From contig CAWFOU010000001.1 in NCBI GenBank assembly GCA_963817525.1, positions 544,001-608,000 on the forward strand: a stretch of DNA of 64,000 nt, read 5' to 3'. The translations under genes were made by a program, and so were the position numbers. Below the pieces are notes generated by a model that made no database searches, was not told the DNA's origin, and saw only the letters and a list, made by a program, of their open reading frames with translations. Positions 1 to 64,000 of the stretch are shown here, piece by piece; positions within the stretch are counted from its first letter, which is position 1; the number at the start of each line of letters is the position of its first letter. The stretch is from an uncultured archaeon (GTDB lineage: Archaea > Thermoproteota > Nitrososphaeria > Nitrososphaerales > Gagatemarchaeaceae).

Positions 1-105
1 TTCGGTCAAGCTCGAGACTTGTCCGCCTCGCGGGGCGGCAATCGCCACAACGCCAATCGCCACTACAAGGATCACGACTACCGCGACGGCGAGTCTGGGG
101 CGCAC
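1..105 (-). CDS. 5' end of a secreted or membrane-anchored protein (runs off the window)
   Basis: GTG at 105 reads MRPRLAVAVVVILVVAIGVVAIAAPRGG..., a basic-then-hydrophobic signal. TATAAA on the minus strand at about 132-138. Confidence 0.6.
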   Translation of the reverse strand, partial: MRPRLAVAVVVILVVAIGVVAIAAPRGGQVSSLTE

Positions 106-279
106 AACTTTCCGAAATGGTGCGCAACGCGATTTATAGTTTTGTCCGACAGCCACGCCCCGGCGGAGGCGCAATGAACCATTATGCGCGGCGAAGCCTT
201 CTACCTCATTTTAGACAAGAGCTAGCGGAGGCTGGAGCGTTCGGACAAAGCCATTAATCATACAGGTTCACACTAGACC

Positions 280-555
280 ATGATGAAGAGACGGTCAAAG
301 GCGGCAATACTCCTTGTCGCCGCAATTGCTTTCGCCTTGGGCGCGCTGATTCCCGTGCTTCCGGGTCCGGGTTCCGCCTGCGGCGGGCCGCCTGGACCGG
401 GCGGGCCCGGGTGCATCCCCGACCAAAAGCTCTCCGTGACCGCAGCCTATCTCGGCTTTGGCTCAGGCAGCTCCTACAACGGGACCTTCTACGGCCTCTG
501 CGCGCCGCCCAACTTCGAAGGGCTGACCCACCTTTCCCCATGCGGGGCGCAATGA
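280..555 (+). CDS. Small secreted/membrane Cys- and Gly/Pro-rich protein
   Basis: Basic N-region (KRRSK), hydrophobic stretch, four Cys and a C-GGPPGPGGPG-C loop. Confidence 0.6.
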   Translation: MMKRRSKAAILLVAAIAFALGALIPVLPGPGSACGGPPGPGGPGCIPDQKLSVTAAYLGFGSGSSYNGTFYGLCAPPNFEGLTHLSPCGAQ

Positions 556-911
556 ACCTCTATGCGCGGCGACAAGCCCTTCCCGATAATCCAGAACGCG
601 GCGGATGGGCAAATCAGAATCGGATGATGACCATGGAAGAATTGCGTAGCGCTCAGAGCGCGGGCTTGTTCTTTGCCTTTGGACTCCTTGGTCTGGAAAT
701 TTTCACATTCAAATTACTTGGTGCGTTGGGAATTCTCGACATAGCCCCTTACCTGATCTATTGGGACGGATTGGGGGCCTTACTCCTCTTCATCGCCTTG
801 GTTGTTGTAAACGGCTTCATAGCCTATCAAATAGTGAAGAAGCTTGGCTTCAGATTCGATGTCCCGAGGGTCGACACCCCTAAGAACTCAGAGCGTGGCC
901 CATGGACTTGA
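552..911 (+). CDS. Small membrane protein, 2-3 TM (start uncertain: 552 or about 625)
   Basis: ATGA overlap with the upstream stop; hydrophobic segments followed by a KK stop-transfer. Confidence 0.55.
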   Translation: MNLYARRQALPDNPERGGWANQNRMMTMEELRSAQSAGLFFAFGLLGLEIFTFKLLGALGILDIAPYLIYWDGLGALLLFIALVVVNGFIAYQIVKKLGFRFDVPRVDTPKNSERGPWT

Positions 912-938
912 CAGAACCCTTTCTTGGGTTCTGGTAAC

Positions 939-1167
939 TCAACTGGTGCTCGACATCTCGCTGCTAACCCTCTGGTGCTCTTTCCTACGACGAGAAATGC
1001 GTCCCAACGTGTAAATCGAAACGTCTGTGACGATTGAGGCAGAGAATAGTAATGGATTGAATGTGTTAGAGGAGCTCATTGTTACTACCGCCAAGACCCA
1101 CAACAAAGCCCCCCATAGCAAGACCAAGAACCGCCAGCTTGAAGCTTCTTGTGTAGCGGTCAGACAT
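939..1167 (-). pseudogene. Small membrane protein apparently frameshifted at a G6 tract (pseudogene or assembly error)
   Basis: ATG at 1167 reads MSDRYTRSFKLAVLGLAMG. Removing one G from the run at 1109-1114 joins it to ALLWVLAVVTMSSSNTF... of ORF 939-1127. Confidence 0.4.
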
Positions 1168-1233
1168 CACTAGACTTCTCCCTTGAAGTTGAGTGTGCCG
1201 CGTTCTGAATCAGCGTCATCCATTTGTTCTGAC

Positions 1234-1257
1234 CCTCGATTCCTCGATTCCTCGATT
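1234..1257. repeat. Short tandem repeat (CCTCGATT)x3
   Basis: Three exact 8-bp copies read directly; intergenic. Confidence 0.85.
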
Positions 1258-1299
1258 CCTCCCCAGATAGAGTCATCGTTCTTGAAGGGCAGTCGGCCC

Positions 1300-1797
1300 C
1301 TAAAACGCCGTGAGGATATGGAGTATCTTGCCTATTTCTCCGAAGAAGGACCGCCCCAAAAGAAATGGGGGGGTCGGGGAGTAGGCCTTATGATTTGCAA
1401 GCGACAACAAGACTGGACATCCCACCGCGGCAAATCGCCTCGTCAGCGACTCTTTCCGCACCCAATTCTTCAACTCTTCTGTAAAGTCGTCCGATACCAT
1501 CACTCCGAGAGCCAAGAATCCCATAGGACCCGGGCCCTTGTCCAACGCGTAGCTCAAGCTCTTCTCGCCATAATCCTTCGCGGTCGGGATATCAACCCCT
1601 TCAATCGAAGTGGCCAAAACGTACCGCGTCAATACGCCCCCAAGCTTCAAGACAAGACCCGTCTTTCTTCCCACGACCCTTATGTCGTATCTTATGCCGT
1701 ACTTACTGAGAACAACGCCCCGCTCCGTACTGTATCCCTTATCGCCTAAACGCGTAGCGAGTCCGTCGAAGAATTCCCCCAAGGCGCTATCGTCCAA
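1300..1797 (-). CDS. Hypothetical protein, possibly PD-(D/E)XK-like fold
   Basis: Natural composition; GYSTERGVVL...YDIRVVGRK resembles restriction-endonuclease-fold N-termini. TTG start uncertain. Confidence 0.55.
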   Translation of the reverse strand: MDDSALGEFFDGLATRLGDKGYSTERGVVLSKYGIRYDIRVVGRKTGLVLKLGGVLTRYVLATSIEGVDIPTAKDYGEKSLSYALDKGPGPMGFLALGVMVSDDFTEELKNWVRKESLTRRFAAVGCPVLLSLANHKAYSPTPPFLLGRSFFGEIGKILHILTAF

Positions 1798-1977
1798 GCT
1801 CTGGATCCCACGTTCGTAATTGGTCTTCTGAACCGTCCGTCATGAATGCGCTCTTTTCCCTGAAAGGGTTCTTCGTGCCTCCGGGCATGGTCTACGTCAA
1901 GAAAAGTGTTCTCAATCCAGTCGGCCGGCGACGTAGCTCGGGTGAATCGACGGCGTCGAGGCGCCTAGAGCACTGCA

Positions 1978-2709
1978 CTATCCGTCCACGTCGTTCTGCC
2001 CGAGTGGGGATATCCTCTGGTAGAACGGGTCGCCCTCGTCAGTATCGGCCTTTCTGATCAGGCCCATCCCCACAAGCTTGTCGCAGCCGGCGACGACGTC
2101 GTCAGGGTCGAGGTCCAAATGGTACCTCTCTTCGACCTCTTCCTCTATGGTCAGCGCCCCCTTCTCTTGCATGTCCCCCAAAGCGCGATATATCCGCCCC
2201 TCCAGCGTCCCTTCTGAGGGGGCGCCGGGGAACTCGATGAGCTTGACCTGGCCGGCCTTGAGCTCTCTTATCATCTGCGCCCAGTCGTTGAGGTTCTTCT
2301 TTCTCGACGCTCCCGTGATCTGCTCGACGAACTCTGTCGAACAAGTCTCGCCGGATTGGATGGTGTACTGGAGCTCTAGCTTGGGAGCTATCGCGTCCTT
2401 TCCTCCATGGCCTTCGACTCGCACTATCTGCGAAAGCGGGATCTCGAGGCCTTCGGAGTCATTGCCAATGGAGTCTAAACCCTCGATATCGTCGATGAAG
2501 AGGGACTTGTAGGTGAAAATCCCCACTGGGAGGTCGACCTCCTCTTCGGCCGCCTTGTGGGCGTAGATGAGCCGTTGGTTGGTCAAGACGAGAGTCCCCT
2601 CGGTCTCGCCAAAGCCGAAGGCGCCTTCGACCTCTTTCTTGAAGCCGGTCCCCCGATGGATGACGGCCTGCTCTTCTGCGAGCATCACTTCGGACTGGCC
2701 CTCTGACAA
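1978..2709 (-). CDS. Hypothetical protein with PH/GRAM-like N-domain and C-terminal winged-helix-like domain
   Basis: GTLVLTNQRLIY motif is typical of GRAM/bPH domains; C-terminus has CDKLVGMGLI. TTTTAATA box about 30 nt upstream of TTG 2709. Confidence 0.65.
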   Translation of the reverse strand: MSEGQSEVMLAEEQAVIHRGTGFKKEVEGAFGFGETEGTLVLTNQRLIYAHKAAEEEVDLPVGIFTYKSLFIDDIEGLDSIGNDSEGLEIPLSQIVRVEGHGGKDAIAPKLELQYTIQSGETCSTEFVEQITGASRKKNLNDWAQMIRELKAGQVKLIEFPGAPSEGTLEGRIYRALGDMQEKGALTIEEEVEERYHLDLDPDDVVAGCDKLVGMGLIRKADTDEGDPFYQRISPLGQNDVDG

Positions 2710-2916
2710 ACGTAGACAAACGTGTGACTCGTAGAGTCTATTAAAAGAGATGAGGCCGTGTCGACGTTCGTAGCGCGCCGTTAAGCCGAGTTGCACCACA
2801 ATAAGGTCCTAGAGGCCTATCACCCTAAGACCCACCAGAGCCATTCGGTTTCTGATTCTACGTATGGAAAAGCCCGTAAATACTGATTTTTCTATACACA
2901 CTGGTATGGTCGAATC

Positions 2917-3333
2917 TTATCCCAGCCATGAAACCGTGTTGAGTCGATTCGGGCTATTCACCTTCGACTCGATGGGCACGAGCTCGGGAGAGATCATCCC
3001 CTGCAGTTCGATGTACTTCGCCACGAAGCCCGTCCCCTTGGGCGTGGCGAGGAACACTATGTTGCCCTCGTCGTGGACGGAGTCCAATAGGCCCGTCTCC
3101 GTGAGCTTCTCTATCATCCTCGTCGCGACTATGCTGTTCACGTTCGCGAAGAGCATGATGTGGCTCTTGCTGGAGTGCGACCTGCAGCAGTTCAGGACGT
3201 CTGCCATCACGTCTATCCTCCCCCTGTTCTTCGCATGGGACGGCTTTGTCGGCCTTTGCTCCGCGGCTTCCGTTGTTGCGAGGCCGTGCTGCGCCTGTGG
3301 CTGTGCTCCCCGTGCCTGCTCGAATGACTGCAT
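2917..3333 (-). CDS. Winged-helix regulator, HTH_45/ArnR1-like family
   Basis: RGRIDVMADVLNCC...KSHIMLFANVN...LTETGLL...TPKG pattern. Start taken at MQSFEQ. Confidence 0.75.
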   Translation of the reverse strand: MQSFEQARGAQPQAQHGLATTEAAEQRPTKPSHAKNRGRIDVMADVLNCCRSHSSKSHIMLFANVNSIVATRMIEKLTETGLLDSVHDEGNIVFLATPKGTGFVAKYIELQGMISPELVPIESKVNSPNRLNTVSWLG

Positions 3334-3791
3334 TGCAGTGCAGGAGAAGAAGAGGACGCGATTAGAACGGGTGTCGTGCAACGGAGGGGCGAGCGACCCG
3401 GAGGCCTGTCTGTAACATCGGGCGTTGCACCGAACCCCTCGGAACGACGGCGGGGGACCAGCTGGGCGAATACGGCTCCAACATCGCATCTCCCAGGCGC
3501 AGGCGGGCGTATTCATGACGTCTGCGTTCTCATGGCAAGGAATGACGCCATCGCACTTGGCCTCAGCGCCGAAGTGTCGCGGACATCGTCACCCGGACCC
3601 GTCGCCTATTCGCGCGACATGACTCTGTGGAAGAATTGCCAGATCGCTGCGCAGGATTCAGCCTAGGTCGATTCGGCCATCGACCCCTTCGTCGATGATG
3701 CTCTTGATGTTGACGTTCCTCTCGACCTTGCAGGCGCTCGTCGCGACGAAGCGGTCAATGTAGCTGCCGCTCGGAGGCGTGGCTTTGTCCG

Positions 3792-4103
3792 TCAATCTCT
3801 TCTGGCGACCGCCCTCTCAATCTCTGCTTCCGCGTCAGCCATCGAGTACTTTAGCGCCACCTTCCTCTGTCTGAGCTCGTCGAGGAATCTCCAGAGCGAC
3901 ACCCCCGCTAGGGCGGACGATTGCTCCAAGGATGACCTCTCCTTGATGTATCGGTCCACCGCGATGTCCATCTTGGCGTCGGCCACGCCCCTGTCGACCA
4001 GCTTTCTCAGGAGGCTCGACTGGTCATCCCCAGTCAGTTCCTGCAAATCCCTGAGAGACTTCTTGAGGTGCTTTGGTATCACGAAGGATATTCGTTCGCT
4101 CAA
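3792..4103 (-). CDS. UPF0175-family antitoxin with N-terminal ribbon-helix-helix
   Basis: ERISFVIPK N-terminus and SLEQSSALAGVSLWRFLDEL motif; 4-nt overlap with the PIN gene. Confidence 0.8.
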   Translation of the reverse strand: MSERISFVIPKHLKKSLRDLQELTGDDQSSLLRKLVDRGVADAKMDIAVDRYIKERSSLEQSSALAGVSLWRFLDELRQRKVALKYSMADAEAEIERAVARRD

Positions 4104-4603
4104 AGAGCTTCCCCCCTTTCGATGAACTCCTGGATTATGTCGCCGCTTATCCAGCCCTGAGAGGCGTAGTTCTTCACGTTGCTCTTGTAGTCGACCTTCG
4201 TGAGGGCTCGAACCGCGAGCAGCTCGAGCATAAGGCCCAGCGTGGTCGTCGTCTCCACTCCGTAGAATTCCGCCGCTCTCCTCCCCTTGAGGTCGTCGAT
4301 GAAGAGCCTCTCCTTCCGCTCGAGAGCCAGCGCGATTGCCTCGGCCTCTCCGGCACCCACGGCATCAGAAAGCCCCTTCGCTACGGCCGCCGAGCGTGGC
4401 GAGAGCTCGCACGTCTTCAGCCAGCCTTCCTTTTCTAGCTGCTCGAGCATGAGCGCATCACCATATCCCTCGGATTTGCCCCTCGCTATCGTCTCAACCC
4501 TGACCGCGGGGGGTATCGCGACCGACGAAAAGGCCCGCCTCGCGTAGGCCAACTTCCCCAGCCTTGACAGGTGAATCAGCGGGCTGGAGTTGCTGACAGG
4601 CAT
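4100..4603 (-). CDS. PIN-domain (DUF3368/VapC-like) toxin
   Basis: VSNSSPLI, IPPAV..E, GEAEAIALA and IDDLKGR motifs. Confidence 0.85.
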   Translation of the reverse strand: MPVSNSSPLIHLSRLGKLAYARRAFSSVAIPPAVRVETIARGKSEGYGDALMLEQLEKEGWLKTCELSPRSAAVAKGLSDAVGAGEAEAIALALERKERLFIDDLKGRRAAEFYGVETTTTLGLMLELLAVRALTKVDYKSNVKNYASQGWISGDIIQEFIERGEAL

Positions 4604-4627
4604 GGTCGCCTGAGGCGGCACGGGGCT

Positions 4628-4655
4628 CTTAAGTATTACGATGTATGTAATCGTA
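4628..4655 (-). promoter_or_regulatory. TA operon TATA-like box with adjacent inverted repeat (putative antitoxin operator)
   Basis: TACTTAAG 25-32 nt upstream of ATG 4603; TACGAT-N7-ATCGTA at 4637-4655. Confidence 0.5.
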
Positions 4656-4725
4656 TCACTGCGAGGCCAATCCGGGCCGGCGCATGGAACTGGCTGGACA
4701 TCCAGCTTGCTCCTTGCGTGCGGGT

Positions 4726-5502
4726 CTAGCCTATTCTGGCGGTGGTCTCTACGACCAGGCCGTCGGACTGGACCACGTGCCTGAAGCTCTTGGACTTGGG
4801 CAAGACTCTACGGAGCTTCTGTATGTCGACTTCGCCCTCCGTCTGCTGGAAGCCTTCGATGAACTTGAAGCTCAAGACCCCGTCGACCAGGTTCTTCAGG
4901 AATGTCACCTGTCTCTCGTCGTGCGCTCCCTGAAGCATGAGCACAAAGTGGACGCCCCCGTACTTGTGGACTGCGTTCACCCAGAACAGCATCAAGTCGT
5001 TTATCTCCTGGGAAGTGTACTGGTTCATGAGGTATGAGATGTTGAGTATGCTCCAGCGCTCCTCCTTGAGCCTGGTGAGGAAGTCCCTCGTGAGGCTCCC
5101 CAGGCCGCCTGAGGACAGGTTGAGGATCTGCTCCGTGGGGACGCGGGGCATAAGGCCCACGAGACCCTGGAGCGACGGGGACAGCGGCCTCACGAAGACG
5201 AGGCTTCCGTCGTCCACGTGGCTGCGGTAGTCCCACCCGTAGAGCTCGGCGTCCTGCTCGATCTCCGTGCTGGAGATCTCCGAGGTGTAGTAGACCGCCT
5301 TGCCCTTCCTCTCGAGGTGGCTGAAAATGGCCTGCTGGGCGAAGGTCGGATAGTACGTGCCCGGCAGCCCTGTTAGGAGGTACACGCTGTCCTCCGGGAC
5401 GCCTCCCCCCGTGACGAACTCCAGTCCGGGGATGCCGAGGTTGCTGAGCTTTACCTGATTTTCCGCCGAGACAGCGTCAGATCGCTGGCCTGTATAGGCC
5501 AA
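4726..5502 (-). CDS. KaiC/RAD55-like RecA-fold protein with degenerate Walker motifs
   Basis: LGIPGLEFVTGGGVP, KAVYYTSE, LVDGVLSF and IQKLR are KaiC-like. The Walker A position reads GLPGTYYPT. Confidence 0.8.
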   Translation of the reverse strand: MAYTGQRSDAVSAENQVKLSNLGIPGLEFVTGGGVPEDSVYLLTGLPGTYYPTFAQQAIFSHLERKGKAVYYTSEISSTEIEQDAELYGWDYRSHVDDGSLVFVRPLSPSLQGLVGLMPRVPTEQILNLSSGGLGSLTRDFLTRLKEERWSILNISYLMNQYTSQEINDLMLFWVNAVHKYGGVHFVLMLQGAHDERQVTFLKNLVDGVLSFKFIEGFQQTEGEVDIQKLRRVLPKSKSFRHVVQSDGLVVETTARIG

Positions 5503-5641
5503 AAAGGATTACAGAGTAATGTTCTAGTTGACTTCTACTTAAGCTAAGCTATAATTATTGCACTATCGCACCTTAAGAACGTGGAAAAATAGCAAGAACG
5601 AGCAGCCAGAGTCGACCAAGACCGACCGGAGCGCGTTGTCT

Positions 5642-6403
5642 TTACTTTACTTCGTGATAGAGCTCGACAGCCCTGTCGAGCGCCGCCATGTCCCCGTCCA
5701 CTCCTGCCTGGGCGATCTCTCCTCCTAGCAGCCCCTTTACCGTGTTCCTGAGGTCCCTGTCCGGGAGCTCCTCGAACCCCAGGTACTGCCTGGCGGCTTC
5801 GAACCGCCCGTCGTTCCAGACGTGGATGGCCTCCTTCGTCATCTGTTTGACGCGCTGCGGGTTATAGTCGTCCAGCATCAAGAGCAGCCTCGGGAGGAAC
5901 CGCTCGTTCTCGTACTGGGGGTCTTCGTACATCTTGCGGATCCTTTCGCTGAATATCGGCCTTGCCATCTCGAGGGCGCTGTTTCCGCCCTTTGTGAGGA
6001 CGAGCACGAGGACTCCCAGGCTCGCCCGGGCGTACGCGGGGTCGCTCAGGCCCTTTGCGATCTCCTGCAGGAGCATGTAGACGCGTATCCTCATGTCCCC
6101 GGTCCAGGCCCTGATGTCCGGGGAAAGCTCGTAGATCAGCGGTTTCATCTTCTCGAGGGTCTCGAGCCTCGACCTCGAGCCTTGGCGCGACAACATCTCG
6201 GCGAATGCCCGGTCGTACCTTTTCATGAGCCGCTCCTTCTCGAGGGACTTTGGCTTGGGGACGGGTACCTTGTCGCGCCTCTTCGCGAGGACGCCTGGAA
6301 GCACGCCCACCTCTCCTATAGGCTTCTGCTTGTGCCCCGAAATGAATGCAACTGACGTCTTGACTGCTTCGCTTGCCGAGTTTAGCAGCTTCAAACTGAA
6401 CAA
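5642..6403 (-). CDS. Hypothetical alpha-helical protein
   Basis: 253-aa ORF; TTAAAT box about 22-28 nt upstream of TTG. Confidence 0.65.
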   Translation of the reverse strand: MFSLKLLNSASEAVKTSVAFISGHKQKPIGEVGVLPGVLAKRRDKVPVPKPKSLEKERLMKRYDRAFAEMLSRQGSRSRLETLEKMKPLIYELSPDIRAWTGDMRIRVYMLLQEIAKGLSDPAYARASLGVLVLVLTKGGNSALEMARPIFSERIRKMYEDPQYENERFLPRLLLMLDDYNPQRVKQMTKEAIHVWNDGRFEAARQYLGFEELPDRDLRNTVKGLLGGEIAQAGVDGDMAALDRAVELYHEVK

Positions 6404-6619
6404 ACGATATAGATTCCAGACTCAGATTTAAGGGACGTGAAATTCTACTCTATCCAGAATTGCCATTTGGCAGGTCCAAGCGCCTAATTTTGTTGAGCGT
6501 TATCCTGATTATTCAACAGGAATCGCAATCTTTGAAAGAATTGCAGGGAATCCGGAGTCCCCAGACGTAAAGTTGCGATTCGGGGTTCGTCTGAGGCGGC
6601 GGAAGAAGGGAAAAGCGCC

Positions 6620-7141
6620 CTACTGGCTGCTGCCGGCGGTTATCGTGAAGGAAAACAGCCCGCCCGTAGCAGTGACGATTTTCACCGTGTTGGTCGACCC
6701 CCCGACGATTCCTGTTGGAGCGCCGGTGTAGCCGGTGCCTCCTGTCCCGGTACTAGCGAGCCCGAGTCCTGCACAGTCACTATCGACCGTAAGAGTGCTG
6801 CAACCCGATTGAGCGCCTTCTAGCGTCAGCGCTTGCCCGTTGACGTATATCGAGTCTATCGTCGCAGAGGAGCCTCCAGTATTCTTGAATGAGATGACGA
6901 TGCATGTACCGTCCGCGGTAACGCCGGTCAGTGAGCCGCAAGTCGTACCACTCGACGTGCTGAATGCATACGAAGTTAGCTCAATCTGCTGCGCCGTCTG
7001 CTGCCCTCCGCCCTGGGTAAGGTTCCCTACCGTCCCGCTGACGAAGACGTACACGATGACACCCGCTGCGACTGTGATAGCAATGAGGAGGAGCGTCGCG
7101 ATGATGGGCGACACGCCACTAGGCGGCCTGCGGTAATCCAT
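6620..7141 (-). CDS. Archaeal type IV pilin (class III signal peptide)
   Basis: RRPPSG|VSPIIATLLLIAITVAAG. TTATAT 24-30 nt upstream of ATG 7141. Confidence 0.9.
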   Translation of the reverse strand: MDYRRPPSGVSPIIATLLLIAITVAAGVIVYVFVSGTVGNLTQGGGQQTAQQIELTSYAFSTSSGTTCGSLTGVTADGTCIVISFKNTGGSSATIDSIYVNGQALTLEGAQSGCSTLTVDSDCAGLGLASTGTGGTGYTGAPTGIVGGSTNTVKIVTATGGLFSFTITAGSSQ

Positions 7142-7395
7142 ACCCTCAGACTTCCCCCTTGCGCATATAACTCGGCTGAAGAAGTTGTTCAATTCGAGGG
7201 TGTCGATGACTCGCCGCTCGCGAGTACATCACTTCGAGATCCGGACTCTGGGCCAGGGAGACCTTGACGAGGAATGACGTGGTCCATGGTGCTGGAGTCC
7301 TAGACGACCCGCGTTCCCATATGGCCGGGAGGGTATCCTGAACTCTGACGGTTCGATTGGGACGAGAAAACAAGGAAGGAGAAGGCATCGGACCT

Positions 7396-8061
7396 TTACC
7401 CAGTCCTGCCAGCTACGACTGTGAATACTGACACTCCGCCGTTCGCCGTCACGACTTTGATCGTGTGGCTCGTTCCGGAGGTCGCGGCTGAGTTGAGCCC
7501 GAAGAGCAGCTGGACTGAGGACAGAGGTGCCAACGTCAGTGTCGGGGTCTGCCCGCTAGCAGTGTTGAGGCAAGTGACGGTGGCGCATGTGGTCGCGGCC
7601 GCCTCAGTGCCGCAAGCCGTAGCGATGCCTGACGCTGGTTGGGAAGTGCCCAAGATGTACGCGGTGATCGTGGTGGACGGCGGCAGGAGAGCGAAGCAGG
7701 CGCCTCCCGAGGTGGGCACCACGAAGTATTGTTCGTACGCTGGTGTGCCGGTCGCGTACCACTGTGTGAGTGCAGTCCCGTCGAAGTAGATCGAGCTTAT
7801 TGTTATCGATGAGCTGCCGGTGTTCTCGAGGAACGCCTCGCCCACGACTCCGTTGGACGACACCGACGTGCTGGCTACCCCCGTGAAGCTGTAAGCCTGA
7901 AGTTGGAGTTGCTGAGAGACTTGGCTTCCTCCCCCGCTCGTGAGGCCGCCGGCCAGGCTGTTGACGTAGACGTAAACGATGATGCCCGCGGCCACTGCTA
8001 TTGCGATGAGCAGGAGCGTTGCGATGATCGGTGAGATGGCTCGTCTGTGGGTGAACTTCAT
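7396..8061 (-). CDS. Archaeal type IV pilin (long variant)
   Basis: MKFTHRRA|ISPIIATLLLIAIAVAAG; C-terminal GTSHTIKVV...AGRTG. Starts 2 nt after the upstream pilin stop. Confidence 0.9.
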   Translation of the reverse strand: MKFTHRRAISPIIATLLLIAIAVAAGIIVYVYVNSLAGGLTSGGGSQVSQQLQLQAYSFTGVASTSVSSNGVVGEAFLENTGSSSITISSIYFDGTALTQWYATGTPAYEQYFVVPTSGGACFALLPPSTTITAYILGTSQPASGIATACGTEAAATTCATVTCLNTASGQTPTLTLAPLSSVQLLFGLNSAATSGTSHTIKVVTANGGVSVFTVVAGRTG

Positions 8062-8495
8062 GTCTATCCGGTCCTCCCTGCGATCACTGTTATCACAGAG
8101 GTGCCTCCAGAGGTGGTCAGGATCTTGATGGTGTGGCTCGTGCCTGCCGAAGGTGCCGTGCCCGGAGTCAGGGTGAACGAGCAAGTACCCGTTGGAGCTA
8201 TTGATACGGTGCCTATGGCGCAAGTGGCCGGGTTTTGATTGGTCAAGCTCCCGCTTGGGATCAAGGCGCCGTCGAAGAAGATCGAGTTTATCGTGACAGT
8301 GGTCGAACCCACGTCTCTTATGGTCAGGGTCACGCCGCTTCCGATTGTGCCGTAGTTGTATGCGTCCATGGAGAGCTGATCTGATACCTGCTGGCCGCCG
8401 CCGCTCGTGAGGCCGCCGGCCAGGCTGTTGACGTAGACGTAAACGATGATGCCCGCGGCCACTGCTATTGCGATGAGCAGGAGCGTTGCGATGAT
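7934..8495. repeat. Perfect 95-bp direct repeat (7934-8028 = 8401-8495) in the N-termini of two pilins
   Basis: Base-by-base identity read from the sequence; encodes IIATLLLIAIAVAAGIIVYVYVNSLAGGLTS. Confidence 0.9.
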
Positions 8496-8528
8496 GGGGT
8501 CAACTGCCTTTCGAGCAGTCATTTTCAT
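8064..8528 (-). CDS. Archaeal type IV pilin (short variant)
   Basis: ARKA|VDPIIATLLLIAIAVAAG; own TATA box at about 8552-8559. Confidence 0.9.
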   Translation of the reverse strand: MKMTARKAVDPIIATLLLIAIAVAAGIIVYVYVNSLAGGLTSGGGQQVSDQLSMDAYNYGTIGSGVTLTIRDVGSTTVTINSIFFDGALIPSGSLTNQNPATCAIGTVSIAPTGTCSFTLTPGTAPSAGTSHTIKILTTSGGTSVITVIAGRTG

Positions 8529-8776
8529 GAGCCTGGAAAACCCCTGGACGGTATATATTGCGGGTGAACAACTTCTTCAATTGAGTCCGGTGTATCGCAG
8601 AGTCGGGAAGTGTGGAGGCGAGTGGTCTTCGTTGCGGACGCTCGCCAGGACAAATCTAACTTCGAACCAGGTCTGACCCATTTATGCACAGTAGGCGCCG
8701 GAACCCGGACCGTGGATCCATCCCAGATGAGCAAGGCGACAGAGAGTTTGAACTTGGGCTACGGTGAGCCGCGATT

Positions 8777-9385
8777 CTAGCCCGTTCTGCCTGCGGAGAC
8801 GGAGAAGACGTTGGTTGCGCCAGTGCTGCTTACGACCTTGACGGTGTGGCTGGTGCCCGCGACGGGGGCCCCGCCGGAGCTGAATGTGATCACGATCTGC
8901 CCGGTGGTCCCGGCCGCGTAGGTCAGGTTGGTGGTCGCAGCGCTGAAGCAGAACTGCCCTGTCCCTCCGTTGACGCTGCTACAAGTAGTGGTATAATCAA
9001 GGAGCTCCGTAAGCGTTGGAGCCGTGTACACAAAGTCGTTCGCCGCGCTGAGGGTTATAGCGCCAGTGGTTTGGGTGGTAAGGGTCAGGAGGGTCCCATC
9101 GAAGTATATCGCGCTGATCGTCGAGGACGACGAGGCTGAGTTAAGAAGGAATATCTGCAGAATCTGCCCCGAGCACGTGCAGGATCCGCCCGTAGATGGG
9201 CTGGCGGCGAAGTTGTAGCCTTGCATCTGGAGCCTCTCGGTGGTCTGTTGCCCACCGCCTTGGGTCAGGCCGCCTGCGAGGCTGTTCACGAATACGTATA
9301 CTATTATGCTCGCGGCAACGGCGATAGCGATCAGTAGCAGGGTCGCAATGATGGGTGAGATTGCCCCGCGCTTTTGGAACTTCAT
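8777..9385 (-). CDS. Archaeal type IV pilin (long variant)
   Basis: MKFQKRGA|ISPIIATLLLIAIAVAAS; ends SAGRTG. Confidence 0.9.
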   Translation of the reverse strand: MKFQKRGAISPIIATLLLIAIAVAASIIVYVFVNSLAGGLTQGGGQQTTERLQMQGYNFAASPSTGGSCTCSGQILQIFLLNSASSSSTISAIYFDGTLLTLTTQTTGAITLSAANDFVYTAPTLTELLDYTTTCSSVNGGTGQFCFSAATTNLTYAAGTTGQIVITFSSGGAPVAGTSHTVKVVSSTGATNVFSVSAGRTG

Positions 9386-9389
9386 TTGT

Positions 9390-9869
9390 CTAGCCTGACC
9401 TCCCTGCTATCAATGTGAACGTGAAGGTTCCTCCATCCGATGTCACGACTCGAATCAGGTTTGCCGTCCCGCTAACCGCGGCTGTGGGTAACGTGAGTGT
9501 GAGCTGGGTGTATTGACCCGCCATGCAGGTCGAAGTGGCGCCAGTCGTGCACGTCCCTGAAGCGAAGGCCGGAACATTGCAGAGTGTGCCGGTGGCGGTT
9601 TGGCACAGATTTCCGTTGTAGTAGATGTAGCTGATGACAACCGAGGAGCTCCCCACGTTACGCAGCACCATTATTGGCTGAGTCAAGGTCGAAAAAGTGT
9701 ATGCGTCCATGGAGACCTGGTCAGCCACCTGCTGCCCACCCTGCTGGGTGAGGTTCCCCGTGAGACTGTTGACGAAGACGTAGACGATTATGCTGGCCGC
9801 GACCGCTATTGCGATCAAGAGGAGCGTCGCAATGATGGGCGAGACTGCCCTTCGTCTCGTGAATCGCAT
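9390..9869 (-). CDS. Archaeal type IV pilin (short variant)
   Basis: MRFTRRRA|VSPIIATLLLIAIAVAAS; TTATATA at about 9893-9899. Confidence 0.9.
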   Translation of the reverse strand: MRFTRRRAVSPIIATLLLIAIAVAASIIVYVFVNSLTGNLTQQGGQQVADQVSMDAYTFSTLTQPIMVLRNVGSSSVVISYIYYNGNLCQTATGTLCNVPAFASGTCTTGATSTCMAGQYTQLTLTLPTAAVSGTANLIRVVTSDGGTFTFTLIAGRSG

Positions 9870-9981
9870 AGGGTGAAGTGAGCGTTTCAGAATATATAAT
9901 GGACCGGAACAACTTGTTCGGCTCCTTGCTCAGTTTACCCACGGGACAACGCGGTCGAGGCCTTCGCCGATGCCAGTCCGC

Positions 9982-10542
9982 TCAGCCGCTTATCCCAGCC
10001 TCGACTGTAAAGAGGTTCTGCGCACCCGTGGTGCTCACCACCTTGATGGTGTGCCCCGACCCATAAGTCGCGGCCGCGGTGAACGTTATGACCAGCTGAC
10101 CGACGCTCGTGACAGTGTAGGTGCTGAACTGAGTGTTTGCAGAGAAGTAGATGTCTCCCGCCACCGTCGACTCGAGGATGCTCGACGACGGCACCACGTA
10201 GAACGCGTCGTTGACTAGCGCGGTGTTGGCCGTGGGCGGCGTGGTCAGCGTCAGCAGCACGCCGTCGAAGTAGACGGCGCTGATCGTGGTCGTGGCAGGC
10301 CCTGGGTTGAGGAGGAACGTTTCGAGCACCTCCTGGGAGCACCCGCAGCTCCCCGGGCTGATCTGGAAGTTGAACGACTGGATGTTCAGCTTCTCATTGA
10401 CCGACTGGCCCCCGACTCGGGTCAGGTTGCCGGCGAGCCCGCCTACGAAGACGTAGAGGATCACGGCCGCGCTCACGGTTATCGCGATCAGGAGCAGCGT
10501 CGCTATGATGACCGAGACACCCCGCCTCCTCTGGAACTTCAT
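9982..10542 (-). CDS. Archaeal type IV pilin
   Basis: MKFQRRRG|VSVIIATLLLIAITVSAA; GSCGCSQ loop resembles the SCTCSGQ loop of 8777-9385. Confidence 0.9.
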   Translation of the reverse strand: MKFQRRRGVSVIIATLLLIAITVSAAVILYVFVGGLAGNLTRVGGQSVNEKLNIQSFNFQISPGSCGCSQEVLETFLLNPGPATTTISAVYFDGVLLTLTTPPTANTALVNDAFYVVPSSSILESTVAGDIYFSANTQFSTYTVTSVGQLVITFTAAATYGSGHTIKVVSTTGAQNLFTVEAGISG

Positions 10543-10599
10543 GGCCGGGAAGCTCCGCCTTGGGTCGTCCTCAAGATAAAACGCATAGCGACTACCAAC

Positions 10600-13500
10600 C
10601 TAGACGGCCTCGGTGACCTGAAGCTGCGGAAGTGAGTTTGCGCCGGTCGTGACGGAGTTGGTGCACTCAAAGTCGAACCAGTACTCCGTGGCGTGGCTCA
10701 GGGCAATGGTCACGGTGACTGTCTCTTGGATGGAGCCCGCCACCGCTGCCGTGTTCGTGTATGTGTAGGCGTTGCCCACAAGCGTCAGGGTGACTCCAGA
10801 GGCTAGCGCGGTGCAGGCCGGGTTCGCCGTCCCATCCGTCACTTTGCCGTAGGCCAGCTGCCACGCATAGGTGCTGCCGGCCGTGGCAGCCGTCGTGGTC
10901 TCAATCGACATGGTCAGGCTGACCACTCCCGTCCCGTAGCTCGTCGTCAGGTACTCCATGGGCGGGTTGGCTGTGGTGGGAATCACGGCCATGCCCCCCA
11001 TGCGGGCGCTGGTCGCCGTGCCTATCGTGCAAGCGGGAGCGTTGCCCGTCAGTTGGATGAGGTTGTTGTGCAGGGTGGTCGCGGGCTGGACGTCGGTGAT
11101 GGTAAGTTCTGGCACGCTGTAGGTTGCCGTGAAGGCGGCCCCTGTGTTCGTCACCTGAAGGTCGAACCAGTAGGTGTGCCCCGGCGTGAGCCCCGTTATC
11201 ACGAACTGGAGCTCTTGGGCCTCGGAATAGGCGGTGGCGGAGACGGCCTTGGTGGTGTACAACTGCATGTTGGTCGTGGTCCCGGCGGCCGCCGCGGCGC
11301 ACGCCGGCATGGCTGTGACCGAGACGTCCGCGTACGCCAGCTTCCACGCCGACGTGTCGCCGGCCGCGATTGTCCCTGAGGCAAGCACGTTGAAGGCCAG
11401 CGTTCCGTGAATCGTGCCGGTGCTGCTCGAGGTCAGGGTGTAGAGCTCCCTGAGCCCGGCCATCGAGGTCGCCGCGGCGGTCGTGGCGCAGCCCGCGGTC
11501 TGGGCGGAGAGAGGATAGACGGTGTTGTCGGGGATGCCAGACACCGTGTTCGGCTCCTCCGCCACGGACAGCGTCGGGGCCGAGGCGATCCACTGGTTTG
11601 CTGAGGAGTCGGTGAACTCGATGTCGAACCAGTACGTCGTGGAGGGAGACAGCCCGTCAAGGACGATAGCGCCGCTCTGCTCGAGCGACATCACCGCCGC
11701 GGCCTCGCTCTCAACCGTGTACTGCTTGCCGACCAGGGTCCCGGCGGCCGCGGCGTTGCAGGCGGGTGCGGTTCCCGTCCCGTAGGCTATCTGCCATTTG
11801 TCTGTGACCGCGCTCGTCGCTGGGGACTGGAGGCCGAAGGCGAGCGAGACCCTCAAGTTGCCGGAGCCGATCGAGGATGACATGGTGGTGTAAGTGACGC
11901 CTAGCCCGGCCATGAGCGCCGATGCCGCGGCGGTGTGCGTGCATGTGTTGGTGTTGTCCTGCTCCGCCACGTTCGGAAGCGAATTGGTCGAGGACTGGAC
12001 GTCGGTGACCGAAAGCGCCTGGTTGGAGTAGATCCAGGTGGCCGCCGTGCTGTCAGTGACCTGGACGTCGAACCAGTAAGTGGTGCTCGGCGAGAGCCCC
12101 GAGACGGCCACCGCGATCGTCTGCCCCCAGCTCCCGGCCGCGGCGACCTGCGTTTCGATGGTGTAGGGCTGCCCTATCGTGGTGCCCAGCCCGGTCGTCG
12201 CGGCGCAGGCGGGGGCTGTCCCCGTCCCGTACATGAACTGCCACTTGCTGGTTAGGGCGGTGGTGGCCGGAGACGCGACGTTGAAGGTCAGGTCTACTTC
12301 CAGATTCCCCGACGACCCTGACGTGGTGGTGTACGTCAGAGGCGTGGTGAAGCCCGCGCTGGTCGTCGCCGAGGAGACGCTGCAGGTGTTGGCGCTGGAC
12401 TGGTAGCTGAGCACAGGGGAGGCGTTCGCAGGAACGCTTGAGCACGTCTCGGCGGGAGATATCTGGGAGAGGAAGGAGCCCGCGGAGCAGGAGGTCGACG
12501 ACGTGCCGGGGAGGGAGGTGAGGCTGAGCTGGGCGGTCACCCCGGTGTCAGTCGAGACCGTCACCAGGTACGTGGTGCTAGCGGCCCAAACAAAGCGGAC
12601 CGGGATCGCGTCGGTCGCTCCCTGGCCGACGTAGTAGTCGAATTCCTCCGTCGAGTTGTAGTAGTAGTGCGCGACCAGGGAGTTGGACGACGGGTTGTAT
12701 ACGTACAGGTCGACCAGATGGACGGCGAACGGGCTGCTATTGGTCACCGTGAAGCTCGAAAGCGCCGCGAACCTCACGTTGTAGGGGCTAGCATTCACCC
12801 AGGTCACCGCGAAGGCGCCCGAGGCGGGCGCGAGGCCGTTTATCGCAGTCTCGGAGGAGTCGAGGAGCATCGCGCTGCTCCAGATGGATCCCAGCGTCGC
12901 CGAGGAGTAGTACTGTATGCACGTGTCGCCCGCAGGACACGTGTCTATGCCGGCGGGCGGCGTGTCGAAGAGGACCAAAGTGGAATCCTCATAGGTGAGG
13001 GCGGCCTGCCATGCGATAGCCCCCAGGCCGATGGCCTCTATGACCGTCTGCGCCGAGGGGGTGGCCGCGGCCATCGACGTGAAGGGGAGCGACCAAAAGT
13101 CCAGGCTGCCAGTCGTCGCCCCCACCGTCCCGGTGAGCCCCGCGAAGTAGAAGGTCGTGCCTATCACGGCCCCCGAGGAGGCGGTGAGCGAGTAGGCGCT
13201 GATCCCGGTGAGGGTGATGGTGTTCCAAGTGGTGCTCGCGAGCGAGGTCTGCGTCACCAGCCCCAGGGTGCCGACCGTCCCCGCAGTGGCAGACCCGTAT
13301 TCATACAGAAGAATGACGCCTGTCGTGCTGTAGGAGCTGATGGCTGGAATGATTATCGTGTGGGTGTTGACGGAGAGCGTGCCCAGCGCGGTCGGCGCGT
13401 AGTTGGTCGGGCCGGTCGTGCTCGTGCATGTGTTAGGCTCCCACCCCGAAGTCGAGGACGTCGCGCAGGCCTGGTGCTCATAGATACCGATCGCGCAGTT

Positions 13501-14187
13501 CGTCGTCGTCGTGCACGTCCCTTGGACGAGGGCAATCCACTGGTCCCCCGCGTCGTCTATTGCCATGTTGATGGGGCCGAGGGCGTTCGTCGTCCCTGCC
13601 ACCACCGTCGCGGGGGCATCGGTCCATGTTATTGTGCCTGCAGGGCTCGAGTCCGTCCCCCCCGCCGCGAGCGTGCCGGCTCCAAGCTGGAAGTCCGGCG
13701 ACCCCACCTTGGCGATAGCAAGGTAGAACGCGGTGCCCACCACCTCGACGTCGAAGTACGGCCCGACCGTATATCCCGAGGTTATCAGGTTGGGTATCGA
13801 GGTCTCGGCTGACCAGGTCACGCCATCGTAGGAGGTCGAGTACTGGAAGGCGCCGTTGCACGTGTAAAAGTCCCACCACATGTCCGCGGCGTAGAAGGTC
13901 TTCTCCCTGTTGGTGGGAGAGGTCGACGTCGACAAGCACGCCGTGGCGACGTTGAAGCTGGACGTCGAGGATGGTGGGAATGCTCCGAACTGCCCGTTGG
14001 AGACCGAGAGCTGGGTGTCCTGGGCGGCCACCTGCGCGCTGCCCGCCTGTGAGACCTGGGTATTGTAGGAGGTGAAGGAGTTGAATATCGTCACAAGGGA
14101 GCCTATGGCCACGATCATTATCAGGATGAAAAATATCGAGCCCACTATGGAAGAGACTCCGGTCCTCCGCCTGGAGACGAAGCGCAA
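10600..14187 (-). CDS. Very large minor pilin / putative tip adhesin (about 1195 aa) with four C-terminal repeats
   Basis: RRRTG|VSSIVGSIFFILIM class III-like signal; BNR-like SYDGVTW; four repeats with W-x3-Y...PAC...YWFD. TTG start just downstream of the previous gene's stop. Confidence 0.8.
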   Translation of the reverse strand: MRFVSRRRTGVSSIVGSIFFILIMIVAIGSLVTIFNSFTSYNTQVSQAGSAQVAAQDTQLSVSNGQFGAFPPSSTSSFNVATACLSTSTSPTNREKTFYAADMWWDFYTCNGAFQYSTSYDGVTWSAETSIPNLITSGYTVGPYFDVEVVGTAFYLAIAKVGSPDFQLGAGTLAAGGTDSSPAGTITWTDAPATVVAGTTNALGPINMAIDDAGDQWIALVQGTCTTTTNCAIGIYEHQACATSSTSGWEPNTCTSTTGPTNYAPTALGTLSVNTHTIIIPAISSYSTTGVILLYEYGSATAGTVGTLGLVTQTSLASTTWNTITLTGISAYSLTASSGAVIGTTFYFAGLTGTVGATTGSLDFWSLPFTSMAAATPSAQTVIEAIGLGAIAWQAALTYEDSTLVLFDTPPAGIDTCPAGDTCIQYYSSATLGSIWSSAMLLDSSETAINGLAPASGAFAVTWVNASPYNVRFAALSSFTVTNSSPFAVHLVDLYVYNPSSNSLVAHYYYNSTEEFDYYVGQGATDAIPVRFVWAASTTYLVTVSTDTGVTAQLSLTSLPGTSSTSCSAGSFLSQISPAETCSSVPANASPVLSYQSSANTCSVSSATTSAGFTTPLTYTTTSGSSGNLEVDLTFNVASPATTALTSKWQFMYGTGTAPACAATTGLGTTIGQPYTIETQVAAAGSWGQTIAVAVSGLSPSTTYWFDVQVTDSTAATWIYSNQALSVTDVQSSTNSLPNVAEQDNTNTCTHTAAASALMAGLGVTYTTMSSSIGSGNLRVSLAFGLQSPATSAVTDKWQIAYGTGTAPACNAAAAGTLVGKQYTVESEAAAVMSLEQSGAIVLDGLSPSTTYWFDIEFTDSSANQWIASAPTLSVAEEPNTVSGIPDNTVYPLSAQTAGCATTAAATSMAGLRELYTLTSSSTGTIHGTLAFNVLASGTIAAGDTSAWKLAYADVSVTAMPACAAAAAGTTTNMQLYTTKAVSATAYSEAQELQFVITGLTPGHTYWFDLQVTNTGAAFTATYSVPELTITDVQPATTLHNNLIQLTGNAPACTIGTATSARMGGMAVIPTTANPPMEYLTTSYGTGVVSLTMSIETTTAATAGSTYAWQLAYGKVTDGTANPACTALASGVTLTLVGNAYTYTNTAAVAGSIQETVTVTIALSHATEYWFDFECTNSVTTGANSLPQLQVTEAV

Positions 14188-14188
14188 G

Positions 14189-14650
14189 CTATAGCGCCTC
14201 CGCGTCGTACACGACGCTGTTCCCAAGGGAAGAGCTCACGGTGAAGGAGTAGGTTTGGTAGAGCACGGGCGTGAAGCTGAGGGTGGCGTGGGGGATGTCG
14301 ACGAAAGTGCCCACGTCCACGGTGTCGCTGATCGTAAACTGCGATACGAAGGCGTCAGTGGTCGTGTCGGTGATATAGACCGAGACGAGCGTCGTCTGAA
14401 TGCCACCCACGTTCCTCACGTAGACGTCGGCGCCCTCCGTGCCCGACGTGGTGAACGTCACCTGCTCTACCAAGAACTTCTCCGAGGCAGCCTTCGTGTC
14501 GCCCGTCTTTGCGTTCGCGTAGTTCTCGCTCAGGCTCTTCATACCTCCGCTCGCGAAGGCATAGACCAGAGCCCCCAAGGTCACAACTATCGCCAGCATC
14601 AGTAGCATCCCGACTACCTCGCTTACGCCCCGCCGCCTTTGGAGTCTCAT
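14189..14650 (-). CDS. Minor type IV pilin
   Basis: MRLQRRRG|VSEVVGMLLMLAIVV; EQVTF...GADVYVRN...SSLGNS. Confidence 0.88.
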   Translation of the reverse strand: MRLQRRRGVSEVVGMLLMLAIVVTLGALVYAFASGGMKSLSENYANAKTGDTKAASEKFLVEQVTFTTSGTEGADVYVRNVGGIQTTLVSVYITDTTTDAFVSQFTISDTVDVGTFVDIPHATLSFTPVLYQTYSFTVSSSLGNSVVYDAEAL

Positions 14651-14653
14651 CTG

Positions 14654-16192
14654 CTACGGAGCCACCTCGATGTAGGTCGCGCTGTTCCCCAAGGAGGAGG
14701 TCACCTTGAAGAAGTAGGCCTCGCCGGCCGTTGGGCTGAAGTCGAGGCCCGTGTAGGTCAGGTGGGAGATGTCCACCAACGCGCCCGCGCTCACGGTGGA
14801 GCTGATCGGCACCTGCCCGACGAGGGCTCCTGTGGACTCGTCGACTATGAAGACCGAGACGAGGTTCGACGACAGGGTCCCCGTGTTCCTGACATAGAGG
14901 TCAGCCCCGGGGCTCGAGGAAGACGGGGTTCCCGGGGTCACCGTGGGCATGACCCCAGCCGGGGGGTAGTATCGCGCCCGCATGAAGTTGTACTCTACGT
15001 TGACCGCTGCAAGCCCTCCGATTGAGCCCATGTAGAGGTCGGTCGCCGCGCTCAGGGGGTTGGCGACCGTCTCGGTCCCGGAATAGCCCGTGGCGGCGGT
15101 CTGTCCCGGGACGCCGTAGAGCGCGGGCGTCGTCTGCGCGTAGAATGAGGCCTCGCCGGCTCCGGTGTAGGTCAGGCTGCTGTATAGCCAGGTCGCCGCT
15201 GCTGGCGCCGCCCCGGCGCCGTTTAGAGGGATGTTGATCGCGCTGGCGATGTCCGTGCCCTGGTAGAAGTAATCACCACCGTCGCCCATACCGACGCTTA
15301 TCCCGTTTGTGATGCTGTTTGCGGTCGCGGAGTTCACGAGCCCGGTGGTCCCAGTCGCGTCCCCCGTGTCCGCCGCGAGCGCGAAGCTGGTCTCGACTAT
15401 CAAGCCCGTGTTGCTGAGGGCGGTGTCGAACGAAAAGCTGGGGTCGTGGGCCGCGGTGTTTCCGGTGATTTGGATCGCGTTGATGGTCGTTGCTCCGGGA
15501 CCCGTGACGCTCGCCGCCTGTCCGAGGGCGAGGCCGGTGAACACGGTGAAGTCTGAGGTGGGGGTGTTCCCGTCGAAGTAGGCCGCGAAGACGTTCGCCC
15601 CGTTGTCATACTCGGCGTAGATCGGGCTCAGCTGGGGCGCCTCTCCCCAGTAGTCGCCGTCGAATGTGGTGCTCGTGGATTCGAAGACCATGTATATGGT
15701 GAGAGTGCCGCCGTTGGCAGCCACCGTCAGCGACCCCAGGTCGACCCACGCCGTGGCGGAGGTGGAGGTGGACCCTCCCGTGCTGCACGTACCGGAGCAG
15801 GACTCTAGCCATGCAAAGAGCTCCGTAGCGCAGCTCGAGGACGAGCAGAACCGGATGTTGCCCAGGTTCGTCGCTTCGTAGGTTGAGTAGGTGGCTGGGT
15901 CCCAGGTTATCATCTGTTGGAAGGACGCCGGGGTCGCCGAGGTCTGGCTGTTTGCGAGCGTGATCGGCAGTGCCTCCAGCCCCGAGCCCTCGAACGCGAC
16001 CTGCTCCACCACGAAGTCCTCCGCGGCCGAGTTCCCCTGGCCCGATACGAGGCCTGCGGCCCCCTGGGCAAACGCGGTGAAGCTGCCGCTCGCGAACGCA
16101 TACGCGAGCACACCCATGCCTACGACTATCGCGACAAGGAGGAGGGCTGTGACAATCTCGTCGATGCCTCGCCTCTTTCGGAAGAGCGCCAT
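14654..16192 (-). CDS. Minor type IV pilin with inserted DUF2341-like domain
   Basis: MALFRKRRG|IDEIVTALLLVAIVV; PITLANSQ..FQQMI..NIRF..AWLES..GEAPQLS..YDNG resembles DUF2341. Confidence 0.82.
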   Translation of the reverse strand: MALFRKRRGIDEIVTALLLVAIVVGMGVLAYAFASGSFTAFAQGAAGLVSGQGNSAAEDFVVEQVAFEGSGLEALPITLANSQTSATPASFQQMITWDPATYSTYEATNLGNIRFCSSSSCATELFAWLESCSGTCSTGGSTSTSATAWVDLGSLTVAANGGTLTIYMVFESTSTTFDGDYWGEAPQLSPIYAEYDNGANVFAAYFDGNTPTSDFTVFTGLALGQAASVTGPGATTINAIQITGNTAAHDPSFSFDTALSNTGLIVETSFALAADTGDATGTTGLVNSATANSITNGISVGMGDGGDYFYQGTDIASAINIPLNGAGAAPAAATWLYSSLTYTGAGEASFYAQTTPALYGVPGQTAATGYSGTETVANPLSAATDLYMGSIGGLAAVNVEYNFMRARYYPPAGVMPTVTPGTPSSSSPGADLYVRNTGTLSSNLVSVFIVDESTGALVGQVPISSTVSAGALVDISHLTYTGLDFSPTAGEAYFFKVTSSLGNSATYIEVAP

Positions 16193-16194
16193 CG

Positions 16195-16701
16195 CTAGGT
16201 CGCCTCCGCGTCGAAGGTGACGCTGTTGCCAAGAATCGAAGTGACGGAGATCAGGTAGGTGTTGCCGTGGCTGGGGGTGAAGGTGAGGGTGGTGTAGGGG
16301 ATCTCCACTACGGCGCCCGCGTTCAGAGTGGTGCTTATGGCGACCTGTGTGACGAAGCTGTTGGTGGATTCGTCCACGATATATACGTCGGCGAGCGTCG
16401 AGGAGATGGCCCCCACGTTCCTCACGTAGACGTTGGCGCCCGTCCCGCTGCTGCACCCTGTCTGTGCGGTCGATTCGCAAAACGTCACCTGCTCGATGAC
16501 AAAGTGCTCCGCGGCGGCGTTTCCCTTGTTTGAGATGAGACCGGTGAAGCCCCCGGTAAGCGAGGTGATGGCTCCACTGGCGAACGTGAAGACTACGACG
16601 CCGAGCGATACCACGATCGCCACAAGGAGGAGCGTAGAGACTATTTCGCTCACAGCCCTGCGCTCCCGGCGTTTGCCTCGATTACTGGTCCTCATTCTCA
16701 T
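16195..16701 (-). CDS. Minor type IV pilin
   Basis: RRERRA|VSEIVSTLLLVAIVV; paralogue of 14189-14650. Confidence 0.88.
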   Translation of the reverse strand: MRMRTSNRGKRRERRAVSEIVSTLLLVAIVVSLGVVVFTFASGAITSLTGGFTGLISNKGNAAAEHFVIEQVTFCESTAQTGCSSGTGANVYVRNVGAISSTLADVYIVDESTNSFVTQVAISTTLNAGAVVEIPYTTLTFTPSHGNTYLISVTSILGNSVTFDAEAT

Positions 16702-16713
16702 CCCGCCTCCCAC

Positions 16714-17715
16714 CTACGGCGCGCTGACCTTGCCCGACGACTCGAGCAGCGCCTTTACCTTCTGGACCGCCCCGGAGCCGTCCGAGTCCTCCACCAGGGT
16801 GATCCCGTATCCCGCGTTGATCTGCTTGGCGGCCTCCGAGGCGGAAGGTATGGTGATGAGTATCGAGAGCTTGGGCCTCAGGTCGTATGTCTTCGCGAAG
16901 AACGAGATGACCGCGCTTGGCTCCACAGGCCCGGCGTCCACGGCTATCTGGATCGCCACGTCTCCGTCCTGTCCGCTGGCGTCTATGGGCTTCTTGGCGT
17001 AGACGTCGAGGGTGTGGTTGGTCCCGGAACGCCCCTGGAGCGTCGCGGGGGAGGTGACGGAGTAGCCGGAATGAGCGAGGAGTTCGACCAGCGCGGGCGC
17101 GAGGATGAGGGTGTTCTTGAGCTGCGCCACCACCGACTCCTCGACCGCGAACGTGTAGGCCGCCGCAAGGAGTATGTCCGAGGTGCTGAACTCGTGCCCG
17201 TCCCTGCACTTGAACACCACCTTGGGAAGGCTTGTCTTCGTGAGGCAGTTCTGGCATTCGAACCACACCCCGGAGGTCCTCATCTCGTCTGCCTTGCGTA
17301 TCGGGCGCTTGCAGTTGGGGCATACGAGATAGCCGTTCTTGTCGAACTTCGAGTCGGCGTCTATGTAGCCGCAGTATAGGTGCTCCACGAGGGTGGTCTT
17401 CCTCATCTTCCGCGCCTTGCACTTCAGGCACTCGAGCTGGATGAGAGGGTCGGCCCTGAGGTGGGCGGGGCAGGTCACGAAGTCCTTGTAGGTGGTCCTC
17501 TTGAGTATCCCGTCCGCGAGCATATGTTCGATCCAGACTTCCGTGGCCGCGGAGCCTCCGAGCACCTCCTCGGCGGCCATGTAGTGGAGCAGGCCGTCGG
17601 CGCCCACCTCGGGGGAGAGGGACTTGTCGTCTACGATGAGCCGTCTCAGGAGCTCCCTGGTCTTCGGGTCGCTCAGGAGCTTCTGCCTTTCGGACTTGTC
17701 GGACGATACTTGCAT
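16714..17715 (-). CDS. TackOD1-like multi-zinc-ribbon protein with C-terminal restriction-endonuclease-like domain
   Basis: CPAH, CLKC, EHLYCG, CPNC, GVWFECQNC and CRDGH series; then GRSGTNHTLDV. Confidence 0.72.
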   Translation of the reverse strand: MQVSSDKSERQKLLSDPKTRELLRRLIVDDKSLSPEVGADGLLHYMAAEEVLGGSAATEVWIEHMLADGILKRTTYKDFVTCPAHLRADPLIQLECLKCKARKMRKTTLVEHLYCGYIDADSKFDKNGYLVCPNCKRPIRKADEMRTSGVWFECQNCLTKTSLPKVVFKCRDGHEFSTSDILLAAAYTFAVEESVVAQLKNTLILAPALVELLAHSGYSVTSPATLQGRSGTNHTLDVYAKKPIDASGQDGDVAIQIAVDAGPVEPSAVISFFAKTYDLRPKLSILITIPSASEAAKQINAGYGITLVEDSDGSGAVQKVKALLESSGKVSAP

Positions 17716-17723
17716 CTATTGTC

Positions 17724-18587
17724 TCATCTCACGAAGATCGTGAAGACCACGATGTTCAGGACTGCGAGTATTATCACGTGCTTGAACCCGGCCGCGAACG
17801 AGGCCTCGCCGAGCTTGCCAGCCCCGAGCCCGCCGAAGACCGACTCCATGAGCCCCATCTGCAGGAAGGCCTGTTTCAGCGCGGGGAGGCTAAGGCCCCC
17901 AAGGCCCGCGAAGATGCTGACCCCCTGCCCCGCCTTGGCAGAGGACGCGAATATCTGTGCGAAAAAGGTGTCTATGAGCACCACGGAGATGGCGAGGAAT
18001 ATGCCCACCGCGATGTAGATGGTGGCGACGTAGGGCCGGAGGGCGTTCTTGGTCTCCTTCTCGATGTTGTGAAGCTCCATGGTGTGCTGCTGGATCGCGT
18101 CGAGGACGTCCTGCGTGTTCCCCCCCGACACGCTCGCCTGGGCGAGGGAGGCGAAGGTGCGCTTCGCAAGCTGCGAGTCCACCCGCTTCTCCTGGTTCTG
18201 CATCACCTGCTCGAAGGTGAGGCCCCACGAGAGCTGGACCTTGTCTATCCTCAACTGCTCCGTGAGAGGGCCGTAGTCCGTGTCCGCCGCGAGCTCCATC
18301 GCCCGCGTGATGTTGAACCCGCTCCTCACGCTGCCCGCCACGTCCGCGAGCATGTTGGGGATGTTGTCGTCTATCTTGGTCCGCCACCTGTTGTACGACC
18401 TCTCGGCGAGCCCCGGGAAGATGAAGCAGGCTATCGCGGCCAGGGTGGCCGTTGTGGCGAGCGGGAAGGGCAGAGGCACCTTCAACACCAGGTTGGTCAC
18501 GACGAGGATGGAGGCCGCCAGCGCGGAGCACGCGGCCGTGACCCCGTACATGAGCGGCCGCCTGTAGTGGAACTCGCGGAGCTTCAT
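17724..18587 (-). CDS. Type IV pilus platform protein (T2SS F / TadC / ArlJ-like)
   Basis: IDDNIPNMLADVAGSVRSG...YGPLT...SGG pattern with TM helices. Confidence 0.9.
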   Translation of the reverse strand: MKLREFHYRRPLMYGVTAACSALAASILVVTNLVLKVPLPFPLATTATLAAIACFIFPGLAERSYNRWRTKIDDNIPNMLADVAGSVRSGFNITRAMELAADTDYGPLTEQLRIDKVQLSWGLTFEQVMQNQEKRVDSQLAKRTFASLAQASVSGGNTQDVLDAIQQHTMELHNIEKETKNALRPYVATIYIAVGIFLAISVVLIDTFFAQIFASSAKAGQGVSIFAGLGGLSLPALKQAFLQMGLMESVFGGLGAGKLGEASFAAGFKHVIILAVLNIVVFTIFVR

Positions 18588-18593
18588 GCTCTC

Positions 18594-19496
18594 CTACGCT
18601 ACCTCCTTGCTGATGGTCGAGTCAGCGACGACGAGCACCGCCAGGCCCCCGAGGGGCACGAGGGCGTAGGTGATGAGGTAGATCAGGGTGAGGATTCCGA
18701 AGCCTCCGATGCTCCCTGAGATTATCCCTATCACCGAGAACATGATGAGGAGTAGGAGAGGCGTGACGACGAGCAGGATGGTGTAGAGCTCCGCGACGAA
18801 TCCGACCGACTCTCCTATCGTCCGGGCCTTTAGCCTCTTGTCGAGCATGAGGGAGGAGGCCGACCTGAGGAGGTATGACTTCACCTCGCCTCCGGTCTTC
18901 GACGCGGAGATGAAGCCGTCGAGGAAGTCAGCGAAGTTATCGGACGGCGACCTCTTCTCCTCGGCCTCGAGCGCGTGCTCCAGGTCCATCCCGAGGAGAG
19001 ACATGTCTCTGACTATCATCTTCGCCTCTTGGTTCACGACGTCGGAGGTGTCCTCCTTCGCGAGCGAATGGAACATGCTCTCGGGGGTCATGCCGGCCGA
19101 CGCGAGGACGGCCATGTGCCCCACCGTGAAGGAGAGCTGCGAGTCGAGCTTCCTCCTCCGTGACCCCGCCACGAACTGCGGGTAGAGGTAGAAGCCGATG
19201 AACGCGGCGACGCCCACCAGGAGGGCGAACCCGAACGGGAGGAGGATACGAAAGAGCAGGAAGCTCTTCAGGAACACCGCGACGAGGAAGCCCGCCAGCG
19301 CGCCGCCGACGACCCCGATGAGCGAGGCCGCGACCATGCCGGCCACATAGGCGTCGAAGGGGATCCGAAGCCCGGCCTTGGAGAGCTGCGGCCCGAGCTC
19401 CGCGAAGTACTTGTCGAAGCCCTTCAGGGAGGACCCCAGCAGGATGTAGGAGGTCCCGAAGAAGTTGGTGCTGGAGCCCGCTCCCTTCGCCTTCAT
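18594..19496 (-). CDS. Type IV pilus platform protein (second T2SS F / TadB-C-like)
   Basis: HMAVLASAG...LLGMDL..AL...SPS...TGG pattern. Confidence 0.9.
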   Translation of the reverse strand: MKAKGAGSSTNFFGTSYILLGSSLKGFDKYFAELGPQLSKAGLRIPFDAYVAGMVAASLIGVVGGALAGFLVAVFLKSFLLFRILLPFGFALLVGVAAFIGFYLYPQFVAGSRRRKLDSQLSFTVGHMAVLASAGMTPESMFHSLAKEDTSDVVNQEAKMIVRDMSLLGMDLEHALEAEEKRSPSDNFADFLDGFISASKTGGEVKSYLLRSASSLMLDKRLKARTIGESVGFVAELYTILLVVTPLLLLIMFSVIGIISGSIGGFGILTLIYLITYALVPLGGLAVLVVADSTISKEVA

Positions 19497-21331
19497 GCCC
19501 TCAGGCCCTCCAGCTCGACCTTCGCCTTGTTGATGACAGAGTAAGGCCCCGCGTAGAACTCCTTGACCTGCTCGGAGACCTCGGTGTGGCTCCTGATGTT
19601 CTTCGCGGCGAGCCAGTCTAGGAAGGTCTTCCTCCCGTCGATCTCTATCCGTATCTCCTCAGGCCGGGTCCCGAACTTCTGGGTGATCTTGTCGAAGAGC
19701 TTGCTCCGCCCGGTGAAGGAGAACTTGTCGACGACCGGGTCCCACTTGAAGGCGTCGTTGAGCACTATCTCGTCGGTGCGGGGGTCGTGCCCCACCACCT
19801 CTGTGACCGCGACGACCCTGCGGACAGACCTGTCCGCGAGCCGGATCTTGAGCTGCATCACGACGCAGTCGAGGGTCGTCCCCACGAGGCTCCGGGGGAT
19901 GTTCATGGGCTCCGAAGTGAGCCTGTTTATCACCGCCTCGACCGAGTCGGCGTGGATGGTCGCTAGACCGCCGTGACCTGTGGCGATGGACTGGAACAGA
20001 GTGAACGCCTCCTCGCCTCGGACCTCGCCGACGATGAGGACGTCCGGTCGCTGCCTCAGCGAGGCCTTGATGAGGTCGAACATGGTTATCTCGCCGGCCG
20101 TGCCTACTCCCCTGGTCACGGATTGGACCCAGTTCTCGTGGGGGATGTTGATCTCGGGCGTGTCCTCGACGGAGACTATCTTCTCTCCCGGGGCGATGAA
20201 CATCGAGAGCGCGTTGAGGGAGGTCGTTTTTCCCGAAGCGGTGCCCCCCGCTATCAGCAGGGCCAGCTTCTTCTCGATGAGGTACCAGAGGTAAGCGGCG
20301 ACGTCGGAGCTGAGGGTGTTGTACCTGATGAGGTCGACGATGGTGAGCGGGTCGACCTTGAACTTCCTTATCGTGAAGGTGCTCCCCTTTTGCGTGATCT
20401 CCTTCCCGTAGGTGAGGTGGAGCCTGCTCCCGTCGGCCAGGGACGCGTCCACGATGGGCTCCGCGAGGGAGACGTGCTTTCCCGCGGAGTAGGCGAGCTT
20501 GGAGACGAAGGTGTCGAGCTCATCCTCAGTCTCGAACTTGATGTTGGTGGGGATCGACTCGTAGTCGCGATACCAGATGTAGATCGGGATTCCCGCCCCG
20601 TCGCAGCTGATGTCCTCGATCAGCTTGTCCCGCATGAGGGGCTCGATCTTCCCGAGGTGGATGAAGTCCCTGTTGAGGTAGTAGAGGAGCTTGGTCATGG
20701 TGGACGGCGGGATCCTGTAGCCGTACTTCCTCGAGAGCTCCTTCACCTTGGAAGAGAGGTAGCGCTCGGCCTTTTCGGCCGTGTCGATGCTGCGGAGGTC
20801 GACGTCGAGCGTGTCCACGAGCAGCTTCTTCAGGCTCTCGAGGCGCGCCTTCTCGGCCTCTGAGAGGGTGGGCTCGATGACCACGTAGGTATAGCCCTCG
20901 CGGCCCTCCTCTTTGGTGACTGCGGCGTAGATGTTGAGGGGAAATCCCTCGAGCTGGACGACGTCCACGAACGGGTGGGCCTCGGCGCTCTCGGTGAACT
21001 GCAGCTCCCCCACCTTCATTGCGCCGTCCTTGCGGACCTCGCTGGGCTCCGCGAGCTCGCTTGGCACCGGCTCGACCGCGACGGTCGGGGCGACGAGGCG
21101 CCTGGAGAACCAGTAGAAGAAGCCCCCCGCGAAGGCTACCGCAATCGCCGCCAAGATGGTCCCGGCGAAGAGGGGCGCGAGCCCCACCCTGTCCACGAGG
21201 ATCGAGGTGAAAGGAAGGCCGTAGCGCGCTCCCGTGAAGGAGTCGAGGCTCTCCACGGTTAGGTAGCCGATGAGAGCAACGGCCAGGACCGCCAGCGATA
21301 ACACTAGCGGACTGACCCTAGGGAGCTTCAC
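19493..21331 (-). CDS. Type IV pilus assembly ATPase (VirB11/TadA/ArlI family) with N-terminal TM segments
   Basis: EDISCDG, FTIRKF, Walker A GGTASGKTT, VEDTPE, LRQRPD..VGEVRG and TGH...TIHA. Confidence 0.95.
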   Translation of the reverse strand: MKLPRVSPLVLSLAVLAVALIGYLTVESLDSFTGARYGLPFTSILVDRVGLAPLFAGTILAAIAVAFAGGFFYWFSRRLVAPTVAVEPVPSELAEPSEVRKDGAMKVGELQFTESAEAHPFVDVVQLEGFPLNIYAAVTKEEGREGYTYVVIEPTLSEAEKARLESLKKLLVDTLDVDLRSIDTAEKAERYLSSKVKELSRKYGYRIPPSTMTKLLYYLNRDFIHLGKIEPLMRDKLIEDISCDGAGIPIYIWYRDYESIPTNIKFETEDELDTFVSKLAYSAGKHVSLAEPIVDASLADGSRLHLTYGKEITQKGSTFTIRKFKVDPLTIVDLIRYNTLSSDVAAYLWYLIEKKLALLIAGGTASGKTTSLNALSMFIAPGEKIVSVEDTPEINIPHENWVQSVTRGVGTAGEITMFDLIKASLRQRPDVLIVGEVRGEEAFTLFQSIATGHGGLATIHADSVEAVINRLTSEPMNIPRSLVGTTLDCVVMQLKIRLADRSVRRVVAVTEVVGHDPRTDEIVLNDAFKWDPVVDKFSFTGRSKLFDKITQKFGTRPEEIRIEIDGRKTFLDWLAAKNIRSHTEVSEQVKEFYAGPYSVINKAKVELEGLRA

Positions 21332-21425
21332 GATTATTTCCGATGAAATACCCCTAGTTAGTTAGAAAAGCGTGTGTAACAGCAGACCGGACAGACGGGC
21401 CTCTGGGCCCCCGACGATGCCCCGC

Positions 21426-21602
21426 CTAATTCAGGCCGATGTCAGGGAACTTGGCGGTAGGGAGGCCGAGTTCGGATTGGAGGGTCCTGATCCTCTCTGC
21501 GTACTTTAGCATGTTGGGCTTGTCGTCTTGGACCTTTGCGATCTTGTAGGCTCTCCACGCCTTCTTGAGTGCGGCCCAGGACTGCCCGGCGCTGTAAGAC
21601 AT
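21426..21602 (-). CDS. Small hypothetical protein (58 aa, absent from the ORF track)
   Basis: MSYSAGQSWAALKKAWRAYKIAKVQDDKPNMLKYAERIRTLQSELGLPTAKFPDIGLN; TTAAATA box at about 21634-21640. Confidence 0.75.
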   Translation of the reverse strand: MSYSAGQSWAALKKAWRAYKIAKVQDDKPNMLKYAERIRTLQSELGLPTAKFPDIGLN

Positions 21603-21663
21603 TGTCTGTGCTGGGCTCTTCCCGTCTGGTAGCTATTTAACGCTAATCGCGCGCCAGGGCTCT

Positions 21664-23169
21664 CTAGGAGGTGACGTCGGTCTCGGGCTGCGAGTCGGAC
21701 TCCGATCCTGATCCGGACGCGGGGCCTCCCTCTCTCATGCTCCTTACGAGGTTCGTCAGGAGGAGAAACCGCCTCTCCCAGACCGCCTTCTGGTCGGTTG
21801 CGCCGGTGCGTTCCTCCTGCAGTTCCCTTGTGAGCTCCTCGACCTTCTGCTCGAGCAGCCGCGTCCTCTCGGGGTCGTCGACGAGGGGGACCTCCGGGTC
21901 TGGCCTGCGCTTGAACCAGGCTGTCGGCTTTCCGTTGGTGACAGTCATGGCCGATAGCTTGTACCCCGCGTTCTCCACCTGCTTCACGAGATTCCCGCTT
22001 ATCTCGCCCTTGTTCGTCTCCACGCTGAGGTTGTCTTCGACTATCACGCCGATGGTGTACACCGGCTCCACGTTCCACCTGAATGCCTTTAGGACCTTCG
22101 AGATGCGGAAGGCCTCGTTCATGCTCTCCTCTCCCTCCTGTATGTACGAGGACTTTGCAAGGAGCAAGGTCTCGTGGTTCTTCTTCGGCTTGTCGACCTT
22201 CTCTACCTTTTCCACTTTCTCGGCCTTCTCTACCCTCTTTGCCTTCTCGGTGGCAGCCGGAGCGAGGACAGGAGGGGGTACTGGAACGACAGCTGGAGGA
22301 GGGGGCGGGGCTGCGGCGGGAGCTGGAGGCTCCAAGCTGGGAGGCGCGCGCTCGACCCGCGTCTCGACGATCTGTGGTCTGGCTCGTTTCGGCCTTTCGG
22401 CCCGCTTCTGGGCAGGCTCCGGCGCCGGCAGGGATTCCGGGACGGGAGTGGGGGCCTCTTCGGGGAAGATGCCTTCAAGGGAGGAGGCGACGGAGTCTAC
22501 AGGCGGGGCGGTTTGTGGCTGCTGCAGGAAGTCCGTCTCTCGTGGCTCCGCCTTCTTGGGCTCGGGAGGCGCGCTCCGCTCGGTCGGGTCCTGCTCGAAG
22601 CTTATCGTGTCGGTCTCCCAGGTATAGACGAGGTTCGCGTCTTGGTCCACGAAGCGTGTGCTCCCCAGGAACTCCCTCATCTTTCCGGCTTCCTCGGGCT
22701 TGAATAGGCGCGCGAAGGTCCGGCCGTCCTCTCTCAAGCCTCTGACCCTGATGACGGGCAGGCCGTCGATGGGCGAAGCCCTGGTGTCCACGAGGACTCT
22801 GTCGACCTTGAGGACGGTGGGCGGCTCTTCGCGGGCGGGGGCAGCGAGCGCCGGAGGCTCCCGCTCTTCTCTCTCTTCCCGTTCTGCTCGGGCTTCTCGC
22901 AGGGATGTCGGCGCGGGCTCTGGGTTCTGAGCCTCCGTCTCCTCCTGCGCGAGAGAAGGGGCGCTCTTGGTGACCTGCTGCTCTGCGCTTGGCGCCACGG
23001 GAGGGGCGGCCCTAGGGCCGGCTTCGACGAGTTCATGCCCCGCGTGCTTGAGCCGGAAGTAGCCCACGCTGAGCTCAGAGTAGAAGGTCTCGGTCAAACC
23101 GCAGGTCTTACAGGTGATCGAGAACTTGTGGGACGCCAAGTGCAGATAGTCCGGGTTATTGTTTGCCAT
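21664..23169 (-). CDS. Hypothetical protein: N-terminal C2H2-like zinc site, Pro/Glu-rich linkers, C-terminal coiled coil
   Basis: CKTC...KHAGH; PAPAAAPPPPP; EKAEKVEKVEKVDK; heptads LEQKVEELTRELQEE. Confidence 0.75.
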   Translation of the reverse strand: MANNNPDYLHLASHKFSITCKTCGLTETFYSELSVGYFRLKHAGHELVEAGPRAAPPVAPSAEQQVTKSAPSLAQEETEAQNPEPAPTSLREARAEREEREEREPPALAAPAREEPPTVLKVDRVLVDTRASPIDGLPVIRVRGLREDGRTFARLFKPEEAGKMREFLGSTRFVDQDANLVYTWETDTISFEQDPTERSAPPEPKKAEPRETDFLQQPQTAPPVDSVASSLEGIFPEEAPTPVPESLPAPEPAQKRAERPKRARPQIVETRVERAPPSLEPPAPAAAPPPPPAVVPVPPPVLAPAATEKAKRVEKAEKVEKVEKVDKPKKNHETLLLAKSSYIQEGEESMNEAFRISKVLKAFRWNVEPVYTIGVIVEDNLSVETNKGEISGNLVKQVENAGYKLSAMTVTNGKPTAWFKRRPDPEVPLVDDPERTRLLEQKVEELTRELQEERTGATDQKAVWERRFLLLTNLVRSMREGGPASGSGSESDSQPETDVTS

Positions 23170-23523
23170 GGAGCCTTTCCTGCCGGGCTGGAAGTGTCCC
23201 GAGGAGGCTCGGGGCGGGTCTCCGCGCGGCGTGCTTCATGGCCCGCCCGCACTCTTCGTCACCTGGGGCGGCGGCCTTCAGAGCTCTAGATTGCAATTTC
23301 TAACAACCACGCTAGCTGATTCTGTCGAGGTCTGTGTGCCCTCTGGACTTAAAATCCTTGCGAACAAGTTCGTCGGCGGCCACCCGTGCCCTTGCCGGGC
23401 GCGCGGCCACCATGCACAACAGAGCATGGATGGTGTCCAGGTCCGTCTCATGGGTCCACCCGGCCCGCCGTGAGAACAAGTTGTTCGTCCCCGTTATATG
23501 TGAAACGAGGGTCACTCCGCCCG

Positions 23524-23877
23524 ATGGCTGAGCATCTCGAGACTTTTACAATCGATGCGAGGCGGTCTGACGTCAGGGACCTCTGCGTCAAGTACCTCAC
23601 CGGTTTCAAATACAAGTTCATAGGCGAGGAGGATCAGTCGCTGCTCTTCGAGAAGGGCTCGAAGAGGAAGAACGTCTACACCTTCTCGTTCGACGACGCA
23701 TACAAGAAGGTCAAGCTTTCGGTGGTGGGGAGCGACAAGGTGCCCGTCACCACGGTCTGTGTCCTTTTCACGCTGCCTTTCCTCAGGATGCGAAGGGACG
23801 AGATCGACGGGATAAGGTCGCTCACAAAGGCCCTTCACGAGTTCATCCTCATCACCGTGGGCTACCAGACGGCCTGA
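23524..23877 (+). CDS. Hypothetical protein
   Basis: MAEHLETF...; TTATAT box about 25-30 nt upstream. Confidence 0.7.
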   Translation: MAEHLETFTIDARRSDVRDLCVKYLTGFKYKFIGEEDQSLLFEKGSKRKNVYTFSFDDAYKKVKLSVVGSDKVPVTTVCVLFTLPFLRMRRDEIDGIRSLTKALHEFILITVGYQTA

Positions 23878-23894
23878 GCGCGCAGTAAGCAGCC

Positions 23895-25091
23895 CTAGGC
23901 CGTTCCGACCTCCTTCCTCAGCCTCGCCGCTGCGGCCACCGGGTCAGCGCCGTCTATCAGCAGCACCCCGACCAGGTTCGCGAGGCGCTCGAGCTCGTCT
24001 CCGCTGTATGGAGAGGCGATGACCACGAGGCGCGGGGACTTGATCTCAATGCCCTTCATCACGGCGGCGATAATCGGTTCCCGGGTGGTCTCTTCTTCGT
24101 TTCCCATCACCACCTCGACCGCGAACCCTTTGGAGCCGAGGCTCAGCAGCGCGCCCACCTCGTACTCGGCCCCGGATGCGCCCTTCGCCCGCCCGGGTGC
24201 CTCGACGCTCCACCCCTCGAGGGGGAGCGAGGCCTTCACGATGTCGATCATCGCCCTTGCCCTCTCCTCGGCCTTTCTGCCCGTCTTCAGCTCCCTTAGC
24301 TTTTCGCGCGCCTCCGTGCTGCCCGCGAAGGCCTTGTCGAACATCGGGACCATGGTCGCGGCGTAGTCGCCGCTGTTGGTCCATATGGCGACGTCCCTCT
24401 CGTTCTTCCGCCCCACGACGTCGTCGAGGACGAGCGAGACGAGGACTTGGGCCGCGTCCGCGACCACGATCCTGCTCTTGGCAAAGTCCTCAGAGTGGCG
24501 CATCTCGGTGACGCGGAGGACCGCGTCTGAAGCCTCCGTCGTCTGGTGGTCGCAGACGCTTATGACCCTCGCCTTCACGCCGCGCTTCCTCGCCTCCTTC
24601 AGGGCGTCGGCGAGCCCCAAGAGGTGGAGCTGTAGCAGGTCATTGCGGGTGAGGACCATGTCCAGGCTCGCCGAGGCGGCAGCGACCATCCTTAGGATCT
24701 GGCTGTAGATCTGCTCCCTCCCCTGCACCATCTTGAAGCTGTAGTCCTCGCGCTGCTTCCCCGAAGGGGTCATCGTCCTCCCGATGGAGACGACCTCGGC
24801 CCTCCCCTTCTCCATCTCATCCAGCTTCTTCATCTGGCGGTCCATCATCATGGCCACCACCTGCTCGATGGGCTCTCCTGTGTACTTGACCGGGTTTCCG
24901 GGGCTTGCGATCACGACTCCCGATTCCGCGAGCCTCTTGATTATGCGGTAGGCCTCCATCCTTCGTATCTGCACTGCCTTGGCTATCTCTCCGGCGCTCT
25001 GCGTCCCGTTGGCGAGGAGGCTCAGGTAGACGAGGGACTCCCTGTCGGAGAGGCCGTACTGCATGAGGAGCTTCTGGGCCCTTTCGTCCAA
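23895..25091 (-). CDS. TrmB-family transcriptional regulator with C-terminal nuclease-like domain
   Basis: YGLSDRESLVYLSLL...SAGEIAK..YRIIKRL wHTH; central PLD-like effector domain (ARKRGVKARVI, RIVVAD); C-terminal GASGAEYEV. Confidence 0.85.
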   Translation of the reverse strand: MDERAQKLLMQYGLSDRESLVYLSLLANGTQSAGEIAKAVQIRRMEAYRIIKRLAESGVVIASPGNPVKYTGEPIEQVVAMMMDRQMKKLDEMEKGRAEVVSIGRTMTPSGKQREDYSFKMVQGREQIYSQILRMVAAASASLDMVLTRNDLLQLHLLGLADALKEARKRGVKARVISVCDHQTTEASDAVLRVTEMRHSEDFAKSRIVVADAAQVLVSLVLDDVVGRKNERDVAIWTNSGDYAATMVPMFDKAFAGSTEAREKLRELKTGRKAEERARAMIDIVKASLPLEGWSVEAPGRAKGASGAEYEVGALLSLGSKGFAVEVVMGNEEETTREPIIAAVMKGIEIKSPRLVVIASPYSGDELERLANLVGVLLIDGADPVAAAARLRKEVGTA

Positions 25092-25149
25092 CTGCGTTGG
25101 AAAGGAGACCCCGGGTTGATAAGTCTACTTCCGGAAGATGGTGCCAGGA

Positions 25150-27624
25150 TTAGCCGGCATCCTTCTCCTCGATTTCGTCGGCGGCGACCCCCCGCTTCTT
25201 GATGACCTTCCTGACGCCTAAGACGACGATTGCGATGACCGCTACCACGAGCACTATCGGAAGGATGGTCCCCAGTATGCCCAGGCCATTGGACGTGGAG
25301 CCACCCACTCCCCCTCCCCCGGGAGGAGCGACGAGGATGTTGGTCCCGGCCGTCTGGTTGCCCAGCACCGGGTCCTGGACGAGGGCGGTGATCGTCGCGA
25401 CGCCGTTCTGCGTCGGGATGAAGGTGTCCGTGAACTGACCTGCGGCGTCGGTGGTACCGCCAGGTGAGCTCATCGACCCCGATGTGGCGGTGACGGTGAC
25501 GTTCGCGCCTTGCAGGGGCGAGCCCATGACCTGGACTTGTACCTGCACGATGGCGGGGGTGCCTATCGCCACCACGGGGGCGGAGCTGGTCAGGGTCACG
25601 GACACTGGAGTTGCTATCACCGAAAGCGTTGCGGTCGCAGAGGCGAGCCCGCCCGCGGACGCTGTCAGGACGGTCGAACCCGCCTGTGCGGCCGATACCA
25701 GGGTCCAGGCGTAGTCGGCCCCGGCGGGGACGTCGAGCGTGATGGGCTTCGCTATGACGCTGTCGTTTGCGCTCGTCACAGTGACCGGCGTGTCCTGGCG
25801 CGCCCTCGCCGGAGAGGATGTAGAGTCCTGCAACTGGACGGCGAGGACGGCGTCGCCGCCCCTGCCCAAGGACTGGATTCCGGCCGAGGGGGCCAGGTAC
25901 ATCCCTATCTGGGAGGGCGCGGGGCTGGCGGTGGTCACAGTCGTCGATGACGACTGGAAGCCCGAGGAGCTCGCGCTGATGGTGGCGGTCCCTGGGGATA
26001 TCGTCGTCCCGATGTCCGTGAGCACGAAAGACTGGCCCGCTGGTATCACGACGGTCGAGCTCACCGTCGCTATGCCCGTGGCGGAGCTCGCTAGCTGGAC
26101 GGGCACGCCTGCGGGGGCGACCGCCGGCTGGCCGCCGGCGTCCTGGAGGATCACCTCCAGCGCGGAGTACGTCCCTCCGTCGGCAGGAAGCGTGGACGGG
26201 AGCGCTTGGACGGCCACCTCGGTCGGGACGGGCCCGTAGCTGCTCAAGGAGATGGTGGCGGATTGGAGGTTCTGGGCGGAGGCGGTGATGAACGTGCTAC
26301 CGACGAAGTACGTGGACGAGAAGGTCGCTACCCCGTAGCTCGAGCCAGACGGGATGTCCAGGCTGGCGGTGACGTTCCCCACCGCAGAGTCGGAAGAGGT
26401 GAGCGCGACCGAGACGCCGGATGACGCGACGGCGGGGTTGCCCCTCGCGTCGGTGAGCAGGACGACGACCGAATGGTATGCCGACTGGTCGGCGAGCACC
26501 GGGCTGGGCGCTGCGACTAGGCTAAGCTGTGTGGGCGCGACGGCGACCGAGACAGTGACCAGGGCGAAGGCAGACACCAGCCCGGGGGAGGACGCGGTGA
26601 GGTTGGCCATCCCAGCGGTGGAGCCCGAGGTGAACGACGCGACCGTGTAGATCTGGCCCATTGAGACGGTCGCGGTCTCGGCCGATGCGATCACGCTCGT
26701 GTTCGACGAAGTGATCGTCACGGAGATGGCGGCCGGGGCGGGGGCGGGGTCTCCGCTTGGGTCGGTGAGGGTCACCACCAGGCGACCGGTGGTCGAGGTC
26801 GCGAGGGGGTCGGGCTGGGCGAACATCTTCAAGGCGAAGGGAGAGGCACCTTCCACCGTCACCGTTCCGGACCCCGATCTGAAACCGGAGGCGGAGCCCG
26901 TTATGGTTGCGGCGCCAGGCAAGAGCCCTACGTCGTAGGGGACAGAGGAGAGCACCGCTCCGCTCTGGATGGTGAGGGAGCCGGAGGGTAGGCTCACCAC
27001 GTTGTTGTCGGATGACGAGAGCGTGACGTCGATGTCAGAGCTGGCCTGTGCAGGGAAGCCCGCGGCATCCAGGGTCTCGACCAAGAGCGCCCCCTGGCCG
27101 GACTGGCCGACCTCTTGGGCGCCCGGCACCGGGATGACGCTCAGGGTGGTCGCGAACCCGCTGGGAGTAGACGTGGTGACCTGGCCCGAAGCGGCCGCAA
27201 GGCCGCTCGAGGAGGCAGAGATCGAGGTGACGCCCGGCGTATCGCTTGTCGTGAAGTTTGCGACCGCGAACCCTGCTCCCCGGGCGATGGTGACGGCGGC
27301 GGTGACGTTGCCCACGCTCGCCTCGGAGGAGGTGAGGAAGACGAGCGTTGCGTTCAGCGCGAGGGTGGCGGACCCCACAGAGTTTTCGAGCGAGACTATC
27401 ACTGCTTGGTAGGTGCCCCCGTCAGCCGGGAGGTCCGGAGGGACGACCGAGACCAGAAGAGAGGCGGGCGTCCCACCCGCGGAAGAGGACGGCGCCGAGG
27501 ACGAAGTGGTCGTCGTGATGGTGGAGGAAGCCGCCGCCATGGCTTGGAAGGCTTGGGTCGAGAGCAGCATCACGACGCAGACGGCGAGGGTGGACACTAG
27601 CCCCCGTCTCGACCTTGCCCTCAT
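25150..27624 (-). CDS. Membrane-anchored Ig-like (Big/invasin-type) repeat surface protein
   Basis: Signal peptide; repeated LPADGG..V.L.D..G.PA.A...VTL.SS...G.ATI.AS..G units; C-terminal TM plus KK/RK. Confidence 0.85.
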   Translation of the reverse strand: MRARSRRGLVSTLAVCVVMLLSTQAFQAMAAASSTITTTTSSSAPSSSAGGTPASLLVSVVPPDLPADGGTYQAVIVSLENSVGSATLALNATLVFLTSSEASVGNVTAAVTIARGAGFAVANFTTSDTPGVTSISASSSGLAAASGQVTTSTPSGFATTLSVIPVPGAQEVGQSGQGALLVETLDAAGFPAQASSDIDVTLSSSDNNVVSLPSGSLTIQSGAVLSSVPYDVGLLPGAATITGSASGFRSGSGTVTVEGASPFALKMFAQPDPLATSTTGRLVVTLTDPSGDPAPAPAAISVTITSSNTSVIASAETATVSMGQIYTVASFTSGSTAGMANLTASSPGLVSAFALVTVSVAVAPTQLSLVAAPSPVLADQSAYHSVVVLLTDARGNPAVASSGVSVALTSSDSAVGNVTASLDIPSGSSYGVATFSSTYFVGSTFITASAQNLQSATISLSSYGPVPTEVAVQALPSTLPADGGTYSALEVILQDAGGQPAVAPAGVPVQLASSATGIATVSSTVVIPAGQSFVLTDIGTTISPGTATISASSSGFQSSSTTVTTASPAPSQIGMYLAPSAGIQSLGRGGDAVLAVQLQDSTSSPARARQDTPVTVTSANDSVIAKPITLDVPAGADYAWTLVSAAQAGSTVLTASAGGLASATATLSVIATPVSVTLTSSAPVVAIGTPAIVQVQVQVMGSPLQGANVTVTATSGSMSSPGGTTDAAGQFTDTFIPTQNGVATITALVQDPVLGNQTAGTNILVAPPGGGGVGGSTSNGLGILGTILPIVLVVAVIAIVVLGVRKVIKKRGVAADEIEEKDAG

Positions 27625-27668
27625 TCTGTCTCGCCCTGCGCCCCGCACTGATATTAGGGGATGGGATG

Positions 27669-30600
27669 TCACTTTGATTCGGACACCTTTCCGCCCGGCT
27701 TCTTTGCCCGCTTTCTCATGCGGTAGACGAAGAACCCAGTCGAACCGGCGGCCGCAGCGACGGCTATGATGACGAGGACCATTATCAGGCTCAGGGCGAC
27801 CTTTCCCACCGCGACGGACAGGCCCGAGGCTGAGTCACCTCTGATCTGGACGCTCGTCCCCAGGCTCGTGACCTTGGCCGTGTACGTCCCGACCGGGATC
27901 AGCCCCGCGGAGAATGTCCCCTGCTTGCTTGTCGTCCCGGTAAGCGTCGTCCCGTTGGCGAGGGCCATCGAGACCTGCGCCCCCGAGACAGGCAGCCCGA
28001 AGGGATCGACCACGCTCAGCGAAGCGGGATACACCTGGGTGTCCAGCGTGACGTTCAAGGGCGCCCCCTTCACGTGATACGACGGAGGCGGGCTCGGCCC
28101 CACGCTCGCGCCCTCCCATGAGACGTTGACCAGAGTGAAGGTGGTCCCGTTCTCCAGCCAGACGGAAGGCCCCTCGAGGTTGACGGTGGAGTTCCCGATG
28201 CCGAGGACGACCGCGCTGGGCTGGATCGGGACGCTGCCCAAGCCGTCGAAGAACTGGAACTCGACCTGGTATCCGGTCTCGGCGTAGAAGTCCAGCGTTT
28301 GAGGCTGGGTGAACGTGATTGTCGGGGTCGTGAAAGCCGCTGCGGTGGCGGACTGTGGCACGTTGACTAGCGTGACCCCGTCGAGGGCGTAAGACGTCAG
28401 CGTCTCGCGCGTCCCGGCCCCGGAGGTCCCGTTCCAGGTTCTCGGGACCGTGACAGTCACCTTCGTGCCCGCGTCGAAGTAGGAGTCGCCCGTCTGGGAG
28501 GGCGGACTCGTGGTAGGGCGCGTTGGCCCCACGACCGTGAGGAGGTACTGAGTCACCGAGGTCAGCACGATGTCCTGGGCCCCGGTCATCGAGAAGGCGA
28601 CGGTGAACGTCGCGTTGTCGGAGCGCGTCAGGTCGGTCTTCCCGCCGCCGTTCAGGGCGTAGCTGACCACGTCCTCCCTCGAACCCGAGGAGGTCTGGTT
28701 CCAGACCGAGTCGAAGACGGCGCTCACCTTTGTGCCAGCGTCGAACCATCCGGGCGCGTCTCCTGGGAGGGTGGAGTTGGTAGCCGAGACCCAAGCAAGG
28801 GGTGAGGATTTGAGGTGATACTGGACGACTGTCTGCGTCGTGATCGACTCTGGTGTCGAGATGGCCGGCACGGAGAGCACCTGCACCGGCGAGGAGGACA
28901 GCACGGAGGTGGACTTGCCCAAGTTCAACGAAAACGATACCAGCCTCGCCCCCGTCGTCGCCGTCCTTCCCCATATGCCGTCGAGCGTAACGGAGACAGA
29001 GGTCCCGCTGTCGTACCAGTAGCCGTCCTTGGGAATCGGGGTTGGGGTGATGGAAGAGAGCGAGGCGCTCGCTCCTGGATCGAGCGTCACCTCGTACTGC
29101 GTCACGACGGCGGTTGTGACCGCCTCGGGTGATGTGATCGCCATGAGGTTCAACACCTCTACCTGGCCCGTCGACGCGACCAGCACCTCGGCCCCGCCGT
29201 TGAGCGAGTAGCCAGCGAGCCTCTCTCCCGTGCCCGCCGACCTGTCCCACGATCCTTTCAAGATCAGCCCCACCGGACTGGAGGCATCATACCAGCCCGT
29301 GTCGAGCGGGATGGACGGGTTGGTGACGGAGACTAGCGCCGAGGAGGCTCCCTTGTCGTAGGTGACCTGATACTGGGTCACGCTCGTAGCGTTCACGAAC
29401 TGCGGGGCGTTCATCGCCTTGGTAACGATGGTGATAGGTCCGGTCTGGGCGACCTTGTCCACCGGGCCGGAGTCAAGCTCCCACGAGGCGGTCCTCAGGC
29501 CGGTCCCATCCGCGCGCGAGTATGCGCCGCTGAGGACCACTGTCACCGCCGGAGAGCCGGAGTCATACCAGAACGTGTCGTTCGGGAAGGTCGAGGGCGG
29601 CGAGATGGAAGAGAATGCCCCTAGCGCCGCGCCGTTGAGGACCACCTCGTACTGAGTCACGCTGGTGGTCGTGATCGAGATGGGTGTGTCCAGCGAAGAC
29701 GAGTTGTAAGCCTGGATCGCCCCTATCGTGTCGACCGGGATGGTGCGCTGGGCGGTTGCCGAGATGGAAGTGATCCGGTGGCCAACCCCGTCTGCCCTCC
29801 CCCACGTGCCGTTAAGCACGAGCTGGATCGGAGTCCCGCTGTCGTACCAATAGTCGTCTCCCTGGATCGTCGGAGCCGTTATTGAGCGGACGGCGCCCGC
29901 CGCACCCTGGTCCAACGAGATCTGGAACTGGGTCACCGAACTGAACTGGACGGTGTGCGGGCCTTCCATGGATATCGGGATGGTGAGATTCGCTTCCGGC
30001 TTGGCTATTCTGACCACGCTACCCGAGTCGATCTGATAGGAAACGATCCTGTATCCCGTCCCTGCAGACCTGTCGTAGACTCCCGGGGTGCTGACCGTGG
30101 CGTTGTTGCCCGCGTCCACCCACTGATTCGGAAGCGCCCCGTCCACGATCGTCAGCAGGTACTGCTGGTCGTAGACTACGAGGACGTAGTTGTTGGGGTC
30201 GGGCCCCACGATGGTTCCCGTGGCCAACGGGGCGAACCATCTTTCGCTCGACGTCGAAGCTGAGAGCGTGCTCTCCGTGGTATAGGTCGAGTTGTCGTCC
30301 GCCCAGAAGGTCTGGGGCGTCAGCGAGAGGGTGATGTGTTGGGCGTTCCCCGCCGCGAAGTACGTGAGATCCGGCTGCCCCGAGGGTGACGGGGGCTGCG
30401 CCCCCATGACCGAGAACCAGAAGGACTCGAAGTACTGGTGGAAGTAGGTCGCGCTCACCGTCGTGGGGGCGTTGAGCGTGACGGCCGTGGAGTTGTAGAG
30501 CACCCACCGCTCTGTGCTCGGCGAAGCCGTGCAGCAGAGGGCCGAGGGCAGCGAGTACTGCGTGCCGCTGTCGACCCAGACCGCCCCGTCCTTGCTGAGG

Positions 30601-31618
30601 GAGGTCTTGTTCCCAAAGTACTGATATGTGAACGAGGGCTGCGTGAGGCTGCTCGCGTTCCCGCCGACGAAATTAAAGTCGACACCGACGAAGTACTGGT
30701 GGTAGAAGACGGGAGTGATCGAGAGCGGACCTGTGACCGTGCCGTTGTTGTCCTTGGACAGGAGGGTCCCCGAAGGGGTCTGCACCAGGACGGTCCCGAT
30801 CCACGTCTCGTTCGCCCTGGGGGCGCTCGACGCCAGGGGCGAAGTGAACGTGTATTTCGCCCCAGAGTCCAGCCAGGTCGTCTGCGTGAACGAGGTCATG
30901 GCCAGCTCGTCTGGGGCCCCCAGCGAGGTGCTCGTGAGCGCGGGGGGCTGCGGGCCCCCCCGCCGACTATCGAGAAGCTCGAGGACACCAAGAACTGGTG
31001 GTAGTACGTCTCGTTGACTGTCTCGGCTTGGCTGATGGTCCCGCTGCCGGCGGTCTCCAAGATCCACCTCTCGCTCGAGGTCGAACCCTGGAGCTGAGAC
31101 GGGTAGGAGAAGGCCGAAGAGGCGTCGACCCACACCGTCCCCGGCGAGGGTGAAGAGGTCTGCGTGCCCATCTGGAGGAAGCTCACGCTAGGGCCGGAAT
31201 AACCCGTCCCGCCGTCCGTGACGTTGTAGTCGAAGTTGACGCGATATTGGTTGTAGTACGAGAAGGCGACGGTCAATGACGACGATATGTTCCCGGAGAC
31301 GTCCTGGCTCGTTACCCACCTCTCGCTCACGGTAGAGCCCGTGAGGATGGCCTGTGCGCTCCATGTGCTCCCGGCGTCCGCCATGTAGACCGTCGGCGAG
31401 GTGGTGAGGGGCACGACCTCCTGGTCCCCACCGCTCATGTAGGTCAGCTCGTCCTTTACGCCCGTCCCGCCACCTCCGATGATGGAGTAGCTGGCGGTAA
31501 GGGCTACCTGGGAGGGCTGGGCGTGGGCGAGTCCCGACGAGCCGGCGGCGCCCGTCATGAGCAGGCCCCACAAGGCAAAGACCCCGAGACCCATTGTCAA
31601 GACCGCGAGAAGTCTCAA
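27669..31618 (-). pseudogene. Large Ig-repeat surface protein split by a single-base frameshift at G7 (30955-30961)
   Basis: The 5' ORF (30896-31618) has the signal peptide and ERW..YYxQY repeats; the 3' ORF continues the same repeats to a TM anchor. One extra G gives IVGGGGPQPPALTS. Confidence 0.8.
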
Positions 31619-31855
31619 ATCAAGTCACCTTTCAGCAGTCGGCGGGGCACTAGACTCTCTCCCCTGGGCGTCAACAAGGCGAAGGCGCCTCCGAGGGACA
31701 GGTTTGCGCGGCCGCCCGCGCGAAGGAGAACCTCATACCCACTGCTCCAAGGAGCTTAACCAGGCCTCAAATATTTAGAAAATGTATGCCAGATTCATCA
31801 CACTTTTATCATTCGCAAGAGCGATTCCTGCGGAACGCATCTTTTGAGACCCAGG

Positions 31856-32647
31856 ATGCTCAACATCGCGACGCCTTTTCACAAAGACGTGTACGAGCTC
31901 CATCTCAGCGTCGAATCGAAGATAGGCGTGCTCCACGAGATTACGGGCTTCCTTTCTGAGCAGAAGGTCGACATCGTCTCCATGCACATCGAAGCGGCGA
32001 GAGGCAGGACGGCGGACATCGTTGCGTTCCTCGAGATGAAGGAGTCGAATCTCACCATCGACGAGCTCCTGGGGTCGGTAAGGGAGCTCGACTTTGTCCT
32101 GGAGGCGAACGCCGCGAGCAAGGACAGGGTGGTCTTCGAGGAATTCCTCTTCCCTCTCATGGTGGACGAAGACGTCCGCGGCTTCCTAATGACGGAGGGT
32201 GCGTGGATGTCGATAGCAACGAGGCTTGTCCTCACCTACGGGACGGGCGGGCTCGCCATCCTCCACGAGGCAGGCGTCGCCTGTGGGGAGGAGTACGCGA
32301 AGCAGCTGCAGGCCAAGCTCGGCCTGAGGGCCAGCCCGGAGACCGCCGTCGAGAACCTCGAGGTGATGCTTAGGGCGACGGGGATGGGCGTGATCGAGCT
32401 CAGTGCCACGCTCGACGGGTTCCTCGTCAAGGTGGAGCAGCCGGTGATCCAGGCCACCGAGACGAAGATCCACGACCACTTCCTCACGGGGGTGATCTCC
32501 GGAGCGGCGGGGCGACTCTTCGCGACGAGGTATTCGGTCGGGGATGTCCGCTTCGAAGGGGACGAGCTGCGTTTCACTCTGGGGCGTAGGCACGCCGAGC
32601 AGGTGGCGCCTGAGCCGCGGCTCCCAAAGGCAGAGAGCGCCAGGTAG
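31856..32647 (+). CDS. ACT + V4R-like domain sensor protein
   Basis: ESKIGVLHEITGFLSEQKVDI (ACT); GGLAILHEAG..G...GMG...HFLTGVISG (V4R-like). Confidence 0.78.
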   Translation: MLNIATPFHKDVYELHLSVESKIGVLHEITGFLSEQKVDIVSMHIEAARGRTADIVAFLEMKESNLTIDELLGSVRELDFVLEANAASKDRVVFEEFLFPLMVDEDVRGFLMTEGAWMSIATRLVLTYGTGGLAILHEAGVACGEEYAKQLQAKLGLRASPETAVENLEVMLRATGMGVIELSATLDGFLVKVEQPVIQATETKIHDHFLTGVISGAAGRLFATRYSVGDVRFEGDELRFTLGRRHAEQVAPEPRLPKAESAR

Positions 32648-32660
32648 AGAAGCCGCCGGC

Positions 32661-33194
32661 TCAGTTCTGCTTCTTCGTCTGAAGTCCGCTAGCGTCGAAG
32701 GTGAGGTGGCCCGAGTACAGGTTCTTGACCAGGTTCATCATCTTCTCGTCGTGTGCCCTTGAGAGCACCAGGAAGATCGAGGTGACGTCCCCGTGGCTGA
32801 GGATCTCGTTCATCTGCCTGAGGAACTTGTAGCTGTCCTGCAATCCGCGCTCGAGTATGAGCGAGGATATGTTGTCGAAGACGACGGCCTTCGGCTGGTC
32901 CGGGTCCGTGGTGACCGCCTCGTCCATGACGTTGAGGAGCACCGAATAGTCGGATCGAGGGACCATGACCTCGTTCGAGCCCGCGCTCGGCTTTGGATAT
33001 GAGCTCTCGGACAGGATGAAGAATCGGATGCCCGGCACGTCCTTCAGAAGGAGATGGACGGGGCTCCCCTTCGAGGTGAACGCGAACAGGCGCCGCCCGC
33101 TCGCGGCCATCGCCAGTGCGAACTCCTTGACGGCGCGCTCGTAGTTTACAGACGGGTCGGCTTCGAGCAGCATCGTCCCCTTGTAGTTGGGCAC
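32661..33194 (-). CDS. Stand-alone DUF835-like (inactive RecA/KaiC-fold) protein
   Basis: AVVFDNISSLILERGLQDSYKFL...AHDEKMMNLVKNLY; no Walker A. Confidence 0.65.
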   Translation of the reverse strand: MPNYKGTMLLEADPSVNYERAVKEFALAMAASGRRLFAFTSKGSPVHLLLKDVPGIRFFILSESSYPKPSAGSNEVMVPRSDYSVLLNVMDEAVTTDPDQPKAVVFDNISSLILERGLQDSYKFLRQMNEILSHGDVTSIFLVLSRAHDEKMMNLVKNLYSGHLTFDASGLQTKKQN

Positions 33195-33467
33195 CGGATA
33201 TCTCCCTGTCGGCCCTCATTATTAACCGAGGCTGTCGAGAATCGACTTCCATCTCCCGATTCGGAGGCCGGGCGGACCCCTGTGCCGGGCAGCCGCCGCG
33301 TCCCGAGCCCCAAGCGCGGGTTGGCGTCCAATCCGCCTGGTGCCGGCAAACACGACAACAGAGAGTTTGAAGTTCTTGCAGCTCCCAGGGGAGGTAGAGC
33401 CCTCCGATTGTTTCTGATTTAGTAACGTGGTCCTGCATAGTGCGGTAATATCCTTCGTATCGCCAAC

Positions 33468-33716
33468 ATGGCGATGAACAGCCTACTCCTGTACCGACTC
33501 GTCAAGGTCGTCCCCTTCGCAACGGCGGCCTTCTCCATTATCCTGATGTCGCACGGCGTCTTCGGAGTTCACGGGGTGCACGTTTCCGGAGACCCGGGAG
33601 GACCCGGAGCCCCGAACACCCACATGGGAATCAACGGGGATCCAGGTGGACCCGGCGCGCCCAACCTTCGCATGACGACAAGTGGGGATCCTGGCGGACC
33701 CGGAGCCCCTAACTAG
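33468..33716 (+). CDS. Multi-core peptide precursor: hydrophobic leader + 3x GDPGGPGAPN
   Basis: Cores at 33588-33617, 33636-33665 and 33684-33713 are identical in protein but differ at third codon positions; stop directly after core 3. Confidence 0.85.
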   Translation: MAMNSLLLYRLVKVVPFATAAFSIILMSHGVFGVHGVHVSGDPGGPGAPNTHMGINGDPGGPGAPNLRMTTSGDPGGPGAPN

Positions 33717-33720
33717 GGCT

Positions 33721-34812
33721 CTATCTCTTTATTTTCATCTTCTGGGGCAGGACGGCCTCCAGGGCCGCCTGTCTTTCGAAGAACCAGCCTCTCTTGCTGT
33801 CGAAGTTCTCGTAGGGTATCGTGTACCAGAACGTGGTCGAAAGGTCGACCGTCCACGTCTTCCAGTCGTCGACGATGTCCTTCAGGCGCGAGTCGAGGAA
33901 GCGGACCGACTCCATGAAGTAGTCCGCCGGAAGAGCCGAGTGGACCTGGTAGTACCCGTCGCTCCGGCCTCCCTCGAACCAGGTGAAGGGGAAATTGTTG
34001 AAGAGAAGCCTGAGCTTTGCGAGGGCTGCCCTTGAGACTCCGCTGAACTCGTAGATGAGACCTGCCGCCTTTGTGAACTCTTTGGGGGTCACAGACGTCC
34101 AGTTGACGTAGTTCGAGCGCACCACGTCGGAGACATGCTTCCTATAGTGCCATCGGACCGTCCTCTCGTTCAGCCTGAGCTTGCGGGCGATCTCCGCGAT
34201 GTTGCGCCACGAGTCCAGCTCGAGCTCCTTTATTATGAGCAGGTCGGTGACGTCAAAGTCCGTCGCCGTCGAGGGCTCCTCCGTCTTGACCGCGCTCGGC
34301 GGAGGCTCGCTGAGCTTCTCGACCTTCGCCCACTCGACCGTCCATTCTCCCGAGCCAAAGTCGTAGTACCTGCTGTTGAGCTCGGGGTTGCGCGACCAGA
34401 CGAGCCGCTGCGTGGTGTATTCGACCAGGATCTTCTTTTTCACGAGGTCGTCTAGGAATTCGAGGAATTGGTCGACGAGCGAGACTGGGACCGCGAAGAA
34501 GGCGAGCTGCCGGCGCTCGACCGCGGCCTTGCACCAGTAGGTGAGGAAGGCGTTGGAGGAAAGGCCCGTTCGGATGGCCGACTCCGAGGCCTCCGCCTCG
34601 CGTGTGAGCTTCATCGACACGAAGTAGCGTTCGAGCCCGAGTGCCGCGTGGTTGAGCGGGGTCCGTACGTTGAGGCCCATGTTCGGGAACCTCTTCTTCA
34701 TGGTGTAGCGTATGGTCTCGGTGGGCATCCCAGTCATGCGGGAGAGGAGGGAGACGTTCTGGATCCCCACGCGGTTTATCGCCTCTATGAGCTTGGTTAG
34801 GTCGGACGGCAT
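33721..34812 (-). CDS. Tandem (double) Lrp/AsnC-type transcriptional regulator
   Basis: N-terminal HTH (NVSLLSRMTGMPTETIRY...LGL) and second HTH (DVTDLLIIKELELDSWRNIAEIARKL..ERTVRWH); TTATATA at about 34838-34844. Confidence 0.8.
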   Translation of the reverse strand: MPSDLTKLIEAINRVGIQNVSLLSRMTGMPTETIRYTMKKRFPNMGLNVRTPLNHAALGLERYFVSMKLTREAEASESAIRTGLSSNAFLTYWCKAAVERRQLAFFAVPVSLVDQFLEFLDDLVKKKILVEYTTQRLVWSRNPELNSRYYDFGSGEWTVEWAKVEKLSEPPPSAVKTEEPSTATDFDVTDLLIIKELELDSWRNIAEIARKLRLNERTVRWHYRKHVSDVVRSNYVNWTSVTPKEFTKAAGLIYEFSGVSRAALAKLRLLFNNFPFTWFEGGRSDGYYQVHSALPADYFMESVRFLDSRLKDIVDDWKTWTVDLSTTFWYTIPYENFDSKRGWFFERQAALEAVLPQKMKIKR

Positions 34813-35269
34813 CTAGATCACTTGTGGTCTAATTACCTATATAATATCTGCGGGTTCGTGAAAAGGTGGCGGCCTAGTCCCCGTAGAAGGCAGATTTTTC
34901 ATTCTTCTAGTCGCATACGTGTTATTCTATTGAAATATGAATATTGTCTACATTCGACATGAGAATTGTGGCCATTTCTTGATGCTTGAGCCAACTCCCT
35001 CAGTTTGTCGGAAGAGTGGCTGCCCATGGCTCAGTAGTAGGGCCAATGGCCGGCCTTAGTATCCGGAGTCTAGATTCAGGTTCCACATGAAAGAGCCGCG
35101 AATTACTTTATGCATTTGCTGGCACGACTTAAATTCCTAAAGCAATAATGGACGGATGTAGGGCGGATTCGGTGTCAGAGAAAGTGATCTCGGTTTCAAG
35201 GGAGAACGTGAACCTCAGGCTCGTTATCTCCTTCGAGGACGAAAAAACCCCGGCCAAGAGCTTATCGCG

Positions 35270-35319
35270 ATAAGGGCGGATTCTTCCACTTCATAAGGGC
35301 GGATTCTTCCACTTCATAA
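35270..35319. repeat. 23-bp tandem duplication ATAAGGGCGGATTCTTCCACTTC x2 (+ATAA)
   Basis: Exact copies at 35270-35292 and 35293-35315. Confidence 0.9.
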
Positions 35320-35442
35320 CCCATTTCAGCCCGTCGGAAATGCCGACCGCAGACTCCAGCCGCGAACGTGGCGACACGGAGCTGTTGCTCGGAAGAACGA
35401 GGGCTGGCCTGGTCAAGAGACGGAAATCACGGAGGACACCTG

Positions 35443-35895
35443 TCACGGATTGTCATGCGAATCCAATGCCGCGGATGCTATCAACTTGATAAGCTCGGAA
35501 GGGCTTCTTTCTTGGATAGGTTCTTTGTCGAACTCCGCAGTCGCACCGAACTCTCGCTTGATTTCCCTCGTCAGCATGTACTCGAAGACCTTGACCCCAG
35601 CCTCCCCGTAGATGGACTTTAGTCCCTCGATGAACTCATCGGGTTTGTTCGCGATGTCATCCCGTTCAAGATTGCGGGTCACATACAGGTTCCAGAAAAT
35701 GATCTCCTGCGTCTGAGAGCCAGCGCCAATGGCATGAAAGGCTCGGCTGACGCAATCCTTGATCCTGGCCGCGAAGGCAGCCTGTCGCTGTGAGTAGTTG
35801 AAGGCGGCCACCTGGTTGGCATGATAGAGCCCAGCGTTTTTAGGCCTTTGCTCGTCAATCGAGACAGTTGCCGTTTCTTTGATTCGGAGGTACAT
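35443..35895 (-). CDS. NitrOD5/DUF3227-like protein (start uncertain)
   Basis: IG...QEIIFWNL...IANKPDEFIEGLKSIYGEAGVKVFE..I pattern. Confidence 0.65.
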   Translation of the reverse strand: MYLRIKETATVSIDEQRPKNAGLYHANQVAAFNYSQRQAAFAARIKDCVSRAFHAIGAGSQTQEIIFWNLYVTRNLERDDIANKPDEFIEGLKSIYGEAGVKVFEYMLTREIKREFGATAEFDKEPIQERSPSELIKLIASAALDSHDNP

Positions 35896-36069
35896 CGCGT
35901 CATGAATATGCCAAATCGACTGATATCGACATTCTTGCCGTATTCCAGAAGTTCCGACGGAGGTAGAAGAGAACGGCAAGGTCAGCGTAGAGGCAAAAGA
36001 TTGCTCTTGGTCTGAAGATGGAGCAGCAGTTTAGAACAAACTACCATACCGGAATATATCGACGAAAAG

Positions 36070-36285
36070 TTGACGGTTTCTTTGCCCTTGGTGGCTCCCT
36101 CGGACCGGTTCATCCTGTCCAAGACCGACCGGACGGTGATCAGGAAATGCCCATTCTGCGACATTCGACTCGAGGATTTCGTCGGGAAGGATGTCAACTT
36201 CATAGTCCATCTCGGGAATCCAATTCCTTCACACAGAATGAAACGTGAGTGGGCTGATTATGTCACCCGGATGAATCAAGCCTGA
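36070..36285 (+). CDS. Small putative zinc-binding protein
   Basis: CPFC...FIVHL...SH; AT-rich box just upstream. Confidence 0.45.
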   Translation: MTVSLPLVAPSDRFILSKTDRTVIRKCPFCDIRLEDFVGKDVNFIVHLGNPIPSHRMKREWADYVTRMNQA

Positions 36286-36622
36286 ACGCGGAACCTAGAT
36301 TCAGAGTCATGCCAATGTCATGACGAGACGAGCCTTTTCTCCATGAGAATTGATAGGTCACAAGGGTTGACGGGCGCAATATCCGCTCCCGGGTGAGGGT
36401 TTTTCGACAGAGCCTGATTGTGAGCCTATCCCAAGAGAAAGGAGGCCCATCGCGTCGCTCTCCCCGATCTCAACCACCGCGTGGCGCACCGCGCTCGAAT
36501 AGCGCCTCTCTAGTCGAGCCATCCCATACTCACGAGGGGGTTCCCGGTAAAGGCGGAAGGCGTCGTCGATGACAAACGTTTATCTATCCACATTACCATA
36601 AACGTGGACAGCAAGACCAAAC

Positions 36623-36988
36623 TTGATGAATCCGGTATCGGGGATTGAGATAGACCGCTACGTCCGAAAGTATCGGAGAGGGATGGTGAACTCTCTTCTA
36701 GAGTACCTGATTTTGAACCACCTCGAAAAGGAGCCCCTCTGCGGCTACGACATCATAAGACTCCTTCACGAAAGGTTCCACATTCTCTTGAGCCCTGGGC
36801 AGGTCTACCCGGTCATCGACTACATGGCGGCTCAAGGCTTGATCTGCAAGGAGAAGCGCGGCAGGATGGTGATGCTCGCCCTCACCCACCTGGGATCTTC
36901 TCTCTTGCGGGCATGGAAAGAGGAATTCCAGAACATCAAAATTCAGGTGGACAACCTGGCCGCGGAGGAGCTCCACGCTGTATCTTGA
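36623..36988 (+). CDS. PadR-family transcriptional regulator
   Basis: LILNHL..EPLCGYDII...LSPGQVYP...GLI...LTHLG. Confidence 0.85.
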   Translation: MMNPVSGIEIDRYVRKYRRGMVNSLLEYLILNHLEKEPLCGYDIIRLLHERFHILLSPGQVYPVIDYMAAQGLICKEKRGRMVMLALTHLGSSLLRAWKEEFQNIKIQVDNLAAEELHAVS

Positions 36989-37102
36989 TTTCAAGTGGGG
37001 CGAAACCGTCAAAAGCGCTGGCCCGCGTGATAGCGTTATCACGAAGTTCACTACGTTTATTAGTGTATAATCTATTAAGCTAACAGGGAGATGCATTGAA
37101 GG

Positions 37103-37441
37103 ATGTCGTCGAGTTGGGTAGTCCACAGGTTTCGACGGGCCTTTCTGCAAGAGAACCTGATGCTGATCACCCTCCGGCTTCTCAGGAGGTCGGAGATGAG
37201 CGAATGGGAGGCTTTGGATTCCATCTATTCTCGGTACAGGCTGACCCCCGACGCGAAGGAGTTCAAGAAGGTCCTGGACGTCTTGGTGAGCGGGGGGTAC
37301 GTGAGCTCCGAGCCGGCCGATGATGTCCGCGAGCTTCGGATAACGAGGACAGGTGTGAAGCTGCTCCACGCGCTCGAAGAGGAGTACCGGGCCATCGTCC
37401 TGAGCATCGAGACAGAAGCTCCCGGCCCAATAGCCCGCTAG
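37103..37441 (+). CDS. PadR-like winged-helix protein
   Basis: LITLRLL...LVSGGYV...LRITRTG; TATA-like box at about 37066-37078. Confidence 0.7.
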   Translation: MSSSWVVHRFRRAFLQENLMLITLRLLRRSEMSEWEALDSIYSRYRLTPDAKEFKKVLDVLVSGGYVSSEPADDVRELRITRTGVKLLHALEEEYRAIVLSIETEAPGPIAR

Positions 37442-37459
37442 CGGGCTCTACAGTCGACC

Positions 37460-37828
37460 CTATGTGATCTTGTAGTGGTTCGCCGCCTTGACGATGAGGA
37501 ATATCACCAAGGCGATGATTATGAAGGTGAGGACGTTGTTCGCAAAGTCTCCTACGCCGAAGGGGCCAACCATGTATTGGTTGATGTTTTTCCCCGGGGG
37601 CAGGGCGTAAGAGACTATCGGAAGGATCAGGTCTGTGACGAGGGCTTTGACGACATCCCCCAGGTATAGGCCGAGGATGAACGCGACAGCGAGTCCCAGG
37701 ACCTTGTATTGTTCCAGGAATGCCTTGAACTCCTTCGCCATCCCCTTCGGAGCCGCCGGGTCGGGGGGCTTGGTCAGGAGCGCGGTAATCTTGCGGAGCT
37801 CCGCAAGAATCTCTTCGTCCGAGGCCAT
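37460..37828 (-). CDS. mscL: Large-conductance mechanosensitive channel
   Basis: EFKAFL...VLGLAVAFILG...VVKALVTDLILPI...GDF....TFIIIALVIFLIVK. Confidence 0.92.
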   Translation of the reverse strand: MASDEEILAELRKITALLTKPPDPAAPKGMAKEFKAFLEQYKVLGLAVAFILGLYLGDVVKALVTDLILPIVSYALPPGKNINQYMVGPFGVGDFANNVLTFIIIALVIFLIVKAANHYKIT

Positions 37829-37954
37829 CCAGACCGGAGACTTGCTCACGCGGAATATAACGTCTTCGCAGGCGGCCCACCACGAGCTAGCGCTGAGGGC
37901 GCAGGCCCGCATTAGGGCTCATGACGGCGGTCGCACGGAAACCAGGACTGCTGA

Positions 37955-38269
37955 CTAGCGTAGGATTTCCATTCTGTGCGTCGGGTAGATCAGCCCTTCC
38001 GCGTTGGCGGTCGGCTCCATGAACACAGACTCCACTTCGCGGAATCTCTGCAGGAGGTCAAGACCGTCTGGGGTCGGGGTCACTACGACGCCTGAAGGTG
38101 TGTCCTTGCTTGCCAGTATGCCCTTCTTTTCCATAGAGTCGAGAGCGTCGTTGAGGACCGTCCAGGCGAGGTTCGCCTTGTACATTATCCTCGTCCGCTT
38201 CATCTCTCGCTCTTCAGCGACTACCTTCATGATGTCCATGAAGACTTCAAGCTTTGACCTTCGAATCAT
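37955..38269 (-). CDS. Winged-helix regulator, HTH_45/ArnR1-like family
   Basis: RRSKLEVFMDIM...TRIMYKANL...KGIL...TPDG. Confidence 0.85.
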   Translation of the reverse strand: MIRRSKLEVFMDIMKVVAEEREMKRTRIMYKANLAWTVLNDALDSMEKKGILASKDTPSGVVVTPTPDGLDLLQRFREVESVFMEPTANAEGLIYPTHRMEILR

Positions 38270-38568
38270 CGCGAAGACTAGTACGTAGGCGTGTTAGATA
38301 TCCTTCTTAGGGCTCTTTCCAAATTGCGGTCCTGAAAACTTATGGAAAACGGCAGGAATTCACGCTTGGGCCGTTTCCAGCTTGGCGGGGGAGAGGGGTG
38401 AAACCGCTGAAAACACCGCGAAATCACGGTGAAGTCGGGACAAAGTCGTGCAATCGACCCTCGCGAACGTCGGTCGCTCGGCGAAAGGGAAGATATACGA
38501 TTCTGAGGAGAGGGCGTCGCCCGGTCGCCGTCACCAAAATAGACTGGGGCATCCAAGAGCTTATACAG

Positions 38569-41500
38569 ATGGATGGAATGTCCTTTGAACGCGGACCTAG
38601 CTTGAGAGACCCTGTCTGCCTCTTTCCCACGAGAAGGACTCACAAGGACCTCATAGTGGTTTTTTTGGCGCTTTTTGCACTTGCTTTGCTGCTTGCGGCC
38701 AAACCCGCGCTGGGAGCGACCCTTACGGTCGGGACTCCCACGGCGACGCTAAACCCGGTCACCGTGGGGACGCAGACGACCATCACCGCAGGCACAGTAA
38801 ACGGTGGGACTGGTCCCTATACCTATGCGTGGATGGGCTTGCCCACGGGATGCAGCGACTCCACCTCGGCTTCGATAACGTGCACGCCGACTAGCGTGGG
38901 CGCTGGATCGTTTTCGGTGACCGTCACCGCGACCGACATGGCGGGGGACGCGGGGATGTCGAGCGCCCTCACCCTGGTCGTGAGTCCAGCAACGCCGACT
39001 CTTTCAGTAGTCTGCCCGACCCCTGACGTTGGGTACACGGCGACCTGCACCGCCACGCTGAGCAACATCGCCTACCAGCCGGACGGAACGGTGACCTTCA
39101 CCCAGACCTCTTCTGGCGCGCTGATATCGTCCTCAACTTTCGACTGCATGGTGGCCCCGATTACCTACTCGTGCACGACTGCCCCGGTGCAAACGAAGGG
39201 AGCGGGAACCGTCACCTTCTCGGTAGCTTACACGATGGATCCAAACAACTCGCCCACGCAAAACCCGGTGACCGCAACGCTCCTGATCGCGAAGGCCGCG
39301 AGCATTTTGACGGCAAACTGCGCCAGCTCGACCGTGGTGATCGGGACGCAGACGACTTGCACCGCGACCCTGAGCGGCACCTTTTCGCCTACGGGCACAA
39401 TCGCGTGGACTTTCAGCGGGATGGGCGCCTTCACCCCGAACGATTGCACCGTTCCTCCCGCTTCGTGCAGCGTCTCCTTCTCGCCCGCGACATCGGGCAC
39501 CATCACCGCCACCTATGCGGGTGACCCCAACAACGATGAGAGCTTCAAGTCCTTCGACCTAGCTGCTGACATCGGGGACAGCATCACTATCACGGTGGCC
39601 AACGGTGGCCCGTCGACCGTGATCGATCTTTCAGGCTGCTCGGTCTCGCCCACCACCATCTCGGCAAACGGGGTGGCCTGGACCTTCCAGGCGGCCTCTG
39701 GGTGCTCCGCGTTGGCCCTCACACTGCCTCCCGCGGGTGCGGACGCGAGGTACCTGTCGGCCAACGGCACGGGTTCGCTCGCAATCCCCACGTGCACTTC
39801 CAGCCCCTGCCAACCGTTCTCCGCGACCATCTACTACCAGTTCCAGAACACGTATCGGGTCACTCCCGAGAGCCCCTCGACCTGGGCTGCCTCGGGGTCC
39901 GTCCCAGTAACGGGGACGGCGCTGGGGAACGCGAGCGCACGCATCTGCACCATAACCATCACCACGGGGACGGGCGCGTTCTCCTGTGAGGGATGGTCCG
40001 ACTATGGCACGCAGGTCGTAATGGGGTCTCTATCATTATCCTCGACCCAGCGTGAGGCTGCCTCGCCCCCCGCCTTCACTGACACGTCCGCGGGAGGCAC
40101 CGACTACGACTCTAGCTACTACCTACAGGTCCTCGAGGGCTTCCAATATTCGCTCGTAGGGGGGACCACAGCACCTTCGGCTCCGGGCATCAGCTATACG
40201 GCCTTGGGGTCACCTGCGACGTCTCCTCTGACGGGCTCGGCTGCGTCCCTCTCGATCTGGATGGACTCGGGGACAAGCTGGAACGTTCCGCAGACAATAT
40301 CTGGCTCCACGGCGACCGAGCGCTGGTACAGCCCGGTGACCTCCGGGGCAGCGACCGGCGGCGCGACCATCTCGCTGGCCTACTATCACCAGTACTTCGT
40401 GGCGTTCGGATATTCGGTGATTGGAGGCGGCACGGTGTACATCCCTCCGTCTGAGCAATTCCAGGAGTCTGGGAACCAGACGACAGGGAGTCAGGGGTGG
40501 GCGGACGCCGGTTCTTCATACAGCTTCACCAATCCCCTTTCCGGGTCTACCGCGGGGGAGCGCTGGTTCTCGCAGGAGGCCACCGGGGCAGTGACGAGTG
40601 CAGGGCGGATAAACGCGACATACTACCGCCAGTACACCCTCACCCTCAGTTTCACGGTCACCGGCGGAGGGTCATACGACTCCCCCGTCCTGAGCTCAAC
40701 ATCTTTCGCCGCACCCGCGTCAGCGCAACTCTCTGCCGCCCCCACGGTGCTGTGGGCGGACTCGGGTGCAAAATGGTCGGTGACGACGCTGCTCCCCAGC
40801 TCCACCGACACGGAAAGGTGGATCACCCAGCAGACCGACTCGGGGACAGCGACGTCGGCCATTGTGCTGCAGCTAAAGTACTATCACCAGTACGCCGGGT
40901 TGTTCTCCTATAGCATCAAGGGCTCGGGAGGCTCCCCGCCCGTCCCCAAGCTCAACTACACGGAGTTCGGCTCGTCGGTCTTGGTCCCGCTCTCCTCGAG
41001 CCCTACGGTCGTCTGGCCTGACTCCGGCTCGGCATGGACCGCGCAGCCCACTATCCCCGGGGAGCAGGGCGAGCGCTGGCTCTCCAACGCGACGGCGCTT
41101 ACGCCGGTTGACAGCGGGTTCTCCGCCGACATACAATACTCTCATCAGTTCTACGTCGAGGTCGGGTTGAACACCGCGGCCGGCGGGCAGGTCGCAAACG
41201 CCGACCAATGGGAGTACCAGGGCAACTCGGTGATCCTGAACGCGACGTCGGCGCACCAGTGGACCTTCGCATATTGGCAAGGGGGGACGACCTACTCCTA
41301 CAACGGCACGACGCGCTCCCCTAGCCTGACCGTGACCGGGCCTGCGAACGAGACCGCGGTCTTCTACCCGGGTCTAAACATATCCACCGACAGCGACGGC
41401 TCGGTGGCCTATTCCTACGGCACGGTCGGCGGGGTGGTCCCCGCGGGGAGCAACGCCACCATCTACCCGCCTCTCGACAAGAACGTCACCCTGACGGCCA

Positions 41501-41739
41501 TGCCCAAGACGGTGGAGATAATGTTCCAAGGTTGGACGGGGGTGCTCAAGGGCTCCCAACTCCAGTCGTCGGTGGCAATAACCACCCCTGGATCGGCGCT
41601 CGCCACGTTCGCTACGGACTATACCGACATCAGAACCTTCACTCTTGCGGCTCTGTTCGTCTTCCTGTTGGCGGCCTACATTCTTGTCATCAGGCGTGGC
41701 TTTGCGCCCAAAGTCCCCAAGATCCCCGGTATCGGCTAG
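38569..41739 (+). CDS. Large membrane-anchored surface protein: Cys-containing Ig-like repeats, ERW..YYHQY repeats, InlB-B-like repeats (start uncertain)
   Basis: Signal peptide (AKPALG); GGTGPYTYAW; ITATYAGDPN; repeats paralogous to 27669-31618; C-terminal TM plus RR. Confidence 0.85.
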   Translation: MDGMSFERGPSLRDPVCLFPTRRTHKDLIVVFLALFALALLLAAKPALGATLTVGTPTATLNPVTVGTQTTITAGTVNGGTGPYTYAWMGLPTGCSDSTSASITCTPTSVGAGSFSVTVTATDMAGDAGMSSALTLVVSPATPTLSVVCPTPDVGYTATCTATLSNIAYQPDGTVTFTQTSSGALISSSTFDCMVAPITYSCTTAPVQTKGAGTVTFSVAYTMDPNNSPTQNPVTATLLIAKAASILTANCASSTVVIGTQTTCTATLSGTFSPTGTIAWTFSGMGAFTPNDCTVPPASCSVSFSPATSGTITATYAGDPNNDESFKSFDLAADIGDSITITVANGGPSTVIDLSGCSVSPTTISANGVAWTFQAASGCSALALTLPPAGADARYLSANGTGSLAIPTCTSSPCQPFSATIYYQFQNTYRVTPESPSTWAASGSVPVTGTALGNASARICTITITTGTGAFSCEGWSDYGTQVVMGSLSLSSTQREAASPPAFTDTSAGGTDYDSSYYLQVLEGFQYSLVGGTTAPSAPGISYTALGSPATSPLTGSAASLSIWMDSGTSWNVPQTISGSTATERWYSPVTSGAATGGATISLAYYHQYFVAFGYSVIGGGTVYIPPSEQFQESGNQTTGSQGWADAGSSYSFTNPLSGSTAGERWFSQEATGAVTSAGRINATYYRQYTLTLSFTVTGGGSYDSPVLSSTSFAAPASAQLSAAPTVLWADSGAKWSVTTLLPSSTDTERWITQQTDSGTATSAIVLQLKYYHQYAGLFSYSIKGSGGSPPVPKLNYTEFGSSVLVPLSSSPTVVWPDSGSAWTAQPTIPGEQGERWLSNATALTPVDSGFSADIQYSHQFYVEVGLNTAAGGQVANADQWEYQGNSVILNATSAHQWTFAYWQGGTTYSYNGTTRSPSLTVTGPANETAVFYPGLNISTDSDGSVAYSYGTVGGVVPAGSNATIYPPLDKNVTLTAMPKTVEIMFQGWTGVLKGSQLQSSVAITTPGSALATFATDYTDIRTFTLAALFVFLLAAYILVIRRGFAPKVPKIPGIG

Positions 41740-41741
41740 TC

Positions 41742-42116
41742 CTAGCGCGCTTCCGAGAGCTTCCGGAGGCCCTCGGCCATCGCGGGGTTGGAGGCGTTGT
41801 CGCAGCAGTACGCGAGCAGTCTGAGCTGCCTCCTGACCTCCTCATCCATCTCCCCCCTGAGCTTCGCCAGCTCCGCCTTGCCTTTGTTCGAGATGACGTA
41901 CCTCCTGACCGTCCCGCCCCGGTGGGGAAGCTCGACGATGCGCTCCCCCTTCCTCAGCTCCTCGAGGAGGAAGTAGATGGACCCGGGCCCGGGCTTCCAG
42001 ACCCCTCCGCTCGTCTTGCGGATCTGCTCCTGCAGCTCTGCCCCCGAGAGGGAGGACTCCGAGAAGAGCTGCAGGGAGACGAGCTTCAGCAGCCCCCGCG
42101 GTGCGCTTATCGCCAC
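41742..42116 (-). CDS. PadR-family transcriptional regulator
   Basis: PRGLLK...SGAEL...GVWKPGPGSIY.LL...YVISNKG. Confidence 0.88.
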   Translation of the reverse strand: MAISAPRGLLKLVSLQLFSESSLSGAELQEQIRKTSGGVWKPGPGSIYFLLEELRKGERIVELPHRGGTVRRYVISNKGKAELAKLRGEMDEEVRRQLRLLAYCCDNASNPAMAEGLRKLSEAR

Positions 42117-42152
42117 GGCCCGAGACTCGCCGGGGTTTGCTTATCTAATTAT

Positions 42153-43511
42153 CGTGGAAAACCCTGCGGCTTCGGCCGGGCCGCAAACGAGCGGCGTGGG
42201 ACTTTTAATACGCAATGAGAGTAACCCGCGTTGTAGAATGAGCGTCGCGTTCCGCTTTCGCCTCTATCCGTCATCCAACCAAGAAACAAGGATGCTCCGC
42301 TCGCTTGAGGCATCAAGGAGGCTTTGGAACGACGCCCTAGCGCACAGAAAGGCAAGATGGGAGAACGGGCGCAAGTCAACCTCATACAATCTGCAGGCGT
42401 CGATATTTACATCCGAGCGCGAACAAGATGTGTTGCTCGGCGCCCTCTATTCGCAGACTGGCCAGGACGTGCTCCGCAGGCTTGACAAGGCCTTCAAGTC
42501 TTTCTTCGCGAACCGCTCTGGCTATCCAAAGTTCAAAAAGTTCTGCGAGGCTGGCTCATTCACCTATCCGCAGGCCTATAATGGGTCGGTAAAGCCTGAT
42601 ATCGTAAGAAATAGGCTCTTCCTCTCGAAGATTGGGAACGTGAGGACCGTCTTCCACAGACCTCCCCTGAAGGACTCCCGACTGAAGACCTGCACCGTGG
42701 TGAGGGAGGTCGACGGAAAATGGTTCGCTTCACTTGTCTTCGAGGAGGTCGTGCCGCTGCAAAACCTCCACGCCACGTCGACCGCCGCAAATGCGCCGGT
42801 AGGTATCGACCTCGGCCTCGTTTCTCTCATTACCACTTCAGATGGAAAGAGAGTTCGCCACCCTCGCTTCTTGAAAAGAGCCGAGAAGCGCTTGAAGCAC
42901 CTTCAAAGAAGCCTCTCTCACAAGAAGAAGGATTCCAAGAACCGGTTCAAGACCCGACATCGAGTCGCATCCCAGTATGCGAAGGTCAGACGCCAGCGCC
43001 TGGATTTCAATCATAAGGTCTCTGCTCGATTGGTGAAGGCGTATGATCTCATCGCCTTCGAGGACCTCAAGGTCAAGAACATGGTCAGAAACCACAAGCT
43101 GGCGAAGTCGATAAGCGACGCGGGTTGGGGACAGCTCGTTACACTCACTGAATACAAGGCGCTAAGGAGAGGCTCAAGGGTGGTGCGCGTCCCCGCAGCT
43201 TACTCTACTCAAGAGTGCGCCCATTGTGGCGCACTCAACAAGATCGAGCTCGACGTTAGGGAGTTCGTCTGCATCGGCTGCCGTCGAACCCTCCACAGAG
43301 ACCCAAATGCCGCCCAAGTCGTGCTGAAGCGTGGTCTGGCCATCGCTGGCCTGACTTCGAAGGTAGGGCAGGACATGCCCGAACTCAAGCCCGTGGAGAC
43401 CAGGCCTCTGCTCCTCCAGACAACCGGAGGGGTAAGCCAGGTCAATGAAGCAGGAACCAGAAGCCCGCAAGGGCTGGAAGCCGCGGCCGTTTGGCCGTGC
43501 GCGGATGTCAC
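42153..43511 (+). mobile_element. IS200/IS605-family element, TnpB-only (IS1341-like)
   Basis: Left hairpin GAAAACCCTGCGGCTTCGGCCGGG after TTAT; right end GGAAGCCGCGGCCGTTTGGCCGTGCGCGGATGTCAC; no tnpA. Exact ends are inferred. Confidence 0.75.
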
Positions 43512-43524
43512 ATGCGCTGACTAG
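42238..43524 (+). CDS. tnpB: RNA-guided endonuclease TnpB
   Basis: FRFRLYP, GYPKFKK, RuvC-I GIDLG, RuvC-II FEDL, zinc finger CAHC/CIGC, RuvC-III HRDPNAA. Confidence 0.95.
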   Translation: MSVAFRFRLYPSSNQETRMLRSLEASRRLWNDALAHRKARWENGRKSTSYNLQASIFTSEREQDVLLGALYSQTGQDVLRRLDKAFKSFFANRSGYPKFKKFCEAGSFTYPQAYNGSVKPDIVRNRLFLSKIGNVRTVFHRPPLKDSRLKTCTVVREVDGKWFASLVFEEVVPLQNLHATSTAANAPVGIDLGLVSLITTSDGKRVRHPRFLKRAEKRLKHLQRSLSHKKKDSKNRFKTRHRVASQYAKVRRQRLDFNHKVSARLVKAYDLIAFEDLKVKNMVRNHKLAKSISDAGWGQLVTLTEYKALRRGSRVVRVPAAYSTQECAHCGALNKIELDVREFVCIGCRRTLHRDPNAAQVVLKRGLAIAGLTSKVGQDMPELKPVETRPLLLQTTGGVSQVNEAGTRSPQGLEAAAVWPCADVTCAD

Positions 43525-43531
43525 GAGGTTC
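43370..43531 (+). ncRNA. Predicted TnpB omegaRNA (reRNA) scaffold plus flanking guide
   Basis: Hairpins GCCC-GCAA-GGGC and GCGGCC-GTTT-GGCCGT before the TCAC end. Position follows known TnpB reRNA organisation; 5' boundary is a guess. Confidence 0.55.
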
Positions 43532-43542
43532 GCAAACCGGAT

Positions 43543-44508
43543 TTGCCCCACCACTGCATATCACACGTCAAGGATGTCGACGGGGTCTCGTCGGCCGCGC
43601 TCGTGCTCGCGGCAAAGGGGGGGACGTTCAGGCTCACCGACTACGACGACATCCTGAAGGAGGTCGACTCGGTGCCCGCGACTGCGACCAGCGTCACCAT
43701 CTGCGACCTGGGGACGAACGCCTCGAACTTCCCCGATTTCGTGGGGAGGCTCGCGGGGCTCGCCAAGAGGATGCCGGTGACGTACATCGACCACCACTAC
43801 CTCGCCGATGACGCGAGGCAGGAGATCCTCAAGACCGGCGTCGAGCTCCACCACGACGTCGTCGACTGCGCGTCCATGCTGACGTACCTGACCTACAAGG
43901 GGAGCCTGCCAGAGGGCGGCCGGCTGCTTGCCCTCTACGGGGCCGTGACCGATTACATGGACACGAGCCCCAACGCGGGCAAGATGATGGAGACGCAGGA
44001 CAGGCAGTTCGTCCTGCTCGAGTGCACCCTCCTCTCGTACGCCCTCGCCAAGAACGGCCGCGACTACTCCTACGCTGAGATGCTCGTGAACGAGCTAGCG
44101 GCGATGAAGGCCCCGCACGACATCGGCAACGTCGGGCAGGAGGCGCTAGCGCAGGCCGAGGTGGTGAGGATCCTTGCGGAGGAGGTGAGGATCAAGGGCA
44201 CACGGATGGGGAGGCTCGCCTACATGAAGACCTCGGAAAGCGCGACGGGCAACGTGGCGAAGCTCCTGCTCGGGGCCTTCGACGTCCCCGTGGGGGTAGC
44301 CTACAAGGAGAAGGGAGGGGGCAACGCGGAGTTCAGCCTCAGGGGGACCTCGGAGAGCAGGATCCACCTAGGTAGGGAGATCGGGGTGATCGCGCAGAGG
44401 CACGGAGGAAGCGGAGGAGGGCACGAAAGGGCGGCAGGGTGCTCGGTCCCGGTCTCGGAGGTCCAGGGCCTTCTGGCGGACCTGGAATCGCGGCTTGAGA
44501 AGCCCTAG
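43543..44508 (+). CDS. DHH/DHHA1-family phosphoesterase
   Basis: HVKDVDG, ICDLG, YIDHH, FSLRG and GGGHERAAG. Confidence 0.9.
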   Translation: MPHHCISHVKDVDGVSSAALVLAAKGGTFRLTDYDDILKEVDSVPATATSVTICDLGTNASNFPDFVGRLAGLAKRMPVTYIDHHYLADDARQEILKTGVELHHDVVDCASMLTYLTYKGSLPEGGRLLALYGAVTDYMDTSPNAGKMMETQDRQFVLLECTLLSYALAKNGRDYSYAEMLVNELAAMKAPHDIGNVGQEALAQAEVVRILAEEVRIKGTRMGRLAYMKTSESATGNVAKLLLGAFDVPVGVAYKEKGGGNAEFSLRGTSESRIHLGREIGVIAQRHGGSGGGHERAAGCSVPVSEVQGLLADLESRLEKP

Positions 44509-45011
44509 GAATGGGAAGGCGGGTCAGAGGCGTCGGCGAGCTTCTTGAAGAGGCCCACAAGATGATCCACCTCGTAAGGCGTTAGGGTGGAGATCGTCCT
44601 CTCGACGAACTGCTTGTGAAGGTCCATACCCTTTTGCAAGACGCGGTCTCCCTTGGGAGTTATCGCGATCAGCACCTCTCTCCGGTCTTCCCGGCTCCTC
44701 ACGCGCTCTACGAGCCCCCTGTCCTCAAGCTTGTCGACTATCCCCGTGATGGACGGCTGGGAGAGCATGGTCTCTTGGCTGAAGAAGTTCATTGGGGTCG
44801 AGCCTTTCTCGCGGAGGATCTTCATGATGCGTACCTCGGCGAGCGTCAGGTCGATGGAGGCAAGGTTCTTTTCGACGCCCCGCTGGAGCCGTTTCCAGCT
44901 GTCAGTAATCGAGCGCCAAAGCTCGAAGTCGTCGACCGGCTTTTCGCTGGTTCCGCCCGAGGCCCCCGCCTCCTTCGCGACCTCGCCCTGCGAAACCAAT
45001 GGCCTCTTCAC
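44505..45011 (-). CDS. MarR-family regulator
   Basis: [22 protein letters not shown]...ITPKG. Confidence 0.92.
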
Positions 45012-46753
45012 TTTTCTCCCGCTGGGCCTGCCGGCGCGGGGGAGTCAGCGGACTTTGCGATCGGTACCACGACCTGGGGCTGCGCCTCCTTGACCGGGGT
45101 AGCGGCCACGGGCTGGACCGGCGCGGTCCTGCGCATCCCGAACCAGGACGAGGCGGCCGCGATGAAGGAGAGCGCCCCTCCTATGTAGAAGGCGTCGTGA
45201 AGCGCAGACATGAAAGCAGGCGCTATGGCGGTGGGGAAGAACGTGTTGCCGAGCAGCAGGCTCTGTGTCGCCGTCGGCAAGGACCCCAGCACCGAGGCCG
45301 GGATGAGCGACCCGACGGGGTTGTAGCCCAGGAACGCCGCGAACAGGGCGGCGGTCGGCGGGAGGCCCTTGAAGGCGGTCGCGAGCTGCGGTGCGCCGGC
45401 GTTCGTCACGGCCGCCGTCAGGGCAGGAGCGAGCCCCGCCCCGAGCGCCACCAGGACTATGGAGAAGAAGATGGCCGTGCTCGCGGTCATGCCCGTGTTC
45501 TGCACGGTGGCCCTCATCCCAGACGCGGCCCCCCTCGTCTGGGGGGGAACGGAGTTCATTATCGCGACCGTGTTCGGGCTGGCGAACAGGCCCCCGCCAA
45601 GTCCCATCACGAAGATTATGACCGCGAACTGCCAGAAGATGAAGTCGTAGGGGAGCAGGGTGAGAAGGAGGAGGCACGTGCCTGAGATGAGCATGCCCCC
45701 CGTGGCAAGGCCTCTGGCTCCCCTTCTGTCGGCCAGGCGACCGCTTATCGGGCCCATGATGACGAAGCCCAAGAGCATCGGGGTGATGTAGAGCCCCGAC
45801 CAGAACGGCGTGGACTGGTAGCTGTAGCCGTGCAGGGGGAGCCAGATCCCTTGGAGCAGGATGATCAGCATGATCTGGGTGCCTCCCCTCCCTATGGAGG
45901 CGAGGAAGGAGGCCAGGTTTCCTGCCCTGAAGGCGGCGACCTTGAAGAGGTCGAGCTTGAACATCGGGTCCTGCACCCGGCCTTCGATGAACACAAAGCC
46001 GAAGAGGAGTGCGGCGCCAGCGACCAGCGAGCTCACGACCCAGGGGTTGCCCCAGCCGAAGTAGGAGGCGCCATACGGCAGCAGCCCGTAGGTCACGCCT
46101 ATCATTATCAGGGTCAGGCCGACCCCGAACGTGATGTTGCCCCAGACGTCGATCTTCTGCTTGCGCTCCGGTTTGGCTACCTCCTTCAGCATGAGGAAGG
46201 CGTACGCGGTGGCGAATATCCCTATCGGGACGTTGACTAGGAAGATCAGCCGCCAGTCGATGGAGGCCAGGACGCCTCCCAGGCTCAGCCCGAGCATCGA
46301 GCCCGCGATGACCGCGACCATGTTGATCCCGAGTGCCTGCCCCCTCTCCTTCACGGGGAAGGCATCGGTGATAATGGCGACGCCGTTGGCGAACAGGAAG
46401 GCTGCGCCCACCCCCATGATTATCCTGAAGACGATCAGCTCGAGCGCGCCCGTGTCCCCCGTGTTAGGGGTGAGATATCCCAGGATCGAGCCTATCGTGA
46501 AGATGGCGAACCCGAGGGTGTACAATTTGACCCTGCCATAGATGTCCGAGAGCCGACCGAAGGTCACCAGGAGGGTGGAGGTCACAACGCTGTATCCAAA
46601 GAGGATCCACAGCAGGTACTGGAAGGAGCTGAGCGGGTCTATCTGGAGGCCCCTGAAGATCGCGGGGAGCGAGATGAGCACTATCGTGCCGTCCAGCGAC
46701 GCCATCAGGACGCCGATGGTAGTGTTGGATAGCGCGATCCACTTGTACTGCAA
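45008..46753 (-). CDS. MFS drug/metabolite efflux transporter (DHA2, 14-TM type)
   Basis: [30 protein letters not shown] and [12 protein letters not shown]. Confidence 0.92.
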
Positions 46754-46756
46754 GGG

Positions 46757-46806
46757 TAAACAGTTAGGCGCCGATTGATTAGGTTATAAACAATTCGGTC
46801 TCTAAT
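46757..46806 (-). promoter_or_regulatory. MFS-marR promoter with two imperfect repeats around the TATA box (putative MarR operators)
   Basis: TAAACAGTTAGGCGCCGATT (46757) and TAAACAATTCGGTCTCTAAT (46787), 30 bp apart; TTTATAA at 46784-46790. Confidence 0.5.
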
Positions 46807-46837
46807 AGTGCGGCGGCCATCGAAAGAGAGCGCTCGC

Positions 46838-47545
46838 TCACGCCGTGCAGCGGACGACGATCGACCCGCCCATCTGCCCCTCTTTCAAGGAGACAGCCCC
46901 GAAGTAGCCCGAGAGGACATTCGTGAGGGACTTGTTGTCCAGGACGAGCCTGTAGGTGTCGTGTAGGGAGCCGAACCTGAGCCCCGGCCGGCCGCCAGTG
47001 AGGAAGCCGATCAGCGGGGGCGCGACCCGGACGTAGGCCCCCACGAGCCTCGCCTTGACCCTCGACGCGGGTTTGCCGAGGTCGCAAAAGGCGAACCGGC
47101 CCCCGGGGCGGATGGCGCCCCGGATCTGCGTGAGCGCGGTCTCGAGGTCTTGGGAGTCCCTCAGCGAGAACCCCGCGACCGCCGCGGCGAAGGCCCCGGG
47201 CCTGAACGGGAGGAACTCGAAGACGCACTGAACCCTGTCGAACCCGGGCGCGTTCGCGAGCATCTTGCGCGAGGCGTCCGCGAGGACGGGCAGCCCTCCT
47301 GCGCGCGCAACGACCCTTGAGAGGGTCCCCGGGCCGGCCCCCAGGTCGAGGACGAGAGCACCCGTCTCCCCATCCACGGCGAACGAGGCGACGTCTTCCC
47401 TCATCGCCTTGTCAGAGAAGAGCGAGATGCGGCTCGAGCCCTTCTCGTAGATCGGGATTATCGCCTCCAGGGAGTCGACGACGCCCTTCCATTGTGAGTG
47501 GAGGCCCGGCCTGTTCGGCTGGTCGTCGCTACTCGAGCCTGTCAA
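46838..47545 (-). CDS. Class I SAM-dependent methyltransferase (UbiE/MenG-like)
   Basis: VLDLGAGPG, DASRKML, LPFR, FSLRD and RPGG. Confidence 0.88.
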   Translation of the reverse strand: MTGSSSDDQPNRPGLHSQWKGVVDSLEAIIPIYEKGSSRISLFSDKAMREDVASFAVDGETGALVLDLGAGPGTLSRVVARAGGLPVLADASRKMLANAPGFDRVQCVFEFLPFRPGAFAAAVAGFSLRDSQDLETALTQIRGAIRPGGRFAFCDLGKPASRVKARLVGAYVRVAPPLIGFLTGGRPGLRFGSLHDTYRLVLDNKSLTNVLSGYFGAVSLKEGQMGGSIVVRCTA

Positions 47546-48416
47546 ACCGCTTCATCGCCTTCGAGATGCGCTCCACAACGTCGGAGGCCACGATGTGCAG
47601 CCCGAGCTCGTTCGCTGCCTCGGCTCCCGCGAGCCCGTTGATGTGGGCGGCGCAGCAGGCGGCCTCGAACCTGCCCATGCCCTTCGCCCCGAGGCCGGAG
47701 GTCACCCCCGTGAGGACGTCCCCAGTCCCGCCCACCGTCATCGCGGGAGAGTGGGTGTTGTTGAGGCCCACGCTCTCGCCGTCGCTGACCACGTCCGTCG
47801 GGCCCTTGAGTAGGACGACGACGCCGTGCTCCCCGGCGGCCTTCCTCACTACGGGGACCCTCTCTTCGAGGGCGTCGGGGAGCTTCTGGCCGAAGAGCCT
47901 CTCGAACTCCCTGGCGTGAGGGGTCACAACCATCTTCGCAAGCTGGACCTCTGGCGCCTCGAGGATGTTCGGGCGCAGGGCGTCGGCGTCGACGACCAGA
48001 GACTGGCACTTGGCGGAGAGGGTGGCGAGGGCGGTCTTGAGCTCTTCGGGGTTCTGCGGCCCGAGGCCGGGGCCTATCCCGATGCACCCCAGTTCGGGAA
48101 GCCAGCTGGCCAGGCGCTTGGCGTTCCCCCTGGTGAGCTTGCTGTCCGGAAGCGGGAGCACGATGAGGTCGGGAGAGAGCGACCTTATCGGGGTGGCGAC
48201 CATGCTGGGGACTGCCACGTAGACGAGGTCGACCCCAGTCCGCGCGGCGCCCATGGCGCAGAGGAACGGCGCCCCGTGGTAGGTCCTGCTGCCCCCGACG
48301 ACGCAGACGACCCCGTTCATCCCCTTGTGGGAGTCCCTCCTCCTTGGAGGGAGCTTCGCCCTGACGTAGGCTTCGTCGATTTCGAAGGTGGAGGCGGGAC
48401 CCATGGCGGCTCTCAA
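47529..48416 (-). CDS. nnrD: ADP-dependent NAD(P)H-hydrate dehydratase
   Basis: DSHKG..G.V.VVGGS..Y.GAP, GPGLG, VVDADAL, TPHAREF and GGTGDVL. Confidence 0.93.
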   Translation of the reverse strand: MRAAMGPASTFEIDEAYVRAKLPPRRRDSHKGMNGVVCVVGGSRTYHGAPFLCAMGAARTGVDLVYVAVPSMVATPIRSLSPDLIVLPLPDSKLTRGNAKRLASWLPELGCIGIGPGLGPQNPEELKTALATLSAKCQSLVVDADALRPNILEAPEVQLAKMVVTPHAREFERLFGQKLPDALEERVPVVRKAAGEHGVVVLLKGPTDVVSDGESVGLNNTHSPAMTVGGTGDVLTGVTSGLGAKGMGRFEAACCAAHINGLAGAEAANELGLHIVASDVVERISKAMKRFDRLE

Positions 48417-48426
48417 GCACCCTCTC

Positions 48427-49191
48427 TTAGAAAGTGTACTGCTGCTTCTTCGGCGGCTCGAGGGTGACGAGGGTCTCTATCGGGCAGTTGAGCTTCATCC
48501 GCTCCTTCAGCTTGGGGAGGGAGGCCTCCATGGACGCGATGGTGAATATCCCGACGGGGCGCGCCCTCGCCTTCTCGGCGAGCCTGACGAGGGCGTCCAG
48601 CGTGACCCCTGACCTGATGAGGTCGTCCACTATGAGGACGTGCTCCCCCTTCTTCAGGGAGGTCTTTGGGAGGTAGAGGTACTTGACCGAGTCAGGGGAG
48701 TATACCATCCTCTGCTCGTAGAACTCGTCGGCCGCCAGGTCGCGCTCGGTCTTCGCGATGGCCACGCTCACGTTGAACTCGTCGGCTATCTCCACGGCAA
48801 GCGGGACGCCGTCGACCTCCATGGTGAGCACCTTCTCGACGTGGGAGGGCTCGAACTCGCTGTAGACCACCTTGGCTATCTGCTTGAGGAGGCCCACGTC
48901 GGTGACGACGTGGGTGAGGTCGTAGACCCCCTCTCCAGTCGTCCTGATGTGGTCGGTGACCATCTTCTTCAGGAGCTTCTCCCGGAACACCGCCACGAAC
49001 TTGTCGGAGCGCGCGGGGCTGGGGAGGACGTGGCCCCTCACGTACCTGCTCAGGATGGGCGCGGAGAGGCCTAGGATGGAAGAGAGCTCCTTGTAGCTGT
49101 AGTTCTTCTTGAGGGTCGAGAGGAGCTCGACGGACGATATCCTTGACTTTACCTCGGCGACCCTGCTCAAGGTTCTCCCCTGGTTTCGCAT
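48427..49191 (-). CDS. HTH + phosphoribosyltransferase domain protein (PurR-like regulator)
   Basis: SYKELS...LSRYVRGHVLP and VLIVDDLIRSG. Confidence 0.85.
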   Translation of the reverse strand: MRNQGRTLSRVAEVKSRISSVELLSTLKKNYSYKELSSILGLSAPILSRYVRGHVLPSPARSDKFVAVFREKLLKKMVTDHIRTTGEGVYDLTHVVTDVGLLKQIAKVVYSEFEPSHVEKVLTMEVDGVPLAVEIADEFNVSVAIAKTERDLAADEFYEQRMVYSPDSVKYLYLPKTSLKKGEHVLIVDDLIRSGVTLDALVRLAEKARARPVGIFTIASMEASLPKLKERMKLNCPIETLVTLEPPKKQQYTF

Positions 49192-49249
49192 CGGTGTAGA
49201 AAAACCTTCGCAATCCTTTAGCCGATTAACACGTTCGTGAACAATCGGC

Positions 49250-50797
49250 CTAGTGTCCCAGCCAGACGCGGACCTGGGTGGGGAGGAAGGCCTTGTCGGG
49301 GTAGAAGATGAAGAACCAGAGGAAGACGCCCGCTAGGAAGATGTACGCGATCTCCCGCGGGAACCATGCCCGGGTCAGGAAGTACGCGGCCCCCATCCCG
49401 AGGGCGGGGACTGCCGAGATGAAGTAGTACGGGTAGGTGATGCGCCCATAGTAGAAGAGGAAGAGGTACCCGAGGAAGACAACGAGCACCCAAAGGAGAG
49501 CCAGACGTGCCAGCTTGAACTCGTTCGCGTCCGCCTCCGACGCCATGGGCGTCGCCCTGCTCTTCCACCAGAGGTAGACGGTGTAGGCCCCCCAGAAGTA
49601 GATGAGCCAGACCTCGAACTGGTTGGTGATGCCGTAGTACCCCACCGATACGTAGGTGTAGCTGCTCGTCGCGGAGGAGACCTTCACGCTGGTGACTAGG
49701 TATCCTATGGGCGAGTAGTAGGTTATCCAGTTCCAGGGGGTGATGGGCGTGTGCAGGACGCTGTCGATCCACCCCTGGCTCGTGGGGGTCATGGTCAGGG
49801 AGGCGCCGTACCTGAGGATGAACTCCGTCTGTCCTATGAAGGTGGTCGCCACGCCCGCGCCGAAGGCGCCGTCGTAGATCTGGAGGCCGACCGCGAAGAC
49901 CAGGGCGACGGTGGCGACGAACTTTGCGGTGGAGACGACGATGTACTTGCGGCTCCCGGGCGCGAAGAAGAGGTGGTAGAGCAGGAGCACCAGGAAGAGG
50001 AAGATGGCGGTCTCCTTGTAGAGGGCCGCGACCCCGATGGATATCCCCGTGAGGGTCATGGTCCCGAACTTCCACCAGTGGACCTTTGCGAAGTAGAACA
50101 GGAAGCCGAGAAGGCCGAAGAAGATGGCGCCGACGTCGATCACCGCGATGCTGGAGTGGACGAAGAAGAGCGTCTCGAACGCGAGGAGGTAGGCCGCGTA
50201 CAGCGCGAGGCGCTGGTTCTTGGTTATCGCCCAGCTCACGCCGAAGATCAACGGGATGCTGAACGTCCCTAGGAGGACCTCGAAGATCCTCCAGCCGATG
50301 GCGTTGTTCCCGAATATCGAGATGCCCGCCGCGATGAAGGCCTTCGAGAGGAACGGGTGCTCAAGGTTGCAGTTGTCGGCGTAGGGGGCGCACTTCTCGC
50401 CCGAGAGCATCGTCTGCGCGGCGGGGACGTAGTAGACCTCGTCCATGATGCAGCCTTGGACCCCCTTCGAGCTGTCGGTGCAGTTGGCCGCGTTCGGCAG
50501 GTTGATGGTGTAGAGGTGCGCGCCGAGGATCCCCAGGACGATCAGTGTCAGGAGGAGGATGGTCTTGCGGTAGGCCGGGTACGAGAGCACGGCATAGGCC
50601 AGCCCGGTCACGACCGAGGTGGAGGAGACCCCCGCGAGGACGATGGTCATCGGGTGGAGGACCCCCGTCGCGACCGAGGTCGGGTAGTAGGCGTGCGCCC
50701 CCACGATCACGAGTTCCAGCAGGAGGTCGACGAAGGCGACCGACGCCAGGAACAGCATGATGAAGCGGAGCGCTAGATAGCGCGGGACGGCGCTCAC
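49250..50797 (-). CDS. PMT/GT39-like polyprenyl-phosphate-dependent glycosyltransferase
   Basis: MDEVYY, NLEHPFLSK and GWR motifs; multiple TM helices. Confidence 0.85.
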   Translation of the reverse strand: MSAVPRYLALRFIMLFLASVAFVDLLLELVIVGAHAYYPTSVATGVLHPMTIVLAGVSSTSVVTGLAYAVLSYPAYRKTILLLTLIVLGILGAHLYTINLPNAANCTDSSKGVQGCIMDEVYYVPAAQTMLSGEKCAPYADNCNLEHPFLSKAFIAAGISIFGNNAIGWRIFEVLLGTFSIPLIFGVSWAITKNQRLALYAAYLLAFETLFFVHSSIAVIDVGAIFFGLLGFLFYFAKVHWWKFGTMTLTGISIGVAALYKETAIFLFLVLLLYHLFFAPGSRKYIVVSTAKFVATVALVFAVGLQIYDGAFGAGVATTFIGQTEFILRYGASLTMTPTSQGWIDSVLHTPITPWNWITYYSPIGYLVTSVKVSSATSSYTYVSVGYYGITNQFEVWLIYFWGAYTVYLWWKSRATPMASEADANEFKLARLALLWVLVVFLGYLFLFYYGRITYPYYFISAVPALGMGAAYFLTRAWFPREIAYIFLAGVFLWFFIFYPDKAFLPTQVRVWLGH

Positions 50798-50920
50798 ACT
50801 CGACTCGCCCGGCGGGACAGATATACGGCTTGCGAGCGATTTCGGGGATTCGCCTGGATGGGGCTCGCGGAGCCGAAATAATTCCTATATACCCTAGCGC
50901 GACTTCACGAACGAAACCAT

Positions 50921-51340
50921 TTGTCTTCGGTGATATTTCGCAAGTTCGGGGAGGAGTTGAACGCCTTCCTGGGGAGGCACGTCGTCGTCGTGGCGGGCGA
51001 CGGGAAGGAGTACACGGGCATGCTCGTGGGAGCGGACGACAAGCTCAACATCGTGCTCGACAAGGTCGTGGGGGCGGGGCCCAACGTCTTCAAGGTCGCG
51101 ATGAACGGCGACAGCGTCAGGGAGATCAGGCTCACCGAGAGGCCCTTCGACTTCAAGGCCCTCGGCGAGAGGCTCAACAGGGTGTTCCCAGGGCTGGTCT
51201 CGGTCAGGGAGGACATCGGCGCGATCATAGTTATGGAGAAGGTGAAGGTCACCGAGAAGGGCGTGACCGAGGGGACGGGTCTCGCCGCGGACAAGGTGAG
51301 GGCGATCTTCGACGACTATGTGCGCGAGGCCAAGAAGTAG
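50921..51340 (+). CDS. Sm-like (Lsm) protein with C-terminal extension, SmAP3 type
   Basis: GKEYTGML.G.D..LNIVL plus Lsm_C-like FPGLV...GAIIVMEKVKV.E.GV. Confidence 0.88.
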   Translation: MSSVIFRKFGEELNAFLGRHVVVVAGDGKEYTGMLVGADDKLNIVLDKVVGAGPNVFKVAMNGDSVREIRLTERPFDFKALGERLNRVFPGLVSVREDIGAIIVMEKVKVTEKGVTEGTGLAADKVRAIFDDYVREAKK

Positions 51341-51341
51341 C

Positions 51342-52694
51342 TCAAGCGACGATGCTCGGGTACTCTATCTTCGTTGGCGCCCAGTCCTCGAGGTTCCCGT
51401 CGAGGTACGCCTGGTAGGCGCTGAGGTCGAGGAGCCCGTGGCCTGAGTTGTTGAAGACTATCACCTTCGCCTGGTTCTTCTCGCGGCACCTCAGGGCTTC
51501 GTCGATTACGAACTTGATCTCGTGAGCCGACTCGGGAGCGGGGATTATCCCCTCCGTCCTGGCGAAGGTCACCGCCGCCTCGAAGACCTCCTTCTGCCCG
51601 AAGGCGACCGACCTCATGAGACCCTTGTCTATGAGGTAGGAGATTATGGGGGCCATCGCGTGGTATCGCAGGCCGCCCGCGTGGATGGGCGGGGTCTTGT
51701 AGTCCTTGCCGAGGGTGTACATCTTCAGGAGCGGGGTCATGCCCGCGGTGTCCCCAAAGTCGTAGGTGTACTTGCCCTTGGTCGTGTGCGGGATGGCGCT
51801 CGACTCGCACGCCACGAACTCCATGGGCAGGTTCTTGGTTATCTTGTCCCCCATCAGCGGGAGGCAGAACCCGCCGAAGTTCGAGCCGCCCCCGATGTTC
51901 CCGACCACCAGGTCGGGGGTGACGTCCAGGAGCTCAAGCTGCTTCTTCAGCTCCAGCCCTATCACGGTCTGGTGCAGGAGGACGTGGTTGAGCACGGAGC
52001 CCAGGCAGTACTTTGACTTTTCATCGCTCAGGGTGTCCTCGATCGCCTCGCTGATGGCTATCCCCAGCGAGCCCGGGTCCTTGAGGTCCTTCGCGAGTAG
52101 GGACCTGCCGAACTTGGTCTTGTCGCTCGGGGAGGAGATGCACTCCGCGCCCCACGTCTCCATCATGGTCCTCCGGCCCGGCTTTTGGCTGAAGCTCGCG
52201 GCCACCATGTAGACCCTCGTCTTGAGCCCGAAGTAGGCGGACGACATCGCTAGCGCGGAGCCCCACTGTCCGGCCCCGGTCTCGGTGACCAGCCTCTCAG
52301 TGCCCTCCTTCTTGTTGTAGTAGGCCTGGGCGAGCGCGGTGTTGGGCTTGTGGCTCCCCGTCGGGTTGACGCCCTCCCACTTGTAGTAGATCTTCGCGGG
52401 CGTCTTCAGCAAGTTCTCGAGCCTGTACGCCCTGTAGAGCGGCGTTGGCCGCGGGAGCCACCGATAGGCCTCCATAAGCTCGTCGGGGATCTTGATCCAC
52501 CTCTCCTGCGAGACCTCCTGCCCCACGAGCTCCTTCGGGAATAGCCTGAAGAGGGGCTCGGGCGACATGGGCTCATGAGTCGCCGGGTTGAGAGGAGGGG
52601 GGAGCCTGTCTGGAAGGTCCGCCTGGATGTTATACCAAGACGCCGGTATCTCGTCCTGCGTCAGGAAGGTAGCGCGCTCTTTCGGGGAGCTCAT
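51342..52694 (-). CDS. trpB: Tryptophan synthase beta chain, TrpB2 type
   Basis: [37 protein letters not shown] and PAPES.H. Confidence 0.95.
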
Positions 52695-52801
52695 GGCGAG
52701 CGCGATTCAGTCTCCCCGAACTAATAACCGTTCTCGGGACCCATCTCCCAGCCGGGCTTTAACCGAAACTGCTAAAGGCGAATCGGGGCTGGGCACCCTC
52801 C

Positions 52802-53866
52802 TTGAGACTGGTCCTGGCCGGCTTCGGCGTGGTCGGGCAGAGCTTCGCTCGACTCCTGATGGCACAGGAGAAGGACCTCGCGCTCAGGTACGGCCTGGTA
52901 TGTCAGGTCGTGGGGATCATGGACAGCGCCGGGTGGCTCGTCGACGAGCACGGCATCGACCTGAAAAAGGCCCTCAGGGTGAAGAAGGAGACCGGCAGGG
53001 TGGCCCGCGGAGGGCACGCAGCCCGGCCCTCGAAGGACGTCATCAGGGACCTGGAGGCGGAGGTGCTCATCGAGGCGACCCCCACCAACTTCAAGACGGG
53101 CGAGCCGGGCTTCACCAATATGAAGGCGGCGTTCGAGAGCAAGAAGCACGTTATCACGTGCAACAAGGGGCCTCTGGCGATAGCATACTACGCGCTGCAC
53201 GAGCTCGCCAGGCACAACGGCGTCCAGCTGAGGTTCAGCGGGGCGGTGGGAGGGGGGACGCCCGTCCTGGACTTTGGGAAGACCTGCTCAATGGGCGACC
53301 AGCTCATCGGGATGAGGGGGATCTTGAACGGGACCTGCAACTACATCCTCACGAAGATGGAGTGGGAAGGCCTCTCGTTCGACGAGGCGCTCGACGGGGC
53401 GAAGAAGGCCGGCTACGCGGAGGCCGACCCGTCCCTCGACATCGACGGCTACGACAGCGCGGTGAAGCTGGTCATCACGGCGAACCACCTGCTCCTGAGC
53501 AAGGCGGGGATCAAGGACGTGAAGGTGAGCGGGATAAGGGGGATATCGTCGAAGGACGTGCAAAAGGCCAAGAAGGAAGGCAAGGCGGTCAGGCTTATCG
53601 CCTCGTTCTCCCCCGAGAGGGGCCTGATAGTGGAGCCCGTGATGATCGAGAGGGAGCACCCGCTCTGCATAAACGGCGCGAACAACGCGGTGGAGTTCGA
53701 GTGCGAGTACTCCGGCCCGAAGGTGATAATAGGGAAGGGCGCCGGGGGGCCAGAGACCGCTTCGTCTTTGCTCAGAGACCTGCTAGAGATCAGGGGGAGG
53801 ATAAACGGCCCGTCCGCGCCGCTGCCGCAGTTCGGGCTGGGAGAGTCCTCCGGGGGAAGGAGCTGA
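52802..53866 (+). CDS. hom: Homoserine dehydrogenase
   Basis: GFGVVG, T.NKGP, VGGG.P, GILNGT.NYIL and GYAEADP..DIDG.D. Confidence 0.95.
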   Translation: MRLVLAGFGVVGQSFARLLMAQEKDLALRYGLVCQVVGIMDSAGWLVDEHGIDLKKALRVKKETGRVARGGHAARPSKDVIRDLEAEVLIEATPTNFKTGEPGFTNMKAAFESKKHVITCNKGPLAIAYYALHELARHNGVQLRFSGAVGGGTPVLDFGKTCSMGDQLIGMRGILNGTCNYILTKMEWEGLSFDEALDGAKKAGYAEADPSLDIDGYDSAVKLVITANHLLLSKAGIKDVKVSGIRGISSKDVQKAKKEGKAVRLIASFSPERGLIVEPVMIEREHPLCINGANNAVEFECEYSGPKVIIGKGAGGPETASSLLRDLLEIRGRINGPSAPLPQFGLGESSGGRS

Positions 53867-53867
53867 C

Positions 53868-55286
53868 GTGAAGGTCGTCATGAAGTTCGGGGGCAGCTCG
53901 GTCGCCTCCGCCGAGCGCATCAAGAACGTCGCCGACAGGGTGAAGGGGAGCGGCAAGGGGCACCAGGTGGTCGTGGTCTGCTCGGCGATGGGCGACGTCA
54001 CCGACGAGCTCCTCGCGCTCTGCGCGGACGCCTCCAAGGGGCTGGAGAAGCCCGTCGAGGAGCGGCTCGCTTCGCTCAGGGAGTCACACCTCGCGGCTCT
54101 CACTGCGACGGTCGGTGACAAAGCGGTCAGGCGGCAGGTGCAGGCGATCCTCAACGTCACGCTGATCCAGCTCGAGAAGCTCGCGAGGGGGAGCACCGTG
54201 CTGGGAGAGCTGACGCCGAGGTCCAGGGACGCGATACTCGCCTGCGGCGAGAGGCTATCCAACCCGATAGTGATGGGGGCGCTCATCGAGCGAGGCATGG
54301 ACGCCGTCTACCTGACCGGGGGGGAGGCCGGGATAATGACGGACGACAGGTTCGGCGACGCCACGCCCCTAATGGAGGTGACCAAGTTCCAGGTCAAGGA
54401 GAAGCTCTCGCCGCTACTCTCAGAAGGCAAGACCCCGGTGGTCACGGGGTACACCGGGGCGACGCAGAGCGGGGACACCACCACGCTGGGGAGGGGCGGC
54501 TCGGACTTTACGGGGACGATCATCGCAGCGGCCATCGACGCCGACGAGGTGTGGATCTGGAGCGACGTAGACGGGCTCATGACGGCCGACCCGAGGCTAG
54601 TCCCCAACGCGAAGGTGCTGCGCGAGATATCCTACGAGGAGGCGGGGGAGATGGCGGTCTTCGGGGTGAAGGCCCTACACCCGCGGACCCTCGAGCCAGT
54701 GGCGGAGAAAGGCATCCCCGTCAGGTTCAGGAACACGTTCAAGCCGGACGACGAAGGCTCGCTTGTGAAGCGCCACCCGAAGCTCTACGCCACCAGCGTG
54801 GTCAAGGCGGTCGCGCTCGTCAGGGAGGTGGCGGTGATCACGGTGGCGGGGGCGAGCATGGTCGGCAAGCCGGGGAGCGCGGCGAGGATATTCGACGTGA
54901 TGGGGCGAAGCGGCATCAACGTCCTGATGATCTCACAGAGCGTGTCCGAGTCGAACATCAGCATGGTGGTCGGCAGGTCATCTGTGGATAAGGGGGCGAA
55001 CGCCCTCGAGCTGGCCCTGCTTGGGCAGGGGGGCTACAGGCACATACTCACGGAGGACGACGTGAGCGCGGTCGCCATAGTGGGTGGCGCCATGAGGACC
55101 ACCAAGGGGGTTGCCGCGACCGCGTTCGGCGCAATCTCCGCGAAGGGCATCAACGTCAAGATGATCGCCTCGGGCTCCTCCAACCAGAACCTCTCGCTGA
55201 TCGTGGCGGAGAAGGACGCGAAGGAGACGGTCAGGGCTATACACTCCGCCTTCCACCTCGAGAGGCTCAACTCGCGCGCTGGCTGA
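53868..55286 (+). CDS. lysC: Aspartate kinase with two ACT domains
   Basis: VMKFGGSS, SAMG.VTD, TTLGRGGSD and DVDG..TADP. Confidence 0.95.
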   Translation: MKVVMKFGGSSVASAERIKNVADRVKGSGKGHQVVVVCSAMGDVTDELLALCADASKGLEKPVEERLASLRESHLAALTATVGDKAVRRQVQAILNVTLIQLEKLARGSTVLGELTPRSRDAILACGERLSNPIVMGALIERGMDAVYLTGGEAGIMTDDRFGDATPLMEVTKFQVKEKLSPLLSEGKTPVVTGYTGATQSGDTTTLGRGGSDFTGTIIAAAIDADEVWIWSDVDGLMTADPRLVPNAKVLREISYEEAGEMAVFGVKALHPRTLEPVAEKGIPVRFRNTFKPDDEGSLVKRHPKLYATSVVKAVALVREVAVITVAGASMVGKPGSAARIFDVMGRSGINVLMISQSVSESNISMVVGRSSVDKGANALELALLGQGGYRHILTEDDVSAVAIVGGAMRTTKGVAATAFGAISAKGINVKMIASGSSNQNLSLIVAEKDAKETVRAIHSAFHLERLNSRAG

Positions 55287-55418
55287 ACGGGCTCAAGCGT
55301 CGATGTCCGGTTTCGACGAGTAATCGACAATCGCGAAAGAATAACAATTTCAGAATCACAAATACCTAAAGTGTATATATCGCATTTGGCAATTTTCGTC
55401 GAGCGGAACTAGTAGGAA

Positions 55419-55775
55419 ATGGTGAGTCCCTCAATCAGCGCGGTCGCGACGGAAAAGAGCGGTTTCGAGGAGCTTCTAGAGGGGACGATAGTGGGTTCGA
55501 TTCGAGACCTTCTGGGGGAGTCCTCAATGAAGGCGATCCTCTACCACGTGGGCTTGGAGAGGTTGGCGAAAGACCCTCGAGCCTTCGACCTCAGGCTGCG
55601 CGAGCTCCTGAACGCCCCCGCCGAGATAATAGAAGAGGTCATAATCAAGGACCTGTTCAAGCGGCTCGACCTGCTCTACGCTCCCAAGGGGACCTTCGAC
55701 TTTCAAAAATACGCGGATGCAGCCAAGGGGGTCTATGCGGTCCAGGAGAGGCGGTTAGTGAGGGAGCGAGCATGA
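55419..55775 (+). CDS. NitrOD5/DUF3227-like protein
   Basis: LLGESSMKAILYH...P..F...L..L....A.IIE..I.K.L pattern; TATATAT at 55374-55380. Confidence 0.65.
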   Translation: MVSPSISAVATEKSGFEELLEGTIVGSIRDLLGESSMKAILYHVGLERLAKDPRAFDLRLRELLNAPAEIIEEVIIKDLFKRLDLLYAPKGTFDFQKYADAAKGVYAVQERRLVRERA

Positions 55776-56071
55776 GCCGATCACCCGACGCGCTAAGCGC
55801 GTTGCTTTCGTCCAGCAACAAGGCGGACCTTTTGCTCTTGTTCCACAGGAACCCGGGGTTGATAGACACGATCGAAGGGATAGGAAGACGCTTGGGCAAG
55901 AGAGGCGACGCTATCGCCTCGGACGTCTCGGAGCTCGCGACCGCCTCGATCCTCCAAAAGAAGACGGTCGGCAGGTCTGAGGTCTACTTCCTCAACAGGG
56001 AGAAGGACAGGGAAGCTCAGAGGGACGTCGCGGCCTACATCGTCAATCTTGGGGAGAAGAGACCGACTTGA
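55772..56071 (+). CDS. Small winged-helix protein
   Basis: K.DLL.LFHRNPG..DT.EGI..RLG; 4-nt overlaps with both neighbours. Confidence 0.75.
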   Translation: MSRSPDALSALLSSSNKADLLLLFHRNPGLIDTIEGIGRRLGKRGDAIASDVSELATASILQKKTVGRSEVYFLNREKDREAQRDVAAYIVNLGEKRPT

Positions 56072-56874
56072 TGAACGAGGTTTCCATGACTGCAACCCCG
56101 AGGGTGAAGACCGGCATCCCAGAGTTCGACGCGATGCTGCGCGGCGGGTTCATGAAAGGGGACGCTGTCATGCTGGCGGGCAGCGCCGGAACAGGGAAGA
56201 CGACCCTCGCCCTGCAGTACCTCATGAGTGGGATTAGGGACGCCGGCGAAGGAGGCATCTACCTGACCTTCGAGCAGCACCCCGACCAGATATACAGGGA
56301 CGCCAAGACATTCGGCTGGGACCTCCCGAAGATGGAGGCGGAGGACAAGCTCAGGATCGTCTTCACCTCGCCCGACCTTCTCATGGGAGAAGGGGACCCA
56401 GAGTCGCTCCTCGAAGAGCCGATAAAGGCGGTGAACGCCAGACGCATAGTGGTCGACTCGCTGTCGCACCTGTCCATGTTCGCGAAGAACGACGACATCA
56501 GGCAGGAGACCTACAGGGTCGTCAACTTCTTCAAGCTGAAGGGCATGAGCACCCTCCTGATATGGGAGTCGCCCCAAGTCCTCGGCCAATCGTACTCCAT
56601 CAGCGACGTAGGCCTGAGCTTCTTGGTGGACTCGATAGTCTCGCTGAAGTTCGTCGAGATCGACTCCTCGATAAGGAGGGCGATGGTCATCCTCAAGATG
56701 AGGGGAAGCGACCATGACAAGGCGCTACGCGAATACGAGATAACGAAGGACGGGGTCAAGGTCCACGCTTCCTTCAAGGACTATCAGGGGATAATGTCGG
56801 GGTCGCCGACCAAGGTCGCCTCAGAGAAGTTCGTAGACGCCTTCCGCGGTGCCGCGGCAAAGAAGGGCAAGTGA
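56068..56874 (+). CDS. Single-domain KaiC-like (RAD55 family) ATPase
   Basis: TGIPEFD.ML.GG, Walker A GSAGTGKT, YLTFEQ, Walker B IVVDSLS and KMRGS.H. Confidence 0.92.
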   Translation: MMNEVSMTATPRVKTGIPEFDAMLRGGFMKGDAVMLAGSAGTGKTTLALQYLMSGIRDAGEGGIYLTFEQHPDQIYRDAKTFGWDLPKMEAEDKLRIVFTSPDLLMGEGDPESLLEEPIKAVNARRIVVDSLSHLSMFAKNDDIRQETYRVVNFFKLKGMSTLLIWESPQVLGQSYSISDVGLSFLVDSIVSLKFVEIDSSIRRAMVILKMRGSDHDKALREYEITKDGVKVHASFKDYQGIMSGSPTKVASEKFVDAFRGAAAKKGK

Positions 56875-57281
56875 TAGAGATGGTCTCAATGCAAGAGCTG
56901 TCCATCCTGGGCGGATTGGGCCTGGTGCAAGGAGTCCTCACGATCATGGCTGCATACTACGGGTACAGGATCACGCGAATCGTCGGGACCTTCTGGGCGT
57001 GGGCGTTCATCGTGGCAGCCTCCGCTCTCTCCGCGTTCAGGGCGATCAGTTCCGTAGGACCGATCTCCTACGTCCCCACCAACCTGGACGGTCCTACCCT
57101 TAGTGCGGTTGGCAATAGCGCGATAGTGTTCAGCGAAGTCATCAACATGTCAGAAGCGGTCCTGTTCGCCGCAGGGATGTACGGCCTCTACAGGATATTT
57201 CACGGGCAGAAGAAGGAGGAACCGCCGAGACAGCTAGTGAGTCCTCTAGTCCAGGCGACCCCAGAAACGACGCTCGACTGA
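56871..57281 (+). CDS. Small 3-TM membrane protein
   Basis: Three hydrophobic segments; GTGA overlap with the KaiC-like gene. Confidence 0.7.
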   Translation: MIEMVSMQELSILGGLGLVQGVLTIMAAYYGYRITRIVGTFWAWAFIVAASALSAFRAISSVGPISYVPTNLDGPTLSAVGNSAIVFSEVINMSEAVLFAAGMYGLYRIFHGQKKEEPPRQLVSPLVQATPETTLD

Positions 57282-57358
57282 TCTTCAAACGCGCTTCGTG
57301 CCCGTAGCATCGCGGCCCCGCCGCGACCTCGACATTGTCCTGACCCTGCAGGCTGTGC

Positions 57359-58510
57359 TCAGGACTTGTCTGGAAGGGCCTCGAGCGTATCGATGAGCTT
57401 CGGGACGAACTCGTAGAGGTCACCGACGACCGAGTACTGTGCGGCGAGCAGTATCGGGGCGCTTGCGTCCGGGTTGACGGCCAGTATCTTCTTCGCCCTG
57501 ATCCCCGCCCTGTGCGGGGCCGAGCCGCTGACTCCGAGCGCTATGTAGAGGTCCGGGCTGATCAGCGTGCCGGTCTGCCCGAGCTCGTGGTCCCTCGTGA
57601 TTATGCCCTCGAGCGCCTTTACCTGGGCCATCACAAGCCCCCTCGAGGCGCCTATCTCTGTCTTCAGTCCCCACTTCCTCTCGATGAGCTCCTTGAGCTC
57701 AGTGGCGAGCTTGTAGGCCACCAGGGGGTTCCTGGGGGTGCCGTCAGCACCGCGGAGGATCCCCATCCCGAGCCCGATGACGACACTCGCGTTGTCGAGG
57801 TCGACGTTGGTCTTTGGCAGCTCGACCAGCTCCTTGACCGTGAGCGCGTACGCCTTGCCCGGGCGCGGGAGCTGGACCTTCTCGACCTTGGCCTTGGACC
57901 TCCTGCTCGGGTCCCTGACGAGGGGAGTGAAGCTCCCGGGCTTTAGGGTCGCTACCTGCGGCCTGTGCCTGGGCGTCCAGATCTTTGCCACCCTGCTCCC
58001 AAAGTCAGGCCTCACCTGGGTCATGGTCTTGGGGAACATCTCGTTGAACTTGGGGTTGAAGTAGTCCTGGACCTCAAAGTCGACATTGTCCGTCGCGAGC
58101 CCGGAGTTCACCCTGTAGGCGAGCCTGGCAGCGAGCTCTCTCCCGAACTCGGTAGCGAGGAAGATTATCGCGTATGGCTTCCTCTTGATTATCATGGCCT
58201 CGAGGGTGTCGATCATCCGCATCGAGTGGTAGGTCCGCAGGGCCGGGTCGTCGACGACGAGGACGAGGTCAGCTCCGTAGTCTATCGCCTCCTCAGGGAG
58301 GCCTCTTAGGTGGTTGCCGAGTATGAGCCCCACGAGCTTCTGGCCGACCTGGTCAGCGACCTTCCTTCCTGCCGCGAGGAGCTCGAGAGAGTCGTTCGAG
58401 AGGTGGCCGTCCGACCTCTGGAGGAAGACCCAGACGTCCTTGTAGTCTGCGAGCACGACCTTTGCCGAGGTCGTCGCGGGGGCCGATGTGGCCGAGGCGG
58501 TGGTGCTCAT
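57359..58510 (-). CDS. etfA: Electron transfer flavoprotein alpha subunit (FixB-like)
   Basis: GRELAARLA....GL.TD, RPQVAT, GASR, GQTG and PDLYIALGVSG. Confidence 0.9.
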   Translation of the reverse strand: MSTTASATSAPATTSAKVVLADYKDVWVFLQRSDGHLSNDSLELLAAGRKVADQVGQKLVGLILGNHLRGLPEEAIDYGADLVLVVDDPALRTYHSMRMIDTLEAMIIKRKPYAIIFLATEFGRELAARLAYRVNSGLATDNVDFEVQDYFNPKFNEMFPKTMTQVRPDFGSRVAKIWTPRHRPQVATLKPGSFTPLVRDPSRRSKAKVEKVQLPRPGKAYALTVKELVELPKTNVDLDNASVVIGLGMGILRGADGTPRNPLVAYKLATELKELIERKWGLKTEIGASRGLVMAQVKALEGIITRDHELGQTGTLISPDLYIALGVSGSAPHRAGIRAKKILAVNPDASAPILLAAQYSVVGDLYEFVPKLIDTLEALPDKS

Positions 58511-59685
58511 GCCAGCAGCTCCGTGCCTAGCATCTGCAGGGTGAACGGGGTGAGCGCTCCCTTTGCGAACCAGTCGTCCTTGAGGGACTGGGGCAGAGCG
58601 TCGGCGACGTCACCCGTCTTGAAGGGGCCGTAATCCTTCCCTTCCCATGTGACCTTGTCCACCGACCTCGTGAAGACCAGGGTCTTGTCGAGCGTCTTCT
58701 GTCCGGAGGGCGCGCCCATGATTATGGCAGGCCCTACGATGACCGCCGAGCCGCCGAACCCGAGCCTCGCCGGGTCCGCATCGAGGATGTCAGCCGTCCA
58801 CTTTATCGGGTCGGTCACCTTCCCCTTGTAGTAGTTCTCTATCACGCGGTTGAAGTCCACGGACTGGATGGTCTTCGGGGAGTACTCGGGGGCGAAGGTC
58901 ATCAGGCAGGGCGCCTCTATCTCAAGCCTCTGGATGGACCTCCCGATCCTCCTCCCCGCGTGGATCCTCAGGGAGTCGGGGTCGACGTCCAGCTCCTCCA
59001 CATAGGTCGCGTGGGGCAGCTCGATGCCCATCTTCTGGGAGACAACCTCGGCCACCTGGGGGCCTACGCTCCCCGTCTCTCCGTCGGTGGTCCTTATCCC
59101 CGCCACCACGACGAACTTTGTGACGTTTGACCTCTCGGTCTTGAGCCTGGCGATGGCCTCCTCCCTCGACAGGTTCCCCTCGACCAGGTGCCCGATCACG
59201 GAGGTGCGCGTCCCGGGCTCCTCGTTGTAGACCTTGTTGGGGAGCAGGTTCTGGTCGTATAGCTCCCTGGCCTTTGCCTCTATCTCCTGGACCGACGCGC
59301 CGTCGCTGACGAGCTTGATGAGCGTGTCGAACGGCACGACGTGCTTCTCGTAGACCTTGAAGACAGCGTGGCCCACCGCGTAGGAGGTCGCGACGGTGTC
59401 CGACCCGGCCAGCCTCGGGTCGCTCAGGATGATCTCCTCGTCGACGCCCGTGGCCTCGGCGTTGAAGAGCGGCGTCAGGATGGGCTTTAGCCTCGCGTCC
59501 GGGCCCATGCTAAGAGTTACTATCTTCCCTCCGACCCTCCTCTTGAGGTAGTCAGCTGCCACTATGGCCGTTTCGTCGTTCGGGTTCACGACCATCTCCA
59601 TGGCGTCGCGCTGCACGATGTTGTCGACCCTGACGACCTTCGCGGTCCTCGCTGGCACCCCCTTCACTAGTGCTATGATGAGCAA
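58507..59685 (-). CDS. etfB: Electron transfer flavoprotein beta subunit (FixA-like, long form)
   Basis: NPND..A, SMGP, LSD....GSDT.ATS and G..T.DGETG.VGPQVAE. Confidence 0.9.
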   Translation of the reverse strand: MLIIALVKGVPARTAKVVRVDNIVQRDAMEMVVNPNDETAIVAADYLKRRVGGKIVTLSMGPDARLKPILTPLFNAEATGVDEEIILSDPRLAGSDTVATSYAVGHAVFKVYEKHVVPFDTLIKLVSDGASVQEIEAKARELYDQNLLPNKVYNEEPGTRTSVIGHLVEGNLSREEAIARLKTERSNVTKFVVVAGIRTTDGETGSVGPQVAEVVSQKMGIELPHATYVEELDVDPDSLRIHAGRRIGRSIQRLEIEAPCLMTFAPEYSPKTIQSVDFNRVIENYYKGKVTDPIKWTADILDADPARLGFGGSAVIVGPAIIMGAPSGQKTLDKTLVFTRSVDKVTWEGKDYGPFKTGDVADALPQSLKDDWFAKGALTPFTLQMLGTELLA

Positions 59686-59801
59686 TGTCGTCCTCTGGCA
59701 AACATGGCGGGAATAAAAGTATTGAGGGAAAACGAGGGTTGCGAAGTCTTCTTCGACAATCGCTATACTTTTGAGAATAGCCGCCGCGCTGGTCTAGCGG
59801 C

Positions 59802-60719
59802 CTAGAGCGCAGCCTGGATGGCCTTGATGCCCTCGCGTATGGTCTGGGCGCCCTTTGAGAACTGGGCCTTTTCCCGGTCGTCGAGGTCCAGCGGGAGTAT
59901 CTTCTCGATCCCGTTCGCCCCGAGCACGAGAGGGACACCGATGCATAGCCCGCTGAGCCCGTACTCCCCCTCGAGGTACGCGGAGGCGGGGATCACCTCC
60001 CTCCGGTCCCAGGCTATGGCCTTGACCATCCTCACCACGGCGTTCGCCGGGGCGTCCACCGTGCCGCCCTTCTTCGAGATGACCTCTATGGCTATCCTCC
60101 TCGTGGCCTCCATCGCCTGGGCCACCTGGGTCTCGTCCATCAGCTTGGTAAGGGGCACACCGCCGATCGAGGTGTACCTCGCGAGAGGGAGCATGCTCTC
60201 GCCGTGCTCCCCGATGACCAGCGAGGTCACGGAGGAGTGGGATACGTCGAGCATCGCCGATATGGTGGACTTGAACCTGGAGAGGTCGAGGATCCCGCCC
60301 ATCCCCACCACCCTTCCCTTGGGGAACCCGGTCTTCCTCAGCACGACGTAGTTCATCACGTCCATCGGGTTGGTCACCGTCAGAGCGATGCACCCGGGGG
60401 CGTGCTTCGCGACCTCCTTGGCGACGGAGGCCACTATGCCTGCGTTCTTCTCGAGGAGGTCCATCCTCGTCATCCCTGGCTTGCGCGCCAGGCCCGCCGT
60501 GATAACCACCACCTCCGAGCCGCGGAGAGACGAGAAGTCAGTCGACCCCCTCACGTCGACGTCCACCCCAGTCTCTGCTATCTTCTGAGAGATGTCCATG
60601 GCCTCCCCATCGGCGAGGCCCGGGACTATGTCGACCAGGGTGACGTCGTCGATCCCCGCGGACGCGACCTCGAGCGCGGCCTGCGCGCCAACCCTCCCAG
60701 CACCAAGGAAGCCGATCAT
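59802..60719 (-). CDS. mdh: Malate dehydrogenase (LDH-like)
   Basis: GAGRVG, TAGLARKPGMTR.DL, TNP.D, LD.SRF and GEHG. Confidence 0.93.
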   Translation of the reverse strand: MIGFLGAGRVGAQAALEVASAGIDDVTLVDIVPGLADGEAMDISQKIAETGVDVDVRGSTDFSSLRGSEVVVITAGLARKPGMTRMDLLEKNAGIVASVAKEVAKHAPGCIALTVTNPMDVMNYVVLRKTGFPKGRVVGMGGILDLSRFKSTISAMLDVSHSSVTSLVIGEHGESMLPLARYTSIGGVPLTKLMDETQVAQAMEATRRIAIEVISKKGGTVDAPANAVVRMVKAIAWDRREVIPASAYLEGEYGLSGLCIGVPLVLGANGIEKILPLDLDDREKAQFSKGAQTIREGIKAIQAAL

Positions 60720-60799
60720 GTCGGTGTTCGCAACAGCTCCGAGCGGGACATCAACTCGGGGTCAGTAAAAAAGTTAGCAGCGATGCGCATGAGGCGCGC

Positions 60800-61087
60800 T
60801 TATAGCCTCAGGCCGTACGATTGGGCAAAGTCCTCGAACTGGACGTATTGCTGCAGGAACATCCTGCCCTTGTCGCTTATCCTATACTTTGGGTTCTTTT
60901 CCAGCGTCTCCTCTAGGAGCAGGCCTGCGCCGACGAGCTCCACGATGAGCTTGGTCATGCGGCTGTATGAGACGTTGCCCCGCCTCAGGAGCGTGGTTAT
61001 CCCAACGCCTTGGCCGTCCTGGTTTAGGTCACGAGCGGTCGCTAGTATGTCCGCGATGATCTTGCCCTGGGTTCTATACTGGGGCAT
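60800..61087 (-). CDS. Winged-helix regulator, HTH_45/ArnR1-like family
   Basis: YRT..KIIADIL...ITTLLRRGNVSY.R...GLL...Y.IS.KG..FL. Confidence 0.85.
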   Translation of the reverse strand: MPQYRTQGKIIADILATARDLNQDGQGVGITTLLRRGNVSYSRMTKLIVELVGAGLLLEETLEKNPKYRISDKGRMFLQQYVQFEDFAQSYGLRL

Positions 61088-61721
61088 TCAATAGATCTCC
61101 TGGCTTCCTGAACGAGTACTTCAAGACAGGCACGAATAGCGCAACTAGTCCAACTTCCCTCATCAAAAGCTGCAACAATGTTAACAATGCGATGTCTGGG
61201 GCAGCGAGAGACACCCACCAACCCGCGGCGAGCATGCCCAGCCCTGTGGCGATGAAGAGCGTGTTGGGGTTCCTCGTCTTTGAGTATGAGAGGGCGGTCT
61301 CCAGTACGCCGTAGAGGATGAAGTAGAAGGAGAGGCTGCGGAGGACGGTCTCCACGCTTGTGGGGCTGACCGCGAATATCGGGAAGAGGATGAGCAAAGG
61401 CCCTAGGCGGCGCGAGACGACGACGTCGAGGACGTGGGAGAACGCCAAGAAGAAGTAGCCGACCGTCTGCAGGAAGAGTCCGGCCACCAGGATCGTCGCG
61501 AGAGATAGCTCGAGCCCCGGGATGCTCGCGAAGGCGCCGACGCCTTCGAGCCCCTGAAGGACGAACCCGGTCCCCAAGAAGACGAACGCCGCGGCTAGTC
61601 TGAGCATCGAGGAGCTGGAGGTCTCTCGCACACCCTTGTAGGCGACGAGGGCTATTGAAAACGCGACAAAGGCCCCTATGAACTGTAGGGCGTTCTCGAA
61701 CACGACAAAGTCTGTCCCCAC
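61074..61721 (-). CDS. Multi-pass (about 7 TM) membrane protein coupled to the wHTH gene
   Basis: Serial hydrophobic helices; 14-nt overlap with the wHTH gene; TTTTATAT at 61753-61760 supports a GTG start at 61721. Confidence 0.75.
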   Translation of the reverse strand: MGTDFVVFENALQFIGAFVAFSIALVAYKGVRETSSSSMLRLAAAFVFLGTGFVLQGLEGVGAFASIPGLELSLATILVAGLFLQTVGYFFLAFSHVLDVVVSRRLGPLLILFPIFAVSPTSVETVLRSLSFYFILYGVLETALSYSKTRNPNTLFIATGLGMLAAGWWVSLAAPDIALLTLLQLLMREVGLVALFVPVLKYSFRKPGDLLNAPV

Positions 61722-61927
61722 AGGCCTTACCTGTGTTGAAGTCACCTCGTTGATATAAAAGCTTGATGGACCTGTGCTCCTACCCGTGTAGAGGGAAAAC
61801 GCGCGACAAATGCATCTTGGAGGGGCGTTGTTTTCCACAAAAGCTAAATAGCTGTAAAAGGCTTGCAACTTAAGCTATATAGCTTCCGGTGTATTGCTTG
61901 TCATCTGAAAGAGATTTCTCGAGACTG

Positions 61928-62836
61928 ATGAAGTTGCAACGGGCGCTGGACAAGTGCCCAAGATGCGGAAAGGGGCCTATGGTCGTCGACAACGCAGGCG
62001 GCGAGCTAGTGTGCAGCAGCTGCGGCTTTGTGGTCAAGGAGAAGATCGAAGAGACGGGCCCCGAATGGAGGGCGTTCTCGAAGGATGAGAAGGACGACAG
62101 ATCGAGGGGCGGGATTCCCACCTCTATCGCCATGCACGACATGGGGCTGGCCACGGTCATAGGTTCCGTAAACAAAGACGCTTCTGGAAAGTCGCTGTCA
62201 GGGTCGATGAAAGCCACCGTCGATCGCCTCAGGACCTGGGACAGCAGGAGCCAGGTCCACGAGCCGATGGACAGGAACCTTAGGCAGGCTTTCAGCGAGC
62301 TCGACAGGCTCTCCGACAAGCTCTCGGTCTCCGACGCAGTGGTGGAGAAGGCTGCTTACATCTACAGGAAGGCGCTCGAGCGGGGGCTGGTGAGGGGAAG
62401 GTCGATCTCGGCGATCATCGCCGCCTCTCTTTACGCTGCCTGCAGGGACAGGGAGACACCGAGGACGCTAAAGGACCTCGCGGTGGTGTCCAACGTGAAG
62501 AAGAAGGACATCGCAAGGTGCTACAGGCTCCTCCTGAAGGAGATGGACATCAAGATGCCCGTGGTCGACCCGACAAAGTGCGTCTCGAGGATCGCCTCCA
62601 GGGCGCAGCTGTCGGAGAGAACCAAGAGGAGGGCGTTAGAGATACTCAAGAAGGCAGAGGAGGCGAGGATATCTGCGGGAAAGGACCCTATGGGCCTGGC
62701 CGCAGCGGCTCTTTACGTGTCTTGCACGCTCGAGGGCGAGGACAAGACTCAGAGGGACGTCGCGGAGGCAGCCGGGGTGACCGAGGTCACCATCAGGAAT
62801 AGGTACAAGGGCCTCCGGTCGGCGCTAGGGATCTAA
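61928..62836 (+). CDS. tfb: Transcription initiation factor IIB
   Basis: CPRC...GELVC..CG zinc ribbon, GPEWRAF, HD.GL.T and cyclin repeats (GRS..., GKDP.GLAAA.LY, VTEVTIRNRY). Confidence 0.97.
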   Translation: MKLQRALDKCPRCGKGPMVVDNAGGELVCSSCGFVVKEKIEETGPEWRAFSKDEKDDRSRGGIPTSIAMHDMGLATVIGSVNKDASGKSLSGSMKATVDRLRTWDSRSQVHEPMDRNLRQAFSELDRLSDKLSVSDAVVEKAAYIYRKALERGLVRGRSISAIIAASLYAACRDRETPRTLKDLAVVSNVKKKDIARCYRLLLKEMDIKMPVVDPTKCVSRIASRAQLSERTKRRALEILKKAEEARISAGKDPMGLAAAALYVSCTLEGEDKTQRDVAEAAGVTEVTIRNRYKGLRSALGI

Positions 62837-62879
62837 CCAATCCCCAGCCGTCCCCTTCATGGTTATGGAGGGCCGGCAA

Positions 62880-62914
62880 TATGGAACACCGTTCCATAAA
62901 CCGTAATATGGTTT
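62880..62914. promoter_or_regulatory. Inverted repeats upstream of the second tandem Lrp-like regulator
   Basis: TATGGAAC-ACC-GTTCCATA (62880-62898, perfect 8 bp) and imperfect AAACCGT-AAT-ATGGTTT (62898-62914). Confidence 0.5.
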
Positions 62915-62953
62915 CATAATCTATTTCTAATTTGACAGCCGTTCTTGAAAATA

Positions 62954-64000
62954 TTGGAGCCGCAGGAGAATATAGAGCAGCCTGACCCCAATGAGAACAC
63001 GCTCGCCCTGGTCAAGCTGATGACTGAGATAGGCCCTGACATCGCGGAGATATCGAGGCGGCTGGGGCAGTTCAAGGAGAGCGTCAGGTACCGGTACAAG
63101 GAGAAGATAGTCAAGCGCGGGTTCGCCGTGAAGGCGGAGCCGGACTACACCGCATTGGGCCTTCGGAGGATCGTCATGAAGCTGGCCGTCTCGGACGAGT
63201 ACTCCTCCCGCGCGTCGCAGGTCTTCGAAGCGATGAGCGATCTCTGCTATCTGGTCTCCTACGCGGGGACCATGCCCAACGGCAGCTACCTTGCCCAGGC
63301 CGCAGTCCCGGTGGAGTTTACAAAGGAGTTTCACGCGCTCGTAGGTGGCCTGGGTGACAGGGGCATATTCTCCTCGGTCGAGCTCTTCGATTGCGACTGG
63401 CACAGGGTCGCTCCCATGCGCGCTGAGTGCTTCGATTTCGACGAGGGCGTCTGGGACTTTGACTGGAGCAACCCCGTGCCCCTCAACGAAAAGGCGGCGC
63501 GAGGCGCGGTCTCGGAGAGGAAGAAGGTCGACAAGGTGGACCTCCTGATCCTGAAAGAGCTATCGAAGGACGGCGGCGCCTCCTTGATGGAGGTCAAGGC
63601 GGCGATCAAGAGGATAAACGGCGTCGACATCAACTACAAGACTTTGGGCTGGCACTATACGCACCACGTCCTGAGCCAGCGGCTGGTCAGCCACTACTCG
63701 GTGGGGTGGCACCGCCTCAACTACGACTTCGAGCGCAACAAAGATGTGGGAACCGCCAGGTACGACTACCTTGGGGTCGTGGTGATGGTCCGTGAGGTCA
63801 ACGGCCAAGAAAGGATGATGCTGAGGAGCCAGATGGACTCCCTTCCGTTCCTCTGGTCAGAGGCGGCAGGCTCCACGTACTTCTCGCAGCTCTTCATCCC
63901 GCTCAACGCGGTGAACGAAGCCCTGGAGCACTTGAAGGCGGTCCTAAAGCCATACGGAAAGAGGGCCGAGCTGCTCTTCCTAGACAAGCGGGAGATGAAG
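62954..64000 (+). CDS. Tandem Lrp/AsnC-type regulator, paralogue of 33721-34812 (3' truncated; absent from the ORF track)
   Basis: Reads ...IGPDIAEISRRLGQFKESVRYRY...DYTALGLRR...FDFDEGVWDFDW...DKVDLLILKEL...TLGWHYTHHV and appears open to the window end. Confidence 0.82.
   Translation, partial: MEPQENIEQPDPNENTLALVKLMTEIGPDIAEISRRLGQFKESVRYRYKEKIVKRGFAVKAEPDYTALGLRRIVMKLAVSDEYSSRASQVFEAMSDLCYLVSYAGTMPNGSYLAQAAVPVEFTKEFHALVGGLGDRGIFSSVELFDCDWHRVAPMRAECFDFDEGVWDFDWSNPVPLNEKAARGAVSERKKVDKVDLLILKELSKDGGASLMEVKAAIKRINGVDINYKTLGWHYTHHVLSQRLVSHYSVGWHRLNYDFERNKDVGTARYDYLGVVVMVREVNGQERMMLRSQMDSLPFLWSEAAGSTYFSQLFIPLNAVNEALEHLKAVLKPYGKRAELLFLDKREMK

Follow-up and report, generated by a model that had tools for sequence, protein, structure and literature searches.

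The closest analogues of the locus described here are the streptococcal group III Rgg/SHP systems and the duplicated Phr propeptides of bacteria, which fit it better than the yeast alpha-factor model invoked in a preliminary description of this DNA. In group III Rgg/SHP systems, as outlined in PMC3679016, the gene for the short peptide follows rgg, which encodes a cytoplasmic HTH regulator, and converges on it; the precursor combines a basic N-terminus with a hydrophobic stretch, the first residue of the mature SHP is a conserved acidic one, a genome can carry several paralogous pairs, and an oligopeptide importer is needed. Tandemly duplicated pheromones inside a single propeptide have been documented for Phr, where a signal peptide is followed by several identical or near-identical copies of the putative mature peptide, processing is carried out by extracellular proteases with no linked enzyme, and intermediates with one divergent copy occur (accounts in PMC5199041 and PMC11343458). 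How archaeal cells signal to one another is hardly understood. In 2025, one paper recognized three true archaeal quorum-sensing cases and presented none with a gene-encoded peptide (PMC12240190), and the literature searched, including the account in that paper, yielded no description of an archaeal system in which an exported repeat peptide is coupled to a tandem Lrp regulator, in agreement with what the preliminary description had stated.

We analyzed a 64,000-nt stretch (the window) of the genome of an uncultured archaeon (G000), in which a short gene on the forward strand converges with a gene for a larger, putative regulatory protein. The short open reading frame, previously delimited as 33468..33716 (+; 82 aa), is present as described, but its start had to be moved: all orthologues begin at the second ATG, 33474, 6 nt past 33468, so that the gene spans 33474..33716 (+) and encodes 80 aa. 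The predicted propeptide consists of a basic n-region (33474-33506), an h-region of 15 uncharged residues (33507-33551), a near-invariant His-Gly (33552-33557), a His-rich pro-segment (33558-33587) and three cores (33588-33617, 33636-33665 and 33684-33713), with spacers between cores 1 and 2 (33618-33635) and between cores 2 and 3 (33666-33683) and a stop codon (33714-33716) directly after core 3. The cores are identical (GDPGGPGAPN) and recur with a 16-aa period; pairwise, they differ by 7, 5 and 5 nt, in every case at codon position 3 and with no amino-acid change. Our sequence check thus bore out each of these features as originally reported, together with the 6-aa segments preceding the cores (HGVHVS, THMGIN and LRMTTS). 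Tandem Repeats Finder returned nothing more than a weak 9-nt period for the gene, being blind to the 16-aa repeat because the core copies have diverged in DNA. Pfam and NCBIfam searches with the peptide gave no matches, and a whole-genome scan of G000 found the GDPGGPGAPN motif nowhere else in frame. The pattern is far beyond chance, and on the strength of the sequence the small ORF is a real gene.

Homologues of the peptide (family A) numbered 7 in a collection of 5.8 billion proteins, and 14 small peptide homologues were found among 1.84 billion representative proteins; P0139 (429 aa) and P0140 (1027 aa), retrieved in the latter search, were taken as Gly/Pro-rich repeat matches. The synonymous-only pattern of core divergence recurs in 6 genomes besides G000, and across the 15 intragenic core pairs available from 7 multi-core orthologues, 85 synonymous differences stand against 0 non-synonymous ones. 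When G000 is compared with its nearest relative, synonymous changes are seen in 16 of the 30 core codons and non-synonymous changes in none, whereas among the 12 spacer codons 6, and among the 26 leader codons 8, encode a different residue. Furthermore, in a genome that carries two copies of the module (L070 and L071), the leaders differ and the mature parts are identical. The selection on the exact core that had been proposed from the single gene is thus confirmed and extends to its relatives; as far as these comparisons can tell, the last ten residues of the 16-aa unit are the part under the strongest purifying selection.

The number of cores per protein ranges from 1 to 3, and the core consensus is G-D-P-[G/I]-G-x-x-x-P-x, in which the D is invariant. 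Variation between species falls at core positions 6-8 and 10 and has given rise to at least a dozen variants, whereas within one protein the cores are almost always identical (3 of ~22 multi-core proteins are exceptions); two metagenomic homologues contain one divergent core out of three. The spacers, which had been regarded as dissimilar, turned out to be semi-conserved (x-[H/R]-[M/V]-x-x-[S/N/G]) and homologous to the segment ahead of the single core in ancestral-looking one-core forms, and it is therefore the whole 16-aa unit that was duplicated.

Canonical Lrp/AsnC proteins are single-module chains of ~150 aa, which dimerise through their RAM domains. They bind DNA and an amino-acid effector, their classical ligands being small, and RAM domains are known to bind amino acids, not decapeptides. 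The gene convergent to the peptide gene (33721..34812, -), the stop of which begins 4 nt past the peptide-gene stop on the opposite strand, encodes a 363-aa protein that had been described as a double-Lrp regulator. Its Pfam match to an HTH_AsnC-type profile (residues 187-220, 22.9 bits) lies under the cut-off of 27, and an NCBIfam search gave no matches. Profile searches against the PDB, however, retrieved the archaeal Lrp/AsnC proteins PH1519 (E 1.2e-4, with both halves) and ST1022 (E 4e-4), and the AlphaFold2 model (pLDDT 88.9, pTM 0.88) predicts two fused modules, each with a winged HTH, a RAM-like alpha/beta domain of beta-alpha-beta-beta-alpha-beta topology and a conserved aromatic hairpin (motifs Y-x-F..G-x-W), and no membrane segment. 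In Foldseek comparisons, the single halves match ST1022, PH1519, LrpC, E. coli Lrp and AsnC (TM (target) 0.56-0.66). The tandem Lrp/AsnC-like fold is thus upheld by profile search and modelling alike. In the model, each half has the domain order of PH1519 (FL11), ST1022, E. coli Lrp and AsnC, with the winged HTH first and the RAM-type alpha/beta domain second; unlike in these proteins, two modules are fused and equipped with aromatic hairpins, and we therefore file the protein as a fused, divergent relative of the FFRP proteins rather than as a canonical member.

The preliminary description had staked its proposal on the linkage of the small ORF to the regulator in related genomes. Such linkage was found: a family-A ORF is convergent to an orthologous regulator at 18 loci in 16 Nitrososphaerota genomes, a count that, like the other linkage counts given here, is inflated by shared descent within one archaeal family, and the stop-to-stop gap at these loci is -7 to +42 nt. 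We interpret the pair as a dedicated module of two genes, present in soil Nitrososphaerota that do not oxidise ammonia (the relatives include Ca. Gagatemarchaeum). Upstream of the peptide gene, a predicted promoter/operator block (33419..33451, +) is kept in 17 of 17 orthologous loci. It begins with TTAGTAAC, continues 7 nt on with a second conserved block and ends in a TATA-like box (33446-33451) ~22 nt before the ATG, a position that probably fits a leaderless transcript from 33474. Sequencing runs that contain this DNA, as listed by a database search, were 8 of DNA, from 2 studies, and none of RNA. The block occurs once in the whole 2.8-Mb genome and, when up to 2 mismatches are allowed, once in the window versus 0 expected. 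The predicted regulator promoter (34836..34863, -), recognized in an alignment of 17 upstream regions, comprises a TATA-like box (34836-34844) and a conserved TTTCAC (34858-34863); comparison of the conserved upstream regions of the two genes revealed no obvious shared motif that might represent a common operator.

A PadR-family regulator gene (36623..36988, +; Pfam PadR, 34.8 bits) is a conserved divergent neighbour, located by tblastn upstream of the regulator in 17 of the 18 loci (L061-L078); in G000, ~1.8 kb of inserted DNA parts it from the tandem-Lrp gene. Downstream of it lies a 112-aa ORF (37103..37441, +) that is conserved in orthologous loci and belongs to no Pfam family. Together with a KaiC-like gene present in two lineages, these two genes make up what is conserved in the 1.2-1.5 kb around the pair; neither a modifying enzyme nor an RRE-type protein, a protease or an exporter belongs to this conserved set. 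The suggestion that the peptide and its regulator control pilus and adhesin genes found no support.

Paralogous regulators are accompanied by a related small-ORF family (family B). Genome-wide, 60 of the 66 family-B matches (41 genomes) are convergent to a regulator match, as are 42 of 48 when the profile-building sequences are left out. An adjacency like that of propeptide and receptor genes in RRNPP and Rgg/SHP systems is thus seen here both at the 18 family-A loci and in these family-B matches. Among 70,434 stop-to-stop segments scanned in G000, there were four family-B genes, three beside regulators and one at a contig edge. At the end of the window, a paralogous tandem-Lrp regulator gene (62945..64000, +), cut by the window boundary, faces a convergent 38-aa small ORF just outside it (G000:C1:608123-608239, -). 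The 21 family-B members examined have a conserved leader, with a strongly conserved n-region motif (M-T-x-D-x-K-x-R-Y-G), and a variable tail. In most of the genus, a genome has 3-10 regulator-family matches, and every genome combines several regulator/peptide pairs that differ in their C-terminal tails. Small ORFs are absent from 22 of the 39 paralogous-regulator flanks, about half of those examined, and from 2 of the 5 other regulator-family matches in G000.

The best reading of these data, which we put forward tentatively and consider to have slightly less than an even chance of being correct, is an exported multi-copy propeptide paired with a dedicated cytoplasmic regulator, that is, a pheromone/receptor pair comparable to Rgg/SHP or Rap-Phr and built from unrelated parts. 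The peptide gene would be transcribed, probably without a leader, from its conserved, genome-unique promoter block, yielding a product in which, by sequence comparison, the basic n-region, 15 uncharged residues and His-Gly precede one to three 16-aa units. The N-terminus may act as a Sec-type signal peptide for export of the C-terminal part, and extracellular proteases could then cut the semi-conserved spacers to give 1-3 identical decapeptides per precursor. The peptide would build up outside the cell, enter it through an Opp-type ABC importer and bind the regulator encoded next door, on the surface of its RAM domains or its aromatic hairpins, altering its action on the peptide promoter and on further targets. 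If the pairs served as specificity channels or pherotypes, one would anticipate both the coexistence of several pairs per genome and the species differences at core positions 6-8 and 10.

Archaeal class III (type IV pilin-like) signal peptides have a short charged leader with [K/R]-[G/A/S] directly before the hydrophobic segment. In family A, K/R stands directly before that segment with no G/A, and family B has R-Y-G; read as pilins, the mature parts of ~30-70 aa would be very small. The organization of the propeptide is n/h/c-like, with small residues at -3/-1 around His-Gly in most members; in L069 and L076, a classical A-x-A motif, a candidate signal peptidase site, stands immediately ahead of the core. 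The uncharged segment is 15 aa long in multi-core forms, 16-21 aa in one-core forms and 18 aa in family B. For import, G000 offers two matches to Opp/Dpp-type binding proteins (SBP_bac_5), which show that this importer class exists and no more; genomes of the family Gagatemarchaeaceae are reported in PMC10640624 to encode secreted peptidases and oligopeptide ABC transporters.

Several observations weigh against the pheromone/receptor reading: the uncharged segment would also fit a membrane anchor, the n-region is conserved beyond what a plain Sec signal requires, the known ligands of RAM domains are amino acids, roughly half of the examined paralogous regulators have no small ORF, the conserved genes within 1.2-1.5 kb include neither a dedicated protease nor an exporter, release of the bare core would require two kinds of cut, and one of the three cores is divergent in the two metagenomic homologues. 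The two genes might instead be simply regulator and target, the tandem Lrp sensing something else, for instance an amino acid or metabolite, and switching on the peptide gene, and the exported peptide acting outside the cell and not returning to this regulator. The peptide might then serve as a cue for another receptor, as a His-rich binder of metals or protons or as a surface or matrix factor, or it might antagonise competitors. The dedicated, conserved and genome-unique peptide promoter, the classical preference of Lrp/AsnC proteins for small ligands and the clustering of His residues right behind the hydrophobic segment all agree with such an arrangement, and the evidence of selection on the core fits it equally well. 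Nevertheless, we consider it rather unlikely: it leaves unexplained why each paralogous regulator has its own peptide gene with its own tail and why the variable core positions change in a concerted, pherotype-like manner, and a core that is acidic, Gly/Pro-rich and free of Cys does not resemble known peptide antibiotics or metallophores. Alternatively, the product might remain uncleaved as a mini membrane protein with the N-terminus inside and the tail outside, its cytoplasmic N-terminus modulating the regulator, or the protein modulating a membrane process, and its repeated tail forming a disordered extracellular sensor or spacer. Uncharged segments of 15-18 residues or longer, the strongly conserved n-region motifs of families A (M-N-S-L-x-L-x-R-L-V-K) and B, the small residues (G/A/S) on the helix faces of family B and the near-invariant His-Gly at the membrane boundary speak for this design. 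However, by the positive-inside rule, the variable, specificity-bearing tail would be outside and the regulator has no membrane segment, a stretch of 15 uncharged residues is on the short side for a segment that spans the membrane stably, two relatives (L069 and L076) have an A-x-A site directly ahead of the core, and one to three copies of an identical unit are typical of released products; a membrane protein thus appears improbable to us.

Two further explanations were weighed. A RiPP-type natural product, with cores modified or cyclised head to tail (G...N) after leader recognition, had been envisaged in the preliminary description, and a multi-core precursor with a conserved leader and many cores with Gly first and Asn last would suit it. 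Yet the 1.2-1.5 kb around the pair hold no conserved modifying enzyme, RRE-type protein, protease or exporter and thus offer no evidence of a RiPP cluster, and the core shows no Cys, Ser or Thr pattern. We doubt cyclisation in particular: with the stop codon directly behind it, the last core has no leaving group for transpeptidation, and the final residue of one-core relatives is T, D, G, P, H, W or V. We regard this explanation as very unlikely. Even less credible is that the 363-aa protein is a siroheme-decarboxylase-type enzyme (AhbA/B, NirDL) and the small ORF functionally unrelated to it. NirDL (4ch7) is the best full-length structural match in Foldseek (E 1.6e-9, TM 0.51/0.58), and NirDL/AhbAB is the only solved structure sharing the fused double HTH+RAM architecture. 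That protein is an enzyme, however, and the identity to it is 10-12%; the regulator has no Pfam or NCBIfam match to the siroheme-decarboxylase family, differs in copy number, with several regulator-family matches per genome, and in gene context, with small-ORF linkage kept across paralogues, and its HTH halves match DNA-binding Lrp/AsnC proteins. By inspection, we also rejected N-glycosylation (no N-x-S/T sequon at the core ends), a collagen-like core (the G-x-y register is broken in several variants), an RTX-type calcium motif (the core is not of that type) and a type I toxin-like peptide (at odds with the conserved, putatively extracellular tail and with the regulator linkage).

Yeast alpha-factor-type precursors contain tandem identical cores flanked by dibasic Kex2 sites. 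Like these and the fungal multi-copy precursors mentioned in PMC5199041, the archaeal propeptide would combine a signal sequence with tandem identical cores and spacers; unlike them, it has no K-R or R-R before the cores, its spacers follow the consensus given above, and no G-protein-coupled receptor is involved. The resemblance to group III Rgg/SHP systems, as described in PMC3679016, extends to the short convergent gene downstream of a gene for a cytoplasmic HTH regulator, the basic N-terminus and hydrophobic stretch, the several paralogous pairs per genome, the encoded Opp-type binding protein and the invariant core D, which may correspond to the acidic residue from which the active C-terminal part of SHPs extends. 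In contrast to those systems, in which the receptor consists of an HTH and TPR-like repeats and the peptides are hydrophobic, the regulator here has a tandem HTH+RAM architecture of unrelated fold, the peptide is Gly/Pro-rich and acidic, up to three copies are carried per precursor, and the host is an archaeon. Since the fold is HTH+RAM twice, with no TPR, the regulator is not an RRNPP member and would at most work like one. With Rap-Phr, as portrayed in PMC5199041 and PMC11343458, the module shares a (putative) signal peptide followed by identical or near-identical copies of a putative mature peptide, proposed processing by extracellular proteases with no linked enzyme and, in the two metagenomic homologues, forms with one divergent copy. 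It differs from Rap-Phr systems, in which the phr gene runs in the direction of rap, a TPR protein serves as receptor and the cores have 5-6 residues, and the hosts belong to different domains of life.

It is possible, although we would not yet bet on it, that Archaea have in these pairs their first ribosomal peptide pheromone systems. A lineage-expanded family of fused tandem Lrp/AsnC receptors would then read short exported Gly/Pro-rich peptides through RAM-type domains in place of TPR repeats, with several orthogonal channels per genome, species-specific pherotypes at core positions 6-8 and signal dosage raised through 1-3 cores, and would have arisen independently of the RRNPP systems of Firmicutes and convergently with them. 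If the peptide is the ligand of the regulator, peptide pheromone/receptor pairs would have arisen at least twice from unrelated receptor folds, and RAM domains would count peptides as well as amino acids among their ligands; such a system would open a view on social behaviour among uncultured Thaumarchaeota that are abundant in acid soils. Should the peptide be no more than a secreted product under regulation, the extreme purifying selection acting on this repeated decapeptide would still mark a functional extracellular molecule. The module is a concrete and cheaply testable candidate, comprising a 10-residue peptide, a 33-bp promoter block and a soluble 363-aa protein modelled with high confidence. 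The computed mass of the core is 837.362 for the linear form ([M+H]+ 838.369) and 819.351 for the cyclic form.

Both the small ORF that carries three copies of the core peptide GDPGGPGAPN (33468..33716, plus strand; cores at 33588-33617, 33636-33665 and 33684-33713) and the convergent regulator ORF (33721..34812, minus strand) were found in the window as the preliminary description had stated. Core 3 leads directly into the stop codon, and the regulator stop codon starts 4 nt further on. Pairwise, the cores differ by 7, 5 and 5 nt, and the differences are indeed silent, all lying at third codon positions with no residue changed. Tandem Repeats Finder did not detect the core repeat, because the DNA copies have diverged. 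Among 15 intragenic core pairs in seven genome-derived multi-core genes, all 85 nucleotide differences fall at codon position 3, with 0 peptide changes. Between the window's own genome (G000) and its nearest relative, 16 of the 30 core codons have changed synonymously and none non-synonymously; residue-changing codons number 6 of 12 in the spacers and 8 of 26 in the leader. Judging from these comparisons, the peptide gene is real and selection is concentrated on the cores. In one genome with two copies of the module (L070 and L071), the leaders are unlike and the mature parts identical. Synonymous sites between core copies are near saturation, so that recent gene conversion cannot account for the identity of the cores and was ruled out as its cause; selection for identical products can explain it.

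Across an alignment of 25 family members, the core follows the consensus G-D-P-[G/I]-G-x-x-x-P-x, in which D is invariant and positions 6-8 and 10 differ between species. At least a dozen core variants were found, with middles such as PGA, NGG, SGG, NTG, PGE, SGP, TGG and IGQ. Copies inside one protein are identical in all but three of ~22 multi-core proteins: in two metagenomic homologues, one core of the three carries a single S/P difference, and one distant match has a degenerate third unit. Homologues are scarce, with 7 in a collection of 5.8 billion proteins and 16 matches at E <= 1e-3 among 1.84 billion cluster representatives; 14 of these 16 are proteins of 44-77 aa with the design of the window peptide, and the other two are long proteins.

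The number of cores per family member ranges from one to three. One-core forms (41-49 aa) end a few residues past the core, which is preceded by an H-x-G-x-L-[D/S/G] segment. The identical cores had been correctly recognised, but the 6-aa segments before them, taken to be dissimilar, share the pattern x-[H/R]-[M/V]-x-x-[S/N/G] and are recognisably homologous to the pre-core segment of the one-core forms. Thus, as far as can be read from the alignment, the duplicated unit is all 16 residues, recognition segment plus core. The N-terminus comprises a basic n-region, an uncharged stretch (15 residues in multi-core forms, 16-21 in one-core forms) and a near-invariant His-Gly, with small residues predominating at -3/-1 of the Gly. 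In two divergent relatives (L069 and L076), a textbook A-x-A site immediately abuts the core. K/R residues occur exclusively N-terminal of the hydrophobic stretch; with no such residue in the tail, the positive-inside rule would place the tail outside the cell. These features fit a cleavable Sec signal and would also allow a membrane anchor.

The second ATG (33474) is the start in all orthologues of the peptide gene, and a conserved TATA-like box (33446-33451, plus strand) precedes this ATG by ~22 nt, which makes an 80-aa product, translated from a leaderless or near-leaderless mRNA, probable. The box ends a 33-nt block immediately upstream of the gene (33419-33451) that is kept in 17 of 17 loci and occurs once in the genome, which chance expectation does not account for. 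The regulator promoter has a conserved element unlike that of the peptide gene. On the peptide-gene strand, the last codons of the regulator (K-M-K-I-K-R, 33724-33745) form a T-rich tract ~10-25 nt past the peptide stop, which could be an archaeal terminator for the peptide gene. The regulator stop, for its part, has no T-tract after it, and transcription of the regulator may thus continue antisense into the peptide gene.

The host organism is a member of Nitrososphaerota, and its relatives include MAGs that carry the labels Thaumarchaeota, Nitrososphaerales and Ca. Gagatemarchaeum stordalenia. The pairing recurs in these genomes, the point on which the preliminary description had staked the association. 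Orthologous regulators (43-77% identity) are each adjoined by a convergent orthologue of the window peptide (family A) wherever the flank is readable: in 13 genomes of the genus, in 16 of the 18 loci of a species-representative collection that overlaps largely with these 13, and in a locus of another genus (L020), whose peptide bridges family A and the related small ORFs described below (family B). In total, 18 loci in 16 genomes carry the pair, and the stops of the two genes are -7 to +42 nt apart. A family-A ORF is missing at two loci, a contig end (L068) and a regulator remnant bearing stop codons (L078).

Paralogous regulators (25-30% identity to the window regulator) carry family-B ORFs in the same convergent position. 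These encode proteins of 38-45 aa with the consensus M-T-x-D-x-K-x-R-Y-G, an 18-residue G/A/S-rich stretch, G-x-H-x-x-P-L-[D/E] and a variable Gly-rich tail. The first two were spotted in G000; they were found in 17 of 39 paralogue flanks, invariably on the convergent strand, and roughly one in two paralogous regulators lacks such an ORF. A profile scan of 41 whole genomes, independent of the flanks first inspected, gave 66 matches in 26 genomes, 60 of them convergent and 21-520 nt (median 77) from the end of a regulator match (42 of 48 once the 18 profile-building sequences are removed); the six exceptions include one at a contig edge and one partial match. Among all 70,434 stop-to-stop segments of G000, four family-B genes were found (two beside intact regulators, a third in degenerate form next to a likewise degenerate regulator, and the fourth at a contig edge), and the next match had E 3.9. 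The linkage counts come from related genomes and hence are not independent events; the pairing persists despite regulator divergence to ~25% identity and extends to four or more further genera or families within the order (G023, G024, G028 and G040), as well as to G029 with a more distant small ORF. The window end truncates one paralogous tandem-Lrp regulator (62945-64000, plus strand), whose own convergent 38-aa ORF (G000:C1:608123-608239) lies shortly beyond that end, ~50 nt after the regulator stop. In family-B genes, a separate TATA-like box precedes the ATG by 25-32 nt. Just upstream of this box, in the 80 nt compared (L041-L097 and G000), are paralogue-group-specific blocks, often with CATG, which may be group-specific operators.

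At the sequence level the regulator (363 aa) is weakly characterised: it gave no NCBIfam match and only sub-threshold Pfam matches (HTH_AsnC/HTH_24), and a profile of 18 relatives matched both halves to archaeal Lrp/AsnC structures (PH1519, E 1.2e-4; ST1022, E 4e-4). Structure speaks more strongly. The confident AlphaFold2 model built from the same relatives (pLDDT 88.9, pTM 0.88) consists of two consecutive units, in each of which a three-helix HTH leads into a beta-alpha-beta-beta-alpha-beta domain. In Foldseek, the halves taken singly match Lrp, AsnC, LrpC, ST1022 and PH1519 at TM (target) 0.56-0.66. The earlier term 'tandem Lrp' is thus correct as a description of the fold. Each half is closed by a conserved aromatic hairpin (Y-x-F..G-x-W) that canonical Lrp proteins lack, and the regulator is a divergent, non-canonical fused relative of Lrp/AsnC. 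The family is expanded: 136 match rows are spread over 31 of the 41 related genomes, and most genomes of the genus have 3-10. Nearly all of its 119 database relatives are unnamed or 'hypothetical', and its language-model neighbours, a lead only, are archaeal hypothetical proteins of 350-415 aa with the same weak HTH matches.

The leader is conserved, an acidic residue is invariant, the cores occur in one to three identical copies, the short C-terminal part differs between paralogues and species and is frozen within a lineage, and a dedicated cytoplasmic HTH protein is encoded convergently; by analogy, this pattern is that of pairs of a peptide pheromone and its receptor. In the group III Rgg/SHP systems of streptococci (PMC3679016), shp likewise lies downstream of rgg in convergent orientation, maturation yields the C-terminal part from a conserved Asp/Glu onward, several pairs coexist and an oligopeptide permease is needed. 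Phr propeptides that carry their pheromone in tandem, as identical or slightly diverged copies, are documented (PMC5199041; PMC11343458) and are matured by extracellular proteases rather than linked enzymes. G000 encodes Opp/Dpp-type binding proteins, and secreted acid peptidases and oligopeptide transporters are reported for the host's family (PMC10640624). On the pattern, the Rgg/SHP and Phr parallels and the binding proteins, we give something near an even chance, though short of it, to a mechanism in which the propeptide would be exported, the decapeptide or a 16-mer released from the multi-copy precursor, and the released peptide read by the regulator encoded next door.

That the two genes are no more than a regulator and its target, the peptide having its action elsewhere, we consider rather unlikely. 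An uncleaved mini membrane protein, for which the N-terminus would serve as the anchor, is unlikely. A RiPP or cyclic product is improbable: no modifying enzyme, and likewise no protease or exporter, is conserved within the 1.2-1.5 kb compared across loci, in agreement with the earlier remark that no processing or modifying enzyme is adjacent. The best full-length Foldseek match of the regulator model is NirDL (4ch7, E 1.6e-9, TM 0.51/0.58, 10% identity), a fused double-Lrp-fold enzyme, and a NirDL-type activity is very improbable.

A full-text literature search found no archaeal peptide signalling or RRNPP-like system, in line with the preliminary statement that none of this design was known to its author, and neither Lrp nor quorum sensing comes up in the main text of the Gagatemarchaeaceae genome paper. 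According to a 2025 paper (PMC12240190), only three cases of true quorum sensing have been described in archaea, one with a carboxy-AHL and two with unknown molecules. The design is already known from Firmicutes; what would be new, provided that the proposed function holds, are the components, namely a fused RAM-domain regulator and cores rich in Gly and Pro, and the domain of life of the host. The conserved peptide/regulator module appears to be undescribed.

On its divergent side, the regulator neighbours a PadR gene and a 112-aa ORF in 17 of 18 loci. In G000, an insert of ~1.8 kb (34813-36622), containing a 178-aa ORF (35443-35979, minus strand) with a weak NitrOD5 match, parts them from the regulator and leaves the peptide/regulator junction intact; in other genomes, ~100-500 nt separate the PadR start from the regulator. 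Upstream of the peptide gene, a 177-aa ORF (32661-33194, minus strand) with weak DUF7504, DUF835 and DUF7090 (KaiC/RecA-like) matches keeps its position in only two related lineages (L064/L005 and L067/L008). Two repeat-containing giant ORFs, one of 1154 aa (27669-31133, minus strand) and one of 1113 aa (38398-41739, plus strand), with a hydrophobic anchor at the C-terminus and weak matches to CarboxypepD_reg, Big_3_5 and PKD, are probably the 'adhesin genes' that the preliminary description thought might be controlled by the module; no evidence linking them to it was found.

Five regulator-family genes lie within ~53 kb of one contig of a related genome (G002:C1:70000-123300), at least three of them adjoining a small ORF (two family B, one family A). 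Signs of turnover or decay were also seen: the third peptide unit is truncated past its spacer in L066 (G012), the regulator is split in two frames beside an intact peptide ORF in L075/L014 (G020) and L077 (G015 contig 4), and at G000:C12:7097-7861 a regulator and its family-B ORF both look frameshifted.
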